Part shown: in pieces, positions 1 through 64,000 of the stretch
How positions within the stretch are numbered: the first letter of the stretch is position 1
Layout: each line of letters begins with the position of its first letter
Origin: a virus
Lineage: Duplodnaviria > Caudoviricetes
Virus record (IMG/VR): IMGVR_UViG_2974647559_000001
Span: 20,609 to 84,608 of that record
Direction: 5' to 3' (one strand)
Length of the DNA: 64,000 bases
Made by a program: the position numbers and the translations under genes
Notes under the pieces: generated by a model
The model's database searches: none
What the model saw: only the letters and a program-made list of their open reading frames with translations
What the model was told of the DNA's origin: nothing

Positions 1-638
1 CCATTACTTGACAGCAAGAACCCTGCTGCACAAGCTGCCGCATCTTCCCATCCACTCATGCCACGAAATTCAAAACCATGTATCTGGAACTGTGTACCAT
101 CAGTCGAACCCGTCGTCTTGGTTGCCCAATCATTAGTAAGCTTCCTGTACTCACGTATAATTGTAGCCACTGTAGCAGGCTTCCACAACTGTGCAGACAA
201 GTATGTCTCTAGGTAATTAGTCAACCAAGCAAACCGATTGTCCGTGTTGCGAATAGTAAAGAATGGCACTTTAATATCTACGCGACTACCTTCTGGTAGA
301 GACTTGACCTGAATAGGTAAATAGCCTAAATCATGTAGCTCTGCAAAGTGGTCCATTCCTACAGCACCAACCCCAAGGTAAGCATCAAATAGACGCTTAG
401 TTTCAGCTAGCACTTCTTCTTTATTGCGACTGAAAAACTCCTTATCCCATAGGTTATGCATTTGTTTCAGTACAGCTTGCAGACCAAACCAGACAATCTT
501 ATCATCAAAATCTTCGTGGTTTACTGGTAAATATTTACTAGAACGTGGTGTCATGTTCGAGTAAATGCTTTCAGTACCTTCGGTCATAAAACCTTTGTGA
601 CTTAGTTTGTAGCTGTCTGTTAAAAATAATGGGTTCAT
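1..638 (-). CDS. nadV: Nicotinamide phosphoribosyltransferase-like protein (NAMPT/Namat); 5' part only, runs off the window
   Basis: Manual translation from ATG at 638 gives MNPLFLTDSYKLSHKGFMTEGTESIYSNMTPRSSKY, with the TDSYKxSH motif. RBS AAGGAG lies upstream, 9 bp after the prs-like stop. Confidence 0.9.
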   Translation of the reverse strand, partial: MNPLFLTDSYKLSHKGFMTEGTESIYSNMTPRSSKYLPVNHEDFDDKIVWFGLQAVLKQMHNLWDKEFFSRNKEEVLAETKRLFDAYLGVGAVGMDHFAELHDLGYLPIQVKSLPEGSRVDIKVPFFTIRNTDNRFAWLTNYLETYLSAQLWKPATVATIIREYRKLTNDWATKTTGSTDGTQFQIHGFEFRGMSGWEDAAACAAGFLLSSN

Positions 639-647
639 ATATTCTCC

Positions 648-1454
648 TTATTTACCTAAATTAAAATTCAACACATCAGTTTGGTTTACATAATTACCAA
701 CTGTGTGCCAACAATAGATATTATCTATCTTGTCTTTGAAGATGTCAAGCCCTTTTGCTGCAATTAAATGTGTTACGTATAAATCAACAATAGCTCCTAG
801 CGACTTAAGCTTCTCTGCTAGCGGAATGAAGGTGCCGCCCGCATCCATTAAATCATCTACAATCAACAACTTACAACCAGTTAAGTCAACATCAGTGTCT
901 AGTGCTGTCTCAACAATACGTCCCGTAGAAACATCCCGCACCTTAGTTGCAGTGATTACTGGCATACCTAACTCATATATCTTCTTTAATGCACCTTTAT
1001 CTGGTGCAACCACATAGTCATACTGCTTTAAATTATGTACCACTTCACTAATTGCAATATACTGAGGCATATCATTTAAACCACAATAGTCTACCCAATC
1101 TGGATTATGCGAATCTACAGTTCGTACTTCATCAAACCCTTGAGTAATAATCTCAAGGAACACCTCTAGTGGTAGAGGATTGCCGTGTTCAAACACCCTG
1201 TCTGCTCTAGCAAAAGGACAGTACGGAATGTTTAAACCAACCTTATATTCTGTGCTGCTATTAGCATAACCTAGCGCACTCCTAACCAGCAGAACTTCCA
1301 TCAAGATATCTTTTACTGGTGTAATTGGGTCAACTGTAACCCAAGCAGTTTTAAATTGTGGTGGGCAATCAATTAGTTTACAAGTATTGGCACCATCACT
1401 AAATTCTAACCAATCTATTTTGATTGGTTTGTTGTCAATTGTTAAACGAATCAT
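648..1454 (-). CDS. prs: Ribose-phosphate pyrophosphokinase-like protein (PRS/Adps)
   Basis: FSDG, PFARADR, VAPDKGA and LIVDDLMDAGGTF (PRPP-binding loop) motifs. Confidence 0.92.
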   Translation of the reverse strand: MIRLTIDNKPIKIDWLEFSDGANTCKLIDCPPQFKTAWVTVDPITPVKDILMEVLLVRSALGYANSSTEYKVGLNIPYCPFARADRVFEHGNPLPLEVFLEIITQGFDEVRTVDSHNPDWVDYCGLNDMPQYIAISEVVHNLKQYDYVVAPDKGALKKIYELGMPVITATKVRDVSTGRIVETALDTDVDLTGCKLLIVDDLMDAGGTFIPLAEKLKSLGAIVDLYVTHLIAAKGLDIFKDKIDNIYCWHTVGNYVNQTDVLNFNLGK

Positions 1455-1970
1455 TTAACCCTCCAACTTATAAATAACAACATCTTTAACATAAGGAACT
1501 ACCAGATGCTCAATCAATTCTAACACAATATTCCAATCTCCACCAGCACGATCTGACGCCATTTTGTATGGGACACCAATTGTAACATTAAGTGGATAGA
1601 TAGGCCATTCTTCATCCAATTCAAACTGTATTACACGGTAACAATGAGATAATGCAGAAGCTATAGCACCATAACTTACATAGCGCTTTTTATTATACCC
1701 ATAAAACTCTTGCCCTATCAGATTGAGAACTCTCCCACCTTCGATACAATCACCTAAGAAATGCTTAAGTGTCCTGCGTTCTTGTAACATATCATAACGT
1801 CTACGGTAAGCTAAATAGGCATCTGGAATACGAGCCTTAATCTCCTTAGCTACACCACTTCCCATAACACCTTGTGCGTTACAACAATGTGCAATAAAGT
1901 CCACCTCACCATCAAGCAAAGCATCTACAACATTTCCAGTTCTGTGAATAATACCCATATCACCCTCCAA
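1455..1970 (-). CDS. Macrodomain (ADP-ribose binding/hydrolase) protein
   Basis: GNVVDA..IAHCCNAQGVMGSGVAKEI and PYKMASDRAGGDW signatures. Confidence 0.88.
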   Translation of the reverse strand: MEGDMGIIHRTGNVVDALLDGEVDFIAHCCNAQGVMGSGVAKEIKARIPDAYLAYRRRYDMLQERRTLKHFLGDCIEGGRVLNLIGQEFYGYNKKRYVSYGAIASALSHCYRVIQFELDEEWPIYPLNVTIGVPYKMASDRAGGDWNIVLELIEHLVVPYVKDVVIYKLEG

Positions 1971-2074
1971 TTTAACCTATCTACAAGCGCCTACAATCAA
2001 TTATACAGTCATACCCTAACCAACGTACTACTTACCCCATAAAACCTCTCATAGACGCTCTACGGTTGTTTAAA
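1971..2074. repeat. Dispersed ~104-bp imperfect palindromic element, copy 1
   Basis: TTTAA..CTACAA..CAACGTACT (+50)..GTTGTTTAAA (TAAA at +100). Confidence 0.7.
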
Positions 2075-2077
2075 TGG

Positions 2078-3165
2078 CTATTTCAAGATACCTTTCACTT
2101 TAAGGTAGTCTATAAACTCAGCCAATTTGGTCAAATTCGCCGTCCTTCTACCATGGGAATAGAACTCAAAATCCTCTGGATTACTCATTAAGACTTCATT
2201 TGCTGTTTCTAGCAAGTCATTTAGTGTCGGTGGTAATCCAATATAAGGAGAACCATCCTTAGTAAAATAACGAGTCTTTCCTTGGTTATCTAAACTACTG
2301 AAACCAACCCATCTGATGTCTGATGACATATTATTTATCCTTATTTCACTAAACTAGCTGCATATTCTAGTAAATAAACGCGAGGTGCTAACCAGATTTG
2401 TAACCAATCAATTGTAAACATAGGACATGCAACTACATACATCACAATGTTTAGCCCACCAAGAGGTACCAATAGTGCTTCAAGTGTGTCTATTTCTTTC
2501 CAAAGCCATCTGGTAAATTTATAACTTACAAACAATAGCAAACAAGAACTAAAGAAAGACAACAAACTCTCAGTAAACTTCCATGTTAGTAATTCCTGAA
2601 CAACCAATGGGATTTCATCAAATGCTGCACTACCAATCTCAGCAGCCTTATTAACTAAGTTTAATAATACATCTTCCGCGCGTTGTTGTAATTCTGATTT
2701 ATCACTCATAACATTCTCCTTATTTACCAATTCTAATATAATTAACACCAGTTGCTGATTCTAACTGCACCACAACACCATTGTCAACTCTAACATTCAC
2801 AAAACTGCCATTTATTTTTGCTTCCTGCCAGTCAATGTGTTGATTCACCTGTCTTGAATACTCCCAACTAATCTTCTGGTAGTCTGTACGGTCTATATGA
2901 TATCGGAAGTTACCTATAAATGCAAACATTATTTAGCCTCCATTAAAACTATTTCTGTTGTATAACTAACTGAACCAATCTTTTGCGATAAGCCTAACAC
3001 ACGTTGATAATCTTCGCAAACTTTATCTACCACTTCGTTGTAATTTAATTCCCTATCTGATATTACATCAAACTCCAACACCTTATCGTGGTTGTCAAAC
3101 TCATTGAAGTAGTGAGTGAGTGTGCCAGTGTATTTGTACATTTTTTGTGATTTAATTGTTGGCAA
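2078..3165 (-). other. Four small hypothetical phage ORFs (2078-2329; 2341-2748 with 2 TM segments; 2720-2929; 2929-3165)
   Basis: Tightly packed co-oriented ORFs with AAGGAG/GATAA-type RBS. Confidence 0.7.
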
Positions 3166-3568
3166 TTTGTTTCTCCTGTAAAACCAATATCAAACAGCAG
3201 GCTATTGCGCGCAGTGGGTTTTTATCACCAAACTGCTCACCATCAGCGCAAATACCGTCAATCTCATCAAATGCGCTAACATCTAAATAGTTTTCATATT
3301 TTACAGCTAAATAGCCATCACGAAGATGAATGGCGCTAATGCCATGCTCAAACACCAGAGGCATTATGTCTGAAACGTCACGGCAATATGCGGGGCATTC
3401 CCTATAGTATGACCCTTCGGGGTATTTTATCACGTTACTATAAATACCATCACCCGTATCAACATAGTGCTGCCCAATAAATTCTGCCTTGGGGTTTAGT
3501 AATAATTCAAGTTCTTTATTTACCTGCGCGTCACTCATACCCCGCAACTGTTCTTTTGTGTGTTTCAT
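3152..3568 (-). CDS. NinX/DUF2591-like phage protein
   Basis: YCRDVSDIMPLV..HGI and DKNPLRAIACCLI pattern. Confidence 0.6.
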   Translation of the reverse strand: MKHTKEQLRGMSDAQVNKELELLLNPKAEFIGQHYVDTGDGIYSNVIKYPEGSYYRECPAYCRDVSDIMPLVFEHGISAIHLRDGYLAVKYENYLDVSAFDEIDGICADGEQFGDKNPLRAIACCLILVLQEKQIANN

Positions 3569-3661
3569 AATTAATCTCCTTATTTATCTGTTGTGGGAAG
3601 TATGGGCTAATTGGGTTTGGTTGTCAATATGGATTGCAGGATAATTTACTGCGGTTCTTCT

Positions 3662-4969
3662 TTATTTCCTTTTAACAACACAGTTATTTCCACCAACAAC
3701 CACTTGGTATGCCTTGTACATATTAGCTTCTGCAATATCTGCATAGTCCTCTTGAACAATAACACTGTCGTGTATTGGTACAAGGAGGCGATCATCTTCT
3801 ACTGCACGCTCTAGCATGTAATCCATAAGACTGGATTCGATATTCATTAAAAATGTAGCTTTCTTGGCAAAGAAGAAGTCCAATAGGTAAGCATTCCTAT
3901 CCATTAACATATCCAACATCTTACGGATAATTGGAAACTCTTGCCACTCACCTCTTTGCTTTGCATCATCAATCTTTGCTTGCATACCAGAGGATTTTAG
4001 TTCCCCTAGTGTGGCGTAGTAAGCTGTATCAAAGTTATCGGCATTAAATAGGCACATTAGACCCACTTTAGCTAAATCTCTCATTACTTTAGGACAATAA
4101 CCTTCTATCTGCACACCATAAACATCAAAATCTGGCGCTAATTCTTGTCCAACTAAATCAGCAGCAATTCTAGGCCATAATTGGCTGTAGTCAATCTCAA
4201 CAGTCTGTATGTCATTAATAAATATCTGCCTACGATTCTCTTTGTTGAGTAAATCCGACACATCAGAACCAGTCATGAAAACCCTCCCGCCTTCTTTGAG
4301 TGATGAGTTATTAAAGATTTTACGTAATGCTACATGGAATCTATCATCTTGAATGTTTATTTTCCCTTTGTCAAGTGCAGTATTAAAAGCGTTAAGAACA
4401 TCAACCAGATGCTTCTCTTTCTCTGTTAACCTGATACCGATAGGTTTACCATTGCTGTCTCTCACCTCTATTACGCTGTCTTTAATAGTAAAATCCTTAA
4501 CATTTTCGGACACTTGTTTAATTATTTTCTCACAAAGGTATAGTTTACTTGTCTCAAACGACTGAGGAACCATCCTAAACTTATCCTTACCTTCTGAATC
4601 GACACCTACATGAGTTAGCCGGTAGTCAGTTGCACCCCCTTTCTCTGTAATCGAATGAGTATAATTCTCCAAGTAACTTAACACTATCTTCATGTTTGTA
4701 TAACTTATTTTCCTACCCGTGTTGTTTCCATTATAAATCACTGGAACTGAGTAAGCATTCTCATCTAATGTAAGTGTTATGTAAGGTCTACCTTTGTTGA
4801 CAATGTAGGCAGTATTTAGGATCATGCAGTAGCAACACCTCTTTATGTCTGTCATTCTTTTTGCTGTAATCTTAGTACCCGTGAAGTCAGTTAGGTACTT
4901 AATAACATCCTTGTACAGCGTATCACCAACTAATGAAAGTTTCTTATTTAATTTATAATCTAATATCAT
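3662..4969 (-). CDS. Compact PolA/T7-RNAP-superfamily palm-domain protein
   Basis: GGRVF, EIDYSQLWPRI (motif A), RDLAKVGLM (motif B) and PIHDSV (motif C), in the correct order. Confidence 0.6.
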   Translation of the reverse strand: MILDYKLNKKLSLVGDTLYKDVIKYLTDFTGTKITAKRMTDIKRCCYCMILNTAYIVNKGRPYITLTLDENAYSVPVIYNGNNTGRKISYTNMKIVLSYLENYTHSITEKGGATDYRLTHVGVDSEGKDKFRMVPQSFETSKLYLCEKIIKQVSENVKDFTIKDSVIEVRDSNGKPIGIRLTEKEKHLVDVLNAFNTALDKGKINIQDDRFHVALRKIFNNSSLKEGGRVFMTGSDVSDLLNKENRRQIFINDIQTVEIDYSQLWPRIAADLVGQELAPDFDVYGVQIEGYCPKVMRDLAKVGLMCLFNADNFDTAYYATLGELKSSGMQAKIDDAKQRGEWQEFPIIRKMLDMLMDRNAYLLDFFFAKKATFLMNIESSLMDYMLERAVEDDRLLVPIHDSVIVQEDYADIAEANMYKAYQVVVGGNNCVVKRK

Positions 4970-5071
4970 GTTTATGCCTCTTAAACCAACTATAAGAGTT
5001 GGGATTCTCCCAATAACGGATAAATATTAAAAATACCAATAACCACAAGGGCTAGAGGTATTGTTTGCTTC

Positions 5072-5281
5072 CTATTCTTTGTCACAAAATACCACTGTTT
5101 CTTTGTCTAAAATAACATCATAATAATACGATGCTGACAGTAGATACTCCACCCACACAGATCGAGTGAAGTCGTCGCTACCGTAAGGGCAAACCTTCTC
5201 CATCATCTCAATCCAATCTTTAGGTTGTAAACCACATACTCTCCAAGGTAAAACTTTAGTTGTGTTGTCAATGTATAGCAT
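5072..5281 (-). CDS. Hypothetical protein
   Basis: ORF with GAGAGGTG RBS. Confidence 0.55.
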   Translation of the reverse strand: MLYIDNTTKVLPWRVCGLQPKDWIEMMEKVCPYGSDDFTRSVWVEYLLSASYYYDVILDKETVVFCDKE

Positions 5282-5423
5282 ATATAGTCACCTCTCAATT
5301 ATCACAGCAAGAGAAATTCCCACTGTCTATACCTAATTTTACCACAGGTAACACATAAATAGAAGCCGCATAGACGTCCAAATCAGTCAAGAAATAATAT
5401 AAATAAATTTTATCTATTGGTTG

Positions 5424-5452
5424 TTGACACGGTAATTTGGAAGGTGTATTAT
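5424..5452 (+). promoter_or_regulatory. Sigma70 promoter
   Basis: TTGACA-17-TATTAT with an AT-rich UP region. Confidence 0.8.
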
Positions 5453-5476
5453 TGGCACATCGAAACGAGATAGGAG

Positions 5477-7300
5477 ATGGTTATGAAAGACTTTACAGGT
5501 AAAGAATTAAAAGTAGGTGATTTAGTTATAGTTGCACATGTGACGGGTTATTCTTTTGATGTTGGTATGAAGGTTACACACGTAATTGCTTTTTGTGAAA
5601 AGACTAATAAGATATTGACAGAGAATGACCAAACTTTTGGGTATTCACCAGAATCGGTTGCCAAGGTTTGGTGTTAAGGAGAAACCAAATGAGTATGTTC
5701 TGCAAACATAAGTGGGAGATTTTATCTGAATTGAAAACTGACAGTATCTATGATAGAGTGAGGCGAGATGGTGGTAGCCTGTCATCGTCTAGTGTTTATG
5801 GGATGAAAGAAATAATGGGGTGTAGACTTATCCAATTGTGTACATGCACCAAATGCGGTAAGATTAAGAAATTCGTAGAACATATTTAAAAGAAGTGGTG
5901 ACTAAATATAGCATTTAAACAAACACACAGGATTGTGGCGCCATTATCTACAGAAACATAGGTCAACGTATTGACTACAGGATAAAATGGCTTAGAATTG
6001 ATTATAGACAGCTTAAAAGCTAAAGAGAATAAGGGGAATAATTATGTACCATTTAGTTTTACGTCAATATGATGGAACTTATATAAGAATCGAGAACGAA
6101 GAACCATTCGACCAATATGAAATTGCAGGTTATGAAAGTGAATATTGTCAGTATACTGTTGACAATACCAGACCTTACTACGATAATCAGGTGAGGTACG
6201 ATGCTGTGGCAGTTAATATCTTTCAATCGGAATAAGGAGAATAATTATGTTTTTAGTTAAACATTTTCAATATGGGTTAGCGGTTAAGGTAGATTTCTTC
6301 CATAACTCAAGAGAGACTGTTATTGGTAGTGTTGAATGTTACGAAACACTAGAGGCCAAATGGAGAGAGTTCTTTGCTTTAGGTTATATCATGGGGAGTA
6401 AAACCAACATGGTGACTGGTTGGGTGAGCAATAGAGACTTGAAAGTTCAAGCTGAAGCTGCTAGAATGCTATCAGAAGTGTTTGATATATTCGAGGATGA
6501 TTTCACTAAAGAAGAATTGATTAAACTTGGTTATAAAGAAACTAACACATTACGAAAAGGAGGAGAACTGCAGTGACTAAATTACAAAACATGAAAATTC
6601 GTATCAATAATCCAGAACATTCTAAGGAAGTGCAGGAGTGTTTGTTTAAATTAGGATATATGTGGAACAGTCAACTGTTCCCTACTGTTTGGAGGGCTGA
6701 AGATGCTGACAACCTCTTCACTTATAAAAGTGGTAAGATTTATTGTGCTGCTGATACTGGTCAGGAGTATTTTGTGGAACACAACAACACAGAAGTTACC
6801 CTAGAGGATTTACGAGCTATGCTAGCTGAACAGTGTGCTGGTGCTACTAAGGTGGGTACGGTGGATATCCGTCCATTTTCTATAGATACTACAGAGAATC
6901 AAATAACATTCCAAGAACTACAAGAACTGGTTAGCACCACCAATATTGAGCTTACATTTCAAACCAACGGTAAAGTTCATATTTATGACTATGATACAGA
7001 CACAGGGAAAGAGTTTGACAGTGTGGAGGATGCTGTATTATTGTTAAAGGCTAAGGCTGAGTACCTAAAGGAGTGGAATAAATTATGAACCAACAACAAG
7101 AATTACAAACATTCCTAGCTGCATTACAACAAGCCAGTAAGCAAGCTGTTGGGTTACGTCAGATGAATGTCACAGATAAGTCTAACCGAAGTGAATGGAT
7201 TGTTGGGGTAGGAAATCAAATGTTCTCATTGTGGTGTAATCCTGATGACAGTTGGGGTTGGGAGTATTACAACCCGATGCAAAGTAATTTTGGATTTTGA
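5477..7300 (+). other. Six small early hypothetical ORFs (5477-5677; 5689-5889; 6044-6235; 6247-6576; 6573-7088; 7085-7300)
   Basis: Co-oriented, with overlapping start/stop codons and RBS motifs. Confidence 0.7.
5914..6018. repeat. Dispersed ~104-bp element, copy 2
   Basis: TTTAAA..GCCATTATCTA..CAACGTATT (+50)..GATAAAATGGCTT..TTAAAA (+100). Confidence 0.7.
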
Positions 7301-7312
7301 TTGAAATGGTTA

Positions 7313-7341
7313 TTGACAGGCTAATTTCAGTCTGCAATACT
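7313..7341 (+). promoter_or_regulatory. Sigma70 promoter of the pentapeptide-repeat gene
   Basis: TTGACA-17-AATACT. Confidence 0.6.
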
Positions 7342-7371
7342 AGGCACAGCTTACAACAAAGGAGATAAATT

Positions 7372-8364
7372 ATGAAAGGTTACAAAGCTTTTAATCGTGT
7401 AAAGGGTTGCGACAAATCTGGTATGTGTCGTGGCATGTTGTTCGAGGAAGGGGAAATCTATGAAATAACAGGAGAACTCAAGATTTACAGTAACGGCCTA
7501 CATTTTTGTGAATACTTAGTCCAGACCTTTGAATATTATGAGTATGACCATTCAAAGACTATTTATGCGGAAGTAGAGGCAATCGGAGATTTAGATGTAG
7601 AAGATTTGTTGGAGTTTAAGTATGCAACCAACAAACTCAAAGTAGTTAAATTTTTAACACAATCAGAAGTAGAAGCCATGTTCTCTGACGACAAACGGAA
7701 TACTGGTAATCAGAATACTGGTAATCAGAATACTGGTTTTCAGAATACTGGTAATCGAAATACTGGTAATCAGAATACTGGTAATTGGAATACTGGTAAT
7801 TGGAATACTGGTGATTGGAATACTGGTAATCGGAATACTGGTAATCAGAATACTGGTTTTCAGAATACTGGTGATCAGAATACTGGTTTTCTGAATACTG
7901 GTGATCGGAATACTGGTAATCAGAATACTGGTAATTGGAATACTGGTAATCGGAATACTGGTGATTGGAATACTGGTAATCGGAATACTGGTGATTGGAA
8001 TACTGGTTATTGGAATACTGGTAATCAGAATACTGGTGATCAGAATACTGGTAATCGGAATACTGGTAATTGGAATACCTCAGATAGAAACACAGGGTTT
8101 TTCAATACGAAACCTATTAGTACCATTTTAGTATTCAATGTTGAAACTTCCTTAGATGAGTGGGGTAGCTGCGAAAAACCTAATTTTGTTTATTTTAACT
8201 TAGTGGGTTGTGGTGACTACAAAAAGTCATTCATTGCGAGTTTTAACAAAACAAAAAAATCAGATGTTGAGTTGCTATTAAAACTGCCAAACTTTGATTA
8301 CAAAGTATTTGAAGAAATTTCTGGAATATCTGAGCAAATGATTATGGATAAATTGAGCCAATAG
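7372..8364 (+). CDS. Pentapeptide (NTGxx) repeat protein with a conserved phage N-terminal domain
   Basis: N-terminal KGYKAF..GLHFCE..YAEVEAIG domain followed by 27 NTGxx-type repeats. Confidence 0.85.
   Translation: MKGYKAFNRVKGCDKSGMCRGMLFEEGEIYEITGELKIYSNGLHFCEYLVQTFEYYEYDHSKTIYAEVEAIGDLDVEDLLEFKYATNKLKVVKFLTQSEVEAMFSDDKRNTGNQNTGNQNTGFQNTGNRNTGNQNTGNWNTGNWNTGDWNTGNRNTGNQNTGFQNTGDQNTGFLNTGDRNTGNQNTGNWNTGNRNTGDWNTGNRNTGDWNTGYWNTGNQNTGDQNTGNRNTGNWNTSDRNTGFFNTKPISTILVFNVETSLDEWGSCEKPNFVYFNLVGCGDYKKSFIASFNKTKKSDVELLLKLPNFDYKVFEEISGISEQMIMDKLSQ
7699..8103 (+). repeat. In-frame 15-bp tandem repeat (AATACTGGT + 6 variable nt) x25 plus 2 degenerate units
   Basis: Direct reading of the sequence. 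Confidence 0.95.
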
Positions 8365-8373
8365 CACTTCCCA

Positions 8374-8478
8374 TTTAAACGCTCTGTAAGAGCCTCAGAG
8401 CAATTCTGAGGCTATCCCTAAGCCAACACACTCATTCAGATAGATAATGGCTTGTAGATGCTTACAGGTATCTTAAAA
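8374..8478. repeat. Dispersed ~104-bp element, copy 3
   Basis: TTTAAA..CTGTAAG..CAACACACT (+50)..TAGATAATGGCTTGTAG..CTTACAGG..TTAAAA (+100). Confidence 0.7.
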
Positions 8479-9000
8479 TTGAGAACCAGCATGGTAAATC
8501 TTAGAACCGGATGCAATTTTCATAGAACCAGTCCATCATTCCAAAATACCAACAACGTTCACCGTTGCACCAACGACACTTTTCATAAAGACTAGTAGGT
8601 AAATCCTTGAAATAGCTAGAAATTTTGAGACTAGAGGTGTTTGCCGATTTTCAGCCAGAAAAATTCAGAAATTTGTACAGAATATGTAAACCAAAAATTT
8701 ACAAACAGAAATAACTCATTAACATTCTGTTAATATTTAATATGTAAATTATTTGTTAATGATGTTGCAAAAATGTAAATTGTTACAGGCAGCCCCCCTG
8801 TTTGTCTCCTACCGTATTCAGTAGCCATCACGCATAACAAGAGTATAGCAAACAACTGCAAAGAATTACAAGCAATAAAACAAAATAAATTAAAAATAAC
8901 TTTATCCTGATTTTTAAACATTGGCATGTTGTTTGCTACGCGCACAATGCTATATAAGAAAGACAATAAAATTTATTTTAATTATTTTCACAAAAACAGG

Positions 9001-9029
9001 TTGACAGCCTAAATTAAAACAACTAAGCT
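9001..9029 (+). promoter_or_regulatory. Early sigma70 promoter
   Basis: TTGACA-17-TAAGCT. Confidence 0.8.
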
Positions 9030-9436
9030 TTACGCAAGTTAAGGCAATAGTGCCGGATAATGTAAATAGGTGATTTATGCATAAAAATATAGGATACCAC
9101 ACCAGATCAATGGAAGACGGTAAAAAATTAGTAGGGGGTTCTTTTGGCGGTGCAATCGACCAGGAGACTGTCGAAAGAATCTCGCGCTTGTTTACAGTCA
9201 TTATTAAACCATCAGGCAGGGCTGTTTTTGTTGATGACAAAGGTAATGAAGTATACCTCTATTTTTCTATTGACCCCCAAAATACAGAGAAAGGTAAGCA
9301 GGCAATAAAAGAAGATCGACAAAAACGAGAATTAAAACAAAAAGAAGAACAAGAGCTATTGGAACAACAAGAGAGAGAATTAACCGAAGCTATGCAAGGC
9401 TTGAGCCACGAGGAAATATTGGAAAAGCTTGCAAAA

Positions 9437-9482
9437 TAATTTAAATTAGCGCTTGCATTAGCTGGCGCTATAAACTAAGCTT
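9437..9482 (+). promoter_or_regulatory. Early sigma70 promoter (duplicated type)
   Basis: ATAATTTAAATTAGCGC-TTGCAT(9453)-17-TAAGCT(9476). Confidence 0.8.
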
Positions 9483-9860
9483 TGCTGGAATTAATCAAAC
9501 CGGAGTTTTACAAGATGATAGACTACACAGCTTACTTAAAACATAGGCATACAATTGTTTGCCAATATATTATAGGTAATTCTGACCAATTGCCAGCCAG
9601 TTTAAAAATTTCGTCGGCTATGGGGGCAACATCTATTAGAACAAAAAACGGTAAAATGCAAGATCATTACGAAAACGTTTTAGAAGGTTTAGCTGATGAT
9701 TTGTTAAATGCTATACAATACCCGCTAAACACTTTTAGCAGTGGTGACCAAGCTTTTCAGATGTTTAGACTACTACCGTTTAAAGTGTATAAAATGTGCT
9801 GGTCTGAAGTTGTAAAACTTTGTATTAAGGAACTAGAAAAATGATAAGAATAAAGATAAA

Positions 9861-9907
9861 ATAATTTAAATTAGCGCTTGCATTAATGGGCGCTATCAAC
9901 TAAGCTT
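9861..9907 (+). promoter_or_regulatory. Early sigma70 promoter (duplicated type)
   Basis: ATAATTTAAATTAGCGC-TTGCAT(9878)-17-TAAGCT(9901). Confidence 0.8.
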
Positions 9908-10112
9908 AACGCATCAAAACAAACAAGGGCTTTAAAAATGATTACATTAGCTTTATTCTCAATCACTGTACTGGCTACGATTGGATCGGTTAAATCTGGC
10001 CACAGTAAGTTGGCGTTTATGTCTGCAATGTCTTGTGTTGCTGTAATTGCTGGGAGTATATAACCCTAACGGGTTATGCCTTCTTTCGTTATCACTCAAT
10101 AAGGTGTTAAAA

Positions 10113-10256
10113 ATGAAAGCTTACTTAAAATTCTTATCATTCGCTGAATGGTTGACAGAAGAAAGATTGCAAAACATTTGCATTGTTTGGCTATTTACTG
10201 TTATCCTTTGCAGTGGATCAATTGTTGAATCAATTTGTAAATTAATGGGGGTGTAA
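10113..10256 (+). CDS. 47-aa membrane peptide, paralog A
   Basis: MKAYLKFLSFAEWLTEERLQNICIVWLFTVILCSGSIVESICKLMGV; AAGGTG RBS. Confidence 0.7.
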   Translation: MKAYLKFLSFAEWLTEERLQNICIVWLFTVILCSGSIVESICKLMGV

Positions 10257-10543
10257 GATGCGATTATTTGAATTGCGGGCTGGATGGGTGGAAGAATATG
10301 ATTGCCCAGATAACGGGGTCACAGAGATATGCAATAACTACGATGTTATTGCTATGCAAATCAACGGTAATGATAAGCTTGTCGCAATGGCTGAAGATCT
10401 GTCAAAAGGTTTTAACGGTGAGTACTGGTCTTTAAAAAGAGTTACAGAACTGCGTGCGATTTATCCAAATTATGATGATTTTAGGGAAGCAAAGTACACT
10501 ATACACGAACTAACTGATCTAGTAATTAATGACGAATAACAAA

Positions 10544-10687
10544 ATGAGAGCTTATTTGAAGTTGTTAGCTTGTTCTAATTGGTTAACAGAAGAAAGAATA
10601 CAAAACATTTGCATGTTTACGGTGTTTGCTGTTATCCTTTGCAGCGGATCAATTGTTGAATTTATTTGTAAATTATTGGGAGTTTGA
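10544..10687 (+). CDS. 47-aa membrane peptide, paralog B (absent from the ORF track)
   Basis: MRAYLKLLACSNWLTEERIQNICMFTVFAVILCSGSIVEFICKLLGV; collinear with paralog A. Confidence 0.7.
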   Translation: MRAYLKLLACSNWLTEERIQNICMFTVFAVILCSGSIVEFICKLLGV

Positions 10688-10906
10688 TTATGGTAGATTT
10701 TTCTGATTATTTAGGTAAACAAAAAATTGAGTTAAAATCCGATTTTCGTATACGTCTATTGTGCAAACAACATTCAGGTTTTTCAAATTGGTTTGGGAAT
10801 AAATTTTTAAAGTGGGAATATGATATGGTTGATAGAGATGAGGTAGAAAACTTAAATAGTTCATTTTGTCGTGCTTATTTAGAATTGAATTAATGACAAA
10901 TAACCC

Positions 10907-10935
10907 TTGCAAATTATTAATGCCTGTTGTATATT
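10907..10935 (+). promoter_or_regulatory. Sigma70 promoter
   Basis: TTGCAA-17-TATATT with an extended TG. Confidence 0.65.
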
Positions 10936-12528
10936 TAGTGGGCATTGCTAAGACAGCAAGACAAGAGAGAGGGTTACAAAATGTTTGATAATGAAAATAT
11001 TGAAGCATTAGAAAAAGAAATTGCAGCTTTGAAAATGCAATTAGATTTAATTGGTAAAGTGGATCAGTATAAGGCCAGCTTAATCCACACATACCACTTT
11101 GCTGGGGCAGAATTATTAAAATGTAATATTGATCGTTTTACTGGCAGTGGGTTAATAGTAACTATTAAAAGCTTATCGGGTAAAGAATTAGTAATGCCTT
11201 TTATGGTTAAGGATGGTTTAAGCAACACTACAATTAATACTTTACTTGATGACATGCAACGCAGCTTTGATAGTGGTATTGAATTCAAGCCAGTACAAAA
11301 AAGATTATAAAAACAGTTGTTTTATAATAGCCAGTATGGTTTAATTAGCTGGCTATCAACAAGACAATTTTTAACAAGTGGCAATAGTGCCAATAACACA
11401 AAGGTGATAATATGAAATACTTAAACAGATTCCGTCAAGAAAGCTCAGATGCTAAATATAACGCACAGAAAAATCTGTCCGGTTTAACTTACTATTATGA
11501 TGACGATACAATGAAGTATCACAAAAGCCGCATATTAAGTTGTAATATAACTCATGAAGGTTTGCTGCTTGGTACAGTTGAAAGCTTTGCTGATTACAAC
11601 GGTAAACGCTTATACCGACCCGTAATATTCAATGTATTAGGGCAAGTAATTCATAGACCCTTACAGATTGAAAGCTGCTTTAACAAGTCGGATAAAGCAT
11701 TGGCGTCTATGTGGGAGGAGTTGAACAAAATTGATGCTGTTTCCCACACTAAACAGGCAGTGATAGAACAGAGAGATCGTGATTTTAAATATGCAACTGA
11801 ATTTTTAGAAGGTTTATGATCATGATTACTTTAAAACAACTTATGCCAGAATAAGTTAATTAATGAAACAATAACAGCGCTTACAAGTGTAGGCGCTAAT
11901 TATCCAACACAAATTAATGTTTAATAAATAAGGATTAATAATATGATTACACAACTAGCAAACAATCAAAACGTACTGGCTACAGACAAAGGGCATTTAT
12001 TTGTGTCTTATGGTTCGGTCATAGCTTTTAAACCATATAATGGTGATACGCCAACTGTTACAGATAAGTGGGATTATAGCCAGACAACGCTTAAGTATTT
12101 AAAACAATTCTTAGGTTGTAGTTTATCTAAGGCACAGTTGGCTGATAGAATAAAATCGGGCAACATTATCCTAGACAATTCAATTAAAAATTTCAAGGTG
12201 TCATTTTGAAAACATACAACTACAAACAATTTGCAAACGTCCCAACATGGCAAGCTGACAAAGCAGCTAAACAAGCTAAGAAGCAAGCCAAGCAATTTAA
12301 ACAGAATCGCAGTGCTAAGCGCTCAGTGTGGGAGTGTATAGGATGAATTTATTACAAAGCTTATTTTGTAAGCCTAAATATATACTAGTGTATGTTGACA
12401 CACTAGACGATCAAGGGAACCCAGTTAGCTACACAAACAAATATAGTTATGAAGTGTGGGAAAAAATAAGAGACTGGCATGCAATACATATACCACATAA
12501 CGGGATAATGCCAATATACTAACCTAAT

Positions 12529-12555
12529 AGCCAGCCTTTGAGCTGGCTTTCTTAT
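12529..12555 (+). terminator. Intrinsic terminator ending the early cluster
   Basis: AGCCAGC-loop-GCTGGCT followed by TTCTT. Confidence 0.7.
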
Positions 12556-13312
12556 TCCATTAAACAATAACATTCTGTTAACATTTCTAACATTTTATTA
12601 ACGCTCATAGAATCCATTGTATAGCGTTATTCAGTAGCTATGCTACCACTTGCTTAGCTTAGTCTTACAACGTCTTATAGGCTCATGCAGACAGCCTATA
12701 ATTGATTTTATCCTACCACATAGGCTCAATATAATAAGCTATTACATAATTATGTGAATAATATCTGAATAGATAAAGCATTAGTGGATAAGGATATAGG
12801 CTCAATAGCTGGCTAATTGTCATTAGATGGATGTTATCAGATAGGGCTAATTGTTTAGTAATTGTTAATGGATCATCTGTTTGGATGTCTAGTGTGGGTG
12901 CTAACTTGGTGTTATTGGTTGGTTAATATATTGTTATTTGATTATCTATTCTATTATTGATTGGTTAAACACAAAACTAACATCCTATTAACATAATTAG
13001 ACTACATACTCTAATTATTAACAATCCATTCACACAAATAATTGTAAATAATCCATTCATAGCATGTTGCATAAATGTAAATAATCTATACACAATTAAT
13101 TTACATACAACATGCAATCAGTATGCCAACATTAAATAAATATAATTATTCATACAGTATGCAATAGGTAATGACACGTCATTTAATTGACATTTAACAT
13201 AATATAGATTATGAGTTATTAGTAATAGAATGAATAGGTTATGCATAATTATGATGAGTAATTGCATACAGTAATTTGTGCTGGATATACAGTAGTATTG
13301 ATTTGATGAATA

Positions 13313-13807
13313 GATATTTTAGAATTATAAGCTAATTGTATAATGGGGTATTGGGTGTGTTAAACCACTCAAACGTTAATTTTAAATATACCCAACCTAG
13401 TACCCCCAAACGATATTTCCACACTACAAATTAGTCAGGTAATCATCAGGGACCACTAGGGGAATATTAACTGGATATTTTCATACTGGATATTTTAATC
13501 TAACCCTTGTGAAATAAGAGTTGGTGGGTGTATCTGCCTGTTGTATTAGAAATAGGATTAGTAACAAGAATTATAGAGGATATTTCAATAGATATTTCTA
13601 CTAATTATAATTTAGAATAATACACTATGGCATGGTAGTTGCTTTACAGTATAAGCTGGTTTTTTGGAGGGGTTGATTTATGCGGAATTTCTAACCTACC
13701 CTAATACATTTAAAGTATTGGGGTACGATATTTCTATTGTGTAGATATTTTAGATGTGTCATAATGCTTGTATTAGATTGGAGGGTGTATGATACATATA
13801 GATATTT
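13313..13807 (+). repeat. Array of nine same-strand GATATTT heptamers
   Basis: Copies at 13313, 13412, 13474, 13489, 13579, 13591, 13727, 13744, 13801. Confidence 0.8.
13737..13765 (+). promoter_or_regulatory. Sigma70 promoter of the RepL-like gene
   Basis: TTGTGT-17-CATAAT; a GATATTT copy lies in the spacer. Confidence 0.55.
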
Positions 13808-14250
13808 CAGATGTCAGTACAGAGAAAGAGCTTATTGATGTTTGTGTACAGAATAAATGGGATAAGAAGCCTGATGCTTTTGTGAAGCACTCTACTAAAT
13901 GCTTTGATTACTTAGAGCATGTTGGGGCTGTTAAGTTTGAGAAGTGGTATAAGATGAGTAAGAACATACAGAGAAGGAATGTGTGGATGTGTACTGTTGC
14001 TCAGTTATCTGAAGTGACAGGGATTGCTGTTGGTAATCGGTTAAATATATTGCTCAGAGAATTTAGTAATGTGGGGTTATGTGTTGTTGAATATCCAGAA
14101 GGGAAGTATGATGGTAGGAGTATTGTGTCTGAAAGAAGGAGGGTTGTTTTCAACCCCCATTTAGTGTGGAAAGGATGTTTGGGTAAGCAGTATCAGTATA
14201 AGAAAGAATGGGATGTTAGTCGGTATGGGTATGTGCTGAACAAAGAATAA
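13789..14250 (+). CDS. RepL-like winged-helix DNA-binding protein
   Basis: HTH-like TVAQLSEVTGI..LLREF..GL and C-terminal VFNPHLVWKG. Confidence 0.5.
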   Translation: MIHIDISDVSTEKELIDVCVQNKWDKKPDAFVKHSTKCFDYLEHVGAVKFEKWYKMSKNIQRRNVWMCTVAQLSEVTGIAVGNRLNILLREFSNVGLCVVEYPEGKYDGRSIVSERRRVVFNPHLVWKGCLGKQYQYKKEWDVSRYGYVLNKE

Positions 14251-14270
14251 AAGCCCCAATTAAGGGGCTT
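14251..14270. terminator. Bidirectional terminator between convergent genes
   Basis: AAGCCCC-6-GGGGCTT. Confidence 0.75.
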
Positions 14271-14274
14271 CGTC

Positions 14275-15243
14275 TTAATCAAAATAATATTTCTCCAGCG
14301 CCTTAAACATAACAGACAGGTCACTCTGTTCTGGTAAATCACTTTGCTTTAATAGAACCATACACTCTTCGTATAATTCATGTATTGTAGACATCACTTC
14401 ATCCACATCAGTAACAAAACCACGTTTCACTGCTTTAATGTACTCAGCATTCTTTAAGGGGAATGTAATGTTTCGTTCTAACACCAATTCCTTTAATTGA
14501 ACAAGAACCCGCAGTGCATGACTAAGAGATTTAGTGTCCAATCCTTTTGTCTCACCATCTTCTGTACGCTTACCATAACGTGCAATCTCTCTGCACAGGG
14601 CATCTGTTAGTTGTCGCACTTCCCAAGTGTGGATATATTTCTTACCACACACTTCGAGATATTTCTGTTCGTGGTCTGTTACAACAGTGACATTTTTAAT
14701 GTACTTGTATTCTTGTGGTAGATGATTAGCTACATTAGCCACTACATCGTTAATACCAACAGATTCAGCAAACGCTAACAGAGACTTCATTTCAACTAGA
14801 CGGTCAATCTTGTTTGAATATTTGTGTGTATGTGTCTTAATGTAACCTACCATACCTCGCATTGTCTTAGACAACAATAACCCACGGTGTTGTTTGATTG
14901 TTTCCCATAATGGTGTGATAGTCATTACCACAGCATCTGGGGCAAACAACAGATCAATACAGTTTGTGTCACAAGATTCCGCGCTAAGTAAGAAGGATGG
15001 GAGTGATTTAAGCTCCAGTTCAATATCCAAATCATCATTCTTATAGTTATATGTCTTGGTAGCTTTGCCTAGCAGTAAATCTGTCTTACTTGGTGCATAG
15101 ACAGCCTTCACGTCAATGTCACTCTCAGGTCTATCTAATCCGTACAAATGTGAGCCGTGGAAAGACATAAAGATAATATCTTTGTTCTTTGTTTGACTCG
15201 ATAACCAATCTTTTTGTTCTTGCGTTAATTTAGGTACGTTCAT
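14275..15243 (-). CDS. Pol-beta-superfamily nucleotidyltransferase (RlaP / T4 NrdC.11-like)
   Basis: HGSHLYGLDRPESDIDVKAVY (GS..DxD) and C-terminal KSLSHALRV. Confidence 0.85.
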   Translation of the reverse strand: MNVPKLTQEQKDWLSSQTKNKDIIFMSFHGSHLYGLDRPESDIDVKAVYAPSKTDLLLGKATKTYNYKNDDLDIELELKSLPSFLLSAESCDTNCIDLLFAPDAVVMTITPLWETIKQHRGLLLSKTMRGMVGYIKTHTHKYSNKIDRLVEMKSLLAFAESVGINDVVANVANHLPQEYKYIKNVTVVTDHEQKYLEVCGKKYIHTWEVRQLTDALCREIARYGKRTEDGETKGLDTKSLSHALRVLVQLKELVLERNITFPLKNAEYIKAVKRGFVTDVDEVMSTIHELYEECMVLLKQSDLPEQSDLSVMFKALEKYYFD

Positions 15244-15252
15244 CTTTCCTCC

Positions 15253-15684
15253 TTAATTCATTAATCGTTTAGATTGTAACAGTCTTATAAATTCTACATC
15301 GTTGTTTGTTAAATAGTATTTCTCTAGGTAGTCCCACCATTCATGTCCCTCTACTTTAGGTGCATCATATATCTTAGCTGGCAAGATAACCCCGACATTG
15401 GTTAGTGCCATATTTAAAGCATCTTGTTCTTCCTTAAACCATGCAAAAGGGTATGGTAGTGTGTTCAAACTACTAATCACCTCAAACAAATCTTTCTGCA
15501 TGCCCCCATTCAGTACAACAGCGGTTTTGTGATTAATAGCCCAGTCGTATAACATCTCTCTCTCTGGACAAGCATGTTGGTACTTAACAAACATCTCCGC
15601 TGTTGTGTGTTGACTCTGGATACCAGCATGAATGCCTTGTAAGTAAAAGTTCTGAAAGAAATAAGCCCTCATTTTGACCTCCAT
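15253..15684 (-). CDS. Peptidyl-tRNA hydrolase 2 (Pth2)-like protein
   Basis: GIHAGIQSQH, WAINHKTAVVLNGG, FKEEQDALNMALTNVG resemble the PTH2 fold. Confidence 0.5.
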   Translation of the reverse strand: MEVKMRAYFFQNFYLQGIHAGIQSQHTTAEMFVKYQHACPEREMLYDWAINHKTAVVLNGGMQKDLFEVISSLNTLPYPFAWFKEEQDALNMALTNVGVILPAKIYDAPKVEGHEWWDYLEKYYLTNNDVEFIRLLQSKRLMN

Positions 15685-16928
15685 TTGTTTTGTATTTTCT
15701 TAATTTCTGCTATACGTGTTGACCTAACCAATTCACCAATAATAGCACCTTGTTTTCCTGACTGCAATGCTGGGAGTGTAATTTGTTTTGTATCTAACGA
15801 CAAAACAGCTTGTAAACACTCTCTAATGAAGTCTGCTTGTGGGTAAGGCTTACTCTCATACTCTTTAATTTGCTCTGGGGTGTAACCTCTGCCTCTTGCA
15901 TCGGAAATACACACGTTCAAGAACATCTCAAATCGTTCAGGTTGTTGGATTGCCCGTGTATCTTCAAGCATCTTCATCATTGTGTTTGCTTTCAATGCAC
16001 CGTTCCCACCCCTACCTAAACAGGAGTGTACTTTTGTGTGATATTTGCTAGAAATAACTGCCAAATCTCTATAATTGTTTGGGACTTTCCATGTATCACA
16101 GAACTCATGTATCAACTCCACCCCAGCTTCTTCGTGACCATGCAGTTTACCGTATTTCTGGTGCATTATCGGTTTACCAAAATCGTGACAGAAAGCAGCA
16201 AACGTCACAACAGGATTATTGAAGGTTTTAGCTGCATAGTCCATCACCATGTAAGTGTGAACGTCTGTCCAAATTTCTGGATGATGTTCTTCTGGTTGTG
16301 GGGTTCTTTCCATACCATATAAGATTGGAAATATATCAAAACGGGACAACCAACGAAAGAAATTACTAGGCTTATTTTCACCCATAGCTTTTTCTATTTC
16401 AATCCATACACGTTCCGGTGAACACTTAAGTATTTCGTCTGCAACCTCGGAAGAATATTCAATCAACTGTGCGGGCAGATTTCTAAAATCTGGATACCTT
16501 GCAAGAAAACGTCCAGCGCGAAGAACACGAATAGGATCTTCCTTAAAAGCTTCCGATACAGGACGTAGTAACTTCGCTTGTATATCGGTGATACCGTTAT
16601 GGGGATCAATATACACCTTATTCTCAAGGTCATACGCAATTGCGTTGATAGTAAGGTCACGCCTTAGTAAATCTTCCTCTAACGTAACATCTTTCCATGC
16701 TGTTTCAAACCCATTGTAACCGACACCAACTTTGCGCTCAGTACGGGCTAATGCGTACTCTTCACCTGTAATTGGGTGAAGGAAAACTGGAAAGTCTAAC
16801 CCTACTTGCTTGTAACCAAGGGAAACCATTTCTTCAGGGGAAGATCCAACCACAACATAGTCACGGTCTTTTGGTTCCAAACCCATCAGCATATCCCGCA
16901 CAGCGCCGCCAACTAAATATATCTTCAC
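15669..16928 (-). CDS. cca: Multifunctional CCA-adding tRNA nucleotidyltransferase with HD domain
   Basis: YLVGGAVRD..KDRDYVV, EYALARTE, DLLRRDLTINAIA, EDPIRVLR, HHPE..HT, CHDFGK. Confidence 0.95.
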   Translation of the reverse strand: MKIYLVGGAVRDMLMGLEPKDRDYVVVGSSPEEMVSLGYKQVGLDFPVFLHPITGEEYALARTERKVGVGYNGFETAWKDVTLEEDLLRRDLTINAIAYDLENKVYIDPHNGITDIQAKLLRPVSEAFKEDPIRVLRAGRFLARYPDFRNLPAQLIEYSSEVADEILKCSPERVWIEIEKAMGENKPSNFFRWLSRFDIFPILYGMERTPQPEEHHPEIWTDVHTYMVMDYAAKTFNNPVVTFAAFCHDFGKPIMHQKYGKLHGHEEAGVELIHEFCDTWKVPNNYRDLAVISSKYHTKVHSCLGRGGNGALKANTMMKMLEDTRAIQQPERFEMFLNVCISDARGRGYTPEQIKEYESKPYPQADFIRECLQAVLSLDTKQITLPALQSGKQGAIIGELVRSTRIAEIKKIQNKWRSK

Positions 16929-16937
16929 AAATCCTCC

Positions 16938-17243
16938 TTATAATCTATCACTCATATATTGTGCCATCCTCACTAACCATACAGGGTAGTCATTATCGAG
17001 TATATCGTAGAAGCTACCAGCCTGCAAGTGAGATTGTGTAACCAAATGAGATAACTTTGAATGCTTTGATAAAGTATCAAAATTAGACAAAAGGTATTTA
17101 CACATCTTATCAAAACATGCATCACTCAGGAGTGGTGTTCTGTGTGGTTCATGGTAATAGAGATATGAAGCAGCCAATAGCCAGAAATAGATGGATTTTG
17201 GACTACTCCTATAATCTTCTCTGGCTTGTTGGTCGTAGTTCAT
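16938..17243 (-). CDS. Stand-alone NAD-dependent DNA ligase subdomain Ia-like protein
   Basis: SYLYYHE...PLLSDACFDKM matches the YY..D.P.ISD.EFD pattern; only 101 aa. Confidence 0.6.
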   Translation of the reverse strand: MNYDQQAREDYRSSPKSIYFWLLAASYLYYHEPHRTPLLSDACFDKMCKYLLSNFDTLSKHSKLSHLVTQSHLQAGSFYDILDNDYPVWLVRMAQYMSDRL

Positions 17244-18608
17244 TCTACATTATCCTCCCTATCTTACCAATCTTGTTTTGCAGTTCATAGATTTCTTTTT
17301 GTTTTTCTTCTATGCACTTTTGTGTATGCTTAAAGAATTCAATAAACATAGCATCTTGTGTTGAGTATTTCTCAATCTTACCCCACCCTACTATATTACT
17401 GATATCAACTCTCTCGTTGTTGGTACAAGCAGCTTGGAATAATCCTTCATTGAGGCTTAGTATTTCCACTGATTTTCTCATTCTTCGCCTCCATAAATAA
17501 TCCTAAATAATCTTCCACTTCTTTGTCAGTATTACACATCCAGACAATAGAGTCAACATAAAAATCATCATCAGACATCATGTACATGATTTGGGATAAT
17601 TTATACATATTGTTTGGAACGTGTATAAATTTCTTGTTATTTTGTACATCAATAATGTAACCATCTGCTGTCTTGTAGGGAAGATTTTGTTTAGATAAAC
17701 TCCATTGTAAGGAGTCTACAAAATATCCCCATTCTGGTAAGTTATTGCACACCACTACTATGTTCTTAATCATGTACCTCACCTCTTAAATCTGAGAACC
17801 ATCCAACTAAATCTGAGAACCATTCAGCATTGAAGAACCACCTCCAAATATATCTAGGTTTTCTTATTTGTAGCTCACCATGTGAATCTATAAATGGTTT
17901 GTGTACACGTATGCGCTGAAAACTTCCATTTCCGCTGTAGTTATGTTTGTACCTACTGGATAAGAATTGCTTGTTGCGCTGGATCAGTTTACGTTTCATA
18001 CCTTCTCCGCAGTCTTATTCAAACAATCAATCAAAACACTATCACTAAACTTCTTAATCACATCGAGCTTATCCTGAATCTTATTATAGATTGGCACTTG
18101 ATACGCTTGAGCAATCAGATTAGTGAATACTGGCTTAGCAGCTGCTGGAATATCTTTAGATTGTTCTAACCTTGTAGATATTTCTGCCAAACTCATGTGC
18201 TCTTGCCTAACAGTCATAATCTTCTCTGCTTGATTAGCCCAACCATTGCACAGTTCAGATGAATTAACTGTAGTAGAGTACAGCAATAAGAATAGCATAA
18301 TACCAAAGGCAATAATCAACTCGTTTTTTACATAACTAAGAAAGCTCTCCCTACGTTGCTCTCTTGGTGGAGGTGGTTTTGGTAGAGGTTGATAACCATT
18401 CCCATCCCTACCGTTATAATTATTTTTCATCATTACTCTCCTTAATTAATTTCATTACAAGTTCTTGTCTATATTTACATTCCAATGGTCGATTGCATTC
18501 CCCTGAGTCATCTGATGTGTCACACTCCAATGAGGCGTAACACCAACCCTCACTCCATACAGGGCAGCGGAAGATTAAGTTCTCAGAAGCTATTAGTGTG
18601 TTCATAAC

Positions 18609-18995
18609 TCACCACCCTGCCTGCTGGCGTAGTTGGTTGGCGTATTCGTTAGCGTGACTCTCAATCTCATCTGCGGAAAACGTTCCTGCAACTGTGTTTA
18701 TTAAGTGAGCGCCATCAATAAATCCATCACGACCAGCCTGCGCCTCAACTTCTGCTAGGCACTGGGCTGGTGTTCCTGATAGCGTATCTTTAATTCTCCC
18801 TTTCCAAACATCACAATCGCTTTCTGACAGTTCCATGCTAAGCTGCATATCTTCAAGAATGTCATCTAGGCTAGTTCGCAACAACTCAACCTGCGCTTGC
18901 AACTTATTATTTCTTTCTGTACTCTCTTGCCAACCAATTTTATGTGCAATAAGGGCTTGCTCTAGCTCCGAAATCCGTTTTTCTATTTCACTCAT
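18609..18995 (-). CDS. Ead/Ea22-like protein
   Basis: Coiled coil then TPAQCLAEVEAQA..ANEYANQLRQQA. Confidence 0.4.
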   Translation of the reverse strand: MSEIEKRISELEQALIAHKIGWQESTERNNKLQAQVELLRTSLDDILEDMQLSMELSESDCDVWKGRIKDTLSGTPAQCLAEVEAQAGRDGFIDGAHLINTVAGTFSADEIESHANEYANQLRQQAGW

Positions 18996-20459
18996 CTTAT
19001 TTACCCTCCATCATCAAAGCCACTAATAAACCACCTACAGCCTCATGTATAGCAATCTGCCTATCGGTGGCCTTAAATAACTTATGATAGTTTCCCCAAA
19101 ATTCCTCATAATATACCCACCCATCAGCAGTGATGCCATCATAATGGCTATATATTTCTTGCTTGCGTAAATCCTCAAGGAATTGTATTGGGTCTACAAA
19201 TATATCTTCTAGATGTTGTGGTTTCACCCCTTTAGTTTTGATTCGTTGCATCTTGCTCGTCCTTGATGATTTTATCTGCCTGCTTGAGTACGCCATAGAA
19301 GAATAATTCATATCGGTCTACTTTCTGCTGCAATTGTTTGTTCTTCTTGACCAGTGCTAAGTATTCATCTTCGTTCACTTCTATTGTGTTAATCATTTTA
19401 TCTCCTGAACATAATCAACTTCTAATTCTTGTTCTTCTATGAGGATAATAACACCATACTCATCCGTATCAGAAATAAATTGCCATGTCCAACAATCACC
19501 AGTCCATATTTCATGTCGGATGAATTTATCAAAACCTTCAATGAACTTCATCCATTTACCATCCTCATAATAAGTTGAGCATAGATTAAAGGTGTAAGAC
19601 AAGTGCTTGGCTACTTCAGAAAGGTGTTCTGATTCAAAGAACACTGTAGCATGTTCTGCATCTTCTCCAACAAAATACTTCTCAGCTAGTTCCAAGTCTT
19701 TAAATTCAACATGCACAACTTGTTTTAATTCCACTTCAAATTTCATAACCCCTCCTATTTATTAAACAGATAACCTTTGCTATCTACCACACCATTTGTC
19801 ACAATCACACGTTTACCGTCCTTACCAACAACCTCCCATGTTCTCGTGGGGTATTCCTTACAACTATTTGTATTGCTCAATATGTAATATTCCTGTTGTG
19901 TTGGTGGTAACTGTTGTAACTCTAACAAATGAGTCAGCAGAAAGCAAATGATCATATTAAATTTCTCCATTCTCCAGATAAATTAACATATCTGTATATT
20001 CTTTTTCAGTTAGGTGAGACTTAATCACCTCAAGATATGCAGAGTATAGTGCTTTATCTTCCTCAGTGTCAAGTAGGTCAATACCATATTTACAATTTAG
20101 TAGGTTGTCAAAAGCCATACCTACAAATAATGTTTCCATATCCTCGCGTAATGAATAACCATCATCAAGGAATGGCATGTTGTTATATTTAAGTTCTGGT
20201 GTTAATAATTTGTGTTTCATACCCTACCCCTTAGCACTAATTTTATGACCTTCAAATTTATTCTTTGGTTGCTGTAATTTAGAAGCCCTGATTGTATATT
20301 TACCCTTACCATATTCTTCGTCTACGAAGCTCTGAGCCACTCCACGTTCTTTAGTGTGGATATATACGTAATACATTGCAGTACGTACATAGAACGTTGC
20401 AGGGTGTTCAAAATCAATATCAGCGAATTGTTCAAACTCTACAGTTGTTGTCTTAATTG

Positions 20460-20798
20460 TCATATTTTCTCCTCCATCACAAGCTCCCCCCAAAGACTTG
20501 CATAGCTAATCTTATCAATAACACTATCGTTATGTAAGCCCTCTTGACTATAAAATCTAACATCTTTTAAGATACTTAGTATCAGTGCAATATCTGATGG
20601 TTGTAATTCGGTATTACGTAGTGTATTAAATATTGTTGCTATCTTAGCAAATGATCGCTCACCGCCCTCTTGTTCATATTCTGCTGCACGCTCAAGTTGG
20701 ATAGACTTCACTTGGTCTAATAACATTGTTGACGTTAATTTGGATATTTCTTGTTCTAATTGTTTTTGCTGTAATTGTGAATACATGCAATCTTCCAT
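20460..20798 (-). CDS. DUF6378-like protein (predicted all-alpha NTP pyrophosphohydrolase fold)
   Basis: SFAKIATIFN..DIALILSILKDVR..HNDSVIDKISYASL. Confidence 0.6.
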   Translation of the reverse strand: MEDCMYSQLQQKQLEQEISKLTSTMLLDQVKSIQLERAAEYEQEGGERSFAKIATIFNTLRNTELQPSDIALILSILKDVRFYSQEGLHNDSVIDKISYASLWGELVMEEKI

Positions 20799-21059
20799 TA
20801 TTTATCCTCCAACTCTTTAACAATAGTGTTTGTACAATAATGATAAGCACTAATCAAGTCACCAATATCCCCTTCAACACCCTCTGAGACTTCGTGTAAC
20901 ACTTTCTTAGCCACTTGCTGCAGTGTACTATGGAAAGATGTATGGTACTTCTCATATTCCTCGCCAGTGTCCTTACGCTTGGCCATATACTTAGTGTGCA
21001 GGTTAAACCCGTGTAGCGATTTCTCGAAACTAAATTTATCATTGATTTTAATTGCCATG

Positions 21060-21608
21060 TTATTTCCATCCTCTAATATCTTTAATGTCATTTAAACTGG
21101 TTGGTTTGTAGTTTACTTGTTCACAAGATACACAAAAATACCTTTGATCTGTTAATTCATCATCAGTAGCTACATCGTAGTGGTCTAATACCGATAAATC
21201 TTGTACAACCTTACTATGTAAATGCCCATGAATACAATTCCCGCGATATAGCTCATAATCTGGCACTGGTACGTGTGTGAGCCACAACCCCCAACGCTGC
21301 TCTACACCCATCACACAAACATTCTTATGCTGTAAAGCATATCGCGGTAATGACTTAGCATCGTGATTACCTAATATCAAGTACACTTGTTGAAACTTCT
21401 TAGCATAAGCACTAATACGCCAGAATTCACTCTCTTTAAATATTATATCACCTAGCAGCCAGATGTAATCTTGTTTGTTACCACAAGTCATAATATTTTC
21501 ATGGATAGTCTCGTTGTGTTCTTCTTGTGAGGAAAACTCCTTACGAAACTTCATGTGGATGTTGCTGTGACCAAAATGCGTGTCAGCTATAAAATAATGT
21601 TTAGTCAT
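21060..21608 (-). CDS. Calcineurin-like metallophosphoesterase
   Basis: DTHFGH, LGDI, GNHD, THVP and IHGHLH motifs. Confidence 0.9.
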   Translation of the reverse strand: MTKHYFIADTHFGHSNIHMKFRKEFSSQEEHNETIHENIMTCGNKQDYIWLLGDIIFKESEFWRISAYAKKFQQVYLILGNHDAKSLPRYALQHKNVCVMGVEQRWGLWLTHVPVPDYELYRGNCIHGHLHSKVVQDLSVLDHYDVATDDELTDQRYFCVSCEQVNYKPTSLNDIKDIRGWK

Positions 21609-21609
21609 A

Positions 21610-22422
21610 TTATTCTCCTAAATAAACCACAACACATTCTTGAACTTTCTTTCGATTACCACCGTCACAACTTATTGTACGCTGTACATCAAACAAGTGT
21701 ATTTCGTCTGCGTCTGAATATAGTTCTTCGGTGTATGGTGTCCAGTGGTTACTTATAATCGACGTACACGTACTCTCTTTAGATAACTTTTTCAGTAATT
21801 CATGTTCTGCCTTACCAAAACCTTCTGCTGTATATTTGAAATCAGAGGTTAATGGTACATATGGTGGATCAGAGTAGATTAATTCTTCTTTGTGTGATAA
21901 CTTAAATAATACGTCGAATCCAGTATTGTATAATGTTGTATTATACTGGTGACGTTCATTTAAAAACCTTATGGCCTTTTCTGGCACACTCTTAGGTTTT
22001 GTTGTAACTGTACCAACGGGTACATTAAAACTACCTTTACTGTTGTATCTACACAGACCATTGAATCCGTGTTTATTTAGGTATTGAAATAACGCAGCCC
22101 TCACAACGGATGCGTCAGATTTACTATTAAAACGTTTTCTGAGGTCTGTATACGCATCAGAGCCGCAGTTGAAGAATGCCTCGCAAAAACTCAAATATGT
22201 ATCTGGACAATCCAACATGATTCGGTAACTACCCATCAAGTCTCTATTTAAATCATTCCAAATATAGTATTCAGCATCAAAATTTAAACTTACGTTTGCA
22301 GCACCAACAAAAGGTTCAACAAAAATAGGTTTACGGTGTTTTTCTAATATTGGTAGCAAATGATTTAGTGCCTTACCTTTACCGCCAGCCCATTTCAATG
22401 GGCTGGTATTATAATTACTCAT
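21610..22422 (-). CDS. dam: DNA adenine methyltransferase (Dam family)
   Basis: LKWAGGK, EPFVG, NDLN, NKHGFNGLCRYN, DPPY. Confidence 0.95.
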   Translation of the reverse strand: MSNYNTSPLKWAGGKGKALNHLLPILEKHRKPIFVEPFVGAANVSLNFDAEYYIWNDLNRDLMGSYRIMLDCPDTYLSFCEAFFNCGSDAYTDLRKRFNSKSDASVVRAALFQYLNKHGFNGLCRYNSKGSFNVPVGTVTTKPKSVPEKAIRFLNERHQYNTTLYNTGFDVLFKLSHKEELIYSDPPYVPLTSDFKYTAEGFGKAEHELLKKLSKESTCTSIISNHWTPYTEELYSDADEIHLFDVQRTISCDGGNRKKVQECVVVYLGE

Positions 22423-22445
22423 ATTTTCTCCTTAAATTTTAATCA

Positions 22446-22483
22446 TAAAAATGCCCGACCAACTAATAATAGCAGATCGGGCA
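22446..22483 (-). terminator. Probable minus-strand terminator
   Basis: TGCCCGA..TCGGGCA stem with a T-tract on the minus strand. Confidence 0.5.
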
Positions 22484-22493
22484 AGTAAGTCAA

Positions 22494-23219
22494 TTAATTA
22501 TTTTCATTATTTTCTACTTCGACAATAGAAATTTTACCACCCTCCGCTACATCAACCATAACCCTACCACCGATATAATCAATCAGTTGTTTTTTGGTTA
22601 ATTTAGCCAACACTTCGTCTGGTAATTCCTCAATGAAGTCATCCATCATATCAGCAAGGGCTTCTTCTTGTTTGACCTTGTGTTCTGTTTCAAGCGCCTC
22701 TTGCCGCTTCTCCAATCGAGTGATAATTTCTTGTTCATATAACCATATCTGCTTACCATTCAGAAGTTCATCAATCTCTTTATCTGACAGGAAATGTTTG
22801 TATGTGTCATTAACTAAATCTCTTTCTTCTTTGTCAATGTGTTCCACCATAGCTTTAACTTCATGGTGAGATCCACCCGTACCGTAACTAACTACGTGGC
22901 ACAGCATTGATACGTGCCTACCAACATGGCACACATCACAGTTGAGGAAAAGATAACTTCCTGCACTGTGTGCGCTACTCATTAAGTAGCCATGAATTTC
23001 GGCACGACAATTCCGCATCAAATTCATCAGGGTGATCATAGACTCCCCATTACCCCCTCTAGTTGAGAAGTAAATCTCAACAATATCTTCCTCATTTGCT
23101 GCAAGAAGAACGTCACAGAAGTAGCTGTAGTTATCTGGTTCGTCTATTTGTGAATCAAATTTAAGTATATGTGTCATACTTCGCGGGTAACTGTACGGTA
23201 ATGTTTTTTCTTTGTACAT
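22494..23219 (-). CDS. ClpP-like serine protease
   Basis: IYFSTRGG, AHSAGSYLF (catalytic Ser), LCH (His). Confidence 0.8.
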   Translation of the reverse strand: MYKEKTLPYSYPRSMTHILKFDSQIDEPDNYSYFCDVLLAANEEDIVEIYFSTRGGNGESMITLMNLMRNCRAEIHGYLMSSAHSAGSYLFLNCDVCHVGRHVSMLCHVVSYGTGGSHHEVKAMVEHIDKEERDLVNDTYKHFLSDKEIDELLNGKQIWLYEQEIITRLEKRQEALETEHKVKQEEALADMMDDFIEELPDEVLAKLTKKQLIDYIGGRVMVDVAEGGKISIVEVENNENN

Positions 23220-23230
23220 ATATATGCTCC

Positions 23231-24016
23231 TTAAATTTCGTCAAAGGCTTTAACAAACAACTTAGCCAATCCAGAACGAACTACATCATCCCTATCGAAA
23301 TAAACCATACCTATGTTGTTAGTAAGCTCAGCATAATCGTCACCATCCAAATAACTCGGAGTTTCTTTTCGTAATGAATGGATCAGGTTTAGGATAAAAG
23401 TCAAACCACTATCACCTTTTATGTCTTGCTGCCAAGGTTTAGTGTCCCCACAAACGATCATCTGACTACCTTCGTCAATCCTTGTGACTAATGTTTGCAT
23501 AGTCTTAATGTCAGTATTGGAACCTTCATCTACAACAATCACCGACCTTTTATAACTCCGTCCTCGGCAATCCTCTAAGGCTTCCATTACAATCTGCCCA
23601 TTCTCCAGAGCATATTCAAATTGACCATTACCAAGAATTTGCTTAATGGGGTCTAGCATTGATTGCATAATTGGCATCAATTTTTCAGTTGTTGTTCCCG
23701 GTCTTAGTCCAATACTCCGACCCACTGATTCGTAGGGACGGATAAGTACAATGCGATCTACTTCACCTTTCAAGAAGCGATTGACTGCATGCACACAAGC
23801 TACGAATGTTTTCCCAGACCCACTAGCACCTACACTATATACCAACTGCTTAGTTTTGAGCATTTCAATATACTTTGCTTGATTTGCTGTCTTTGCAACC
23901 AGCGGGTAAACCTTGGCTTGTTTTTCTTCTACGAACTTCTGCCGTACAGGTTTAATTGCAGTTTCATCGTCTACTTTTCGCCGACGAGTGCGGGGTGAGT
24001 TGTTTGCACCTTTCAT
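23231..24016 (-). CDS. phoH: PhoH-like ATPase
   Basis: GASGSGKT, LIRP, RGRS, VVDEGSN, VCGDTKPWQQD, RSGL. Confidence 0.92.
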   Translation of the reverse strand: MKGANNSPRTRRRKVDDETAIKPVRQKFVEEKQAKVYPLVAKTANQAKYIEMLKTKQLVYSVGASGSGKTFVACVHAVNRFLKGEVDRIVLIRPYESVGRSIGLRPGTTTEKLMPIMQSMLDPIKQILGNGQFEYALENGQIVMEALEDCRGRSYKRSVIVVDEGSNTDIKTMQTLVTRIDEGSQMIVCGDTKPWQQDIKGDSGLTFILNLIHSLRKETPSYLDGDDYAELTNNIGMVYFDRDDVVRSGLAKLFVKAFDEI

Positions 24017-26254
24017 ACTTCCTCCAATGTAATTTTCATCTTTAGTTCAACCCAAGGGTAATATTTAACCGTCATATTGTGATAATAAAAAGAAAAACCT
24101 TTCAACTCTAATTTGTGTACCAATTGTTTTATGTTATCAAATAAAAACCTATCCTGCGCCATAAAACCAGACTCTCTGACCTTCACGTTTCTGCTGGGGT
24201 GTTGCATACACTCTGCAATTATACCAAGGGCAACCCCAGTAGATTTACCTGTGCAACGATCTTCTAAATTGATCCCTTGTTGTATATAATTAACAACACA
24301 CTCTGGGTTATTCTCCCATAACCATCTACTTACACGTATTGACATATTACACCTCCTCAAAATACGGAGATAAGAAATCAACTTCGTAATCATCTAAGTC
24401 AACACTTGTAACAAAATTATATGCCTTAGATTTCAACACATCATACAATCTTTGCACAACTTCTCGATCAATATACCAAGAATTTTCATCCTTATTCTTT
24501 TCGTCTTGTAGGTATTTAACACAAGCATTTAGCACGATAAGTTTATCAACTTTGAAAACTGCCATATTATTTCTCCTTATTTAATTAACGAAGTTAATGT
24601 ACCACTTTATTCTTCTGAGCCTTCTCTTGCTCAATACCACCATCAATCAATTTAAGGATATTCTCAGCATGTTTTTGTAACACATCATCAATTGCTCCAT
24701 AGAATACTTGATAATTATCGGATGTCAACACATTTAAAATCTTAGCTACTTCTTTGTCAGTCATTACAGTGAGTAGATTATCATATACACGTTGAGCCAG
24801 AGGGTTACTCTTCTCTAATTCATATTGTAACTCCAACCCACGTTGGTTAGCTGTATAGAAAGCTAATTCATCTTCGTCCATATTATCTGAATTTGTGTTA
24901 ATGAATGTTTTAATTTCATTAAGTTGATTCAATACAGGCTTCGATGATAAGTCGAAAAATTCCTCAAGTTGTTTTATAGCTTTAGTTGTCATCATACTCT
25001 CCTTCTAAATCCAAGTTAAATTCATCACTACGTTCAAGTAGGTCATATATATCACACATATCTAAGTTAATCAATATTATTCTCCTTTAATTTTTATAAG
25101 TATCTCACAATATATTGCTAGAGTCAAGATAAATATTAATTTATCTACATGAATATCGAGAAATCTCTATTATGTTCTAGCACAATATCGTCATAATCAG
25201 CTTTCTTGTAATGACCGGAATTGATCTTATGCACCATTGTGTGATAACTCGCCTCAACCCCACCATCCATAATAGTCATAGGAATATCTAATATGTAACA
25301 GTCTACACCTATAGCTTTGGTATCTTTTGGTGTACTTAGACGGTAAGAGCAATATATCAGTTTTTGTCTATCAATGTCAACTAACACATTCTCATATTTG
25401 CGATAATTACCAGCACTGGTGTACGCATATACAGTTTTTAATTTGAAGTCTTTAAATTTGTTTGACATAAATCACTCCTTACAGTATTTCTTGATATCTC
25501 TTTCACTTTTACGTTGGTCATCCCTAGCCTTACGTTGTGATCTGATTAATCTTAACTTATCTCCCCTAGCTTGGAATATTGGTTTTAGCTGTTCATAAAT
25601 ATATTCACGCTCGTCACCTGTCAGGTAACTAACACTTTCATCACTAATAAAACGAGGGGCATCAAAACTACATAAGTTGATATCAAGAACACCTAATACA
25701 TTTTGTTGTTTAAACTGTTTATCCAATAATATATAAAGGTTATAACCCCACTTATAATTGTCACGTAGATATTCCTTACTAGCTTTGCTGTCCAAATTCA
25801 ACCTAAACCTATCTGGATTATTCTTCACCAACTCAACAAAACTAATCACTGGCTCAGAAATATCTGGTGGTGTTTTCTTAAACAAACTCTTAATCCAATT
25901 AATCATATATTCTCCTTATTATAATTTCAATTTTAAGCTGCCTGTAGAAGCCTACAAGACGTTATATCACATTACCTAATACGAACGTACTGCTATGGTG
26001 CTATAAATCCTTGTAGGCACTTACAGGCACTCCAAATATTCATCAATCTCACTTACTAAAAAATCATCCATACCACATGACCAAACTCTATCACGAACAC
26101 GACCAGTCCACAACACCTTAGCTGAATTTTTATCACCAGTAGCTAGATTGGCTAGGAAGTCACCAACAACCCTAGGATTGATAGTTTGTTTATACATATT
26201 AGTCAGTACAGATATCTCTGATAGTGCTTCGTGGATGGTTGAATTATTTAACAT
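24013..26254 (-). other. Small hypothetical ORFs (24013-24349 region, 24347-24565, 24594-24995, 25145-25468, 25472-25906, 26021-26254)
   Basis: Co-oriented, RBS present; internal promoter TTGACT-17-GATACT at 25099-25127 (minus strand). Confidence 0.65.
25932..26037. repeat. Dispersed ~104-bp element, copy 4
   Basis: TTTAA..CTGTAGAAGCCTACAAG..GAACGTACT (+51)..CTTGTAG..CTTACAGG. Confidence 0.7.
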
Positions 26255-26423
26255 TTTTCTCTCCTAACGCATAAGCTAATCCTGTAATACATGATGATAA
26301 GAATACACCTAATAAAGATGATGGTGCCTGTGGTACAGTAACCCACCATACAGTAGCCTGAGCAAACGCCAATAACATTAATGTTTTGTTCATTTATTTT
26401 CTCCTTCTCACTTAACTTCCGTC

Positions 26424-26609
26424 ATTATTACCCATATAAATCCACCTGTCAACACAGAAACACAAATATTTTAAATATATTTAGTTGTTGACAGGGTGGT
26501 GTTCAGTGTTCTAATATGTTCAGGAATGTTGAACGTTGTAGGTAAATGAACGGACTAACGCAAATAAAGTCTTTAGTTTCCTTGACAACTGTAATATATA
26601 TGCTATACT
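26424..26609. promoter_or_regulatory. Divergent promoter region
   Basis: Leftward TTGACA-17-AATAAT (26452-26424); rightward TTGACA at 26488 and TTGACA-16-TATACT at 26582-26609. Confidence 0.7.
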
Positions 26610-26638
26610 TAAGTGGATTTAAACAGAACGGAGTGAAT

Positions 26639-26851
26639 ATGTTACAAAAAGAGATGATAACACAACACTTGGCTAAGCAACTTAGACACCACCTTTTGGA
26701 TCAAGGTATCTCAGTTAATGAGTTTGCTAAACAGCAAGGTAAGACACGGCAGACTATTAGTTTGTATCTGAATGGTAAGGTCAGCATTGATAGTCTGGTA
26801 GATATGCTGGATGAATTGGGTTGTGGAGTTACTGTATTGGTGCGGAGGTAA
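26639..26851 (+). CDS. Cro/C1-type (XRE) HTH regulator; likely start at 26639
   Basis: GISVNEFAKQQGKTRQTISLYLNGK..SIDSLVDMLDELG. Confidence 0.8.
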   Translation: MLQKEMITQHLAKQLRHHLLDQGISVNEFAKQQGKTRQTISLYLNGKVSIDSLVDMLDELGCGVTVLVRR

Positions 26852-26861
26852 GTATGTAACC

Positions 26862-27117
26862 GACAAATTGTCTTATAGACCACCAGACATTTTGTCCAAC
26901 AACCAACCGACAAATTGTCTTGCTAATAAGATAGAGTAAAGTAAGATAGAAAATAAATAAAATAGAATTAAAGAAAGATGACACCAACAGACTTTTTGTC
27001 TGATACAAGACTTTACACTAAAAGCTAAAAAGCTTGTTGTTTTGTGTGTATTCTTAATCTTTTATTCTGTTTTGGTGTATAAACAAGTTAAATAGATAAA
27101 CCACCCGACTTTTTGTC
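26862..27117. repeat. Five 11-bp quasi-palindromes GAC(W3)TTGTC
   Basis: 26862, 26886, 26909, 26990, 27107. Confidence 0.85.
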
Positions 27118-27138
27118 TGTTGGTTAATGGAGGTGTTA

Positions 27139-27249
27139 ATGTTTATTCTTATACCAAAGGAACTACTCTTGTGGATAGATGAGAACAGAGGTTCTTTATC
27201 AAGACAAGCTTTTGTCATTGAGTGTATGTTCTCCTTAAAGAAAGGTTAA
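27139..27249 (+). CDS. 36-aa ribbon-helix-helix-like mini-protein (absent from the ORF track)
   Basis: MFILIPKELLLWIDENRGSLSRQAFVIECMFSLKKG; strong GGAGGTG RBS. Confidence 0.55.
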   Translation: MFILIPKELLLWIDENRGSLSRQAFVIECMFSLKKG

Positions 27250-27289
27250 CTTTAACCCTAGTCTAATACTAAAATACTAAGGACTAACT

Positions 27290-27808
27290 ATGATTAAAAA
27301 TACATTTACAAAAATAGGCGATCATCTGCTGATGTGTGGTGCTGTTGTATCACCAGATGGTGAGGTGATTAAAGTAACTGCTGCTGACAAGCTAATCCTA
27401 GCCTTTATGCACCACAGGTGGAACTACTTTGTTGTGGAAGAAAAACAAGAGTATTGGGATTCTATGGAATATATAGCACTCCGTACAGGTAACAACGTAA
27501 AAACCGTTGAGCGTTGCGTGTCTAAGTTCACTAAAGCTGGTATACTGTTAGCAGAGAAGCGTTTTGACAAAAAGAAGAAACATAACAAGTGGTTTTGGTT
27601 GGGTTTTTCTGAGGTGAAATATATGGTTACTAAGAAAGACGGTGGTATGGAATTTGTTAAGGAGGGTATGGAAGCATATAAACCGAAACCACACTACAAA
27701 GAAGATAACACTGCCGCAAAACCAGCACTAGAGGATTTTGATATGTTGGTTCCATATAGTGACTATGACCATGATGTAACAATGAGTATGTGGGAGGCAG
27801 GTTTATGA
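27290..27808 (+). CDS. Winged-HTH protein resembling phage/plasmid replication initiators
   Basis: TAADKLILAFM..SMEYIALRTGNNVKTVERCVSKFTKAGILL. Confidence 0.55.
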   Translation: MIKNTFTKIGDHLLMCGAVVSPDGEVIKVTAADKLILAFMHHRWNYFVVEEKQEYWDSMEYIALRTGNNVKTVERCVSKFTKAGILLAEKRFDKKKKHNKWFWLGFSEVKYMVTKKDGGMEFVKEGMEAYKPKPHYKEDNTAAKPALEDFDMLVPYSDYDHDVTMSMWEAGL

Positions 27809-27848
27809 ATGGTTACTATGTTGATGTGGGTTAGGAGTGAAATAACCA

Positions 27849-29677
27849 TTGACAATCACAATAACCTCTGCCACAATTAGCGCAGATCAATAATTAAGGA
27901 GATAAATTATGAAAGAGTTAGAGTTTTTTGAAAAATATTTTTCATTTAGACTTAAAATGGAAAAAGAGAACAACGTAATGTTACAAGTGACACCAAGTTG
28001 CGGTATGTGGATGGATAAATCTTCAATGAAAGACGTACAGCGTTTTGGGGCTGAGATCATGAAAAACACACTTGAAAAAGCCTTTCCGAACCTAATCATA
28101 GGCGTTTATCACCCAGAGCAATTAGATGTTTGGGTTAACAATGGTAGTCAAATGTCACTTGGTAAGTGTCACATATCTGATTTAAAAGAGTTAAACGAGA
28201 AAGCATCTGAAATAATAAATGGTAGGTTGTTTTGGTGCAGCGGTTGCAACCAATTCTTGGGTAAGGTTCTTCACAGTGCATCTGTGTTCTCTGGACACTA
28301 CTGTAGTGATTGTGTAACCAACAATCCAAAAATTAAAGCTTTAGTTAATGAAAGCAAAAGACCAAACTTTTACGATTAAGGAGAATAAATTATGATAATC
28401 ACAACAACAGACAATCAACGCATTAAAGTGGATAGCTTTAGTCAATATCAACTTGTAGAACGTAAGAAGGTTAATCGTGGATGCTTCCGATGGCTTGCAG
28501 TATTACTATTGTTTTGGCCTGCATTGATCCTTTGGTTCTTTGTCGGTGATAATGCAATGTATGTCCGTATAGACGGGACAATGTATCTGATTAATGAGTT
28601 TCAATATAATCGTTTGGTGGACTTTTTGGATGGTGGTGAGATATGAAAACAGTTAGTGAGTTGAAGGTTTCCTTAAAATCTGGTGAATATCATGGTGTTA
28701 ATATTATGGAAGCTTTGTGTACAATAGAAAATCAGCAAAGACAAATTGCAGAACTTACTCATACACTGAATGAGTTGTATGAAATAACCGATGAAGTTTG
28801 GTGCAATGAAGGTTTAGAGTTAGTTAGACATTTAAAACTTAGAAATGTCTTAAAGAAAGTAGATAAAATTTTGGAGGGTAATTAGTATGAATGGTGTTCT
28901 TACAAGGCAAGTTTAACCACTCTACAGAAGCCTACAAGCTACTTTAGTAGCCACCATAAGTCAACATATTACTTAGGATAGATAATGGCTCAGAAGTGGC
29001 TGTAGGGTTGTTTAAATTGATTTTAATTGTATAGGAGAATTGTAATGAAAGATTGTTTAGGAAATGATGTAAAAGTCGGAGATAAAATCCTAGTCGCAGA
29101 ATCAATACAAGATTATGCCGAGATGAAAGTTAAGTATGTGTTGGAAATTCAGACTAAAAACAATTACCTTGGACAAGGGTTTCATCTAGCAAGGGTGAGT
29201 GAGAATCCTTATGACACACATTACAGCGATGCAATTTACTTGCTAGAGCGTGTATAACATGGATTATTTCAAAGTAGAGGATGTACAAGAAGGTAAATTT
29301 TTAAATCTAGCCATTGGGGAAACCGGAGATATTTCGTTCTCTTGGTCGCCTAACCATGAGCTAGCTAGGCCAATATTAGATATATTTTCCAGAAGGAATT
29401 TATTAGAGAAATATGGTCTTTGTAAACCAGATTATATTTGGCATAAGTGTGATCAATTTGGGAGGTTTTTGTAATGCTTAATTTATTTAGAAAGGAACAT
29501 AAACGGAGCGAATGGTTTGAAGGATTACTACGTGCTGAACTCGTTCAACAGAACTTTAGTTACGAGAGTAATTATAGTTATTTTGTTTTTGAGATCCAAA
29601 ACCGTAGAGCTGATGAGCTTATACTTGGATACAAGAATTACTTGGACTATTACCAAGACGTTTTGAGCAAGGTTTGA
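27849..29677 (+). other. Promoter (TTGACA-17-CACAAT, 27849-27877) and small ORFs 27909-28379 (C4 Zn finger), 28392-28646 (TM), 28643-28885, 29027-29257, 29250-29474, 29474-29677
   Basis: ORF packing, RBS motifs, CxxC motifs. Confidence 0.65.
28912..29016. repeat. Dispersed ~104-bp element, copy 5
   Basis: TTTAA..CTACAGAAGCCTACAAG..CAACATATT (+50)..TAGATAATGGCT..GTTGTTTAAA (+101). Confidence 0.7.
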
Positions 29678-29765
29678 TTTATTTTGAAAATAATTAAAAT
29701 AAAATTTGACTTTTGAATTTATATAGACTACATTTAGTTGAATTGGATTGATTTAGGATAATAAT

Positions 29766-30425
29766 ATGAAAAATGTTAGACGAGAAGATTGGGAGTCCTT
29801 ACAGCCAACTGTTTTCGGTTGGGGAATAAATGATGTTGAATATAATGTTCATAAAACAAAGATGGTAAGTAATAAACAGGAGATAGTGTGGAGATGCCCT
29901 TACTACAGGAAGTGGGTAAAGATAATTGAAAGGTGCTTGTGCCCTAAATTCCAAGAAAAGTACCCAACCTACAGAGGTTGTACAGTGGCCGAAGATTGGA
30001 GATACTTTAGCAATTTTATTAAGTGGGTTGATTCTCAGCCCAATAAAGACTGGATAAATTGCGAACCCGATAAAGACATTTTGTTTGAAGGTAATAAGCA
30101 TTATTCCCCTGAAACTGTTGTTTTTGTTTCTAGGGGAGTTAATGTGTTTATCGTAGATAGCGCGAAAGACAGAGGAGACCATATGATTGGGGTTAGTTAC
30201 GTACCGGACAATAGCAAAATAAACCCCTATCAAGCTAGGTGCAGCAACCCCTTTGGGAAAGGTAGGCACATAGGATCATACCCTACAGAGCTAGAAGCTC
30301 ACAAAGCTTGGCAAGCTAAGAAACATGAATATGCTTGTATGTTAGCTGATTTACAAGAAGATGAACGTGTGTCGAAATTACTCTATGAGCGTTACACTCC
30401 ATATAAAGATTGGACAAATAGATAA
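29766..30425 (+). CDS. Free-standing HNH-type homing endonuclease with AP2-like C-terminus
   Basis: GWGIND, CPYYRKW, YRGCTV..W..FSNF, DKDIL..GNKHYSPET; own promoter TTGACT-17-TACATT (29706-29734). Confidence 0.75.
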   Translation: MKNVRREDWESLQPTVFGWGINDVEYNVHKTKMVSNKQEIVWRCPYYRKWVKIIERCLCPKFQEKYPTYRGCTVAEDWRYFSNFIKWVDSQPNKDWINCEPDKDILFEGNKHYSPETVVFVSRGVNVFIVDSAKDRGDHMIGVSYVPDNSKINPYQARCSNPFGKGRHIGSYPTELEAHKAWQAKKHEYACMLADLQEDERVSKLLYERYTPYKDWTNR

Positions 30426-30503
30426 ATTTAAATAAAATGCTTGACGTATTTTAAATACCGAGGTATACTTAGTAAAATCCAATATAAATAAAAAGAGTTC
30501 ATC

Positions 30504-30704
30504 ATGAAGTCCCGTTGTAAGGCTTGCAATGAACCCTTCTCCCCTACCTTGCACACTGATTTAGGGGGAAGGTTCATTCGCTTCGAAGATATGTGTAGTG
30601 AATGTATATCACTTTGCCATCAAGAAGAAAATTACCAAGATATATTTGAACATCTTTGGGTAAAACCTATTGATAACTTTTCTTCTTATGAAGAAACTGA
30701 ATAA
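30504..30704 (+). CDS. Small Zn-finger protein
   Basis: RCKAC..MCSEC; promoter TTGACG-17-TATACT (30441-30469). Confidence 0.6.
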   Translation: MKSRCKACNEPFSPTLHTDLGGRFIRFEDMCSECISLCHQEENYQDIFEHLWVKPIDNFSSYEETE

Positions 30705-30782
30705 CTTGTGGATAGCTATTGCATTTATTATTAATACATGTTATAATATAGTATAAGACTATAAATTATTAAGGACATACAA

Positions 30783-31211
30783 ATGTCTGAAGAAATCAAA
30801 TCTGTAGATACCGACGATATTGAAGAAGATAAGCCAGTTGTTGTCCGTAACGAAAAAGGACAGTTCATAAAGGGTGTGTCAGGTAATCCCAACGGAAGGG
30901 GTAAAGGTAATCAGTCTAAGCTCAACAAGACTAAGTTAATTACCCAATATAATAAGTATGGTACAAAATCCTTTGAAGATATTGTACGTCTTGGCAAGAA
31001 AGCTGAGAAAGCTGGTCAACTAACCACAGCACTAAAAGCTGCCATGTTTATAGCAGAAAAACACTTGCAGATGGTTTTACAGCAAGATAAAACAGCATTA
31101 GAATTACAAAAGCTTCGCATGAAAGAATCTAAAGATGATGGTGATTCTGATGAAGAAGATAAGGACCTGACACAAGCCATTTTCGAGTGGCAACGTGCAG
31201 AGAATGATTAA
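30783..31211 (+). CDS. terS: Putative terminase small subunit
   Basis: GQFIKGVSGNPNGRGKG motif; position upstream of terL; promoter TTGCAT-17-TATAAT (30719-30747). Confidence 0.65.
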   Translation: MSEEIKSVDTDDIEEDKPVVVRNEKGQFIKGVSGNPNGRGKGNQSKLNKTKLITQYNKYGTKSFEDIVRLGKKAEKAGQLTTALKAAMFIAEKHLQMVLQQDKTALELQKLRMKESKDDGDSDEEDKDLTQAIFEWQRAEND

Positions 31212-31235
31212 AGATTTCATAACTACAACAACATC

Positions 31236-31350
31236 CTAGCTAACTCGCACACCACTGAATATTAGGTTGAGAACATCAGTGCATTCCCTGTTAGCATTAT
31301 CTCCAGCCCCATTTAATGTCCCTCCTTTCATTACTTGGGGTTTATTTTTT
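31236..31350 (+). ncRNA. Candidate small structured RNA ending in a terminator-like hairpin
   Basis: GCTAAC/GTTAGC and CACTGA/TCAGTG stems; AGCCCCA/TGGGGTT plus T-tract; shares a 20-nt motif with 31935. Confidence 0.4.
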
Positions 31351-31383
31351 GTTGTAAAATAATTAACATACAGGAATAAAATT

Positions 31384-31638
31384 TTGAGTAAAGAAATTAA
31401 AGTATATCAGTCACGCAATCTTAGCGACTATAGCAAGAAGTTGGTCGAGCTGGTTAAAGCTGGTAATGAAGTGTTATTAGACCAGTGTATCAGTATGCTC
31501 GGTAAAATATATACGATTAAGTATTATGAGCCAGAAGCTGTTGTAGAAGAGACTGTAGAAGAAGCTGCTGTATCCTCAGAGGGTGTAACAACGAAAGCTG
31601 TTAAGAAGCCCCGTGGTGGTTCCGCTTCCACAAAGTAA
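31384..31638 (+). CDS. Hypothetical protein with low-complexity C-terminus
   Basis: ORF with AGGA RBS. Confidence 0.65.
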   Translation: MSKEIKVYQSRNLSDYSKKLVELVKAGNEVLLDQCISMLGKIYTIKYYEPEAVVEETVEEAAVSSEGVTTKAVKKPRGGSASTK

Positions 31639-31639
31639 T

Positions 31640-32020
31640 ATTTAAGGTTATGATTGGTTGGCTACACCAAGCTCAGGTGAGTGAAGTAGCAATAATTAAT
31701 ATAAAAATCCTGAACCGTCCCTAGTAATAGGTTGGATTTCTCCCTGTAATAAGGGCAAGCCAAAGTGCTGAGAAATGTTTTTAATTCGGATTAATTTGAG
31801 GCGAAAGCCCACTACGTGATGACCCAGCCGAAAGGTAAGGTTCCTGCTCTGCAATAATTTAAGTTGCATCAGGTTTCGTGGTGTATTCTAACGCTAGTAA
31901 TAGTATTGATATGGCACGTTATGTATTTCACAGCCCACTCAATATTAGGTTGAGGTATCCCTGTGATGACACTGGGAAAGACTAGATTATTCTACTTTTA
32001 GCAGAGTGGAATTAAAACTA
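31640..32020 (+). ncRNA. Candidate large structured non-coding RNA
   Basis: ORF-free; several GNRA-capped hairpins and a multibranch junction. Confidence 0.5.
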
Positions 32021-32021
32021 A

Positions 32022-32207
32022 AAGTTTGCAAAAGTTTCAGATGAGTGTATATTAGAAATACTCTACAAGGCTCACAAACTAAACACACCTCAAAAATTAA
32101 TATGCAATGAATATGGACTATCCCCTGCACAAGTCAGCAGGATAGTCAATGGAAGTAGACGTAAAGATTTACATGATCAATTCTTTGCAAAAGCGCATTC
32201 CCAGTAG
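32022..32207 (+). pseudogene. Start-less HTH reading frame (possible endonuclease remnant)
   Basis: ..TPQKLICNEYGLSPAQVSRIVNGSRRK..; in-frame TAA at 32019; no ATG/GTG/TTG in frame. Confidence 0.45.
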
Positions 32208-32233
32208 TGCGCTCTCTCGAAGGAGTAACAAGT

Positions 32234-32356
32234 ATGGCAAGACCAAGCAGCAAGAAAGTCTCAAACGTACAACCAAAAATGGAAGTGTCACCACAACCAG
32301 TACAGATGAAATTTTTAAAAGCCACCGAATCTATAGTATTCTTTGGCGGTGGAGCT
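32234..32356 (+). CDS. terL: Terminase large subunit, exon 1
   Basis: AGGAG RBS; MARPSS..VSPQPVQMKFLKATESIVFFGGGA (first half of Walker A). Confidence 0.9.
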
Positions 32357-32592
32357 AAACCAAAACTGGTTCCACTTTAATCAACCCCTCTAATTCGATG
32401 AAACCCTAACGTGCAGACGAGGGCAATATCGAGCAAGGCGAAAGCCGTGTGTAGAGACTATCGAAAGACACTTAATGTGAATCTAGTAGAGTAGGCAACA
32501 AGCGTTGTCGAAACGGGGGGCTACGAAAGTAGAAGATATAGTCCGACACTGAGGGAAACCTCAGAGAGTGTAGCGAACTCTATAACAGAAAG
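32357..32592 (+). mobile_element. Group I intron (IA2-like, 236 nt, no ORF) in terL
   Basis: P1 GGAGCU/GGUUCC with U.G at the splice site; P AAUUCGAUGAAA; Q AAUAUCGAGC; R UAGAGACUA; S AAGAUAUAGUCC; GAAA-capped P6, P8 and P9; terminal G; splicing restores GGGAGGGKT in frame. Confidence 0.93.
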
Positions 32593-33948
32593 GGTGGTGG
32601 TAAAACTTGGTCAATATTGATAGATAACTTACAATTCTGTCACGACCCGCAATATTTTAGTGTGTTTGTTCGTACAACAAACGTAGAGATTGATAATGGT
32701 CTTTGGCCAGAAGCCAAAAGAATGTATCTTCCATACTTGGTAGATAGTCAAGGCAGATTCTTAGGCAAAGCCCACATATCAGAAAAGAACAAAACCATAA
32801 CTTTCCCCTCTGGTGGTAGAACAAAGTTCACCTATTGCGCGACGGATAAGGATGTTGATGCGTGGTACGGATCGGAGATAACTCGTATATATCTGGATGA
32901 ATGCCAGCACCGTACCGAATATCAATTTGACTTATTCAAATCTCGTAACCGTTCTATGGCTAAAGTGCCAAAAGGTATGAGATGTACGCTGAACCCATCA
33001 CCAGATAGCTTTATTTATAAATACGTAGAGCCTTTCCTAGACGACGATAAGTACCCAATACCGGAGTTATCTGGTAAGACACGTTATTTTACCATACTGA
33101 ATGGTATCCTCATATCATCTTGGGATGCAGACGACATACGTAATGATACAGGGAAAGAACCAGAAACTTACACGTACATACCCGCAGTTCTTGGGGATAA
33201 CGAAAAGTTAATGGAGATCGACCCTGCGTACAAGAATAAGCTAGACGCATTGCCTGAAGCTAAACGTAAACAACTCCTGTTAGGGTGTTGGGCATCTACC
33301 GATGAAGATGGTTTGTATTTCAAGCGGGAATACTTAAAAAGAGCCAACTCTATACCACTCCATAGTGTTTATTGCAGAGCATGGGACTTAGCATCTTCTG
33401 CTGGTGACACACCTAATACGGTTGGTTGTGATGCTACACAAGGTATGTTAATGGCTCGTTGCCCACAAGGTTATTTCTATCTCGTAGGTAGTAAGCGATT
33501 CAGAAAACGTGCTGGTGAGCGAGATCAAGAGATACTTAGAACAGCCAAACAAGATGGGCAAGATGTTACTGTTGTTATACCAAAAGATACTGGTGCTGGC
33601 GGTGCTGCTCAATATGAATACCTCTCAAAACTGTTAATAACAGAGGGTTTCATTGTTAAGCAAGATACTGCTGTTGCAACAACAAGCAAACTTAGTAAAG
33701 CATCCCCATTCTTCAGTGCATGTGAAAATGGTTTAGTGTATTTGGTTGAAAAGAGTTTTGAGACAGAAGAATTAGAACTCTGCATGAGAGAACTTGAAGT
33801 GTTTGATGGTGTATCAAGGTCTACAAGATTGCGCCACGATGAAACAGTTGATACATGCGCGACTGGGTTCAACTACCTATCAAAGAGACAATCAATACCA
33901 CAAATAAATCTACCAAACTTAACCAAATCAAATGAGTTTTCATTTTAA
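32593..33948 (+). CDS. terL: Terminase large subunit, exon 2 (spliced product about 492 aa)
   Basis: GGGKT, YLDECQ (Walker B), LNP, RAWDLA, HDETVD nuclease motifs. Confidence 0.93.
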   Translation, partial: GGGKTWSILIDNLQFCHDPQYFSVFVRTTNVEIDNGLWPEAKRMYLPYLVDSQGRFLGKAHISEKNKTITFPSGGRTKFTYCATDKDVDAWYGSEITRIYLDECQHRTEYQFDLFKSRNRSMAKVPKGMRCTLNPSPDSFIYKYVEPFLDDDKYPIPELSGKTRYFTILNGILISSWDADDIRNDTGKEPETYTYIPAVLGDNEKLMEIDPAYKNKLDALPEAKRKQLLLGCWASTDEDGLYFKREYLKRANSIPLHSVYCRAWDLASSAGDTPNTVGCDATQGMLMARCPQGYFYLVGSKRFRKRAGERDQEILRTAKQDGQDVTVVIPKDTGAGGAAQYEYLSKLLITEGFIVKQDTAVATTSKLSKASPFFSACENGLVYLVEKSFETEELELCMRELEVFDGVSRSTRLRHDETVDTCATGFNYLSKRQSIPQINLPNLTKSNEFSF

Positions 33949-33960
33949 CAGGAATCCTTA

Positions 33961-35433
33961 ATGGAAGAAGAAAATTTAAACCTTGAGAAAGGGGATAATC
34001 CTGTTCCAAGGATCCGTATGTCTGAGTATGGTACAACCGGACTTAAAGTATTTTCAGACCAAATCTTTGAAGAAGATAGACCTGAATTACGCGGCACTGG
34101 TTGGATTAAAGAAGTAAGGAAGATGCGTAATGACCCAGTAGTTAGTGCTGGTGTTGAATTATTGCAAATGTGGATGCAGCGCGGCATACCAGAGATAGTC
34201 CCTTACTCAGAATCAGAAGAAGATGTAAAACGTGCCAAGTTCATAGAACAGTGTATGTACGATATGGAACATACATTTGACGACTTGATGAAAGATATTA
34301 CATCTAATGTTTGGTACGGTTACGCACCAATAGAAAAAGTATTTAAAAAACGTTTAGCAAATCAGTCTAAGTATAATGACGGTTTGATTGGCTGGAAGAA
34401 GTTACCCATTCGCTCTCAGGATACAGTGGTCGAGTGGAAAACAGACGATACTGGTAGAAACATTACCCATTTAATTCAGGATATCAATTCAGTTACATCT
34501 GGGGAGAGATTGAATAGATTATTATTCACTTATCCAGCAGGTGAAGTTGAAATCCCTATGGAAAAGGTACTGAATTTTAGGTACAACGGTACAAGAGGTA
34601 ATCCAGAAGGTCGTAGTCCCTGCAAGTCTATATGGGGTGCATACAAATACCGCTGTCAGATTGAATTAGATGAAGCTATTGGTGTTCAACGAAACTTGAA
34701 CGGTGTCCCAGTATACTATGCTCCAGCACAGTACATGTCACCAGATGCTAAACCACATGAAAAAGCGGTTTATGAATCAATCAAAAATCAGATACGCAAC
34801 TACCAGAATAATGAACAAGCTGGTTTTGTAATTCCGAATATATATGATGAACACAGTAAGCAGAGATTATTCAGCTTAGAGCCATTAGAAGTTAAAGGGT
34901 CTAATCAATATAACACAAACGACATCATCAAGCGTTATGACTTGAAGATATTAACAATGTTGTTTGCTGATATCCTTATGATGGGTCAAACGTCCACTGG
35001 TAGTTTTGCTTTATCTGGGTCTAAGACAAATCTAGTTGAAATGAATATTCAGCGCAGGCTAAAAGAGATTGCAACTGTATTTGAGCAAGACCTATTTAAA
35101 CAGACATTTGAGCTTAATGGGTGGGATTCAAAACGCTTACCTACCATTAAGTTTACATTCCCCGAAGATCACAACCCTGACGAGTTTGGTAAGTTAATAC
35201 AACGTATTGGCAGTATTAATTTCATTCCACGTACACCAGACATGGTTGGTTGGGTTGCTAAAGCAATGGGTTATCCAGACTGGAAAAAGTTTGCTGAAAT
35301 GGAACAAAAAGAATTAGACGAACTTTTCACTGATAATGAAAGTGGTTCTGGTGAGGGCCAAGGTTCAAGTGGTACAGGAACCACACAGTCTGGTGGATCT
35401 TCCAGTGCAACCAATTCAAATAATGCCTCGTAG
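33961..35433 (+). CDS. Portal protein
   Basis: Follows terL; 490 aa; YGYAPIEKV, GNPEGRSP, MMGQ..GSFALS (DUF935-like). Confidence 0.88.
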   Translation: MEEENLNLEKGDNPVPRIRMSEYGTTGLKVFSDQIFEEDRPELRGTGWIKEVRKMRNDPVVSAGVELLQMWMQRGIPEIVPYSESEEDVKRAKFIEQCMYDMEHTFDDLMKDITSNVWYGYAPIEKVFKKRLANQSKYNDGLIGWKKLPIRSQDTVVEWKTDDTGRNITHLIQDINSVTSGERLNRLLFTYPAGEVEIPMEKVLNFRYNGTRGNPEGRSPCKSIWGAYKYRCQIELDEAIGVQRNLNGVPVYYAPAQYMSPDAKPHEKAVYESIKNQIRNYQNNEQAGFVIPNIYDEHSKQRLFSLEPLEVKGSNQYNTNDIIKRYDLKILTMLFADILMMGQTSTGSFALSGSKTNLVEMNIQRRLKEIATVFEQDLFKQTFELNGWDSKRLPTIKFTFPEDHNPDEFGKLIQRIGSINFIPRTPDMVGWVAKAMGYPDWKKFAEMEQKELDELFTDNESGSGEGQGSSGTGTTQSGGSSSATNSNNAS

Positions 35434-35441
35434 GAGCAATA

Positions 35442-36848
35442 ATGGCACACAAACTATCGAGGCTGTTAGCCGAGAAGATTTACAATAAACCCCTCTTGAT
35501 TACTATGGGCAGTCTAAATGCTGTCCTAGATTATCTGGAACACCGTACAGATTCAATCACATCAAAAGAAGTAGAAGCATCCCTTGTTGAAATGGGCGTA
35601 GAACGCTCTGAGAAGATGCTGACAGACACACTAGCTGTCATCCCTATCACTGGTTCACTCTCATATGAAAAAACCTTCTTAGGCGCTTTGTGTGGAATGA
35701 CATCTTATGAAGGTTTAATCGAAGACGTCTCTGAAGCATTATCAATGGGATTAAAAACCATTGTGTTTCGTGCTGATAGTGGCGGGGGTGAAGCATATTC
35801 TATGATGTCTTGCGCTAAAGATATACGTGAAATGGCTGACCAAGCTGGTGCAAAGATAATCACATATATTGATGGGATGGCTGCTTCAGCTTGTTATGGC
35901 TTGATTGCAGTATCTGATGAAATCATAGCTCATTCTGACTCACAAGCTGGTTCAATCGGCGTTGTTATTCAATTGATGAATAACTCAGGTAAATTAGAGA
36001 AAGAAGGCTACAAACGTAAGTTTATCACTTCTGCTGATTCCAAAGTGCCAGTTGATGATGATGGTGAATTCAAAGCTGAATGGCTTGCCGATTTAAAAGA
36101 ATCTGTTGATACATTACACGCTAAATTTGTTAACCATGTTGCAGCTTACCGCCCAATGAGTGCTGAACAGGTTGATAGTCTAAAAGCGAAAGTATTTGGT
36201 TCAGATAAAGCCTTGAGTCTTGGTTTGATTGATAAAGTCATGGATCACATGGAATTCCAAGAATACTTAGAACAAATATCAGAGGAAGTGAAGGAACCTA
36301 ATATGTCACTGTTTGGTTTATTTAAAAAGAACACTAAGGCATCTGCCGATGTGTCTCAGATTATGTCTGAGCAACAACAAGAAGCTGCGCTTGCAGTAAA
36401 CCCAGAGGAAAATGTAGATATGGCTGAACAAGCCCTAATGCAAGAGTTGCAAGCTAAGCTAGATGCTTTACAGACTCAGTATGACGCTGACGTAGTAGAG
36501 GCGTTAGCTGCTCTTGATGAAAAAGATGCAGAGTTGAATGCAGCATTAAAAGAGTTGGCTGATATGAAGCAAGCTCAAGCTGAACAACTTTTAGCGGATA
36601 AAAAAGCTAAGTTAACTGCTGTAGTTGGTACGGAACAAGCTGACAGTTTGTTTGCTCATCTGTCAACACTAGAAGATTCAGCGTTCAATGCTGTAGTTGA
36701 TTCATACAAAACGGCTAATGCTAAATTCGATAAATCTGAATTAGCATCAGAAGTCGGTGTTGAAGCTGACGGTTCTGCTAACACAGTAGAAGCTGAATCA
36801 AAGTTAGTTCAACGTTTAAAAGCTCGTCAACAAAAACAATCTAAATAA
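35442..36848 (+). CDS. S49 prohead protease with C-terminal scaffold
   Basis: DSGGGE, GMAASACY, GSIGV; coiled-coil C-terminus. Confidence 0.9.
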   Translation: MAHKLSRLLAEKIYNKPLLITMGSLNAVLDYLEHRTDSITSKEVEASLVEMGVERSEKMLTDTLAVIPITGSLSYEKTFLGALCGMTSYEGLIEDVSEALSMGLKTIVFRADSGGGEAYSMMSCAKDIREMADQAGAKIITYIDGMAASACYGLIAVSDEIIAHSDSQAGSIGVVIQLMNNSGKLEKEGYKRKFITSADSKVPVDDDGEFKAEWLADLKESVDTLHAKFVNHVAAYRPMSAEQVDSLKAKVFGSDKALSLGLIDKVMDHMEFQEYLEQISEEVKEPNMSLFGLFKKNTKASADVSQIMSEQQQEAALAVNPEENVDMAEQALMQELQAKLDALQTQYDADVVEALAALDEKDAELNAALKELADMKQAQAEQLLADKKAKLTAVVGTEQADSLFAHLSTLEDSAFNAVVDSYKTANAKFDKSELASEVGVEADGSANTVEAESKLVQRLKARQQKQSK

Positions 36849-36866
36849 TATAAAGGAAATAAATAA

Positions 36867-37211
36867 ATGGCTATTGGTGTAACAAAAGTCGCAAGCGATT
36901 TCACTAACGAATCTGATTTAATCAAGCATGAGTCTGGTAAGATTTGGGGTTATTGTCGCGGTAACGTAACTGTGGCTGCTGCCAAAGTACGTGGTGATTT
37001 AATCCAAGCAGACGGTGCATTAGCTGCAACTGAAGCTGCAATTGTTGGTGTAGTAATCAACGACACAGCCGCTGGTGAATCAGCGCAATATCTGAAACGT
37101 GGCGAGTGTGGTGTATTGAAAACCGCATTAGTTTATGCAGCACTTACTCCAGCTACCGTTGATGCTCGTTTAGAAGCATTAGGTATCCAAGTAATCCGCG
37201 AATACGTTTAA
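36867..37211 (+). CDS. Head decoration protein
   Basis: Small Ala-rich protein between protease and MCP. Confidence 0.7.
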   Translation: MAIGVTKVASDFTNESDLIKHESGKIWGYCRGNVTVAAAKVRGDLIQADGALAATEAAIVGVVINDTAAGESAQYLKRGECGVLKTALVYAALTPATVDARLEALGIQVIREYV

Positions 37212-37242
37212 TCAACCAGACTAATAATAGGAAATATAGTAC

Positions 37243-38298
37243 ATGGCTAACGCAATTTCTCCAGTGAATTTTAACCAACTGGTTGACTTAACTACCGCAA
37301 TTAATTTAATCCCTAACAGCTACCGCCGTCTAGGTGACTTGGGCTTATTCACCACTGAAGGTGTATTCCAAGACACAGTAGTATTTGACCGCACTTCACA
37401 AGAAATCCACTTGTTAGGTGACACTAAAGGTCAAGGCAACAAGCAGTTATCAAGTAAAGATTGGGAACGTGAAGTATTCTCAATGGTTGTTCCTGAGTTT
37501 CACTACTCTGACTACTTAACTCCTTCAGATGTTCGTGGTATTCGTCAAGCTGGTCCTGCTGACCAAGAAGAAGCTCTGACAGACATCCAAGAGCGTAAAC
37601 TTACTAAGTTACGTGACCTGCACGAAGCTACCCACGAATACCTACGTTGGGGTGCAATCAAAGGTATCACCATTACCCCAGATGGTAAAGTATACGCCAA
37701 CATGTTCACCGCTTTCGGTGTTACTGAAAAGGTTGTAAACTTTGATTTCCGCGCATCAAACTTATCTGGCTTCTTAGCAGATTGCCGTGAAATCTTACGT
37801 CACATGGAAGATAACCTGCTGACTGCTGGTATGTGGGCCGGTGCTGCACACGCTTTCGTGTCTCCAGAGTTCTTTGACGCTCTGACCACTCACCCAACTA
37901 CTTTTGAAGCATACAACATGTTTGTTGCTAACAACCAAGTAGCACAGGCTCAGCCAAACCGTGACGATTTAGGTCGCATGTACGCTGGTCGTCAGTTCTA
38001 TCATGGTGGTGTATTGTTTGAAGAACATCGTGGTGGTTTCCCTTACAATGGCGTAATGCAGAAGTTCATTACCGCAACAGAAGGTCGTGCTATCCCAGTG
38101 GGCGTGCCTGACCTGTTTGTAACTTATGCTGCACCAGCACTTAAGTTCTCTTACTTAGGTAGTCGTGGTGTACCTACATACGCATGGCAACGTGCTATGG
38201 AAAATGATGAGCAAGTTGAAATTGAGTCTTTCTCATCTGTACTTCCAGTATGTAAGCGCCCTGCTGCATTAGTTCGCGTTACAGGTACTTACTCTTAA
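37243..38298 (+). CDS. Major capsid protein (gpE-like HK97 fold)
   Basis: 351 aa, highly biased codon usage, position, LTTAINLIP..LGLF pattern. Confidence 0.9.
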   Translation: MANAISPVNFNQLVDLTTAINLIPNSYRRLGDLGLFTTEGVFQDTVVFDRTSQEIHLLGDTKGQGNKQLSSKDWEREVFSMVVPEFHYSDYLTPSDVRGIRQAGPADQEEALTDIQERKLTKLRDLHEATHEYLRWGAIKGITITPDGKVYANMFTAFGVTEKVVNFDFRASNLSGFLADCREILRHMEDNLLTAGMWAGAAHAFVSPEFFDALTTHPTTFEAYNMFVANNQVAQAQPNRDDLGRMYAGRQFYHGGVLFEEHRGGFPYNGVMQKFITATEGRAIPVGVPDLFVTYAAPALKFSYLGSRGVPTYAWQRAMENDEQVEIESFSSVLPVCKRPAALVRVTGTYS

Positions 38299-38316
38299 TT
38301 TGATTGAGTGATTTAT

Positions 38317-38347
38317 AGGGGAGCATCCTTCGGGGTGACTCCCCTTT
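38317..38347 (+). terminator. Hairpin/terminator after MCP
   Basis: AGGGGAG..CATCC-TTCG-GGGTG..CTCCCCT-TT. Confidence 0.75.
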
Positions 38348-38370
38348 GTCAGTAGATAAGGAGGGAGTTT

Positions 38371-40169
38371 ATGGCTTATACAGATAACCCGTTAGATCCA
38401 ACAGATAGAATAAGATTAACCATTGGCGATGTAGACCCAGAATTTCCTTTAATCTCAGACCAGTGGTACGGGTATTACTTATCACTAGAGTATACCGAAA
38501 ATGCTGTAGCTATTGAGATTGCCAAGAAGATACTAGCCCAATATGCCAACGATGCCTCAAGGCAGCGTGAGGGGATGGTTGAGATTTACGGAAAAGAACG
38601 TTTTGACGCATATTTAGCTTGGTTAAAAGACATTGTAAATAATGGTCTTACTTCTGCACCAATGCCTTATGCTGGTGGTCAATCAGTAGCTGATATGTTA
38701 GAAAACGATCAAAACCTAGATAACGTAAGACCTTGGCGTAGGTATAACTATGAAGATTTCTTCTAAAGTTAAATCAGACCAATCCGCCATAAACAATCTA
38801 ATGAAACGTCTGAAAGCTTTAGATGAAAGAGAGGTTGAATATGGTTATTATGATTCAGACCAACATCCCTCTGGAAAGTCAATGGCTGAAATAGCCTCCA
38901 TAAACAATTATGGTGACGATGAACAAAATATCCCTGCAAGACCATTCATGGAACAAACAGTTGATTATGTAACACAACGATATGAAGTTGATAATAGCTG
39001 GAAAAGAGATTTATGGCAATACTTCTGTTATGGGGGTGGTGTCATACCCTTCTTAAACAAGCAAGCATCTGAGTACGGTGTTGACAGTATTCAAGTTGTA
39101 ATGAATAGACAAGACTTTGAAGATAACGTAGCTTGGTGGGAAAAGGCCAAACAATCTAAATATGGTTTTACACAAATCCTATGGGAAACTGGTGCATTAT
39201 ATGATGGCGCTAAAACTAAAGTAGTTAAGAAAACGAGGGATACATGATAAAACGCAGAAACGGAGCTATCCCCCGCAAGACATTAGACGCTAGACACAAA
39301 CAAGATGTGCTAGACGAATTTGAAAGACCATTAACTCCCGTTACAATACCATTTAAAATCTACAAATGCACAGTTCAACCTTATGTTGGTGATACATTCC
39401 AATTAGCTCCTGATGGTTTTCAAGGTAAAGATGTGTTTACTTTATTTACTGAAACACTACTTACTAGAGGTAAGGAAGGTAGTTTGATTAAACCCGATGA
39501 AGTGAATATTAATGGTGTTTGGTTCCGTGTTGTTAAGGTCAAGCCTTGGCAAGTGGGATTGATACCACATTATGAGTGTATTGTTGTAGAGCTAGATGAG
39601 GGGTTAGTATGAGTTATATTGATACCCTTAAAGATTTTGAAACAAGACTTGGTAGGTTTTGTAAAGATGTTACTGACTTAAAAGTCACATTCAGAAATGC
39701 AAGTAATCAGAAGATAACCGAACAACACATTCAGTTACACGTTGACAGAGTTAATGAGAACGGTTGGGAACACCTCAACCCTGAATTAACCCCAAGTGGT
39801 AATTTTATCACATCAAAAGAATATGAAGTGTTTGTTGAATGTTCTTGTCATAGAGGGGATTACACCCAAGCGGTGTTAGGTGAGGTACGTCACCAATTAT
39901 CCACTAACTCTGGTTTGTATTATAAATACTTTGGTGATACTAAGTTCTCGTATCTGCGTTCAGCAACAATACAAAAAAGATTCTTTACAGTAGACGGTAT
40001 TCAATATGAAGAACGCTCTGTAATGCAATTAGTTTTTAATATGATGGTTAAATCTTCTGACATAGAAGATATTGGCTCTATTGAAACTGTAGAGATAATT
40101 AATCTCAAAACTAAAGTGTCAGAAAATACGGTAGCCGTAGATGATACTCTTACTATTACTTCCCCATAA
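38371..40169 (+). other. Head-tail connector/neck genes: 38371-38766 adaptor, 38750-39247 neck, 39244-39612 head closure, 39609-40169 tail terminator
   Basis: Synteny; DRIRLTIGD and IPARPFM motifs. Confidence 0.7.
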
Positions 40170-40196
40170 AATCCCTACTCAGGAGAGTTATAAATA

Positions 40197-41273
40197 ATGT
40201 CAGTTGATATTACAGAAAGAGTAGATGTTGTCGTATCTCTTGGTACACAACCTATTTCTACAGCTTCTTTCGATTCAGCTATGTTTTTAGCTGATACAGA
40301 AAGCGCCGGTTGGCCCGTAGCCTTTACAGAAGATTATCGTGTATTCACTTCACTGAAATCTGTAGCTGATGCAGGTTTTGCTGAAACAACCTCAACATAT
40401 AAATTTGCTGCATTAGTGTTTGGTGGCAACTTTGCTGTTAAATCACTTTATGTAGTTCGTTACACTACAGACGTAGGCGCTCCTGTAACACCTACAGCAG
40501 CATTTAACACTCAGCTTACTGTAGATGACACACCTTACTATGTAGCGTGTGATGTGCACACTGAAGCCGTAATTACACCATTGGTTGCTGCTGCTGAAGC
40601 TGCTTATCGTATGGTTGTAGTTAGTTCACAGGAAGCAGGTATTCTGGTTCCAGCCACTACTACAGATTTAGGTAGTGTACTACAGTCTGCTGCCTATGAC
40701 CACGTATTCACATTATACCACCCATCTGCTGATACAACATTTGCTGAAGGCGGTGTAATTGGTGCAATGGCTGCTATCCCTGCTGGTGTATCTACACTAG
40801 AAGATAAGACCATGACTGGTGTTACATCTTATTCTATTGATGGCACAGCAACTACCTCAGTTAAAGATAAGAACGTAGGTTACTACTCCCCAATTGCAGG
40901 TGTTAAGTCACTATTTAATTCTAGAGTAGCTTCTGGTCAATTCTTCGACACTATTGTATTCAGTGATTGGTTACGTGCACGTATTGGTGAAGCAGTATAT
41001 GGATTGATGAAGCGTCGTTCAGACGCAGGTTTAAAAGTCAGCTACGACGAGAATGGCACGAGCTTAATCCGTTCAACTATCTTCGGTGTAATCCAAGTGG
41101 GTTTAGCTAACGGCGCAATTAGTCCAGATATCTACCCTGTAGTACGTACACCATCTCGTGAAGAAGTGAGTGAAGCAGACCGCACTGGTCGTGTATTACC
41201 AGACGTAGTGGTTGAAGTGTTATATAGCAACGCAGTACATAACGTTCTTGTACGTGCATACGTAAGCGTATAA
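40197..41273 (+). CDS. Tail sheath protein (DUF3383-like)
   Basis: FFDTIVFSDWLRARI..Y.ENG pattern; position. Confidence 0.85.
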   Translation: MSVDITERVDVVVSLGTQPISTASFDSAMFLADTESAGWPVAFTEDYRVFTSLKSVADAGFAETTSTYKFAALVFGGNFAVKSLYVVRYTTDVGAPVTPTAAFNTQLTVDDTPYYVACDVHTEAVITPLVAAAEAAYRMVVVSSQEAGILVPATTTDLGSVLQSAAYDHVFTLYHPSADTTFAEGGVIGAMAAIPAGVSTLEDKTMTGVTSYSIDGTATTSVKDKNVGYYSPIAGVKSLFNSRVASGQFFDTIVFSDWLRARIGEAVYGLMKRRSDAGLKVSYDENGTSLIRSTIFGVIQVGLANGAISPDIYPVVRTPSREEVSEADRTGRVLPDVVVEVLYSNAVHNVLVRAYVSV

Positions 41274-41284
41274 GGAGATAATAA

Positions 41285-41746
41285 ATGACAATTAAAGCAT
41301 ACGATCCTAAGAAAGTCTCGTTATCTATTGGGGGTGTGAACCCAACAGGTTATGCACCAGATACAAAGATTGTCTTTAGTCGAGCTAACCCTGTCTCAAC
41401 TACAACCGTAGGAGTGGACGGAGATATATCGGTAAATGAAGATAATCGTAAGAACGGCACAATGACTATTAGTTTATTACACAACTCATCTTTCAATGAT
41501 GTAATAACTTCTTGGTTGCTGACCAAACCAACAGGGTATCCATTCCTACCCTTCGAGTTCAATGACCCGTCAGGTAGTGCCACAACTTCTAGGTGTTGGG
41601 TGGAAACACAGCCTGACTATAGCGTGGGGCAAGAGACTGGTACTCTTGATTGGGTATTTGGTGTAGAAGATACCACACTGAAACCAAACCAAACTGTAGC
41701 GCGATTAGATAAACTAAAACAGTTTACTGGTGCAGTGTTAGTATAA
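41285..41746 (+). CDS. Tail tube protein
   Basis: YDPKKVSLSIGG..VGVDG..TISLLHNS. Confidence 0.85.
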   Translation: MTIKAYDPKKVSLSIGGVNPTGYAPDTKIVFSRANPVSTTTVGVDGDISVNEDNRKNGTMTISLLHNSSFNDVITSWLLTKPTGYPFLPFEFNDPSGSATTSRCWVETQPDYSVGQETGTLDWVFGVEDTTLKPNQTVARLDKLKQFTGAVLV

Positions 41747-41769
41747 GTTAATTAAACAATTTGTCATGC

Positions 41770-41791
41770 TGACTAACAAGGATGTTGGTCA
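41770..41791 (+). promoter_or_regulatory. CsrA/RsmA-type hairpin in the chaperone gene leader
   Basis: TGACTAACA-AGGA-TGTTGGTCA; matches ACANGGANGU. Confidence 0.55.
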
Positions 41792-41816
41792 CATTTATCT
41801 AGTATGATAAGTAGGT

Positions 41817-42287
41817 ATGACGTTAACAGGTGAAAGCATGACAACACAATTATCAAAATCAACACAACAAAAATTTGTAATCGGTGAGGGTAAAACTTCA
41901 CGTACATTCCTATCAGACGGCTGGAGTCCTCTACTGGCCGCAAAAAACCTACCTAAGATTGGTAAGACTTTTGCAACACCGATCTCATTTCTATTTTCAG
42001 CAACCGAGGAAAACTTTGGTACGTTGATACCTCAAGCCTTGTATCTCTTATTCGAAGAAATGGAGCAAGGTGATATTGAGGCACTTTTTAATCTTATCCT
42101 TAGTAAAGTATGGGCAGAGAATGGTACTAGGTTAGTAGACCTAGACAACGATTTTGCCAACTTAGACGAACTACTCTCGTTAGTGGCTTTAGTGTTGAAG
42201 CAACATTACGGATGTCTAACTTCGGGAAAGTCTTTCGCATCCCTTCTGGAGACTCTGGTGCCAGTCAGTCGAATGACTCAGGCGTAA
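41817..42287 (+). CDS. Tail assembly chaperone (G-like)
   Basis: Between tube and tape measure genes; contains the GGGAAAG slippery site. Confidence 0.8.
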   Translation: MTLTGESMTTQLSKSTQQKFVIGEGKTSRTFLSDGWSPLLAAKNLPKIGKTFATPISFLFSATEENFGTLIPQALYLLFEEMEQGDIEALFNLILSKVWAENGTRLVDLDNDFANLDELLSLVALVLKQHYGCLTSGKSFASLLETLVPVSRMTQA

Positions 42288-42511
42288 GACCGTCTAAGCA
42301 GGCTCTAAGTTATATAGAAAAAACTTCTTCACTTGATTTCATAGACTATATGTTCTTTAGAGCCGTTAAGGAGGGAGGTGAAACTGGTGCAAGTCTTGAG
42401 TCACTAGATTTGAATTACTTAGTTAAACTGAACGAATGGTTGGACATCCAGAGTTACATGGAATCTGACGTAGAGAAACAGATAGAAAGAAAACATAAGC
42501 AGAAGGGGTGA
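42224..42511 (+). CDS. -1 frameshift extension of the tail assembly chaperone (GT-like)
   Basis: G GGA AAG at 42224-42230; the overlapping -1 frame is open to 42511. Confidence 0.75.
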   Translation, partial: GKVFRIPSGDSGASQSNDSGVRPSKQALSYIEKTSSLDFIDYMFFRAVKEGGETGASLESLDLNYLVKLNEWLDIQSYMESDVEKQIERKHKQKG

Positions 42512-42527
42512 AATAGCCCCTTGCTTT
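42497..42527. terminator. Bidirectional hairpin between the chaperone and the antisense endonuclease
   Basis: AAGGGG-8-CCCCTT with extended flanks. Confidence 0.6.
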
Positions 42528-43203
42528 AAAGGTATCTGGTTCTCAAAGCTTCAGCTACTCTTGGATCATCTTGTAAATCGGCAAGCTTTAAAGCGTGTTC
42601 ATGTTTCTTAGCCTTCCAAGCTAAATGAGCCTCTAATTCTGTGGGAAACAGACTAATATATTCTGTTTTATTAGTAAAAGGATTACTACATTTAGATGCG
42701 TAAGGGTTCTCTTTACTAGCACCTGAGTGAAAACAAACACCTATTAATAAAGAACCTCTTGAACGTTTTGAATCTAACATGAAGGTGTTTATTTTACAAG
42801 AGATGTATACACAAGTCTCAGGCGAGTATAATTTACCATTCCCCAGTAAATCTTTATCTAATTGACTATTTTTCCAATCTCTATTAGGCTGAGAATCAAC
42901 CCATTTAATAAAATTCGATAAGTATTGCCACTCTTTGAATATTTCACAACCAACATAACTGGAACAGCTACCTGAAGGGTCATTACCAAAACACCTGCGG
43001 ATCATACTCCGCCAATCAGCATAGTATGGGCAAGTCCACACCAGTTTACTTTTACCTTGAATTGTTACAGTTACTCCAGTGTTATAATTAACGTCCACAA
43101 CACCCCACCCATGTATGGTTGGTTTCAATGATTCCCAATCTTCTCGTCTAATATTTTTAGTCACATTACTTCTCCTGTAGGTTAAAAAGTAAAGGTAGCA
43201 CAT
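42526..43203 (-). CDS. HNH-type homing endonuclease, paralog of 29766-30425 (likely GTG start at 43164)
   Basis: RREDWESLKPT, CPYYADW, DKDLLGNGKLYSPETC. Confidence 0.78.
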   Translation of the reverse strand: MCYLYFLTYRRSNVTKNIRREDWESLKPTIHGWGVVDVNYNTGVTVTIQGKSKLVWTCPYYADWRSMIRRCFGNDPSGSCSSYVGCEIFKEWQYLSNFIKWVDSQPNRDWKNSQLDKDLLGNGKLYSPETCVYISCKINTFMLDSKRSRGSLLIGVCFHSGASKENPYASKCSNPFTNKTEYISLFPTELEAHLAWKAKKHEHALKLADLQDDPRVAEALRTRYL

Positions 43204-43252
43204 AATGAAACAGTTTGCAATAGTTTTAATAACATAAAGGAGGTGTGTCTAA

Positions 43253-44950
43253 ATGAAAGACATTGCCGGTAATGTCACGAATAAAATCTCATTTGAAATT
43301 GATAGAAGGTCGTGGCAAAACCTAGACAAGTTCCAAAAACGAATAGCTGACGTAAAGAAGCAATTATCTGGTCTTAGTGGGAACATCAAGGTTAATGCTG
43401 TTGTTAGTAAGTTTGACAGGGTACAGAAGGCAGTAGGGGCTAAATCTGTAGCTAACAAACAACAAGAATATAACGCGCATGTAGCCTTATTCCAACGACA
43501 CCAGAATAAGATGGCAGAAGTTGCAGCAATGAATCAACGCAGAGTTGATAATGCCCGTAATATGATGTCATCAAGGCTTAGTACAGCGGGGGCTTCTGAC
43601 AAGGTTAAAACTACAGCATTTAATAGGTTTGATACATTCTCCCAACAAATGCTTGCTGGTAAGATGACAGCTACTGAGTTTAGTAGGGCAGTTAACCAAT
43701 CTACATCTAGTTTGCTAAGGCAATCGTCAGCATCTAAAAATGCTCAAATGTCTATGCGAGGATTGCGTAGTGAGTTGATACAAGCTACTGCTGCTTATAG
43801 TGCATTTGCTGTTGGTGCTAACGTGTTTAGTACTGGTAAAGAATTACAGAGTCTTGAAGCAGGTATGCTGATATTTGCTAAAGATGGAGCAGGTGTTAAA
43901 CGTGAGATGGATTGGTTAGTATCTAAATCCCAAGAGCTTGGTACTAACTTTATGGTTGCTGCACAAGAGTATACTAAGTTCTCTATTGTAGCCAAGAACA
44001 AAATGTCTAATTCAGAAGCTAAACGATTATTTGTCGCTTACTCTGAATTAGCCACAGTACAACAGATGGATCCAACTAGGTTCCATCGCGGCATGAACTC
44101 CCTTATGCAGATGCTTTCTAAGGGAAGTCTAATGTCGGAAGAAGTAAAAGGCCAGTTTGCAGAAGCCGCCTATGGTGGTGTTGGTTTATTTGCAGAAGCT
44201 TTAGGAATGACTGAAAGGGAATTCTTCAAGGCAATGGAATCTGGTAGCTTGCTATCATCAGAAGTGTTGCCAAAATTAGCAACACAGATGAGTAAAGTTG
44301 CTAGAGAAGGTGGTGCCTTATCAGCAGCACAGAAAACAGTTAACGCCGAACAACAAAGATTTTATACACAACTAGCTTTAGCCAAACGTCAATTCTTTGA
44401 GGGTGGTTTTGGTAAAGCAATGGCTGAGATATTCTCTCAGATGTCCTCTACACTACAGTCCACCAACTTCGCCTCTATGGGCGCATTAATAGGCGGTTCG
44501 TTACGCGGTATAGCTGATGCACTTAATGTACTAACGTTACCCCTACGTGGTGTAATTAATCTATTTGGTGCATTATTTGGTGAGTCAGGTTCTAAGTGGC
44601 TAGGTTACGCAGCGGGTATAGCATTGGTATCTGTGAAGGTTTTAGCACTAGCCAAGGCTGTATCATTCTTAGCTGTAGCTGCTAGGGCGTTAGGGGCAAC
44701 CCCTGTTGGTTTGGCAATCTCTGCTGTAGCACTGGGAAGTTTAGTTGCATTAGATAAATTTGTAATACAACCCTCCATGCAAAACCCTGTAGACAAAATG
44801 GCACAACAAGCTTATAGCTCTAAAACAAACACCCAAGTTAACGTGGTTGTTAGACCAGACGGTAATCAGTTTAGTCGTGCAGTACGTGCTGACATAATGG
44901 GTTATGAATATGAGAAAAATGCTGACACCGTTGCTAGTATATATGCTTAA
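43253..44950 (+). CDS. Tape measure protein
   Basis: Ala-rich helical protein; QMLSKGSLMSEEVKGQ tape-measure motif. Confidence 0.88.
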   Translation: MKDIAGNVTNKISFEIDRRSWQNLDKFQKRIADVKKQLSGLSGNIKVNAVVSKFDRVQKAVGAKSVANKQQEYNAHVALFQRHQNKMAEVAAMNQRRVDNARNMMSSRLSTAGASDKVKTTAFNRFDTFSQQMLAGKMTATEFSRAVNQSTSSLLRQSSASKNAQMSMRGLRSELIQATAAYSAFAVGANVFSTGKELQSLEAGMLIFAKDGAGVKREMDWLVSKSQELGTNFMVAAQEYTKFSIVAKNKMSNSEAKRLFVAYSELATVQQMDPTRFHRGMNSLMQMLSKGSLMSEEVKGQFAEAAYGGVGLFAEALGMTEREFFKAMESGSLLSSEVLPKLATQMSKVAREGGALSAAQKTVNAEQQRFYTQLALAKRQFFEGGFGKAMAEIFSQMSSTLQSTNFASMGALIGGSLRGIADALNVLTLPLRGVINLFGALFGESGSKWLGYAAGIALVSVKVLALAKAVSFLAVAARALGATPVGLAISAVALGSLVALDKFVIQPSMQNPVDKMAQQAYSSKTNTQVNVVVRPDGNQFSRAVRADIMGYEYEKNADTVASIYA

Positions 44951-44962
44951 TCGGAGTACAAA

Positions 44963-47123
44963 ATGAGTCAACAAGATGTAGTCCTGATTCTGGCTAATAA
45001 GATGCAGGCTGATAAGTTGGGGTTAGGGGGTACATTCCTCCTTCCCGACTGTACTCTGTCAATTGACCACAAGTTTGAGAATGATGTAACTGAGCATCCT
45101 ATTGACCGTGGTTCAAGTGTATCAGACCATGTAGTCAATAAAAATGTCACCTTTAGCGTATCCGGTGTATATAACACCTACTCCTTACAAAAGTATGTAC
45201 AGGACGGTGTTAGTACACAGAACCGTGTGGCAGATGCCTATAAGAAGTTGTTAGACTTGCGTAACAGTAAGCAGCAGTTTACATTAGTGAGCCGCTATGA
45301 CATTTATCAAAACTGTGTTGTTAAGTCATTATCTATTCCTGTAGCACCTACTGATGGCAACACATTAATATTCTCTATGGAGATAACTCAAGTACGGGTG
45401 TCTCAACCTTTCAGGCAAGTCACTCTTGTTCAATTAGAAGATGTTAGTGAGCAGTTTGTAGATGCAGCACAACTTAAGAAAGAAGCTGGTACTAAACAAA
45501 GAACAAAGACTTCAACAACCCCTATAGTGAATCAAGCAGATAAAGTAATCAACGGTGGTAGTGGATAATGGCTGTTTATAATATAGACGTTGCTGGTATT
45601 GATACAGCTTATGAAACAATAAGCGTTGTACTAGAAGCTCAATCCTATGAGATGACTTTTCAATACAATCCAAGGGATGAGTCGTGGTATTTGTATTTTG
45701 GTCTACCAAACCTAGCACCTATATTCAAAACAAAGATAACCAACGGTACGGACATTCTACGTAAGTATAGAGCTTATGAAGATGTACCAAAAGGTAGTTT
45801 GTTCATTACTGACCTACAAAAAGTCAATGGTCGAATGGATCGAGATGGGTTTAGTTCTGGTAGGTTTAGTTTAACGTATGTGGATGAAAGTTCGAGATTG
45901 TTAATACAGGAGTTGTGATGTCAGATAAATTTATTCGCAACTATATATTAACCATAGGCAAGGCATTGTCGTTCTTCCAAGATGAAGTAAGGCAAGAAGC
46001 TGTAGCCAACGTATCTGAAAGTAAGATAAGAGGTTTCTCACTAAAAGATAGGATAAACTACGAAAACACTTTCACTAATAAGATATTCCTAGCTGATAAG
46101 TTTGACGTAAATTCTTTCGATGGCGTGGAGATAACAGACCTACATATCACATTCCATATTGAAGATGGTGAGGGTAAGAATCCTTCACACATTTCAATAT
46201 ACAACCTATCAGATGAAGCTGTAAAACTATTAGAACAGTCGGGTAAGAATAAAGCCACTGTCCAATTACGTTGTGGTTATATTACTGACAAAGAGCTACC
46301 CATCGTATTCTTAGGTGAAGTGGATAATATAATTGAGTCTTATGAAGGCCCAACACGTATCACTAAACTATTAGTCAGGGCAGGCAGTACAAACATTCAA
46401 AACGCATATAGTGTACGTGCGTACAAACGTGGTACAACGGTAGAGCAAATCATTAAAGATTTAATATCTGATATGAAGCTACCATACGGTACTGTGTATC
46501 TACCTAGAGTTGGTGAAAACAGTTTAGCTATAAACAAAAACTTCTACGCCTATGGTAAGACAGAAGATATATTGAAAGCTATCTGTGATAACTACAATTT
46601 GATTTATAGTGTAGCCCGCACAGCAATCGTGAATGTTGTCCCTCGTAAGCAAGAAGATGATACCAGCAATACACAATACAATCCAAGACGTCAAGTTGTT
46701 GGCTCTGATGCTGGCTATGCTGCTAATATAGGCAATCAAGCAAAGAGTAGAGAAGAACTGTTAAAACAATCTGTTGATGCTTTTGATAACTATTTGCCGG
46801 AACGCAAGGGCTATAAGATCAATCGTCAGGTGGCTTTCACTGTAACAAGCGACGATGGCACTCTTATTGGCAGTCCTACCATAGAGAATGGCACTGAAGC
46901 TAGGCTTGAGGGTGAAGCTGGCGGGGCGGAACGTATTAGATTTAAGACGTTAATGAACGCACAACTTCAAGTAGGTAAACTGGTAGCAATAGATAGCCCA
47001 TTAGTCAAAGGTGTTTACAAGATTGAAAAGCTAATTTTCATTGGGCAGTTTGAAGGAACTGATTGGTATACGGAAGCAGTTGCTACATTAGATGGTAGTT
47101 GGAAAGTGGAGAAATCATCTTGA
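44963..47123 (+). other. Baseplate/tail-initiator genes: 44963-45568, 45568-45918, and 45915-47123 (hub, gp27-like)
   Basis: TEHPIDRG motif; ISIYNLS..LRCGY..F.G hub pattern; synteny. Confidence 0.75.
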
Positions 47124-47800
47124 ACGCTCACAATATGTCTCAGAAAGACATCCTAGACCTCCACTTCGACAAAAGACTACGTGACTTCGTACACACTTCG
47201 TTCCCTGCTAAAATCACCCGTGTTGTTAATTCTAATGTCGTAGACGTTCAACCATTAGTTAGTACACTACGACCAGACGGAAGTAACAAACCGTACACTG
47301 AATTATACGATGTACGTATGCAAACATACGCTTGCCAAACGGGTGATGTGTTTATATCACTTCCCATCAAAGTTGGTGATTTTGTTTGGGTGATGGTGAG
47401 TGAGCGTGACGTAGCCAACCTAATGGCTTCTGATGGTTCTAAACCTTTAAATTCCACCACACAACGCACACATGATTTATCTGATTGTTTTGCTATCCCC
47501 GCTTTCTTTCCAGATGGCAAATTAAAAGAATATGACCCAGATAACCTAGTTATTGGGAATCAGAATACTAAAATCGTAGTGAAGTCTGATGGCATCGAAA
47601 TAACCACCTCAGAAGCGTCTATAACAGCAGATAACCTAGTAGTCAATGCCAACCTACAGGTCAATGGTAACACCTCCCTAAATGGCTCTGTGGAAGCTAC
47701 AGGCGATACGTTCAAACATAATAATGTTAATGTTGGTAGTACACATACCCATATAGGTGTCCAGACAGGTAGTGGAACATCAGGAGTCCCAACACCATGA
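47099..47800 (+). CDS. Baseplate spike (gpV/Gp138-like)
   Basis: RTHDLSDCFAIP; C-terminal THTHIGVQTGSGTSGVP. Confidence 0.88.
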   Translation: MESGEIILNAHNMSQKDILDLHFDKRLRDFVHTSFPAKITRVVNSNVVDVQPLVSTLRPDGSNKPYTELYDVRMQTYACQTGDVFISLPIKVGDFVWVMVSERDVANLMASDGSKPLNSTTQRTHDLSDCFAIPAFFPDGKLKEYDPDNLVIGNQNTKIVVKSDGIEITTSEASITADNLVVNANLQVNGNTSLNGSVEATGDTFKHNNVNVGSTHTHIGVQTGSGTSGVPTP

Positions 47801-49122
47801 TTGGTTTCAAGCTTAATAACGCTGGTGACATAGAATCTTCTGACGGAAAGATAAGTTTATTATCTACTGTACAGGAAGCTGTCAGACAGCGATTAGAAAT
47901 AAAACTTAGAACTTTTCAAAATGAATGGTTCTTAGATACAACATATGGAATTCCATACCGCCAACAAATCATAGGTAAAGGTCTTAGTAAACCTGAGATT
48001 GATGCCTTGTATATTGATGTAATAAATCAAGACCCAGACGTACAACGTATTGTTTATTTCAATTCAACCTACTCACCTCTTACTAGAGAATATGATACTA
48101 GCTTTGAAGTGAGAGTGGCAGATGAATTGTTACGTGTAGAAACACTGAAACAAACACCATCAGAAGAAATTGAATACCCCGTTCCAGATGGCAGTCAGTT
48201 AACCCCAAGCTGTGATGCCTTTGCTGTCGGAAGCTACATCTGTGACCTACATCAGATTGTTCATTGTGACCTACCGGAAACTGGTGAATATACGTGGATA
48301 TACAATGAAGTAGCTCCTGTGGTTGGTGACGATTGCGTTAGATACTACGCAACAGGTTATGCATCTTATGGATATGTTAAGTATAATTGCCAAGACACTG
48401 ATTGGTCTTTTGTTGAAGAAAGTAGTGGTGGTATAACCTTCCCATCACAGGAAGTCATAACACCGGAAGAACCTCTACCTCCAGTGACACCACCTACACC
48501 AATCCCTACACCAACTAATCTCCCTGTTATAACAGTAGATTTACCTACAACAATAGATGCATACTTGGGTCAGCTTGCTCTAATAAGTATACAAGTTGAA
48601 AGTCAAACCCCTGTCACTTATCAATGGCAAGTCAGAGAGCAAGGTTCTTCATTTTGGAGAGATTCTAATATAAGCGATACAAATTCGTATAGGCCAATCA
48701 TCACCGAATCACTTGATGGTAGGTCTTATCGGGTGTTGGTGAGTAACAAATTTGGAACAGTAACCTCAAATGTAGGCACCGTCAAAATAGGTATAATAGA
48801 CTACATAGAGGTGGTTGGTGGAAGCTTCCTTTTATACTTTGTAAGTGCCAATACATCTGAATCAACAAGTAAGACCCTTGAGATTAGATTAGAACGATTA
48901 ACTGGTATGCCAGTACCTAGTGTCACTGCTAAGACAACCGACACGTCTAATAATATAGTGAGAGATGATTACATTGTTAACCTTGTTTCTGATGATGGTG
49001 TCAATAGTCGTCACGCTTTCACTGTGACAGGCTTACAACCAAATAAGACATACATTGCACAATTTACAGCCACAAGTAACGAAGTGGTACTTATAGATGA
49101 TGTTCCAATAAAAACTACATGA
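47797..49122 (+). CDS. gp25-like baseplate wedge protein with long C-terminal Pro-rich linker and Ig-like extension
   Basis: QRLEIKLRTFQNEWFLDTTYGIPY; later YQWQ..Y.V.VSN..G.VTS Ig pattern. Confidence 0.7.
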   Translation: MIGFKLNNAGDIESSDGKISLLSTVQEAVRQRLEIKLRTFQNEWFLDTTYGIPYRQQIIGKGLSKPEIDALYIDVINQDPDVQRIVYFNSTYSPLTREYDTSFEVRVADELLRVETLKQTPSEEIEYPVPDGSQLTPSCDAFAVGSYICDLHQIVHCDLPETGEYTWIYNEVAPVVGDDCVRYYATGYASYGYVKYNCQDTDWSFVEESSGGITFPSQEVITPEEPLPPVTPPTPIPTPTNLPVITVDLPTTIDAYLGQLALISIQVESQTPVTYQWQVREQGSSFWRDSNISDTNSYRPIITESLDGRSYRVLVSNKFGTVTSNVGTVKIGIIDYIEVVGGSFLLYFVSANTSESTSKTLEIRLERLTGMPVPSVTAKTTDTSNNIVRDDYIVNLVSDDGVNSRHAFTVTGLQPNKTYIAQFTATSNEVVLIDDVPIKTT

Positions 49123-49134
49123 GGCGCGGAATAA

Positions 49135-51411
49135 ATGGCTTTCCAACCAACTTTAAGATTAACAAAAGGTGAAGAACTCACCTTTCAAGAAATGGATGAT
49201 AACTTTAAGGGGCTAGCTGATGCTATTGGGTCATCCGGTGCTGTGTTTGTAACATTAGAAGAATTTGATGCTAACGCAGGTACTGGTGGTAATGATACAG
49301 CAGCTTTCTTAGCAGCTAGGGTAGACGCAGCAACTAATAGTAAAACATTACTACTGCTGAACAAAACCTATCTTATTGACCCTATCGACAGCAATACACC
49401 TTACGTTGGTAGTAATTATACTATTAAAGGTTCTGGTTTATCTGTGTTAAAAAACAGAACTGGTGGACAAGCAATTGGTTCTGTCTCTGTACTACCATTA
49501 ACGGGTAGCAACATAAAGCTTGAGAACTTCACAGTAGACGGAAATATCAGTGCTGACCCTGTTGATTGGGCTACAGGTTACAATGCCTTTACTGGTGCTC
49601 GTGGTGTTGTGCTACAAGATGTAGATGGCTTTACCATAGACCGAGTGGAGGGGCGGAATGTAGTGTTCGCTGGTATTGCCGGCTACCGGGTCAAGAATGG
49701 TATCGTTGCTTTATGTAAAACTAATCGCACACGAGGCAACTTCGGTGACGGCTTTTACTTCGTTGGTGAGAACATTCTGTTCATGGAGTCTAAAGCTTAT
49801 GACCATACTCGTATTGGGTTTGTTCTTGAAACTAATGCTGGACTCCCGACGTTAACAGGTCAGGCGTTATTCAATAACTGCCATTCAGAATACGGACACG
49901 ACGCATCAGCCTTGTACGGCGGTGCAGAAGGTAACTATGGATTCTGGTACGAAAACTTCAAGCACGTAACCACGATTAACTGTACAGCCAAGAATCAAGG
50001 GCGTGCTATTGGTGGTGGCTTCAAATCAGTACCGAGCATTCCAACCAGCGCCGAACCATCTATGACTGAGATATTGTACTGCAACAACACATACATCAAC
50101 TGTGTTGCGGAAGATTGTCGCTACGGTTTCGATATGAACTCTATTGACCAAGAGTACCGTAACTTAGTTAAGATACAGAACTGCTCTGCTTTAGGTGTGG
50201 GTATAGGATTGTACGTTGGTCAGCGCCCTGATTACCAGAGCCAGAATGTAGTAGATGTTGAGAACTTCCACGTATACCTTGACGAGTACAACTCTGCTGT
50301 GCGTGGTATCATGCAGCTTGGGGGACACTTAACCGTTGATGGGTTGTACGTTAGTTTTAATGATACGTTCAACCAAGTCGAATGGGATAATGAACTAAAT
50401 GGGTATTCTGCTATTGGTGCATTCAGTACGTCAAGCGGCGATTCTTGTAAGATTAACAATGCTCATGTTTTCCTCAACGACGACACCGAAATACCAGTTA
50501 ATATTAAGTTCCGTTCAGCACAGACCCGCGAAAATCTAGCCTTAGAGGTTAGCAATACGTGGGTGAAAAACGTAGCAATGAACTGTAAGAGTATTCGTTA
50601 CTACCGCTGCACTATTGATGGCATAGGTACTGAGGAAGGTAATGATTTCTTAGAGTACGAAGATTGTACAGTGCTTTCATCAAGGCCAGAAAGTCGCCCT
50701 GTGGCTGCATACCAGTTACAAGTTAAGCCAGTTACATTCCGTAACTGTGATTTTACTTTCGCTGATTCCAGCAATTACTTGTACGCGTTTATATCTACAG
50801 GTCGTGTTAGCAAAGAGCCAGCTTTCTTGTTCGACGGCTGTACGTTTGAAAAGGATTACTTAGATGGGAGCTATGCTGTACGACTGAATGCAGAGACAAC
50901 ACTAAAGAACGACAACAACGATGTATTTAACTATGAGTTCAATAACTGCAAGTTTGTTAATACAGGTGCCGCCACAGCTAACCCGATCATCTTTACCGAT
51001 GGTAGCGACGTTGACCACTTCACAGCTTTAGGTTCTGGTAACTTTAAGTCAGACACACTATCGGTCAATGGTAATGCTACATTAGTTCCGCACTTTAATC
51101 CTGTTGTATTCGGAAAGGCTAAACCCGATGATATAGCAATTACTGCAAGTAGAAATATAATCAGTAACGACTTCAATCGTTCTCTGGTTAATTCAACTGC
51201 GTCTGCTTATGTTGCTACGTTAACTGCAACAGCTAATACGACTGCACCTATTGGTACAGAGATAACACTGATTAAGTTGGGTACAGGTGATATTAGCTTT
51301 ACACCTACTGCACCTACAACTATCAACGGTACAACTACATTTGCTGTAACAACTCAATATTCTAGCCGTACAATACGTAAAGTATCTGCAACTGCTTGGG
51401 TAACAGTATAA
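49135..51411 (+). CDS. Tail spike / depolymerase with parallel beta-helix
   Basis: N-terminal LRLTKGEELTFQEMDDNF; GGNDTAAF; pectate-lyase-like repeats. Confidence 0.75.
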   Translation: MAFQPTLRLTKGEELTFQEMDDNFKGLADAIGSSGAVFVTLEEFDANAGTGGNDTAAFLAARVDAATNSKTLLLLNKTYLIDPIDSNTPYVGSNYTIKGSGLSVLKNRTGGQAIGSVSVLPLTGSNIKLENFTVDGNISADPVDWATGYNAFTGARGVVLQDVDGFTIDRVEGRNVVFAGIAGYRVKNGIVALCKTNRTRGNFGDGFYFVGENILFMESKAYDHTRIGFVLETNAGLPTLTGQALFNNCHSEYGHDASALYGGAEGNYGFWYENFKHVTTINCTAKNQGRAIGGGFKSVPSIPTSAEPSMTEILYCNNTYINCVAEDCRYGFDMNSIDQEYRNLVKIQNCSALGVGIGLYVGQRPDYQSQNVVDVENFHVYLDEYNSAVRGIMQLGGHLTVDGLYVSFNDTFNQVEWDNELNGYSAIGAFSTSSGDSCKINNAHVFLNDDTEIPVNIKFRSAQTRENLALEVSNTWVKNVAMNCKSIRYYRCTIDGIGTEEGNDFLEYEDCTVLSSRPESRPVAAYQLQVKPVTFRNCDFTFADSSNYLYAFISTGRVSKEPAFLFDGCTFEKDYLDGSYAVRLNAETTLKNDNNDVFNYEFNNCKFVNTGAATANPIIFTDGSDVDHFTALGSGNFKSDTLSVNGNATLVPHFNPVVFGKAKPDDIAITASRNIISNDFNRSLVNSTASAYVATLTATANTTAPIGTEITLIKLGTGDISFTPTAPTTINGTTTFAVTTQYSSRTIRKVSATAWVTV

Positions 51412-51420
51412 GAGGTTTTA

Positions 51421-52929
51421 ATGGCTGGTCTAACAGAGTATGGGTTTACTCGTAAAACCCTTCAAGAAATCCTAACTTCTATGAAGCAAAACCTTCGTAG
51501 TAAGTTGGGTGAAGATTGGAATATTGAAACTGGTAGCCCAGAAGATCAATTCCTATCTGTATTTGCTGAAGAAGCTGACCAGTGCTGGCAGGGAGTAGAG
51601 GGTATCTACTCCAGCCAAACATTAGATGGCTCAGAAGGTATTTACTTAGATGATGTATTATCTCAACAAGGTGTATATCGTAAAGGTAAGACAGCTTCTT
51701 CTGGTAAGGCAATTGTATTTTCTTCATACAACACAGTTTCGCTTGGTTCATTAATACGCTCCGGCTCTACAGTAAGTGCTAATAACAACCTAACTTACCT
51801 AGTGCAAGAAAATACAACAATAGATAGTTATATGTCTGCTTACATAATAAGCACTAACCAGCTATCTGTAGGTATTGAGTACACATTTAGTATCTACAAC
51901 ACTAAGTCCCCAACAAGTACCACATTTACTTGGACACCAACCTCTGAAACAAACAAAGATACCATGCTTCAGAAGTTGGTTGAATATGTCAATGAGACAG
52001 TCCTAGATAAGCCTACACTAGCTTATTATAATCCCGCGACACGCACAGCTTACTTAGGATTTAATCAATCCACAGGGCTTCCGCAGCCGTTTAATCGTGG
52101 GGAGTTATATGTTACAACAACCCCTAGAGTGGGTAGCTCAGGTCACACTGTATTTCTTAAAACAGACACACTCGGTTTTAATCCACTAAGTCCTGCTGGT
52201 CTGATAAATCTATCCCCTGTTTATGTTGGTTATGAATCAATTATCAATGGTGATGATTTTAACTCTGGTAGTGACGTACAGACTGATGCCGAATATCGCT
52301 TAGCTGCAATCAATATCAAAGAGAGTAGTGTAGCGGGTACGAATGATAGTATTGTTGCTGGATTGCTAAGATTAGAAGGTGTTGTTGACGTTAGGGTGTA
52401 TGAGAATCCTACAGAGAATTTCATATATGATGTCTCTGGTAAAACAATCACGACACCTTACACATACAATGTTGCTGTGTTAGGTGGTGATGATTCCGAT
52501 GTCGCTCAGGTTATATTAGATAAGTCCCCATTAAACACTCGTCGTTATGGTGCATACTCTGCAAACGCTATTGATACTAAAGGTAACTCAATACCTGTCA
52601 ACTTCACACGAGTTGGTTACTTTGATGTGCAGATTGAAGTCAGTTATAAAACAAAAGATAATTCGGCTTTAACTGAGCAAGAAAAAGTGGCGATATCGAG
52701 TAATATTAATCAGGCAATTGGTGAATTAATTATTGGTGATAGTGTGCCACGTAGCTTGATGGAAGCCGTTACCTTTCAGTCTGTGGCCTTTAGTAGATTG
52801 AGTAAGGTTAGTGTTAGATTGAAAGATTTAACCTTAACCAGTTCAGCATACACTACTGAAGATTTGCAAGCTGATTATGATGAGAAGCCAAGAGTGCTTT
52901 TGGACAAAATAGAGTTTAAACGTATTTGA
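51421..52929 (+). CDS. Baseplate J-like wedge protein
   Basis: MAGLTEYGF, QTDAEYRL, GVVDVRVYEN, VLGGDD. Confidence 0.88.
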   Translation: MAGLTEYGFTRKTLQEILTSMKQNLRSKLGEDWNIETGSPEDQFLSVFAEEADQCWQGVEGIYSSQTLDGSEGIYLDDVLSQQGVYRKGKTASSGKAIVFSSYNTVSLGSLIRSGSTVSANNNLTYLVQENTTIDSYMSAYIISTNQLSVGIEYTFSIYNTKSPTSTTFTWTPTSETNKDTMLQKLVEYVNETVLDKPTLAYYNPATRTAYLGFNQSTGLPQPFNRGELYVTTTPRVGSSGHTVFLKTDTLGFNPLSPAGLINLSPVYVGYESIINGDDFNSGSDVQTDAEYRLAAINIKESSVAGTNDSIVAGLLRLEGVVDVRVYENPTENFIYDVSGKTITTPYTYNVAVLGGDDSDVAQVILDKSPLNTRRYGAYSANAIDTKGNSIPVNFTRVGYFDVQIEVSYKTKDNSALTEQEKVAISSNINQAIGELIIGDSVPRSLMEAVTFQSVAFSRLSKVSVRLKDLTLTSSAYTTEDLQADYDEKPRVLLDKIEFKRI

Positions 52930-52936
52930 GGTACGG

Positions 52937-54265
52937 ATGGCTACAGCTAATAAAATAATCAATGTATCGGATAGGGTGGAGAGAGCAAAAGCTCTCCTGC
53001 TTTATCAGTTTAAAGACAAACCAAACATTAATGCTTTAGTTGATGTTGTAGTCTCCGAATTGCAAGAACTTGAAAATGCAATAACTGACTTGCAGGAAGC
53101 TAGAACTCTGAAAGGAAGTTATGGTGTATTCTTAGATGAGATTGGTAAGCGTCTTAAAGTAGATAGGGGTAATTATGCTGACCCAGATTACAAAACCACT
53201 ATCAAGATTGCTATGGCTAAGAAAACTGCTTCAGCAACAGCACAGGATATATTATTCCTTGTTGAATTACTTACTGCCGATCCAAACGCAATACTTACCA
53301 ACAACTACCCTTACATGGCGGAGCTGACTGGTTATCTATATTGTATTGCTGATGACCCCGCTGGTTTGGAGGCTCTGGCTGATTTATTCCCTGTTAACAC
53401 AAGAGTAAGATTGATTCAGCACTTTGATAAGAGTTTTAAGTTTGGTACAGCAGGTAGGGGTTTTGGTAGTGGTAGTACGCTAAATAGTTTGGTCTATCAT
53501 CGTTACGGTGATATTGACAACCCATCATTCAATGTAAGCCCTGTTGAAGTAACTCCACCGCCACTAACTACAGCACCTTTTATTATTATATCTCCTTATG
53601 TAACTGGTGAAAATACAGAGGGTAGTACGCTGACTGTCGATAATGGTGAGTGGGGAGGTAACACACCCATCGTATATGTATACCAATGGTTGAGAGATGG
53701 TTCAAACATTGCTGGTGAGACTAACCAAACCTACATATTAACGTCTGATGACTTAGGGTTGAGCGTTTCTTGTAGTGTCACAGCAACCAATTTATATGGC
53801 TCTGATTCTAAAGTAACCAATGTAGTTGTAGTAGATTCTACTCCAACACCTACCGCAATTCTCACTGAAGATATAGGTTTGTCAGACATATATTCTAATG
53901 TTATATATTCAAGTGGTGGTGATGTGTCGGTAGACGCGATATTAACATTTGCGAGTGATGGTACTACCGTTAGAGATGGCAATTCAACTATCAACGACCA
54001 ATGGCTAACCACTACAGGTGTCGGGTTGGGAGCAAACTATACACTGTCCTATTCAGTCGTATCTGGTGAACCTTTCGCCAATCTGAACCCCAACGTATTA
54101 TATGACCTAACTAGCCCAATAACCTTCACAGTAAATGAAACTGCTACAGGTAACAGGGTTAACACATCTACTTACAATTTCACCATACGTAGTAAGACGG
54201 ATATTAGCATTAGTAAAACCAAACAAATTACTATGACGGCTGAAATTATAGACTTCAGCGTTTAA
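52937..54265 (+). CDS. gpI/DUF2612-like baseplate protein fused to an Ig-like domain
   Basis: LLYQFKDKPNI..GVFLDEIG; GSTLTVDNGEW..YQWLRDG..TYIL..D. Confidence 0.7.
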   Translation: MATANKIINVSDRVERAKALLLYQFKDKPNINALVDVVVSELQELENAITDLQEARTLKGSYGVFLDEIGKRLKVDRGNYADPDYKTTIKIAMAKKTASATAQDILFLVELLTADPNAILTNNYPYMAELTGYLYCIADDPAGLEALADLFPVNTRVRLIQHFDKSFKFGTAGRGFGSGSTLNSLVYHRYGDIDNPSFNVSPVEVTPPPLTTAPFIIISPYVTGENTEGSTLTVDNGEWGGNTPIVYVYQWLRDGSNIAGETNQTYILTSDDLGLSVSCSVTATNLYGSDSKVTNVVVVDSTPTPTAILTEDIGLSDIYSNVIYSSGGDVSVDAILTFASDGTTVRDGNSTINDQWLTTTGVGLGANYTLSYSVVSGEPFANLNPNVLYDLTSPITFTVNETATGNRVNTSTYNFTIRSKTDISISKTKQITMTAEIIDFSV

Positions 54266-54277
54266 TAAGGTATAAGA

Positions 54278-54937
54278 ATGGCATACCCAGATTTTGATCC
54301 TCTTTGGGCAATAGAGGACACATACCTTGATGGTGTGACGCCCAACAAAATTAGACCAGATGAGCCTTTACGTAATTATGGTTATTTACCTGATGCGGAA
54401 CCAACAGCACAAGAATTGAACTGGCAGTTGAATAATGTCTATCAACAACTTGCTGAATTAAAGACCATAGCGCTAGGTGCTTATGAGACACCAGTAAATG
54501 AGTTAAAGATTATTGTTGGTGATAACCGCAATCCAGCTACTATTTATGGCTACGGCACTTGGGTTCCTTTTGCTCAGGGTCGCACACTGATTGGTGCAGG
54601 TACAGGCACAGATACTAATGGTGTTCAGCGTTCATACTCTGAAGGCAGCACAGGTGGTACTTACGAAGAAGTGATTAGTAAGTCACAATTACCTGCTCAC
54701 GAACATAGTTATGAAGATAGTTACTTGTTTGAAGCTGCCGGAAGTGTCAGCGGTGTCCCAACTACTAACAAGAAGAATGTCGGGTTTATTAATGGTGGTT
54801 TTGGTAGTGGCGACACCGATGCTGATAACAACACCTTAGTATTCCGTAACAATACAACAGGTAGTGTAGGCGGAAATCAACCTACTAATAATGTGCAACC
54901 ATACGTTGCCGTATTTATCTGGCGGAGAACAGCATAA
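54278..54937 (+). CDS. Baseplate-associated short fibre/collar-domain protein
   Basis: GTWVPFAQGRTLIGAG..QLPAHEH..NNVQPYVAVFIWRRTA. Confidence 0.75.
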   Translation: MAYPDFDPLWAIEDTYLDGVTPNKIRPDEPLRNYGYLPDAEPTAQELNWQLNNVYQQLAELKTIALGAYETPVNELKIIVGDNRNPATIYGYGTWVPFAQGRTLIGAGTGTDTNGVQRSYSEGSTGGTYEEVISKSQLPAHEHSYEDSYLFEAAGSVSGVPTTNKKNVGFINGGFGSGDTDADNNTLVFRNNTTGSVGGNQPTNNVQPYVAVFIWRRTA

Positions 54938-56178
54938 TGGCTTTTGAGAAATTCCCACCCACTAACGCTAGTGAAGCTGTTGCTGTGTTTAAGCAAGATG
55001 TAATTATTGTACATGATGTTGCTCATGGTGATGAGAATGCAGAAGTATTGACAGAGAATGGATTAATACCTAGTATTGCCAAATTCATTAAAGATACTAA
55101 TGAGCGTATTGGTGACGGTCTTGTTAATATAGAGCACTCGGTAACAACAAATCGTGATGCAGTGGATAGTCACCCTATTTCTGCCATTACTGGTTTACAG
55201 ACCGCATTAGACGCCAAAGTCGATACTTCTGCATTTGGCACAGCAGCATCAGCAGACCTCACTACATCAGCAACAGATACAACCGCTGGTCGTGTTACTA
55301 AAGTTGGTGACGGTGGCATCCTATCAAGCTCTGTCCCATCGGTCGTATTAAATATAGCTTTAACAAGTGGCATTTATCGCTATGGTTCATCTGACCCCCA
55401 ATCACCGAACGCAGAATTAGGCGAGACACTTTTAAGTGGTGTTATTGTTGTTCTACCAACGACTAGCGCCGCTGTACTGCAAGTGGCCTATTCAAATTCA
55501 ACCAATGCCGGTCTTAGACGCATCTATATCCGATATGGGACAACCGATAGCTGGTCTACGTGGAATAAGCAGTTGGCAGTCGGAGACTACGGATTAGGCA
55601 CAGAGTTCTTAGCTGCCGCAGCAACGCGCCCACCAAGCAATGACGCCAACTTAATAACCGTAACGGGTTTTTATGGAACTGACTCAGTAACACTTGGTTT
55701 ACCAGCGTTAGCTGGTGGGGCAAGTACGTTACGGTGCGGATTGTTAGCATTAGCAACAGGCAGCGACGACTTTCAGTTTATATTTACTTCCAGAAATACG
55801 GATCAGGTTTTTTATGGGAGAAAGGTTGCAGCAGGCGCGATAACTTGGAATGAGCTAATCCACACAGGGAACGAATCAACAGCATTAGCAAAGGATTACG
55901 CTATCTCAGTAGCAGCCGATGCTACGCTGGAGATAAACAAAAAATATTATATCGCAGGTGGTACGACTTATACGCTGCCAAGTGGAACGGGACTGCCTAA
56001 CGGTACAGCGATTTCTGTTAGACGTAGAATTTCGGTTGTGCCGACTATACAAACTACAGGTGGTCAGACAATCCGCATAGGTACTGGCGACATCACCTAC
56101 CAGACGGACACATCAATCACATTTGACATTAACGCAGAGTTGATATTCGTTTGGACTGGCTCAGTATGGGAGATTTAA
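54937..56178 (+). CDS. Tail fibre protein
   Basis: GTAASADLTTSATDTTAGRVTKVGDGG fibre repeat; WSTW. Confidence 0.8.
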   Translation: MAFEKFPPTNASEAVAVFKQDVIIVHDVAHGDENAEVLTENGLIPSIAKFIKDTNERIGDGLVNIEHSVTTNRDAVDSHPISAITGLQTALDAKVDTSAFGTAASADLTTSATDTTAGRVTKVGDGGILSSSVPSVVLNIALTSGIYRYGSSDPQSPNAELGETLLSGVIVVLPTTSAAVLQVAYSNSTNAGLRRIYIRYGTTDSWSTWNKQLAVGDYGLGTEFLAAAATRPPSNDANLITVTGFYGTDSVTLGLPALAGGASTLRCGLLALATGSDDFQFIFTSRNTDQVFYGRKVAAGAITWNELIHTGNESTALAKDYAISVAADATLEINKKYYIAGGTTYTLPSGTGLPNGTAISVRRRISVVPTIQTTGGQTIRIGTGDITYQTDTSITFDINAELIFVWTGSVWEI

Positions 56179-56179
56179 T

Positions 56180-57387
56180 ATGCCAACAAGTTTAAAAGCA
56201 GTATTAGGTGGCGGTGGTGGTTTAGGCTTACCAGCCTCACAGATTAAGAGTAAGACAACAGATGGGCCGTTAAACACGGTACTATCAGCAACCGTTGACG
56301 CAACGGGTGCAGGGGTAACTATAACGGTAACAGGTAAGGTTCTTTTGTTGGGCGCAAGGGTATCTCAGACCACTAATAACGATACTAAGTGGTCGCTTAC
56401 TTGCGACGGTGTTGTTGTGTCTCGGCAGTTAACCGCATTTGGCGGTACAACGGATAACTACCTCTTATCGAACGACACATCTTTGGTAGTGCCAACTTAT
56501 AACGCACCTGACGGCATACTTTGTGAAACAGGCTTTGAGCTATTTATGCAAACGTCCGCTGATACCTCAATAAGTTATACACTCATCTATACGGAGCTAA
56601 ATTAATATGACTGATGACATCATCCAGCCGCCAGTGATTGAAAGGGCTAAAGTGTTTATTAACGGCGTTGAAGTCAATCCAGATGATTACGCGCCTGCAC
56701 CAGTTATAGATACAAAAATAACTCGCTTGGCATTTTTAGAGCGCTTTACTGATGCGGAAGCGGTACAGGTTGACTTGGCAAGCCAAGGCGCAACAGTTGA
56801 AGCTGCAACAATGCGCCGATTTATGCAAAAAGTTAACGCTGCAACATTTATCGACTTGTCAAGACCTGATACTATTGACGGTGTAAACGCTTTAGCGGCT
56901 TACGGCTTTTTTACGGTAGAACGAGCAAGCGAGATTCTTACAGCGCCAATTCAGGAAATAGAACTCCCATAATAAGCAGGGGAATTATTTAGACAAGCAT
57001 CAATATTATAAGGGCTTTACAATGGATTTATTATTAGTTAGACACAAAGGCTATCGCATTAGAATGGTTATCGACATTGATGGTGGCATGTGGTTGCAGA
57101 AGATTAATGAACTGACAGACCAAAATGTTGAGGGGTTTACATACACCAGCGATGTTGAATATGCAATCAATCGTTATGGTGGTGTGGATGCTTTCGTCGA
57201 AAAAGTAGTATTCCCTAAGACTAACGAGTTTATGCGTATGTTTTTTCCTTTAGATGGCGGTGGTACTACTGAGCCTGTTGGTGATATTCCAGCAGACGGT
57301 CGGGCGCGTCTTGAGTGGATAGTTAAGAATCTATTTAAGTTCGATGCATCAACTGAGCAGTTTGATTACACGCCACCAGAAGGTTGA
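56180..57387 (+). other. Fibre-associated/assembly proteins 56180-56605 and 56607-56972, and hypothetical 57022-57387
   Basis: Position after the fibre gene; ITRLAFLERFT motif. Confidence 0.55.
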
Positions 57388-57408
57388 TGAAGCTAAGAGG
57401 TTATTGAA

Positions 57409-57771
57409 GTGAGTTTTTCCCCACAAGAATTTGCTTGTAAATGTGGGAAATGCGGGAAAGGGTTTGCAGAAATGCAGCCCACCCTATTATCCAAACTAAA
57501 CCAAGCAAGACAATTAGCTGGAGTACCATTTGTGATTACATCGGCCTACCGTTGTGAAGAACACAATCGCAGAGTAGGAGGTACACCCAATTCAGCACAT
57601 TTACGTGGATACGCTGTAGACATTAAGATACAAAATTCAATGGTGGCAATGTCCATGTTGAAAGCATTTATTTCTGCTGGATTCAATCGTATTGGGTATA
57701 ACAGCAGAACTAAATTCTTCCATGTGGATTGTGACCCATCGTTGCCACAAAATACTTTCTTCGATTATTAG
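57409..57771 (+). CDS. Endolysin, peptidase M15A family
   Basis: EFACKCG, SAYRC..HN..VGG..NSAHLRGYAVD, FFHVD. Confidence 0.9.
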   Translation: MSFSPQEFACKCGKCGKGFAEMQPTLLSKLNQARQLAGVPFVITSAYRCEEHNRRVGGTPNSAHLRGYAVDIKIQNSMVAMSMLKAFISAGFNRIGYNSRTKFFHVDCDPSLPQNTFFDY

Positions 57772-57780
57772 AGGATAAAA

Positions 57781-58014
57781 ATGTTTGATAAAATCAGATC
57801 AAAAATTAAATCATTGTTTGGTAAAGTCAAACAATATCTTAAATCACGTACAGTGAATGTTGGCTTGATTATCACTATGATGGGTGTTGTAGAAATGAAC
57901 TTATCGTTCTTGCAGCCTACATTTGGAGATAACTTTGGCTTAGTGAGCATTGCTTACGGTATATTAATGGTGTACTTACGGAGTATCACCACAAATTCAA
58001 TACAAGATAAATAA
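57781..58014 (+). CDS. Holin-like protein (2 TM)
   Basis: KSRTVNVGL..TM..YLRSITT; follows the endolysin. Confidence 0.7.
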   Translation: MFDKIRSKIKSLFGKVKQYLKSRTVNVGLIITMMGVVEMNLSFLQPTFGDNFGLVSIAYGILMVYLRSITTNSIQDK

Positions 58015-58023
58015 GGGATTATT

Positions 58024-58320
58024 GTGGAGACTACAGGAATATTAGCAGCCATCATTAAGTACGGGTGGCTCTTTATCAGTGGTGTATTCGGAACATTGTT
58101 TTGGTGGCTATTTAATAAAGCGAATGACACTTACAATAAAGCAGAAGTTGAAAAGTTGTTTGAACTAAAAATGGAACCATTGAAACAATCTGTAGACAGG
58201 TTAACACAATCTACAGAACGTAGTGCTGAAATAATGGAAAAATTAAACGATAACCTAAATAAATTACACACAGACGTTGCCGTAATTAAACATCAAGTAA
58301 GTAAACTAGAGGATAAATAA
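58024..58320 (+). CDS. Holin/antiholin-like protein (1 TM + coiled coil)
   Basis: N-terminal TM and coiled-coil tail, within the lysis cassette. Confidence 0.5.
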   Translation: METTGILAAIIKYGWLFISGVFGTLFWWLFNKANDTYNKAEVEKLFELKMEPLKQSVDRLTQSTERSAEIMEKLNDNLNKLHTDVAVIKHQVSKLEDK

Positions 58321-58321
58321 T

Positions 58322-58396
58322 ATGCCAAGTAATTCAGGAAGTAAGCCAGATAAACCAGTAAAACCTGCTGAGCAGAACAAGAAGAAATCTAAGTAA
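58322..58396 (+). CDS. 24-aa Pro/Lys-rich peptide
   Basis: MPSNSGSKPDKPVKPAEQNKKKSK; TAATG overlap with the next gene. Confidence 0.45.
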   Translation: MPSNSGSKPDKPVKPAEQNKKKSK

Positions 58397-58815
58397 TGGA
58401 ATACTTAGAGATACTAAATAGACTTTGGTATCTCTTTCTTTTCCCTGTAGTCGCTTTTATTGTAAAAGAGGACAAGGAAGTTCCTATTTTATTTTCTCTG
58501 ATGTTAGTATGGAATAACATTGTTTTTGATGTTATCGGTGTCCCACCTACTGTATGGTTTCTTGTGCAAGCACTATTCAGTATTTTATTCTGGTATGGTT
58601 GTAAATACATATCTTATCTACCGCTAAGAAAGGCAGCAAGAATAGTATGCCTATATGTAGTATTCGTTAACTTATTTGAACAATTTTCATTATACCAGAC
58701 AATATTCTACCCTTGGTGGGAAATAATTAATTGGGTAGCTTTGGATTTAATTGCTGCTTGCATTTTACTAAACAATAAAGTATTGAGGGTGGGAAAGAGT
58801 GTTCAACCAAATTAA
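58396..58815 (+). CDS. Multi-pass membrane protein
   Basis: 4-5 hydrophobic segments. Confidence 0.7.
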   Translation: MEYLEILNRLWYLFLFPVVAFIVKEDKEVPILFSLMLVWNNIVFDVIGVPPTVWFLVQALFSILFWYGCKYISYLPLRKAARIVCLYVVFVNLFEQFSLYQTIFYPWWEIINWVALDLIAACILLNNKVLRVGKSVQPN

Positions 58816-59095
58816 ATTATATATCTACGGAGCAATAGCTGCCGCAGGATTATTCTTGGTAGGTATGTTGAAATACTTATCTGCAAAGAATAAGTCATTA
58901 GAAAAAGAAGTAGAAACAAACAAGAAGAATGTCATAGTGCTTGAGAAAGCATCTGCTGACAGAAAAGAATTAGATAAAGCTGTTGCCGAAGTCAAGGCTG
59001 AAGCTCAGGTGGTGGAACGTGAGAATAATGAAAAACGCGCTAAAAAGATTAGGCCGAGTGTTGGGGATAGCTTTGGCGATAAGCGTCTTAATTAG
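58799..59095 (+). CDS. i-spanin (Rz-like)
   Basis: N-terminal TM then coiled coil. Confidence 0.75.
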   Translation: MFNQIKLYIYGAIAAAGLFLVGMLKYLSAKNKSLEKEVETNKKNVIVLEKASADRKELDKAVAEVKAEAQVVERENNEKRAKKIRPSVGDSFGDKRLN

Positions 59096-59378
59096 TTGTA
59101 AGACAACGCCAGAATATGTATATATCCAACCGGAGTGTTCGCCAGCACCCCGTTTAGTTCTTCCTGAGATTGATTCTGGGAAGCTTTATTCTGTATTGGT
59201 ACTACCGCATAGCCTACACCCTCAAGACCTCTCTACGTTAGCTCCAGAGCTTTTAAATGGGTATGACGGGGAGGATTTGTACTATGATTTGGTGAATCGG
59301 GATAAATTGATGACAGATATGATTCTAGAAAACGAAGCTATTATAAAAAGCGTTTGTAAGAAGGTAGATAATGGCTAA
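59028..59378 (+). CDS. o-spanin (Rz1-like) lipoprotein
   Basis: Signal peptide with lipobox LISC; overlaps the i-spanin. Confidence 0.75.
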   Translation: MKNALKRLGRVLGIALAISVLISCKTTPEYVYIQPECSPAPRLVLPEIDSGKLYSVLVLPHSLHPQDLSTLAPELLNGYDGEDLYYDLVNRDKLMTDMILENEAIIKSVCKKVDNG

Positions 59379-62300
59379 CGACAATTATACAGCAAACGCT
59401 GACGGCTCTTGTTATGTTGGGATGTTTAACGCATCTTTATTACAACAAGCTATAAACTCCGCTACGGTCAGCTCATGGACGCAATACACCAGTACAAACA
59501 TTAATGATTTTATTCCGGCATATAGCCCTGACAGGGCTGATATTGCTATATTTGAAACTGACGAGCTTAGAAAGCTGACAAATTGGTCTAACAAGTGGGG
59601 CTACGACAGGGTAAACCGCAAAATTGTTGGTGTCGGCACATCTGAGGGGTATTTTGCAGGAGCTAAAAACTACAGAGGAAAGCAAGTAACATTTCCTCTA
59701 GCCGACAATGCTTTTAGTGTGCAGTACGGGCCGTTACCTTTAGTTAACGAGGGGCATACTTATGATCGAAATAGCTCAATACCAGACAGTGTAGGCAGGT
59801 TTTATTGCACGACTTTAGTATCAATAGGTAGCCCCAAAATTTATCGCCGTGATTTAGCAGGTGAGTACACTGATGTATTTACCTTAAGTTCAGTAAATGT
59901 TGCAGGCTTGGCAGGCACAAGTAATCTACTTCATGCCCTCGATGTATTTCCCGAAATGGGCGCAGAGGGTTCTGTCATTACGTTTGGGCAACGAGGCGCG
60001 TTGGTTAGGTATGACATAGCGACAGGCGTCGGCACTTTGCTTTACACTGCCGCAACAGATAACAGTCATTATTATGGCGTTTGTGTTTACTCCAACGGTC
60101 AGATTATATTCGGCGCTGGTGAATCATCAAGCCAACTGTATCGACTTGATAGTAGTGGTACGGTAACTGCGTTATCAACTGCGCCACCGCATCCTATTAA
60201 CTGCAAGTCAAGTTACAAATACCTGCCCAGCCCTGTTGATGGCGACAACGCTTGCTACAGCTTGGAAAATGACACCATGAGAATGTATAAACATAATTTA
60301 ACATTAGATATATGGACTGATATAGGGCCAGCAGTACCGACAGGCAATTTGGTGCAGACCGTTTTTGTACCTTTACGCGGCCTAAATGCGTTTGCTTGTT
60401 TTTGCGGCAAGGGTAGGACTGGCGGGTTAGACCAATCGGAATTCTGGATTTATAAGGTAACTACATAATGGCTTACGCATTATTATTTAACGGCTCTGGA
60501 TATGTTAGCATTCCTGCAAAAACGGCAGGTAGCGCGTCTACAGATACTTGGACGGCTCTTTTTGATTTAGAAATACCAAACACATCAAACCAAACCATTT
60601 ATGCCGCAACATCGACAGCGTTCACTGATATTTTTAGGATTACAGGAGCTAATACCGTTGCGTGGCGGATAGGGGCCGGAACCACAAACAACATAACAAT
60701 TAGCCAAAACTGGCCCATAGGCACCAGATTTCTTTTAGGCATTTACCGTGAGTCAGGCCGGAACTTAGTAATAACTATTGATGGTGTTGAGGTTTACCGC
60801 GCTAACAGCGTTTCATTCGGTGGCGGCGGTAACGCTATAAGTGTTACATCAATTGGCAAAGCAAGTGTTGGTACGTTTAGCGGTAAGATGTATGAGGCTA
60901 CAATTCAGGGTGAAAACTATTTAAACCCTGACCAGCCCGACACTACTGTATGGGGTGACGGCACATTAACTGGTATACCAAGCACGAATTGGGAACCATA
61001 TGGCGGTGTCGCAACGCCAATATCATTCTCAGGCACAATACCAACACAATCATTCACTAACGGCGAATCAGTTAGCGTAGATTTATCAACATACTTTAGT
61101 GGCACTGAAACGCCTTTTACATTCACAAACACTGGAACAGCTTTAACTGGTTCAGGATTAACGCTTTCTAGCGCTGGCTTGTTGTCAGGTACTTACACAG
61201 GTACGCCTATAACCGGAGTGGTAGTCACTGGTACAGATGCTGCGACAAATACTGCGGCAAGTAATGCGTTTAATATTGAGACTGCATCTGCTGTCCGTAA
61301 TATATCAATTGCTGACAATCTACCAGCATTATCTAGTGCATTGTCAATGACATATGTAGCAGCGGGTGTTGGAACAATAACAATATCAGATTGGGCTAAT
61401 AACACAGGCACTGCCCTACCTAACCTGACTGGTATTACAGTGAATGTGCGTAGTTTGATAGATGGTAGTACGGTGTATCGTACAACTACTGCTTCTACTG
61501 ATGTAGGTAGCGATTGTGTTGTATCTGATGCAGCAATTGTAACTGGAACTCAATATGAAGTAACAGCCCTGAAATTCAATGGCGCAGATTATGACATTGG
61601 TATCGCTATCATCACTGCAACGTAGGAGTAAACAATGTTTAGATTTTCTAACCAACCTATTGTTTCTTCTAAGTTTGTTTTCGGTGTTGGTAATTTCGGT
61701 GTTCTTTATGATGTTGTGCCTACTACTGGACAGAACGGGGCGGCAGTCTTATTAAATGATGGCGGGGTTAATGGAGATTATGTAAGATTACGTATTGACT
61801 CTATTGACCCTACAATTACATCACTGTTTGTCTATGAAGATGGTAGTTTTGAATCTCAGGGTACTGGACAATGGACATATTATTATAGTGAAAACGGGAT
61901 AGAGAACCCTACCCTAAACACTGTTACAATTAATCCATTTGTTACTGATAGCAATCTAACAATCAGTGATGTGCTTCCGGCATTATCTAGTAGTGTTACG
62001 ATTACAAATGTAGTTCCTGAATACAATCTATCTATTTCAGATTCATTCAGTCCCCTACAATCTTCAATGAGTTTGGTTAATGGTATTCCTGAGAGTAGTT
62101 TGAGCATAGCTACAACGCTTCCTAGCCTATCTAGCAGCGTTTCAATTGAGAATGTAGTACCAACGTATAGCTTAGCTATTACAACGTCCCTACCGAGCTT
62201 ACAGAGTACTGTAGGGTTATCCTATGAGGATGCCCTTTATGACATCACCATTAGCGACAACTTACCATCATTACAGTCTGCAATAACATTAGAAAATATT

Positions 62301-62447
62301 GTACCTGTATATACTCTGGAAATAACCGATTCATTTGCTGCTTTACAATCATCAGTAAATATCATCAACGGGGAGTTAACTATTCATGTTGCTCCACAAA
62401 ATTTAATCTATATCAAACCAAAACCAAGATTTATAACACTGAGGTAA
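59371..62447 (+). other. Accessory virion proteins: 59371-60468 (propeller-like), 60468-61625 (LamG-like + Ig), 61635-62447 (repeated beta-rich)
   Basis: LLFNGSGYV..FSGKMYE LamG-like pattern; FSGTIPTQ..VDLSTYF Ig pattern. Confidence 0.55.
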
Positions 62448-62453
62448 TAAAAT

Positions 62454-63963
62454 ATGTCAATTCATGTAGATATTCAAAACGCGATGGTTACTGCTGCTGG
62501 TGTTGCATTACCAACTGGTTCTAGCTTAGTGGTCTATAGTGGAACTGCCCCTGCTAACGTAAATGCTGCTTTATCTGGTAACAACGTACTGGCTACGTTT
62601 ACAACTGCTGGTTGGGGTGCAGCTTCTGCTGGCTCAATCACTGCATCAGCTATCACTGGCGTTACTGCCACTGGTACTGGCGCTGCAACATTTGTTCGTT
62701 GTTTAGTTGGCGCTGTAGCCAAGTACCAAGCTCAAGTAGGTGGCGCAGTTGTCATTGACAATGCCAATATTGACACAGGTGGTACTGTCAACGTGACAGG
62801 GTGGACTCTGACACAACCTGCTGCGTAATCTGTATACACCCCGCCTTGAAATATAGGCGGGTATTTTAGTACTAAGAAGGAAGTAATATGTTCTGGCCGC
62901 AAGTTAAAGACCCTGACGTTGTAGATCGTTATGGTTTCGATATGGACACAGATTGGTTAGATGGTGAGACAATAACAAATGTCACATTTACCGCATCTGT
63001 GGATTCAGGTTTAACAATAGACAATATCAGTTACGTAGAATCTCCCAGAATTAGTGCTCAGTTCTCTGGTGGTAATGATGGGTTTTGGCCTATTAAAATT
63101 AGAATAGAAACCGCCACTAGGCAGTATGAGGAATGTACTACACTTTGGGTAAAACAAGGCTGCTGACATGACTATTGCAACAGATTTATACTTAGGTCAA
63201 GTGATTGACATCCAATCCAAAGAAATTAGAACAGCAGAATCAATCCTAAAGAAAGGTGATTGGTTCTTTACTCAACTTGGTAACTATACTTCTGTTGCAC
63301 CCCTGTCTATATCAAATGGTGTGACATCTAAGATAGCATTCCAACCAGAAGATATTACCTATACAAATGGTAATGGATTCACCACACAATATGACTTCGT
63401 AAACCAGAAGTTTATGCCAACCACACTAAATGATTTATTCACAGCAGAAGTAAGATTTAAGTTCAAATGTTCTGCACAAGACGGTCATTTTGATGTTAAG
63501 TTGGAAAGCCCTGATTTTGATTTCAATCCTGTGAGTGGTTTAAGTGTGTCCTCCACTAAATCAGCAGGAGTTGAGCAATTCGCTTCAATACCTTTTACAT
63601 TCTTTATTGGTCAAGATTTGATTGATAATGGGTTAGAGTTTAAAATTACTCCATTCAATACCAATATACAAGTGTACGATATTAGTTATCTTGTTGTGAG
63701 ATTATGCAGCGGAAGGTGATATGGCAGAACAAACTGTTGTAGAGGTATACCGCACACAGGAAGATAAGGCTAATTATGATTTTGTTTCCTGTGTAACAAT
63801 TAGCTACTTTGATGATATAGCTTTCATACAAGGGTTATCTGGAACATTTACTACTAAATGTTATAAAGAAATTGTAGATTACCTAGAAAGGAAGGGTATG
63901 AAGCAGATACAATATTTCAGGAAAGGTAGGTTAAAGGTAATTTGGTTGGATAGTAAGTTGTAA
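62454..63963 (+). other. Small virion/collar-type genes 62454-62828, 62888-63166, 63168-63719 and hypothetical 63721-63963
   Basis: LVVYSGTAPA..ATGTGAATFVR; KDPDVVDRYGFD..WL patterns. Confidence 0.55.
62840..62867 (+). terminator. Intrinsic terminator
   Basis: CCCGCCT-8-AGGCGGG-TATTTT. Confidence 0.7.
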
Positions 63964-63967
63964 AGAA

Positions 63968-63997
63968 AAGGCTCCCTAATGGGAGCCTTATTTGTTT
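63968..63997 (+). terminator. Intrinsic terminator ending the late region
   Basis: AAGGCTCCC-TAAT-GGGAGCCTT-ATTTGTTT. Confidence 0.8.
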
Positions 63998-64000
63998 GTG

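Follow-up and report, generated by a model that had tools for sequence, protein, structure and literature searches.

The gene-free stretch between positions 31640 and 32020 of the 64-kb window (that is, the whole stretch of 64,000 nt that was analysed) probably represents an island of at least four independently folding, exchangeable RNA modules, together with some hairpins that are specific to this lineage. The window belongs to an uncultured, 84.6-kb, marine or aquatic phage, and we consider it reasonably likely that the island fills the slot which separates the large terminase gene (terL) from the small genes upstream of it, and that it is read on the + strand with the packaging genes. The features of the region are as follows.

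31236..31352, + strand: upstream structured element, formed by a second copy of M4 (about 31245-31290, + strand, loop AATATTAGGTTGAG identical to that of copy 1) and then a terminator-like hairpin with a U-run (31305-31352)
31384..31638, + strand: 84-aa ORF, a complete small protein gene ending at 31638, not an exon
31654..31690, + strand: M1, candidate H-type pseudoknot, UUGG/CCAA crossing GCUAC/GUAGC, with inner hairpin GCUC-AGGU-GAGU
31705..31795, + strand: M2, multi-helix domain with helices P-a (31705-10/31734-39, conserved internal loop UGAACCGU), P-b (31720-31, GUAA tip), P-c (31742-55, GUAAUA loop), P-e (31758-69) and P-d (31781-94, UCGG tip)
31800..31841, + strand: hairpins GGC-GAAA-GCC and GUGAUGAC..CC-GAAA-GG, in this lineage only
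31837..31918, + strand: segment C, hairpins CCUG-CUC-UGCAA...UUGCA-U-CAGG (31843-73) and GCUA-GUAA-UAGU (31893-904)
31929..31965, + strand: M4, CACAG-CCCA-CUCAA-UAUUAGG-UUGAG-GUAUCC-CUGUG
31967..31985, + strand: hp1 of M5, UGACA + CUGG-GAAAGA-CUAG, common across many phages
31989..32018, + strand: hp2 of M5, AUUCUACU-UUUAGCAG-AGUGGAAU, then A-rich UAAAAC (M5, with its two hairpins, is taken as 31967-32012)
32022..32207, + strand: startless 61-codon ORF, a pseudogene, C-terminal helix-turn-helix tail of an HNH/NUMOD4 homing endonuclease
32234..33948, + strand: terL, exon 1 at 32234-32356 and exon 2 at 32593-33948
32357-32592, + strand: ORF-less group I intron of terL (RF00028, 48.9 bits, E 6.6e-11)

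Scanning of both strands of 31640-32020 returned no ORF of ≥60 codons with a start codon, in agreement with the preliminary description of this DNA as ORF-free; the longest are an ORF of 57 aa on the minus strand (31696-31869) and one of 35 aa on the + strand (31878-31985). Of the genes upstream, one matches DUF5681 only weakly, short of the Pfam threshold, and another encodes the 84-aa protein, so that the name terS used in the preliminary description is at most a putative label. The 84-aa protein had no family in Pfam or PHROG, but stand-alone homologues of 72-111 aa were found, and a related 120-aa gene occupies the same position in the relative L009. Against phage records, tblastn with the 84-aa and 61-aa ORFs gave no match, and blastn with 31200-32700 gave matches only to the terL intron and exon 1. 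The upstream structured element folded with a z of -2.96, and none of 200 shuffles was equally stable.

All of the hairpins that had first been listed for the stretch are present in the sequence, at the positions below, and the repeat GTGATGAC likewise occurs in two copies, at 31816 and 31963.

31705-10/31734-39: AAATCC/GGATTT, enclosing CCTA-GTAA-TAGG at 31720-31
31742-55: CCCT..AGGG
31781-94: TTAAT-TCGG-ATTAA
31800-09: GGC-GAAA-GCC
31810-16/31877-83: CACTACG/CGTGGTG
31828-35: CC-GAAA-GG
31843-73: CCTG..TGCAA/TTGCA..CAGG
31894-903: CTA-GTAA-TAG

Four GNRA tetraloops closed by ≥3 pairs lie on the + strand and one on the - strand. Dinucleotide shuffles contained 0.88 GNRA hairpins on average, with four or more in 19 of 2000, and at least four such hairpins were found in 7 of the 637 tiles of the window, two of these seven being the stretch under study. 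Other GNRA-rich tiles, at 52501-52981 and 58801-59381, are within long ORFs. The presence of four GNRA-capped hairpins in 380 nt is among the arguments for one ~380-nt ornate ncRNA or ribozyme, its domains joined by GNRA-loop contacts and possibly engaged in packaging, which we now regard as improbable. Such an RNA would also account for the near invariance of the stretch in related contigs and for the long-range complementarity of UACACCA (31663-69) with UGGUGUA (31880-86) and of CUCUGC (31846-51) with GCAGAG (32001-06), although these putative pairings cross each other. Folding of the whole 401 nt was ordinary in minimum free energy (z -1.03 on the + strand and -0.06 on the - strand), and no large-RNA or ribozyme family matched. 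For the separate modules, z was -3.3 for M5, -2.2 (-2.15) for M4, -1.9 for the CCUG..CAGG hairpin, -1.3 for M1 and -0.8 for M2. Further, the three-way junction that had been proposed is borne out only so far as its helix CACTACG/CGTGGTG exists in the sequence; it has no comparative support, and the closing helix is not kept in L005, the sole relative sharing its 3' strand.

The distribution of the parts among relatives speaks against a single RNA as well. L005 keeps 31648-31702, 31837-31918 and 31988-32030 at 91-98% identity; an unrelated ~124-nt RNA replaces 31703-31836 (M2) there, and 31919-31987 (M4 and hp1) is absent. Twelve related loci carry differing module sets. For example, some relatives have M2 without M1, segment C or M5, M4 sits within the tip of the M2 helix P-b in the L016 group, and L018 and L020 have no nuclease homologue, yet hold M2 with M4. 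The gap before terL in these two is 700 nt long and ORF-free and contains two tRNA-like sequences, and tRNAs are found in the same gap of L017 and L140. The slot in related phages holds other module mixes, a further RNA (M3), tRNA genes and usually a free-standing HNH/NUMOD4 nuclease gene immediately before terL, and the mosaic break-points fall at module borders (31648, 31702/31837, 31918/31988 and 32246). Outer domains vary in known large phage RNAs too, a point in favour of the single RNA; nevertheless, with parts held in differing combinations and M2 exchanged in L005, we no longer treat the stretch as one molecule. The idea of an undescribed phage ncRNA survives in part, in that the stretch is non-coding, is structured on the + strand and has no catalogued family, but it is not one unit.

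Comparison of relatives, which the preliminary description had proposed as a test by covariation, revealed compensatory changes for M1, M2, M4 and M5, in alignments that were guided by structure and are so biased towards structure, those of M1, M2 and M4 coming from 3-6 lineages only. M1 is carried by the window, L005, L007, L009 and L011. Its helix H0 was paired in 20/20 with three pair types at the outer pair, H2 in 20/20 with a C-G to G-C swap, and H1 in 21/25 with changes on both sides; a nested minimum-free-energy alternative is not conserved, and a pattern scan of IMG/VR for M1 found none. M2 occurs in three lineages (the window; L008/L017/L140; L016/L018/L019/L020), with P-a paired in 23/25 and changed on both sides at 3/5 pairs, P-b and P-c covarying, and insertions of about 27-70 nt placed exactly at hairpin tips. 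Its minimum-energy fold differs from the comparative fold. Scans for M2 recovered three IMG/VR contigs (from one sample) and one metagenome contig, L140; an earlier, stricter pattern had no match in IMG/VR, and a match in a bacterial MAG (L141) was dismissed as chance. Beyond the window, L011 and L016/18/19/20 carry M4, and L012 and L017 have variants of it. The outer helix of M4 was paired in 29/30 and changed on both sides at 5/5 pairs, and its inner helix was paired in 29/30 with 3/5 pairs changed. Within the window the 14-mer AATATTAGGTTGAG is found at 31258 and 31941 only, and a variant of related contigs, G31257C, re-establishes the inner CUCAA/UUGAG helix of M4 copy 2. In M5, RNAalifold on seven relatives gave both-sides changes at 2/4 pairs of hp1, and across eight relatives 60/64 cells of hp2 were paired and 5/8 of its pairs changed on both sides, with a conserved loop UUUNGCRA.

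The middle part, 31800-31918, draws comparative support only from near-identical sequences. L005 has a different sequence at 31800..31841, for which covariation came from no relative, and segment C is common only to L005 (96%) and near-identical contigs, the sole stem difference in L005 being C to U at 31843, with the pair kept as U.G. Exact-word scans of IMG/VR gave one chance match for segment C (L006) and none for segment E.

The conserved stems contain many G.U pairs, which would be C-A mismatches on the opposite strand. This strand-specific pairing, along with covarying stems and conserved loops typical of RNA, makes it hard to favour a DNA-level element, whether a pac region bound by the small terminase, PeSL-like recombination joints or hairpin promoters, in which the folds would be incidental, and we give that explanation little credence. 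It would fit the location between candidate DNA-binding small proteins and terL and the match of mosaic break-points to module borders. It would also fit the A/T-rich promoter-like words 3' of hp2, including TATAAATA in L007, and an ATGACA-16-TATTCT that overlaps hp1. Weak promoter-like sites (9/12 matches), such as those at 31627-54 and 31966-93, nevertheless numbered 4 against 3.1 expected by chance from shuffles. A sigma-70 promoter at hp1 was rejected on the spacing from TGACA to the -10-like word, which varies across hp1 contexts. The proposed link to packaging, for which position is the only argument, was not retained.

Downstream of the modules, the startless 61-codon ORF is, as judged from its relatives, the tail of a homing endonuclease gene destroyed by a ~603-bp deletion. 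It shares 58 of its 61 residues with the end of P0001, an intact protein of 233 aa in L005; its profile matches (HTH and HNH-endonuclease) are weak, and the missing ~603 bp held the start codon along with residues 1 to about 173. Through this deletion the modules now adjoin the 61-codon tail. The ORF-free stretch of most relatives is immediately followed by the HNH/NUMOD4 nuclease gene, and a set of three overlapping conserved hairpins just before the nuclease ribosome-binding site was lost here with the deletion. Homing endonucleases of phage T4 are controlled by such hairpins. The modules might therefore be a leader that controlled only the homing endonuclease (through its ribosome-binding site or timing) and now drifts as functionless DNA, but we judge this unlikely given that M2 and M4 are kept in nuclease-less relatives and that many phages carry hp1 at places with no nuclease gene nearby. 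The nuclease-deleted form was also recovered by at least two studies, one with runs X4 and X6 and another with run X2, so that a very recent accident is less likely. Over 30816-32246 the related contigs that other studies provided are 98.7% identical to the window, and 10 of their 19 differences fall in the nuclease remnant (11 with a site just past its stop codon), the 186-nt remnant thus having 10 where the 383-nt stretch has 1. Such a contrast is not expected of a drifting leader, but one substitution in the stretch against about 5 expected is marginal (Poisson p about 0.04), and the low count could be due to recent recombination rather than selection.

The terL gene itself matched Terminase_6N/6C and phrog_979, and its two exon frames join FFGGGA to GGGKT across the intron, which relatives carry in the same place with RF00028 scores of 57-78 bits. 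About 175 phrog_979 positions precede the exon-2 match, which was the source of the idea of an extra upstream exon. That exon found no support: the ATG at 32234 has a Shine-Dalgarno sequence of its own, and this is also where terL begins in relatives. The deleted nuclease may once have mobilised this group I intron.

The stretch was searched with covariance models from Rfam, as the preliminary description had proposed. No family reached its gathering score over the stretch in the search of the 64-kb window, and searches at E≤10 gave matches at chance level only. The Rfam 15 families considered were GOLLD, ROOL, HEARO, OLE, raiA, RNase P, tmRNA and group II, and the ribozymes were hammerhead, twister, pistol, hatchet and HDV-like, none of which matched the stretch at E≤10. 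ARAGORN found neither tRNA nor tmRNA in it. The earlier remark that the stretch lacks signatures of tRNA, tmRNA, group I, group II and RNase P is consistent with Rfam and ARAGORN. For the group I core (RF00028), queries of 2 kb, 331 nt and 86 nt gave nothing in 31640-32030 at E≤10, and the same searches recovered the terL intron at 48.9 bits. A separate RF00028 search of the phage's own genome returned nothing, although cmscan detects the terL intron.

Several resemblances were followed and set aside. At 31843-73, CCUGCUCUGC...GCA-N-CAGG forms a hairpin similar to the first one of the freshwater-1 model (RF02979), but it scored 14.5 bits (E 1.5) against a gathering score of 72, the second hairpin had no match, and a freshwater-1 search of L005 found no match at all. 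Hammerhead (CUGAUGA...GAAA), box C/D and kink-turn readings of GUGAUGAC were discarded since the C is not conserved in relatives, and Rfam gave snoRNA matches at chance level only for this region. For M5 and M1, inspection by eye alone also raised HDV-like, CRISPR-repeat-like and preQ1-like interpretations, which are unsupported.

An intron that would divide a single gene into the 84-aa and 61-aa ORFs was rejected as well: these flanking ORFs are not exons, because the former is a complete protein family and the latter a nuclease remnant. Contigs of two RNA-labelled runs showed no splice joint, and as contigs they drop rare forms, leave ends, strand and level unreadable and may contain DNA. 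Contigs of four runs had no joint or gap over the stretch; a 284-nt DNA contig starts exactly at 31648. Neither these results nor the family searches point to a ribozyme or an intron.

Among the modules, hp1 has the widest distribution. It was defined as UGACA followed by a 4-bp stem N1N2RG/CUN2'N1', with the N positions paired, and a GAAAGA loop, and 31967-31985 fits this pattern exactly as the only copy in the 84.6-kb genome. In IMG/VR the pattern was found in at least 118 stretches representing at least 98 distinct phage contexts, with at least 12 stem variants among the matches listed. Both free stem positions were paired in 98/98 of the distinct contexts listed (chance 50% and 75%). Its carriers include phages of Gram-positive and Gram-negative hosts, it also lies within tRNA arrays, and it is not in Rfam; a text search of the published literature for its sequence returned unrelated primers and siRNAs only. 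A tRNA starts 4-6 nt downstream of hp1 in at least four of the contexts listed. In the window hp2 begins 3 nt after hp1, and in L140 a tRNA lies between the two. Furthermore, the 70 nt 3' of hp1 have a lower predicted folding energy than GC-matched controls from the same strand (-15.0 vs -12.2 kcal/mol, p 4e-7).

The slot can be compared with several known systems. The tRNA region of phage T4 contains the stable RNA C and RNA D (species 1 and 2) and the free-standing homing endonuclease SegB. It is similarly a non-coding slot with tRNAs, folded RNAs and a free-standing homing endonuclease, the tRNAs here being in relatives. It differs in having no sequence or Rfam relation, and the slot of this phage has no tRNA and lies in the packaging module, its RNAs being only candidates for processing into stable forms. 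PeSL (promoter-early stem-loop) cassettes, in which a promoter and one stem-loop precede each small ORF, have reportedly been described in T4-type phages. They too are short conserved non-coding units at gene joints with modular shuffling between related phages, but the units here are multi-helix RNAs in which loops are conserved and G.U pairs occur, and their promoter signals do not exceed chance. Group I introns typically have GNRA-capped hairpins, and an ORF-less intron is said to pair with a free-standing endonuclease in 'collaborative homing'. An ORF-less group I intron in terL 340 nt downstream and an HNH endonuclease gene (here a remnant) just upstream of terL recall this arrangement, whereas the stretch itself lacks a group I core and does not interrupt a gene, and contigs covering it show no splice joint.

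The lambda-type nut site consists of boxA and a boxB hairpin with a purine-rich GNRA-like loop, bound by a phage-encoded N-type protein. As in lambda nut/rrn antitermination, hp1 has a short word (UGACA) and a small variable stem with an invariant purine-rich GAAAGA loop, and is placed ahead of structured RNAs and genes. Its sequence is not that of nut, its loop is one nucleotide longer (6 nt against 5), and inspection by eye revealed no boxA-like word. Since hp1 is found in phages of very different hosts, it is unlikely to act with a phage-specific N protein.

Taken together, these analyses establish non-coding content, strand-specific pairing with compensatory changes, a modular distribution and a remnant nuclease, and from these we infer that the modules are transcribed as RNA with a role in processing, stability or antitermination. 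The island of modules would then act as cis-acting or stable RNA elements within a long transcript, which may mark or protect RNA ends or sustain transcription into the folded RNAs and genes that follow, with hp1 as a putative general signal ahead of a structured RNA, tRNA or accessory gene. Given that modules are common to otherwise diverged phages, they probably double as joints for recombination, and this would account for the mosaic pattern. More tentatively, the slot may hold several new stable phage RNA families (M2 and M1), and hp1 may be a universal phage cis-signal read by a conserved host machine, for which the candidates would be RNA polymerase with its elongation factors or an RNA-processing enzyme.

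For annotation, these results mean that the 'ornate 380-nt RNA' is a composite, that the startless ORF is a nuclease pseudogene and that terL is split by an intron. As one slot carries different mixes of small RNAs, tRNAs and a homing endonuclease, it would, if the modules are functional, offer a compact natural test bed in which gain-and-loss comparisons and deletions could assign functions. The most general lead is hp1, a 19-nt signal with an invariant loop; if the universal-signal reading is true, hp1 would be an uncatalogued phage-wide counterpart of nut/rrn antitermination or processing sites, marking folded RNAs, tRNAs and accessory genes.

The window covers bases 20609-84608 of an 84.6-kb IMG/VR virus record. 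The ORF-free stretch lies on the + strand in the order HNH gene, 142-aa protein, 84-aa ORF, ORF-free stretch, startless ORF, terL (the large terminase gene) and a Mu-type portal gene:

29766-30425, +, HNH endonuclease gene (phrog_953, only the C-terminal half of the profile matched)
30783-31211, +, 142-aa protein (weak DUF5681 match)
31384-31638, +, 84-aa ORF
31640-32020, +, ORF-free stretch
32022-32207, +, 61-codon ORF without a start codon
32234-32356, +, terL exon 1, ending FFGGGA
32357-32592, +, ORF-less terL group I intron of 236 nt (RF00028, 48.9 bits, E 6.6e-11)
32593-33948, +, terL exon 2, starting GGGKT

The intron splits terL at the Walker A motif (FFGGGA/GGGKT), and relatives carry RF00028 at the same terL site with 57-78 bits. 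One relative (L017) has a second terL intron deeper in the gene, and terL of Vibrio phage qdvp001 is annotated as three pieces. The HNH gene sits 1.2 kb upstream of the stretch, in a homing-endonuclease-rich neighbourhood. A 94-nt tRNA-Val called by ARAGORN at 36610-36703 is probably false, as no Rfam tRNA reached the gathering score in the window and its surroundings read as coding sequence.

A sequence check found every hairpin named in the preliminary description in its place. GNRA tetraloops with at least three closing pairs numbered four on the + strand and one on the - strand, against a mean of 0.88 in dinucleotide shuffles, which reached four in 19 of 2000 cases; four were also reached in 7 of 637 window tiles, two of them being this region and the others lying within long ORFs. 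Across all 401 nt, folding energy was ordinary (z -1.03 on +, -0.06 on -). The hairpin richness is thus real and strand-specific, yet the region overall is without exceptional stability. As had been described, no tRNA or tmRNA was found in the stretch by ARAGORN, and the suggested Rfam comparison (Rfam 15) gave no match at gathering score across the window. At E<=10, searches of the stretch at 2 kb, 331 nt and 86 nt returned chance-level matches only, and the modules described below had no match in Rfam 15 or the phage records searched.

In all twelve related loci (L005 and L007-L017), a small upstream gene is followed by an ORF-free gap of 195-811 nt and the nuclease gene, and then by terL exon 1 (~45 codons), the ORF-less intron, exon 2 and the portal gene. 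An RNA-motif scan added three IMG/VR contigs of the same group, L018, L019 and L020; L019 (the L016 contig again) has the nuclease, and no nuclease homologue was present in L018 and L020, whose 700-nt ORF-free gap before terL holds two tRNA-like sequences. The gaps of L017 and of a further contig, L140, also contain tRNAs. L005, a Logan contig, is 91-98% identical to the window over 31648-31702, 31837-31918 and 31988-32030; an unrelated sequence of ~124 nt replaces 31703-31836, and 31919-31987 is absent. Side-by-side reading of all gaps yielded recurring RNA units, four of which occur in the window:

31654-31690, +, M1, found in the window, L005, L007, L009 and L011
31705-31795, +, M2, found in three lineages (window; L008/L017/L140; L016/L018/L019/L020)
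31929-31965, +, M4, six copies compared
31967-32018, +, M5, hairpin hp1 (UGACA + CUGG-GAAAGA-CUAG) and hairpin hp2 (AUUCUACU-UUUAGCAG-AGUGGAAU), then UAAAAC

The modules were aligned by hand over 3-8 lineages, with the proposed helices as guides, and the alignments are suggestive rather than statistical. In M1, the outer pair of the helix NUGG/CCAN' varies (U-A, G-C, A-U), the inner hairpin G(C/G)UC...GA(G/C)(U/C) shows a C-G to G-C swap, and a third helix (GCUAC/GUAGC, GCUGC/GCAGC or CGCCU/AGGCG) crosses the first, which suggests a candidate H-type pseudoknot; the nested minimum-energy fold is not conserved. M2 has a nearly invariant internal loop, UGAACCGU, and its helix P-a occurs as AAUCC/GGAUU, AAGCC/GGCUA (outer pair unpaired) or ACAAC/GUUGU, while helices P-b and P-c covary in the hand alignment. 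Insertions of ~27-70 nt land exactly at hairpin tips, the ones whose window sequence is GUAA or UCGG. In M4, all five outer pairs changed on both sides over the six copies and the inner helix swapped between C-G and G-C, with the loop UAUUAGG and internal loop CCCA/GUAUCC conserved. In M5, hp2 was paired in 60 of 64 cells across eight relatives (five of eight pairs changed on both sides), and hp1 was recovered by RNAalifold (two of four pairs changed on both sides); together they gave z -3.3.

A second M4 copy lies at ~31245-31290 within a strongly folding element at 31236-31352 (z -2.96), and related contigs carry a variant, G31257C, that restores the inner helix of this copy. This element, which may be a small RNA or 3' UTR, follows the DUF5681-like gene and comprises an M4-like hairpin enclosed by GCUAAC/GUUAGC, followed by a terminator-like hairpin and U-run. 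A further module, M3, is absent from the window and stands in the place of M2 in four relatives; it is a rod-like RNA of ~85 nt in which ACACAC...GUGUGU closes several covarying helices, with the loop AAACAGUAAGAC:

L005 ~440-535, M3
L007 ~2590-2675, M3
L009 ~1130-1215, M3
L014 ~100-190, M3

For the two GAAA hairpins at 31800-31841 and the segment at 31837-31918, comparative support came from near-identical sequences only. The three-way junction of the preliminary description gained no comparative support; its closing helix CACTACG/CGTGGTG is missing in L005, where CGTGGTG can pair downstream with CACCAC. The single RNA of ~380 nt proposed there is not supported either: modules occur in free combination, and one may lie within the tip of another, as in the L016 group, where M4 sits in the tip of M2 helix P-b. 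A single ornate RNA or ribozyme is very unlikely.

We scanned IMG/VR for hp1 with the pattern TGACA-SYR-GGAAAGACT-RS, and at least 118 stretches matched. Among the matches listed, both unconstrained stem positions were complementary in 98 of 98 distinct contexts (chance 50% and 75%), with at least 12 stem variants. These contexts included Streptococcus prophages (head-gene module), many marine and soil contigs, and tRNA arrays; four unrelated contexts have a tRNA beginning 4-6 nt past hp1. In L140 (reverse strand, ~2655-2790; hp1 loop GAGAGA), a tRNA gene fills the space between hp1 and hp2; the other relatives have these two hairpins side by side. The 70 nt after hp1 folded at -15.0 versus -12.2 kcal/mol in same-strand equal-GC controls (p 4e-7, over contexts that are not phylogenetically independent). 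The third pair is frequently G.U, which marks the structure as RNA-level and strand-specific. hp1 is a pan-phage motif; it is single-copy in this genome, and no Rfam family covers it. That the stretch works as DNA, as a pac, promoter or joint element, seems quite improbable beside such strand-specific pairing.

The 61-codon ORF is identical at 58 of 61 positions to the C-terminus of P0001, the intact 233-aa NUMOD4/HNH nuclease of L005, which has many full-length homologues. Given that ~603 bp present in L005 are missing from the window, namely three hairpins, a ribosome-binding site, the start codon and ~173 nuclease codons, this ORF is a nuclease pseudogene. In L005 and L007-L017, the nuclease gene stands ~25 nt upstream of terL, whose intron encodes no nuclease itself; the two could be a 'collaborative homing' pair, of which the window keeps the intron beside a dead nuclease. 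The hairpins deleted from the window are conserved and covarying just before the nuclease ribosome-binding site in four relatives:

L005 670-745, three pre-nuclease hairpins
L007 2925-3000, three pre-nuclease hairpins
L009 1350-1425, three pre-nuclease hairpins
L010 2915-3000, three pre-nuclease hairpins

Their middle strand is able to pair with either neighbour (e.g., GGAC..GUCCUC..GAGGAC), so that the set looks like a regulatory switch. The stretch itself might be the decaying leader of this nuclease, an explanation we consider unlikely, since nuclease-less relatives retain M2 and M4 near tRNAs. The reading of the stretch as an intron, with the 84-aa ORF and the startless ORF as its exons, was rejected, because the 84-aa protein (P0004) has stand-alone homologues of 72-111 aa and the startless ORF is a nuclease C-terminus. 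The small gene in the equivalent position of L009 is related to P0004, whose domain is repeated 10 times in one 1195-aa protein of the protein library. Several homologues in relatives have a terminal SAP-like motif or basic KKxRGRK tail, and the family may thus be small DNA-binding proteins.

Parts of 31300-32700 were present in 20 sequencing runs from 11 studies. In each of three runs, two RNA-labelled and one DNA, a contig matched 30816-32246 at 98.7% and was divergent outside; of the 19 differences, one fell in the 383-nt stretch and 10 in the 186-nt nuclease remnant. The nuclease-deleted form is therefore widespread, and any decay of the non-coding stretch is at least no faster than that of the flanking sequence. 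Over the stretch, the contigs showed no gaps or joints and no indication of its being spliced out, although transcript ends and levels cannot be read from contigs. The RNA-labelled contig stops ~123 nt past 32246, near that lineage's 5' splice site in terL, where the DNA contig continues; this weakly suggests real RNA in the library and splicing of the terL intron. The high-identity block ends at 32246 in L005 and the run contigs alike, and as their terL sequences beyond it are mutually related, this is one recombination boundary rather than two independent ones. Lying 12 nt inside terL, the mosaic boundary is sharp, with 94-99% identity to L005 and these contigs on its left and none that blastn detects on its right, and it possibly marks where a nuclease-linked gene conversion ended.

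Orphan structured RNAs are a known kind of element in phage intergenic regions near tRNAs and homing endonucleases. The best-supported interpretation here is an 'RNA island' of independent, exchangeable structured-RNA modules between small upstream genes and terL, in which a free-standing homing endonuclease gene has also settled in most relatives; the three alternatives weighed above are possible and less likely. The position of hp1 directly ahead of folded RNAs or tRNAs, and of M2 beside tRNAs, suggests that the modules may be parts of a long transcript, either cis-acting signals or stable RNAs, that affect RNA ends, stability or read-through. Modules are common to diverged genomes and mosaic break-points match module borders, suggesting that they might also act as recombination joints, as likewise proposed for PeSL cassettes. 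The main interest lies in hp1, as a widespread and uncatalogued motif, and in M1 and M2 as testable candidates for new RNA families.
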